From Candidatus Xenobia bacterium (GTDB lineage: Bacteria; Vulcanimicrobiota; Xenobia; Xenobiales; QWHO01): a DNA stretch of 10,245 nt. A program made the translations under genes and the position numbers. The notes below the pieces were generated by a model. That model was not told where the DNA came from and did not search any database. It saw only the letters and a list, made by a program, of their open reading frames with translations. The DNA is taken from the NCBI GenBank assembly GCA_045863235.1, contig BTUM01000147.1, positions 1 to 10,245 of the forward strand, written 5' to 3'. Within the stretch, counting starts at the first letter, position 1. Every line of letters begins with the position of its first letter. Below, in pieces: positions 1 through 10,245 of the stretch.

Positions 1-656
1 CGTGCTGGTGCCGCTGGCCGTCTCGGTGGTCTTGCTGGTCATGTTCCCGGCCTCGTCAAAGGCGAACACCTGCAGCATCGAGGTGCTGGTCCCGCTGTGG
101 GTGAGCTGCACTTTGGTGAAGTCCGGAGTCAGCGTCCCGCTTGAGCCCGCCGTCAGAAAGGCCTTGTAGCGGGCATATCGACCGGTTCTTGCGGAGCTTC
201 CAGAATCCAAAATGCTCTCCCACCTGGCGTTGTGAACAAATTCGATGCGCTTCCCAGCGGACCCTGGTAAGTCCAGGGACCATCCGGAGAGCTGCTCAGC
301 GCCACCTGGAACTCCACGTCGGCGCCGCCACCTGGCAGCGTCTCAGTCCAGGAGATGTTGTTCCACCGAGCGACCGGCGTCGTAGACTACCGACTCGTAA
401 GTGCCCGAGCTGCCGTAGTCGGGTCGGACGCTCCCGAGACGCGCTTGAAGTCCTGGAATCGCACCGAGCCGAGGTTGCCGTAGCAGCGAAGTCGGAGGTC
501 CCCAAGCCGGTGTCCTGAGTCGTAGTAGAGCGTGAGCGTGCTGCCCGCGCGCTGGAGATTGAAGCGACCCTGTTCGTCGGCCGAGCCTCCGGTCGCGTTC
601 AGCGAGGGGGGGCTGGTGTTCCAGATTCGAGCCCGCGCCCGTGTGGTGGCGACAGA
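1..656 (-). pseudogene. Frameshifted, apparently 5'-truncated fragment of a large RHS/YD-repeat protein (beta-rich surface-type domains followed by the first YD repeat); continues beyond the left edge
   Basis: Manual minus-strand translation gives a coherent protein only by switching frame three times: ...WNTSPPSLNATGGSADEQGRFNLQRAGSTLTLYYDSG...GSVRFQDFKRVSGASD / DYGSSGTYESVVYDA / VARWNNISWTETLPGGGADVEFQVALSSSPDGPWTYQGPLGSASNLFTTPG / ESILDSGSSARTGRYARYKAFLTAGSSGTLTPDFTKVQLTHSGTSTSMLQVFAFDEAGNMTSKTTETASGTST. Frame switches fall at about 421-423, 365-376 and 219-221. FAFDEAGNMTSKT matches the YD-repeat pattern Y-x-Y-D-x-x-G-N-L-T-x-K-T. The first segment is bounded upstream by an in-frame TGA (657-659) with no convincing start. 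Confidence 0.7.
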
Positions 657-775
657 TCAAGGCCCTCTTGCCCCGACGGCTCAATCGTTCTGGCAGGATG
701 GACCTGGTTCATCCTCCGGTCACAACCGGGCCGCCCATTCAACCCTGGATCAACGCTCCTCGGGCGGCCAGGCGC

Positions 776-787
776 CATGCTGTGGGC
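776..787 (+). promoter_or_regulatory. Possible -10 element (CATGCT) for a leaderless transcript starting at ATG 788
   Basis: CATGCT (776-781), then 6 nt, then ATG, with no Shine-Dalgarno. The geometry matches the TATACT-N6-ATG in front of the clostripain gene. It has two mismatches to TATAAT besides the first base, so it is a weak match. Confidence 0.35.
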
Positions 788-2512
788 ATGATCGCCTCAC
801 TCGGAGCCACCCCCCTCTGGCGGCAGCCCGCTCGCTCGTCCCCGCCGGGCGAGCCCTCCACAGCCCCCCACGACACCGTCACCACCACGTCGGTGGAGCC
901 CTGGGAGAGCCTGCGCTCCTCGGGCGCACTGCGCTCGGGAGCGTCGGTGGCGGCGGCGGCCTCGGTCACCACCGGTCCCGTGGGTCCGGTGGTGACCGAA
1001 GAGGTGCATCGCCAGCTGCTGGCGGCGGTGGACCGCATCGAGCGCGGCGGAGCTACCTTCGAGCGGCGCCAGGAGCGCTTTCTCTCTTTTCTCGAGCCGC
1101 GCTACCTGCCGCTGACCGAGGGTGCGCCCGTCTGTGAGCCGGACGGAACGGTGAGCGACCTGATGGTCACCGAGCCCGGCAACTCCAGGCGCATGGTGAC
1201 CGACCTGCGCGACCTGCAGTTGCTCGACTGCCAGTACGGGGCCGGGCCCGAAGCCCTCAGCCCGCAAGAGCAACCCATGCTCCTGGCCGCGACCAGGCTG
1301 CACGAGTTGTCCACGCGCCACTGGCAGTCGCCATGTCGTCAGCTCGATCGCTTGCAACGAGCGCAGCCGGTGGTGCTCGACCTTCCGGGAGGGGCCGTCC
1401 GGGTGGAGAACCTGGACGAGCTGGCCCTCATGGACTACCTGCGCGGATCGGGCCAGGGAGTTGAGAACCTGCGCCAACCCGAGCAGGCTCGACGGCTCAA
1501 GAGCGCCCGCGAAGCGGGGCTCGAGCTCACCCTGGACGGGCGCGATGCCGATCCACCAGAGCTCTACCGCAAACCCCAGGAAACCCTGTGCGCCGCCCGA
1601 GGCGAGGGCCTGGCGGTGCCAATCGAGGCGGAGGAGTTGGACGACCTGCCCAGGCTGGCGACCCGGCTCGAGCGCTACGAGCAGGTCTTCGAGGAGCGCA
1701 TCCTGCCCGCCCACGCTCGCTTCGGCAGGGATCATCGACCTCGGGTCTACCCCAGGCTCCTGGTGGAGAAGGGAGCCGGATTCTCGCTCGAGGTCACGGC
1801 GATGGTGCTGGCCGAGCTGCTCTCGCGGGGGCCCGAGAGGGCCTGGGAAGCCGAGCCGGAAGCCGAGAAGCTGGCTGAGGGGCTGCTCGCAACGGCCAGC
1901 GACGATCTCGACCTGGCCCTGAAGACACTCCGGATCTCGCGGGTCTACTCACACCAGGGATTGTCCCAAGCCCAGCAGCACCTGGCCGAGCTGGCCGGGC
2001 TGCCGCAGCGAGCCGACCTGCTGGACGCCTTCCGACGCGTTGTCGCGGGAACCCGCGGTCTGGAAGCGGCCGTGGAAGGGCTCGAGCTGGCGCGCATCCC
2101 GGTCGCTCAGGAGTCCATGAACGATCGCCTGGCGCTGTTCGAGCAACTGTCCCGCTGCCTGCCCCCGGAGCAAAGAGACGAGACCACGCCGCTCTATCGC
2201 ATGATCCTGGCCCAGCGTCACCCCTCCGACAGCCTGCAGGCGACCGGGAAGCGGTTCCTCGAGCTGCGCAGCCTGACTGGAGACGAGGAGGCACGCGAAG
2301 CCTTTCGGCGCATCCAGGAGCAGGCGCACGACCCGGCGGAGGCCGACCGGATGGTTTTCGAGCTGGCCCAGGCCCTGCTGATGGAGCAGGACCGCAAGGA
2401 GGCTCTGGCCAGGATTCTAGGCCAGACCGACCTGCCGCAGAGCCAGGTCGAGACGCGAGCCGACTCGGTGCTGGTGGGTGGGGTGCGGGTGAGGCGGAAG
2501 CTGGCCCGGTAG
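788..2512 (+). CDS. Hypothetical protein (~574 aa): Pro/Ser/Thr-rich N-terminal leader, two internal ~25-aa repeats, alpha-helical C-terminal half and terminal VLVGGVRVRRK motif
   Basis: Long ORF (track 641..2512) with strong G/C third-position bias. I moved the start to ATG 788 because its N-terminus aligns ungapped with the clostripain N-terminus and the region upstream overlaps the RHS fragment. ATG 698 is an alternative start. No family recognised. Confidence 0.8.
   Translation: MIASLGATPLWRQPARSSPPGEPSTAPHDTVTTTSVEPWESLRSSGALRSGASVAAAASVTTGPVGPVVTEEVHRQLLAAVDRIERGGATFERRQERFLSFLEPRYLPLTEGAPVCEPDGTVSDLMVTEPGNSRRMVTDLRDLQLLDCQYGAGPEALSPQEQPMLLAATRLHELSTRHWQSPCRQLDRLQRAQPVVLDLPGGAVRVENLDELALMDYLRGSGQGVENLRQPEQARRLKSAREAGLELTLDGRDADPPELYRKPQETLCAARGEGLAVPIEAEELDDLPRLATRLERYEQVFEERILPAHARFGRDHRPRVYPRLLVEKGAGFSLEVTAMVLAELLSRGPERAWEAEPEAEKLAEGLLATASDDLDLALKTLRISRVYSHQGLSQAQQHLAELAGLPQRADLLDAFRRVVAGTRGLEAAVEGLELARIPVAQESMNDRLALFEQLSRCLPPEQRDETTPLYRMILAQRHPSDSLQATGKRFLELRSLTGDEEAREAFRRIQEQAHDPAEADRMVFELAQALLMEQDRKEALARILGQTDLPQSQVETRADSVLVGGVRVRRKLAR
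962..999. repeat. Perfect 14-bp inverted repeat inside the CDS
   Basis: TCGGTCACCACCGG (962-975), 10-nt spacer, CCGGTGGTGACCGA (986-999). Confidence 0.85.
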
Positions 2513-2725
2513 CGCAAGAACTCCGGCTCTGCCTGGATTCTTCCCGGTATCGCCCTCATTCCGGCGTATACGCCCAAGCCAGCCCGGTACCGGAAAATTT
2601 CCGCGGGGGCTGTGGGGCCAGACCTCCAGGAGCTCAGCCGGACAGCCAACAGTCCTGCCTCTTGTGGTGGCGGAGGCGGGGTAGCTCCTCCGACCCCACA
2701 GCGGGGTTTTTACGGTCCGGACTTC

Positions 2726-2756
2726 TAAAGTGCAAGGCCTTTGGCCTTGCACTTTA
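2726..2756. terminator. Perfect 14-bp hairpin: possible bidirectional terminator, operator or side arm of the ncRNA
   Basis: TAAAGTGCAAGGCC-ttt-GGCCTTGCACTTTA between convergent genes. Only short T runs flank the GC core on either strand. Confidence 0.45.
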
Positions 2757-2757
2757 C

Positions 2758-2785
2758 AACGCGCCGGAACAGGTTTCGGCGCGTT
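2758..2785 (+). terminator. GC-rich hairpin immediately adjacent to the previous one; possible terminator
   Basis: AACGCGCCGGAAC-ag-GTTTCGGCGCGTT, with one G-U pair on the plus strand and only a weak U tract. Confidence 0.35.
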
Positions 2786-2878
2786 CGTCAGATTGTGCTA
2801 GCCCGAAACCGCGAGGGCCTCACTGGTGTCGCCTGAGCGACCAGAACGGCTAATGAGCAAAACCAAAGTGCGCGCACA

Positions 2879-4111
2879 TTAGCCGAAACAGCCCGACTTG
2901 GCGGGTGGGCCGCCGCTCGAGATGCGGCTCACGGCCTGAGCCCAGCGGGTGTCCTGGGCGAATTTCGTCTCGCTGTAGCTGTCGTTACGCTCCTCGGACA
3001 GGCTGAACGTGGGAGAGAGCTCCACGGTCAGGCCGTGGGCGCCGCTGAACCTGCTCGCGTGCTGCTCGAAGATCACCGCCTCGCGGGTCTTGCTCACCAC
3101 CTGGCCGGCCGCGTCCTTGAGGGCCTGGTCGCTGATGTCGCGACTCTTGTTGACCCGCTCGGCAAAATCATAGAGGTCCTTGTAATCGGTGAAGCCCTGC
3201 GTGCTGTTCGCGATCGACTTCAGAGTGGACATCGGGGTCTGGGTGGTCAGGATGGCGGCTGCCAGGCCATCCACGGCCTGAGTCAGGGCGGGCACCCGGG
3301 AAAGCTCAGTCGCGGACATGGTGGGCAGATCGCCGGTGTTGCCCTGGGCGGTGCGCACCACGTGCTGGCAGACCTCCCGAGGGGTCAGGTTGAGCCGCAG
3401 GGCCAGCTGACCCTGCAGGTTGGCGAGCATGTCAGGGTTCAAGATCTTGTGATAAGGCCAGCCGGCACCGCCCTCGACCTCTTCGGAGGCGACCAGGAAG
3501 TCAGCCTCGTCGCGGAGCTGGTGGGCCACCTCGACGGAGGCCATCAAGCAGGCGTCGAAACCCACCACGTCGATCTTGCGTCCAGTGGCCTGGCGGGCTT
3601 CCTTCATTCCCGCCTCGATGTCGGGCAGGCTCATCCAGCCGTTGTGGGAGTAGTCCTGGGCGGCGCCTTTCCAGCCGTTGCCGTGGTCGGAAATGATCAG
3701 CATGTAATTCTCGGCCGGGTAGCGCTCCATGCCCCACTGGATGAAGTTGGCCAGTTGCTTGGGGTCGGACATGTTGGTGGAGCCCAGCTCCTCAACCGGC
3801 GGGCTGTTGATCCCCTTCTGGTTGTTCTGGGTGATCAGGTAGCGCTTGGCGCCGTCCGACCGGCCGTGGTCGAACTGGGCCACCACGTTCGTCTGGGCGT
3901 CCGAGCCAACCCGCTCGGCCTCGTCGAGGTCGCTGAGCATGAAGCTCTTGAGGTCGTTGTCGGAGGCCGAGTAGACCAGGATGGTCCACTTCTTGGGCGC
4001 CGCTGGAGCCTGCTGGCCGATGGTTACGCGGTCGCCGCTATCCTCGGGCGGGGGTGCGCTCGAGCGGGCTGGCAGAGTGGACACTCGGGTGGGCGATATG
4101 GCAGTCAACAT
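2879..4111 (-). CDS. Clostripain-family (MEROPS C11) cysteine peptidase, ~410 aa
   Basis: Family motifs KKWTILVYSASDNDL, TNMSDPKQLANFIQWGMERYPAENYMLIISDHGNGW (catalytic His-Gly), IDVVGFDACLMASVEVAHQL (catalytic Cys) and VASEEVEGGAGWPY. I set the start to ATG 4111 (MLTAISPT...), which is preceded by TATACT. No hydrophobic Sec signal is present. Confidence 0.93.
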   Translation of the reverse strand: MLTAISPTRVSTLPARSSAPPPEDSGDRVTIGQQAPAAPKKWTILVYSASDNDLKSFMLSDLDEAERVGSDAQTNVVAQFDHGRSDGAKRYLITQNNQKGINSPPVEELGSTNMSDPKQLANFIQWGMERYPAENYMLIISDHGNGWKGAAQDYSHNGWMSLPDIEAGMKEARQATGRKIDVVGFDACLMASVEVAHQLRDEADFLVASEEVEGGAGWPYHKILNPDMLANLQGQLALRLNLTPREVCQHVVRTAQGNTGDLPTMSATELSRVPALTQAVDGLAAAILTTQTPMSTLKSIANSTQGFTDYKDLYDFAERVNKSRDISDQALKDAAGQVVSKTREAVIFEQHASRFSGAHGLTVELSPTFSLSEERNDSYSETKFAQDTRWAQAVSRISSGGPPAKSGCFG

Positions 4112-4123
4112 GGCGGCAGTATA
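4112..4123 (-). promoter_or_regulatory. -10 element TATACT 6 nt upstream of the ATG: likely leaderless promoter of the clostripain gene
   Basis: The minus strand reads TATACT-gccgcc-ATG (4123-4118, ATG at 4111), with no Shine-Dalgarno. Confidence 0.6.
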
Positions 4124-4189
4124 ACGGGGAACCCGGACCACCCGTTTGCCAGGTTGTAAACATGATTTCAGCAACCGTTAAGCCCTGGT

Positions 4190-4205
4190 TGCTAAAATGG
4201 AGGCG
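4190..4205 (+). promoter_or_regulatory. Extended -10 element (TGcTAAAAT) 7 nt upstream of ATG 4206: likely leaderless promoter
   Basis: TG-C-TAAAAT at 4190-4198, then ggaggcg-ATG. The GGAGG is only 2 nt from the ATG, which is too close for a normal RBS. Confidence 0.55.
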
Positions 4206-4883
4206 ATGTCGCCCATCGCTCTCTATCAGCGTTATGTCAGCCGCGAGTTCAATCAGGCTCGGGGGCGTTGCTGCCATTACACTCCCACCTGCAGCCAGTA
4301 CGCTCGCGACGCGATCGAGGCCCACGGGCTGCGCGAGGGTGGCGAGATGGCGTTCATGCGGTTCATGCGCTGCCGGCCGGACGTCAAAGCGAGCGGGCCG
4401 GACGAGGTTCCCGGGGCTCACCACGAGCACCGCGGCGTACGCGTCCCCATGTTCTACCCGCGCAAGGACTCCCCGCGCGCAGTCAGACTCGCGGCCGGGG
4501 CCGCCCAGGTGGCCGGGAAGCTCCTGGGCGCGCTGGGCGCGGGCCTGGCGGGGACGATCGGAGGGGCCTGCCTGGGGGGTTACCTGGGGGCCAAAGCGGG
4601 CCAGGGTCCCGACGCGATGGACGACTTCCACGCTCGCGTGGCCGGCAAGCACGGCCAGGACTCGCTCACGGGACTGAAACAGATCGAGCTCGTGACCTGC
4701 GGCCTGGGCACCATGACACACCGACTGGGCTGGCTCGGGGTGGCCGCAGGGGCCATCGGTGGCGCCGTCACGGGGGCCCTGGGCGGCGCGCTGGTCGCCG
4801 GCAAACTGGGCTGGGAGATGGGCGGCTACCTGGGGCGCAATCTGACGCTCGACCTGCTGGAAGGGTCTCGCTCGGGCAGCTGA
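4206..4883 (+). CDS. yidD: Membrane protein insertion efficiency factor YidD-like (haemolytic) domain fused to a C-terminal double glycine-zipper membrane region, ~225 aa
   Basis: IALYQRYVS...CHYTPTCSQYARDAIEAHGLREGGEMAFMRFMRCRP...GPDEVP reproduces the YidD three-Cys signature (C-x-Y/F-x-PTCS-x-Y...RC-x-P...G-x-D-x-VP). Two GxxxG-repeat hydrophobic segments follow. ATG 4197 is an alternative start. This is probably a paralogue, not the housekeeping yidD. Confidence 0.85.
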   Translation: MSPIALYQRYVSREFNQARGRCCHYTPTCSQYARDAIEAHGLREGGEMAFMRFMRCRPDVKASGPDEVPGAHHEHRGVRVPMFYPRKDSPRAVRLAAGAAQVAGKLLGALGAGLAGTIGGACLGGYLGAKAGQGPDAMDDFHARVAGKHGQDSLTGLKQIELVTCGLGTMTHRLGWLGVAAGAIGGAVTGALGGALVAGKLGWEMGGYLGRNLTLDLLEGSRSGS

Positions 4884-4929
4884 CGGGCGGGCGGGGATCC
4901 TAGGCGGTCGGAGCAGGTCGGGTCGGTTC

Positions 4930-7809
4930 CTATTCGGCGGTCGGGAACAGGTCCCCGATCTGGGGCCAGCCCTTCTTGGCGTCCTCAGCCTGGATCAGGG
5001 CCTCTACCGCGTCGATGAACTGTCCGATGGCGTAGTCGCTGACCTGTGTGCCCGGACCGGGCTCGGAGTTGAGCACGATGGCCCAGGCCAGCTGCGGCTC
5101 CGGGTAGTAGCGCATGAACGACATCGTCCCCGGCAGCGCCCCGTCCTTGGAGATGTTCAGGATCGTCTTGCCCTGCGCGGCCACGTTGAAGCCCATCCCG
5201 AAGTAGCCCCCGCTTCCCTGGTTAAAGGGCGGTCGCCGCACCATCATCTTCACCGTGTCGTCGGTAAGAGGGCGGACGAACCCGGAAGGCCCGTTGGGCC
5301 CCACGCTGTTGAGCAAACGCACCATGTCGGCCGTGGAGGCGATCAACCCCCCGCACGAGTCGTGTGCTCGCCCGTCCCAGACCCCCCCGTAGGTGGCCGA
5401 GACGATGTCGGTCTTGTCGGTGAAGACGCTCTGCCCCCCCACGTCGCCCGAACTGGGATAGTAGCTGACCTCCCCGGGGGCGGCCCCGTCCGGTCGCGTA
5501 TCGCTCACCCGCACCCGGCTCGCCCCGATCTGCAGCAGCAAGCGCTTGCGCAAGATGTCGCCGTAGCTTTCGCCGCTGCCCTCTACCGCTTCCACCAGTC
5601 GCCCGATGGCCAGGTAAGCAACGTCCGAGTAGACGTAGGTCGTCCCCGGCTTGGCCCCCAGCTGGAAGCTGTTCAGAATGGAGGTCAAGATCACCGCCGC
5701 CGAAGCCGGGGGAGGGTTCCCCAGGGTGAGCGCCTGAGGCGCGTAGAGCCCCGTGTCCGTATCCAGCCCGGCCGACATCTGCAGCAGCTCTTGTACGCTG
5801 ATACCGGTCACCTGGCTGTCCACCGGGCTCTGCACGAACGATGCCAGCACTCCCAGAGGGGAGAAGGGCTTATCGTCGTCCTTGACCAGGCCCGCCTGCA
5901 ACTGGATGAGCAGCGTCACGGCCGCAAACGACTTGGAGCAACTCGCCAGTCGGAACAGGTTGTCCGGCCGCACCGGGAGCTGCTGGCTATCGTTGTAGGT
6001 TCCGTAGCCATAGCCGCGGTGGATCACCAGCCGACCGCCCCGCGAGAGAGAGAACGAGCCTCCGGGAATCTCAAAGCGCTGCATCAGCGCCTGCACTCTG
6101 GTCTCGAAGTCGGAAAAGTCATCGTCGCTCAAGAGCGAAGTGCCCGTTGGGGAGGGCAACGGCGCGGGAGCGAGCACCGGCGGCACGTTGGGCACGAACT
6201 GCAGCACCTGGTCATTCTGCGAGACCCAGACGGCCCCGTCCAGCCCCACGGCGATACCCAGCGGGTTGGTGAAGGTGCCGAACGAGCCCAGCAAGCTGCC
6301 GCGAGCGTCGTAGCGCATGACCTGGGTCGCGGTCAGCACATACAGGTTACCGGCCCGGTCCAGGGCCACCTCGCGGGGGGCACTCACGGCAAAGTGGCGC
6401 AGCGAGCTCCCGTCCAGCGAGAGCACCTCGATCTTGTTGCCGCCGAAGTCGGCCACGTAGATCTGCCCGGCCCGGCTGATGGCCAGCCCGGCCGGCTTGC
6501 TCAGGATCTGGTTGCCAAACTTCTTTCCTGCCTCGTAGGCACCCCTGGTCTCATTGAAGTTGAATGCCTGGATCGAGTTATCGTCGAAGCCGCTCACGTA
6601 GAAGCTGCCCCCGGCGTCGGCCGCGACGCCGCCGGAAGCATCAAAGCCACTGAACGTCTGAGGTTTGGATCCGATCACCCGCACCTGTCCGCTGCCCCGG
6701 TCCGCGGCCATGATCGTCCCCGCGAAATCGCTGGCCGCCACGTGCACATCGCTGAAGGCGGTGGTGTTCAGATTCCCCAGCGATTGGCCTTGGGGGGAGA
6801 ATTGTGCGATAGCCGTCTCGGCGCACACCAGCAGCTCGTTGCTGAAGGGAACCGTGCCCAACCCGGCGGCGTCGGGCACATTCAGCGTCAGTCCTGGCGT
6901 GTAGACGCTGGCCAGCACGGGAAGATCCAGGTCGGTGCGCAGCAGCGACTGGATGGGCGCCACCCCGGTAGCCCGAATCTGGGAGGCGTCGTACACGATG
7001 ACCTGGCTGACCAGAGGTGGCAGGGACTTGAAATGATACCTGCCCTGAGCGTCCGTGGTCACGAAAAGGTTCGCGCCGGGCACCGAGACCTGCACGTTGG
7101 CCACCGGGGTCAGACCGTCGAGCACCCTGCCCTGGAGCGAGCCGGTCACTCCCTGATTGGCCTGGTGCATCTTCGCCTGGCTGCTGAGCCCCAACCCGCT
7201 CACGCGGATGCGGTAGCTCCCGGCCGGCTCGCTTCCCACCGTGGGGGTGCTCAGCACCCTCTGCTGATTGGGAAACTCGCTGAAGGCCGAGGTGTCCGGC
7301 GTGGGCCGGGGGGTGTCGTCCTCCTCCACCTCCCAGGTCAGCGCGGCCGGGTCCACCGGCGTGAAGCGGCCCAGAGCGTCCACCCCCACGGCCCGCATGG
7401 TCAACGTGTCCTCGTCGAGAAGCGACACCTGGTCGGGGAACAAGCTGAGACGCACCGGCGGCCCTGCCTCGGGCGAGAAAGCCGGCACCTCCACCAGCGC
7501 TCCCGGCGGGTCCACTCGCAGGAAGTGCCGTCCCGGAGCCGCCTGCAGCCGGAACTGCCCGTCGGGTCCAACCGCCACGCTCTGGCCCGAGCCGAGCAGG
7601 GTCACCTGGACTCCCGAGACTACCGTGGAGCCCTCGCTCACCGCCCCGTCCACCACCGAGATCAGCCCGCTGCTCGAGCGGACCAGCCGCCCGCTGATCT
7701 CGGCCGTCCGGGCCGGGGGAGGCGCCGGCAGCGTGCCGTCCGCCGTCGCGCCGCTCTCAGAGCAGCCATAAAAGAGCACGGTGACCAGCAGAAAAGATAG
7801 AAAGCGCAT
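4930..7809 (-). CDS. Lipoprotein: carboxypeptidase-regulatory-like/Ig-like domains + NHL-repeat beta-propeller + beta-lactamase-like (class C/AmpC-type) serine hydrolase, 959 aa
   Basis: Signal peptide II MRFLSFLLVTVLFYG-C. Two GxV...V.V.G...V.T/V..DG/QG.F/Y domains. About six NHL-like blades (e.g. LSKPAGLAISRAGQIYVADFGGNKIEV, FTNPLGIAVGLDGAVWV) and a Pro-rich linker. The hydrolase carries IPGGSFSL, FRLASCSKSF (SxxK, 5932-5943), ELLQMSAG, PGTTYVYSDVAY, GGLIASTADMVR and KDGALPG. Confidence 0.92.
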   Translation of the reverse strand: MRFLSFLLVTVLFYGCSESGATADGTLPAPPPARTAEISGRLVRSSSGLISVVDGAVSEGSTVVSGVQVTLLGSGQSVAVGPDGQFRLQAAPGRHFLRVDPPGALVEVPAFSPEAGPPVRLSLFPDQVSLLDEDTLTMRAVGVDALGRFTPVDPAALTWEVEEDDTPRPTPDTSAFSEFPNQQRVLSTPTVGSEPAGSYRIRVSGLGLSSQAKMHQANQGVTGSLQGRVLDGLTPVANVQVSVPGANLFVTTDAQGRYHFKSLPPLVSQVIVYDASQIRATGVAPIQSLLRTDLDLPVLASVYTPGLTLNVPDAAGLGTVPFSNELLVCAETAIAQFSPQGQSLGNLNTTAFSDVHVAASDFAGTIMAADRGSGQVRVIGSKPQTFSGFDASGGVAADAGGSFYVSGFDDNSIQAFNFNETRGAYEAGKKFGNQILSKPAGLAISRAGQIYVADFGGNKIEVLSLDGSSLRHFAVSAPREVALDRAGNLYVLTATQVMRYDARGSLLGSFGTFTNPLGIAVGLDGAVWVSQNDQVLQFVPNVPPVLAPAPLPSPTGTSLLSDDDFSDFETRVQALMQRFEIPGGSFSLSRGGRLVIHRGYGYGTYNDSQQLPVRPDNLFRLASCSKSFAAVTLLIQLQAGLVKDDDKPFSPLGVLASFVQSPVDSQVTGISVQELLQMSAGLDTDTGLYAPQALTLGNPPPASAAVILTSILNSFQLGAKPGTTYVYSDVAYLAIGRLVEAVEGSGESYGDILRKRLLLQIGASRVRVSDTRPDGAAPGEVSYYPSSGDVGGQSVFTDKTDIVSATYGGVWDGRAHDSCGGLIASTADMVRLLNSVGPNGPSGFVRPLTDDTVKMMVRRPPFNQGSGGYFGMGFNVAAQGKTILNISKDGALPGTMSFMRYYPEPQLAWAIVLNSEPGPGTQVSDYAIGQFIDAVEALIQAEDAKKGWPQIGDLFPTAE

Positions 7810-7989
7810 TCGAGCCCATTCAGGCGAGCCGCTGACATTCCTGTCCGGCCGCTCGCGCGTCTTCCGGTAAGCCCTGGATCAGGGAAGGGTAACAGCCAGT
7901 TCCCATGACCGCCCCCTCCGAGACGCGCCCGAGACGCTCTCCAGGCGGCCGCCAGGCATCATCCAGCCACCACAAGCTCGGAGGGCGAC

Positions 7990-8802
7990 ATGCAGATTCA
8001 CACGTTCCAACAACACTCGAGTGCTTCTCGGCTGGAGTGGATGGCGCCGCCCGGGAGCCCTGCGCGCGCCGTGGACGAGACTCCCCCCACTCTCTCGTCC
8101 CCATCTGCCGCCCGCGAGTCCTTCCACTCCGAGTCGACTGATGGCTGGCGAAGATCCGCCGCACTCGCCAGCCTGGCCATCGTCGGGCTGGGACTGACCG
8201 GCTCCGCGGCACTCCAGCCCCCTCAGCCGCCGGCCATCTGCGTTGCCGGGACGACCAGCGAGCCCCGCGCTCCGGTCGCCCAGCCGCGCACCGCCCTGCA
8301 AAAGCACGTCGACTTCTTCGACCGCAACGGCGACGGCCAGACCCGGGTCTGGGAGACTTACCAGGGCCTGCGAGCTCTAAAGCTGGGCCGCATGCTCTCG
8401 GCCGCCGGAGCAGTGGCCATCAATGCCTCGCTCGGGCTCAAGACCGGCTCGCCCTGGTACAGCTGGCTCACCATCCAGAATGATGGCATTCACATGGGCA
8501 AGCACGAGGGCGACACCGATGTCTATGACGAGCAGGGCAACTTCGTCCAATCCAGGTTCAACGCCCTTTTCACGAACTTCGACAAGAACGGTGACGACGC
8601 GCTGAGCAAGCAAGAGCTGGACGACATGATGATCGCCCGGGGCAACGGCAAGGCCAACCTCGGGTCGAAGGCCGAGTTCGGGCTCCTGCTCGAGATTGCC
8701 GGCGAAGACCGTCCCGAAGGGCGCGTGGTCACCCGCAAGACCCTCCAGGCCCTCTATGACGGCTCGCTGTTCTACACCCTGGCGGGCGAGAAAGCGCCCT
8801 GA
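7990..8802 (+). CDS. Caleosin-family (peroxygenase-like, EF-hand calcium-binding) protein, 270 aa, with a disordered leader and a hydrophobic helix N-terminal to the domain
   Basis: TALQKHVDFFDRNGDGQTRVWETYQGLRAL, IHMGKHEGDTDVYDEQGNFV..F..LF, EFGLLL and LYDGSLFY match caleosin consensus blocks (LQQHVAFFD.D.DG.I.PWETY.G.RALG; IH..KHGSD...YD.EG.F; YDGSLF). RBS GGAGG at 7980-7984. Confidence 0.92.
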   Translation: MQIHTFQQHSSASRLEWMAPPGSPARAVDETPPTLSSPSAARESFHSESTDGWRRSAALASLAIVGLGLTGSAALQPPQPPAICVAGTTSEPRAPVAQPRTALQKHVDFFDRNGDGQTRVWETYQGLRALKLGRMLSAAGAVAINASLGLKTGSPWYSWLTIQNDGIHMGKHEGDTDVYDEQGNFVQSRFNALFTNFDKNGDDALSKQELDDMMIARGNGKANLGSKAEFGLLLEIAGEDRPEGRVVTRKTLQALYDGSLFYTLAGEKAP

Positions 8803-8830
8803 GAAGCAGGCACCCTACCATCGGGACAGC

Positions 8831-9547
8831 CTAAGGCCCCGTAATCCGGTCGAGCGTGGGGCTGGGAAACCGCGGGTAGCGCGCGCCGTCATCCTTCTGG
8901 AAAATTCCGCAGGCCTCCAGCTTGCCCAGACCCTGGGCCAGCTTCCTCTCGATGTCCTGGTTGAAGGCTCCGGTGAGGATAGACAACCGCTTGACCTTCA
9001 GCAGTTTGCAGGTCTCCACGATCTCCTGGGCGGCGCTGGGCACGTCGGAGATGTCGTCCCCGCTGAAATACCAGAAGAGTCCGAGAGTGTCCAGATCGTG
9101 CCCCTGGAGCTCGAGACCGAGCCGCTGGATGGACTTCTCCACGAAACCCCCGGTGACCAGGATGAAGTGACGGGTCGGCCCGCCCCGCAGGGCGGCCGCG
9201 ATCGGCGCCACCTGGTCCGGCTTAAGGGCGCCCACGGGACGCCCTCCGCTGGCGCTCGGCTCCCACCAGTGCTGGTAGACGACAAAGCCGTTGCGGGGCG
9301 CGTGCTGCTGGTTCTGGAGGGTCTGGAGGATCTCCAGGCTGTCGGTCTCCACCATCGGTGGGAGAGCGGTCTGCAGGGTCAGACTGCGGTCCGAAGGGGA
9401 AGCCGGGTTGAACCACCGGCTCGAGCCCACCGCCATCATGCGCATGGCGTTGCCGGACTGCTCGGTGACCATGCGCAGGCGCGTGCCGGGATAGCGCGGC
9501 AGGAATCTGTAGTCGGCTTTGGGCTTCCTTTTGAACAGTCCCCCCAT
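8831..9547 (-). CDS. Hypothetical protein (~238 aa), probably alpha/beta fold
   Basis: 3' part of track ORF 8831..10060, with typical codon bias from ATG 9547 (MGGLFKRKPKADYRF...). The further upstream extension overlaps the opposite-strand LytTR-like gene. No family recognised. Confidence 0.75.
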   Translation of the reverse strand: MGGLFKRKPKADYRFLPRYPGTRLRMVTEQSGNAMRMMAVGSSRWFNPASPSDRSLTLQTALPPMVETDSLEILQTLQNQQHAPRNGFVVYQHWWEPSASGGRPVGALKPDQVAPIAAALRGGPTRHFILVTGGFVEKSIQRLGLELQGHDLDTLGLFWYFSGDDISDVPSAAQEIVETCKLLKVKRLSILTGAFNQDIERKLAQGLGKLEACGIFQKDDGARYPRFPSPTLDRITGP

Positions 9548-9622
9548 AAGGGGATGATTCGTCGAGTGAACCAGAATTCCGTTTCGGGAAAGGAGTCGCC
9601 CGGGACCACCGAAGGGGGAGCG

Positions 9623-10245
9623 ATGCCCCTTGACCCGCGCGACCCGCTGGTGGTTCAGACCCAGAGGGGGTTGGGTTTCTGGCCCTGCCACCTGGTCGCC
9701 TCCCTCACCCCCGAGCACGGAGACCGGTTGCGCGTGGTGCGGTTTGACGGGGAAGTTGCCCACCGTCCCGGCCCTCTCCCGACCGGCCCCTGGAGCCCCC
9801 TGGGCCCCTCGCTGGTGCGTCCCGAGCACCTGCGCGAGCAGAACGGCTACCTGGTGGACCCGGCCGGATTCGTGCTTGGCCAGGGAACCCCGGCCCCCCA
9901 GCCTCCGCCTGCTCCCGAGGAGCCCCTGCCGGGCCTCGGGCTTTGCCCGGGGGAGGTGCTCTACCTCCGGGGCGCGGGGGGCCAGGCCCACTGGCACACC
10001 GACCGGGGTCCCCTGAACGCCGGAGCCTCGGCCGAAGCCGCCGCCCCCCTGCACCCCCACCTGGTGGCGGCCGGGCGGGGCACCTACCTCAACCGCCGGC
10101 GCCTGGGCGCGATTCTGGCCGAGCGCAAGCGCTTTCGGCTGGTGCTCGACAACGGCTCCGAGCTCACCGTTTCCTGGGGCGCTCGCAAGCCTCTGTGCTG
10201 GTATGATGCCTACAGGCAGCCAGCAATGGCGCCCCTGCTAGGGAA
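9623..10245 (+). CDS. LytTR-like domain protein (one clear and one degenerate domain), partial; open to the right edge and absent from the ORF track
   Basis: RBS-like GGGGGAG before ATG 9623, with an open frame to the window end: MPLDPRDPLVVQTQRGLGFWPCHLVASLTP...EVLYLRGAGGQAHWHTDRG...HPHLVAAGRGTYLNRRRLGAILAERKRFRLVLDNGSELTVSWGARKPL. This follows the LytTR pattern (ILY.....HT..G...F.R.HRSY.VN...I..I....L.L.NG..L.VSR). Confidence 0.75.
   Translation, partial: MPLDPRDPLVVQTQRGLGFWPCHLVASLTPEHGDRLRVVRFDGEVAHRPGPLPTGPWSPLGPSLVRPEHLREQNGYLVDPAGFVLGQGTPAPQPPPAPEEPLPGLGLCPGEVLYLRGAGGQAHWHTDRGPLNAGASAEAAAPLHPHLVAAGRGTYLNRRRLGAILAERKRFRLVLDNGSELTVSWGARKPLCWYDAYRQPAMAPLLG

Follow-up and report, generated by a model that had tools for sequence, protein, structure and literature searches.

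The locus

The window, meaning the whole stretch of DNA analysed, comprises 10,245 nucleotides of contig BTUM01000147.1 from a Candidatus Xenobia genome of the Eremiobacterota (G000), which encodes a proteome of 6,418 proteins. Its features, including the leader, C-terminal tag (C-tag) and promoter box described below, are as follows.

776..781, + strand: -10-like hexamer CATGCT, 6 nt upstream of a predicted leaderless ATG start (sequence and start model)
788..2512, + strand: 574-aa protein of an unnamed family with both tags, the 788 protein (Pfam, jackhmmer, structure model)
788..889, + strand: its N-terminal leader, aa 1–34, with a degenerate core D-T-V-T-T-T at 872–889 (score 12.3, cross-validated 10.6)
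2447..2500, + strand: its C-terminal tag VETRADSVLVGGVRVRRK, aa 554–571, a predicted three-strand meander plus basic tail (score 39.0)
2879..4111, - strand: clostripain (C11) peptidase with a leader instead of a Sec signal and no C-tag (PF03415, E=2e-45)
4016..4111, - strand: clostripain leader, aa 1–32, with core D-R-V-T-I-G at 4033–4016 (score 26.4, cross-validated 23.6)
4118..4123, - strand: -10-like hexamer TATACT, 6 nt upstream of the clostripain ATG (sequence; in 4/4 ortholog loci)
4166..4198, + strand: regulon promoter box upstream of a divergent YidD-domain gene at 4206, with two repeats of 11-bp period, a spacer of 10 nt and TAAAAT (cross-validated score 22.0)
7990..8802, + strand: caleosin with a Ser/Pro-rich N-terminus, a doubtful member (PF05042, E=1.6e-37)

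Gene starts were called with a self-trained start model and signal peptides with a hydropathy rule, in place of Prodigal and SignalP. Leader scores are read against a cut-off of 12, the cross-validated count being taken at a score of at least 10, and controls were composition-preserving shuffles, internal sequence and cross-validation.

Similar N-termini on two window proteins

An earlier note on this DNA had proposed that the 788 protein and the clostripain share a register-matched leader, and both N-termini read exactly as quoted there. Aligned without gaps over residues 2–34, they are identical at 8 of 33 positions (T8, PARSS at 14–18, P20 and T30). T8 and PARSS are in register; the D-x-V-T element is shifted, its Asp lying at residue 29 in the 788 protein and 27 in the clostripain. 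At least eight identities occur in 0.35% of 200,000 random N-terminus pairs, so the two are more alike than random; the figure is 3.7% among 12,561 leader-bearing pairs, where the window pair is unremarkable.

PARSS does not behave as the signal. Within the first 60 residues it occurs in this pair alone among all 6,418 proteins (shuffled, 0.7 ± 1.0), and PKRSS and PTRTS replace it in the clostripain orthologs of two of four relatives; all four same-genus orthologs retain D-[RK]-V-T-[IVL]-G. Tried as motifs, PARSS, PAR and D-x-V-T showed no enrichment, with 58 N-terminal occurrences of D-x-V-T against 61–75 expected. The broader pattern D-x-V-x-[ILV]-[GS] is enriched at N-termini (139 vs 43–57), and 68 of the 139 fall in a ten-residue band at about residues 26–35. 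The spacer before it favours a loose R-P (71 of 159 leaders vs 32 shuffled) and P-x-R-[AS] (26 vs 8.7). Mistaken start sites had been a stated worry; the start model backs both genes as leaderless, with posteriors of 0.94 at 788 and 0.87 at 4111, and a -10-like hexamer lies 6 nt upstream of each. Contigs from RNA libraries (sludge and wastewater runs) overlap parts of both genes; transcription, strand and starts are not readable from them.

The 788 protein matches no Pfam family. Its own family has 42 representatives at E<=1e-3, and its structure model (pLDDT 85.9) gave no Foldseek fold match at E<=1e-3; the ESM Atlas yielded nothing usable. Tags occur on 20 of its 22 in-genome jackhmmer matches (query counted), and homologs read DQVQLS, DTVTLS or DRVELS at the leader-core position. 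The leader is predicted to be disordered (pLDDT<50 at residues 1–19 and 24–34). The C-tag, predicted to form strands at 554–556, 560–563 and 566–569 with pLDDT ~70, is preserved throughout the family at 18–35% identity.

The clostripain query found 19 matches in G000, and a paralog (g5678) has a Sec-like signal where the clostripain bears its leader. Leader scores of 24–31 recur in 3 of the 7 loci listed for clostripain homologs of family f2. The caleosin had been put forward as a looser leader carrier, but its membership is doubtful: read from 7990 it scores 5.2 against the cut-off of 12, and it has neither a C-tag nor a promoter box within 200 nt of the 8071 start.

A leader class across the proteome

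The leader that emerges proteome-wide consists of M-x-I/V, a Ser/Pro/Ala spacer and P-x-D-x-V-x-L-S/G (or D-x-F-x-P-S) near residues 26–32. It occurs in 184 of the 6,418 proteins, compared with 5 after shuffling, and its layout is regular, with I/V at residue 3 in 64% and Asp at residues 26–32 in 128 of 159. Sec-like hydrophobic N-termini occur in ~27% of the other proteins but in only 5 of the 184 with the leader and 2 of the 185 with a C-tag. Of the 76 leader proteins that have a homolog elsewhere in the genome, six have a paralog with a Sec signal in its place. All told, 320 tagged proteins, about one in twenty of the proteome, split into 200 BLAST components. Domains found in 99 scanned proteins include S8, C39, M14, C11 and C92 peptidases, GHL10, GDPD and a deiminase, alongside lipid desaturases, MGDG synthase, PQQ propellers and MAM domains.

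These counts support the earlier proposal of a lineage-specific, apparently non-Sec N-terminal tag grafted on diverse cargo, and the leader class survived the refutation suggested for it, namely that its motif might be no commoner than in shuffled or internal sequence. Two traits of type III substrates are present under the hydropathy rule and the leader layout: a disordered, Ser/Pro/Thr-rich N-terminus free of a Sec signal, and, as in early flagellar signals, hydrophobic residues 2–5 at a set distance from a second motif. In partial samples of relatives a leader pattern was not clearly enriched (13 vs 7–9.5 in 554 genes of G006, and likewise in G049, G009 and G013), so leader cargo is either rare there or unsampled. 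PDB sequence searches with the leader and C-tag profiles returned nothing significant.

A C-terminal tag and a promoter box

The C-tag, V-x-E-x4-V-x-V-G-G-V-x-V-R-K-R, is carried by 185 of the 6,418 proteins, including the 788 protein; internal and shuffled controls gave 1.3 and 1. It co-occurs with the leader (45 of 184; odds ratio 14) and includes a D-x-V-x-V-G strand resembling the leader core. Most C-tag proteins (141 of 185) score below 15 on the leader model, and the leader head is enriched on them (43% vs 6%). The cargo is split: C-tags sit mostly on propellers, MAM/CUB and unknown domains, and leader-only proteins hold most of the enzymes. A Pfam scan of 84 C-tags found no common family. 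Of 76 genomes searched, the C-tag profile matched only 18, and none in g2, g3 and g4, genera that have the export gate. Single-copy matches to a C-tag DNA pattern in f14 and f19 were rejected, as they lie inside one long protein in all seven loci inspected; we take this protein, recognised from its sequence with no domain scan, to be DNA ligase. The unpublished genomes G232 and G242 entered the DNA-pattern sample only, and no claim is based on either.

The promoter box, TTCAG-n5-TTTCAG-n10-TAnnCT, precedes 169 of the 320 tagged genes and 177 of 6,098 others (odds ratio 37, cross-validated), including 88 of 135 genes with a C-tag only. Counting every gene with a tag, the box or both gives 497. 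Both box and C-tag had escaped the earlier note. We found no box before the 788 or the clostripain gene or on the main export operon (see below); it precedes one of three copies of an 81-aa subunit gene and two same-locus homologs, and 2 of 59 subunit-like matches in relatives' loci. Its geometry, with repeats of 11-bp period set 10 nt from the -10, is PhoB/SARP-like. No regulator was found, none of 26 Trans_reg_C matches bearing the box itself. The PIP box of the Xanthomonas HrpX regulon (TTCGB-N15/N8-TTCGB; PMC7831014) is likewise a direct-repeat element common to many scattered cargo genes and one secretion-locus gene, whereas the present box has another sequence and an 11-bp period, precedes mostly leaderless genes and is absent from the core export operon.

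A flagellum-derived export cluster

The earlier note had advised looking for secretion machinery, and a flagellar-type export cluster was found. C27 encodes FlgB, FlgC, FliE/F/G/H/I/J/K/M/N/O/P/Q/R, FlhB and FlhA, and the export gate and ATPase are complete (FlhAB, FliPQR, FliHIJ). T6SS VipB, a phage-type sheath, VirB4 and encapsulin were not found in G000. The components by which we would recognise a motile flagellum (flagellin, FlgK/L, FliD, FlgD, MotA/B) were not found in this 97.6% complete genome, nor were rings: searches gave no flagellin, and FlgK/L, FliD/S/W, FlgA/D/H/I and MotA/B of a relative gave no tblastn match. The cluster is syntenic in three relatives (G013, G055, G066), with FlhA 74–83% identical, compared with 40–54% for motility loci. 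FliP is near-universal, in 74 of the 76 genomes searched, so co-distribution cannot single out this machine.

A possible link between leader and cluster comes from the 81-aa subunit family, which has no significant Pfam match. Ten of 20 distinct long proteins whose last domain resembles this subunit by homology have leader-core scores of at least 8, against 1.6% of background, the 20 being kin rather than independent cases. In G006, a subunit-like gene ~0.9 kb downstream of flhA scores higher on the leader model (15.9) than any other of 554 genes. Scores are low on the cluster's rod subunits (FlgB, FlgC, FliE) and FliK, and on G000's own 473-aa subunit-like protein, in which DEVTLS is present. 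Searches for the CesT chaperone family (PF05932) gave no match, but the control was silent too. Seven YbjN-like matches all lie outside the export cluster, two of them adjoining box-bearing or tagged genes. A complex prediction of FlhA-C, FlhB-C and a leader returned a score of 0.04 (mark 0.32; single job) and carries no weight here. No receptor was found; candidates are FlhB-C, FlhA-C with its six stand-alone paralog matches, a 104-aa protein of the cluster, the YbjN-like proteins and the extra SecAs.

Likeness to known export systems

Early flagellar subunits have a signal of hydrophobic residues 2–5 plus a gate recognition motif, residues 36–40 of Salmonella FlgD (PMC8983047), and a third, C-terminal signal (PMC10936197). 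The tagged proteins resemble them: they begin with hydrophobic residues, have a short hydrophobic motif at a set distance, lack a Sec signal and may have a further signal at the C-terminus, and their genome encodes an FlhB/FlhA gate. No peptide sequence is said to be common to type III substrates (PMC8983047). Here, by contrast with early subunits, an Asp-led consensus marks hundreds of unrelated non-structural proteins and is not on the cluster's rod subunits. Tir of EPEC has N- plus C-terminal CesT sites, and a C-terminal site can be required for type III export (PMC6114900); our tags share with this class I chaperone beta-motif short alternating hydrophobic strands at both substrate ends, but the C-tag is predicted to fold as a three-strand meander that has a GG turn and a basic tail.

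The machine itself recalls non-flagellar type III systems, including the needle-less T3SS* of Myxococcus, in using a flagellum-derived export core without motility (PMC3459982 and PMC12428579). It differs in its 81-aa subunit family, in retaining FlgB, FlgC, FliE, FliG and FliM, and in having no secretin in the cluster, the three secretin matches of G000 all lying on other contigs. Since the published rule calls for a secretin in the cluster and no FlgB, FlgC or FliE, it would class this machine as a flagellum (PMC3459982). The earlier analogy with FlgM held for layout only: three FlgMs of relatives share M-x-I/V, a disordered spacer and a short hydrophobic strand whose final Ser lies near residues 35–42, but they are without the Asp and score 5.4, -0.1 and -3.2 against the cut-off of 12. 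G000 has no FlgM match. Marine members of the lineage are predicted predators (PMC9259500). We found no description of two-ended tags or a motorless exporter in the open-access literature.

Competing explanations

Sequence statistics show that the two tags exist and co-occur, that tagged proteins avoid Sec-like signals, that about half of the tagged genes have the box, and that the export cluster is present, with leaders on subunit-like proteins of its locus. We propose, with a probability of about 0.6, that the 788 protein and the clostripain belong to some 320 tagged proteins that pass through a type III exporter derived from a flagellum, for which neither motor nor flagellin was found in this genome. 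A flagellar or type III route, already suggested by the earlier note, is our best guess. The hydrophobic head (residues 2–5) and the D-x-V-x-L-S/G strand ~27 residues on would together make up a bipartite export signal that the FlhB/FlhA gate or a putative chaperone recognises, as for early flagellar subunits. The C-tag may serve as a second, optional site for docking or sorting. A candidate winged-helix-type activator would co-induce many cargo genes and one filament-subunit gene, and cargo may be delivered outside the cell or into prey.

An accessory SecA might instead read the leader, so that cargo with no hydrophobic signal uses Sec to cross the inner membrane and perhaps exits by a T2SS. 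G000 has three SecA matches above cut-off (two extra) and a T2SS-like secretin operon, extra SecA matches are common in large tag-rich genomes (f1, f2, g8, G055, G066), and leader and Sec signals trade places between paralogs. We consider this unlikely, as extra SecA does not accompany tags in every genome: G006, G045 (99% complete; 8 C-tag matches) and G097 (33) have one match each, and G006 bears the leader on subunit-like genes at its export locus. The extra secA genes also lack the box, and neither secY2 nor an accessory gene was recognised beside them (neighbours judged by N-termini, not Pfam). Alternatively, only the leader would be an export signal and the C-tag would act after or apart from export, for instance binding a membrane, surface or host component through its meander and basic tail. 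The many C-tag proteins scoring below 15 on the leader model, the patchy C-tag beside a nearly universal gate and the differing cargo favour such a division. It is nonetheless distinctly unlikely, given that C-tag proteins likewise avoid Sec signals, are enriched in leader head and box, and contain the core-like strand.

That the tags target an intracellular compartment or assembly, by encapsulin-like loading or in a storage granule, seems quite improbable. An acyl carrier, lipid enzymes and an AAA ATPase among the cargo could work inside the cell, and we regard the C-tag as loosely like encapsulin cargo peptides; against this, G000 has no encapsulin, the 5 of 30 genomes with one do not follow the tag pattern, and cargo proteins are up to 1,800 aa long, with peptidases that have Sec-signal paralogs among the set. 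Accidental likeness of low-complexity N-termini in a high-GC proteome accounts for PARSS itself. As an explanation of the whole it has a negligible chance, since shuffles, internal controls and cross-validation reproduce neither leader, C-tag nor box.

Implications

Returning to the proposed type III route, a broader and more tentative reading, to which we give somewhat less than even odds, is that Xenobia and related Eremiobacterota independently remade the basal body of a flagellum as a dedicated injector. It would have its own small filament subunit, promoter code and two-ended address code, ship 300–500 proteins in this genus and, with its rod genes kept, be a living flagellum–injectisome intermediate. 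We know of no type III repertoire as large. The kept rod genes lead annotation tools to call the machine a flagellum.

Hundreds of unrelated proteins here have in common a leader at a fixed position, a further tag and a promoter, so reading by a type III gate becomes testable with defined motifs. If the route is true, the lineage would have one of the largest secreted arsenals known, the machine would mark a second transition from flagellum to secretion, filed as a flagellum by the standard rule, and the tagged proteins would provide a candidate-effector list for an uncultured, possibly predatory lineage.

A leader and a C-terminal tag mark several hundred proteins

The genome holding the window (G000; 8.36 Mb, 65.8% GC, 97.6% complete) was annotated with a purpose-written gene finder and start model, giving 7,127 genes. 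The protein set comprised 6,418 proteins of at least 100 aa with a coding score above 20, not near contig ends. Within their first 60 aa, D-x-V-x-[ILV]-[GS] was observed 139 times, versus 43 in shuffled sequence and 57 from the internal rate, with positions peaking around aa 26-35. A two-block model (M-x-[IV], a Ser/Pro/Ala spacer, then P-x-[DE]-x-[VF]-x-[LP]-[SG]) recovered 159 proteins at ≥15 bits versus 2 shuffled. Cross-validated by training on half of the contigs, with no filter for signal peptides applied, it scored 184 proteins at ≥10 versus 5 shuffled.

The start model favours 788 and 4111 as leaderless starts. The N-termini of the 574-aa protein at 788 (the 788 protein) and the clostripain match those quoted earlier and have T8, PARSS, P20 and T30 in common. 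PARSS itself, once read as part of the signal, lies at the N-terminus of only these two of 6,418 proteins (shuffled 0.7 ± 1.0) and is changed in two of four same-genus clostripain orthologs, all of which keep D-[RK]-V-T-[IVL]-G intact. Set against random pairs, the two N-termini rank in the top 0.35% for similarity; set against leader pairs, they reach only the top 3.7%. Judged by sequence, these observations argue that the likeness is real and PARSS incidental. The exact register claimed for D-x-V-T does not hold, being offset by two residues. The 788 protein core is DTVTTT, and its homologs show canonical cores at that site, so the earlier alignment did pair homologous positions. Clostripain (23.6) and the 788 protein (10.6) pass the cross-validated cut-off of 10; with 5.2 from the model before cross-validation, the caleosin is a doubtful member.

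A second tag, overlooked in the earlier note, ends the 788 protein (score 39). This C-tag, [VI]-x-E-x4-[VL]-x-[VI]-G-G-V-x-[VL]-[RK]-[RK]-R, closes 185 of the 6,418 proteins, with internal and shuffled controls near 1; its model was not cross-validated, and the count is nearly constant between 8 and 20 bits. In the predicted 788 structure it forms three short strands (pLDDT ~70) and the leader is disordered. Leader and C-tag co-occur (odds ratio 14), and a Sec-like N-terminus is found on 5/184 leader and 2/185 C-tag proteins versus ~27% of the remainder. Genes for the 320 proteins carrying either tag seldom lie within operons (24/320 versus 2,073/6,098 others). On this sequence evidence, the feature is genuine and extends beyond what was first reported.

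A C-tag profile of 84 tags, including five f10/f17 sequences, was searched against 76 genomes and matched in 18: five g1 genomes had at least 95 matches apiece, family f4 had 17 and 33, f10 had 8 and 14, f17 had 20, three of the four g8 genomes had 4-6, and five others had 1-3, where the single weak f19 matches are probably a coincidental likeness within a putative DNA ligase. No match appeared in g2, g3, g4 or f14. The C-tag closes all five of the f10/f17 genes that were looked at, and by eye four of them have a leader-like core.

Tagged cargo

The tagged proteins fall into 200 BLAST components. Of 99 scanned, picked for clustering on contigs, 32 matched a Pfam family at 1e-5, among them peptidases (three subtilases, C39, M14, C11, C92), other enzymes (GHL10, GDPD, deiminase, two lipid desaturases, MGDG synthase) and proteins with acyl carrier, PQQ/PD40 propeller or MAM domains. 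One match, to a heavy-metal P-type ATPase, is probably spurious. For six leader proteins, which we group into four families, there is a paralog that has a Sec-like signal in the corresponding position. The last residues of the clostripain are K-S-G-C-F-G (2882-2911, - strand; S-G-C-F-G in 4/4 orthologs) and those of a leader-bearing subtilase (G000 C5:163067-165310) are K-S-G-C-F, endings limited to these two of 6,418 proteins and reminiscent of a eukaryotic lipidation tail.

A shared promoter box

Tagged genes share the box tTTCAG-n5-TTTCAG-n10-TAnnCT, usually 5-9 nt upstream of ATG and, cross-validated, present upstream of 169/320 tagged versus 177/6,098 other genes. Of those 177, 19 have a Sec-like signal and 56 a leader head. 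Exact copies of the pattern number 44 in G000 (control 0); by family, it is present in 4/4 f1, 16/16 f2 and 1/19 f3 genomes. The window box precedes the YidD-domain gene at 4206, and is found upstream of neither the 788 nor the clostripain gene.

Window features
4206-4883: box-bearing gene, YidD domain joined with a Gly-rich hydrophobic stretch
4141-4160 (- strand): near-palindrome GTTTACAACCTGGCAAA, upstream of clostripain
2660-2900: palindrome-containing dispersed repeat in the intergenic region that separates the convergent 788 and clostripain genes
9629-10245: open-ended ORF, by eye resembling tandem LytTR-type domains; no Pfam match

One YidD-gene paralog (C5:112024) is also box-bearing, and in another (C7) the fusion partner is a clostripain domain. 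The near-palindrome recurs upstream of a clostripain paralog (C41:5730) and may be an additional operator serving leader genes that lack the main box. BLASTN gave 82 genomic matches to the REP- or MITE-like repeat, with a maximum of 49 over 2741-2780; RNA runs contain many loose-ended contigs with it.

A motor-less export cluster

Contig C27 carries a flagellar-type export cluster spanning flgB to flhA, followed by a conserved 104-aa gene (51/76 genomes). Next come three copies of a helical 81-aa protein, a putative subunit, and then a protein of 473 aa that shares 41% identity with this subunit over its C-terminus. G000 yielded no flagellin; no FlgK/L, FliD/S/W, FlgA/D/H/I or MotA/B with a relative's motility genes as queries; and no VipB, sheath, VirB4 or encapsulin. 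FliP occurs in 74/76 genomes; flagellin occurs in 24, almost all of which have at least two FliP matches. In three relatives (G013, G055, G066) the motor-less cluster is syntenic and separate from the motility cluster. In family f14, genomes without flagellin have a different cluster that is more distant (L150, L151; FlhA 33-60% identical).

Further export-related loci in G000
C74:407-4124: another small cluster, with FlgG and FlgF recognised by tblastn
C80:28012-29436, C3:26973-28175, C1:377631-378854: stand-alone FlhA cytoplasmic-domain paralogs
C3:179378, C78:33076, C69:19357, C34:7011, C18:86870: scattered homologs of the 81-aa protein

By eye, the C74 cluster also has FlgJ-like, stand-alone FlhB-C-like and FliK-like genes. 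A subunit-like gene is located at C74:12551. The C34 homolog carries a leader-like P-A-E-S-I-T-L-S. G000 has 7 FHIPEP matches, and relatives reach as many as 19; the stand-alone FlhA paralogs are candidate cargo adaptors.

Linking the tags to the machine

The best evidence tying tag to machine is the leader core on long proteins ending in an 81-aa-like domain (≥8 bits in 10/20 versus 1.6% background); we infer that proteins with this domain must pass a C27-type gate. In the relative G006, which has one SecA match, such a gene lies ~0.9 kb downstream of flhA and has the top leader score of 554 genes. One 81-aa subunit gene is box-bearing. Against the link, leader scores are low for the rod proteins, for FliK and for three FlgMs, the box was not found at the core export operon, and the CesT-family model PF05932 recognised no chaperone in G000, its control being silent too. 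Two extra SecAs in G000 also weigh against it, extra SecAs roughly tracking tag-rich genomes. SecA paralogs and a type III gate may not be mutually exclusive. At C1:315249-319272 (L147) in the relative G007, an extra secA and a partial match to FlhA are ~1.6 kb apart.

The open-access literature searched held no description of the tags or machine, and the main text of PMC11484240 nowhere mentions secretion or flagella. For marine relatives, PMC9259500 reports a diversity of secretion systems and a predicted predatory habit. By the rule of PMC3459982, the C27 cluster would be filed as a flagellum, though it fails the motility test; it would work like an injectisome core while falling outside that class.

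Type III is the likely export route. The leader would be a two-part N-terminal signal, as outlined for early flagellar subunits (PMC8983047); the C-tag an optional C-terminal site, resembling those of FlgE (PMC10936197) and Tir (PMC6114900); and the box would define a regulon like that of the PIP box (PMC7831014). Our confidence in this favoured reading is about 0.62.
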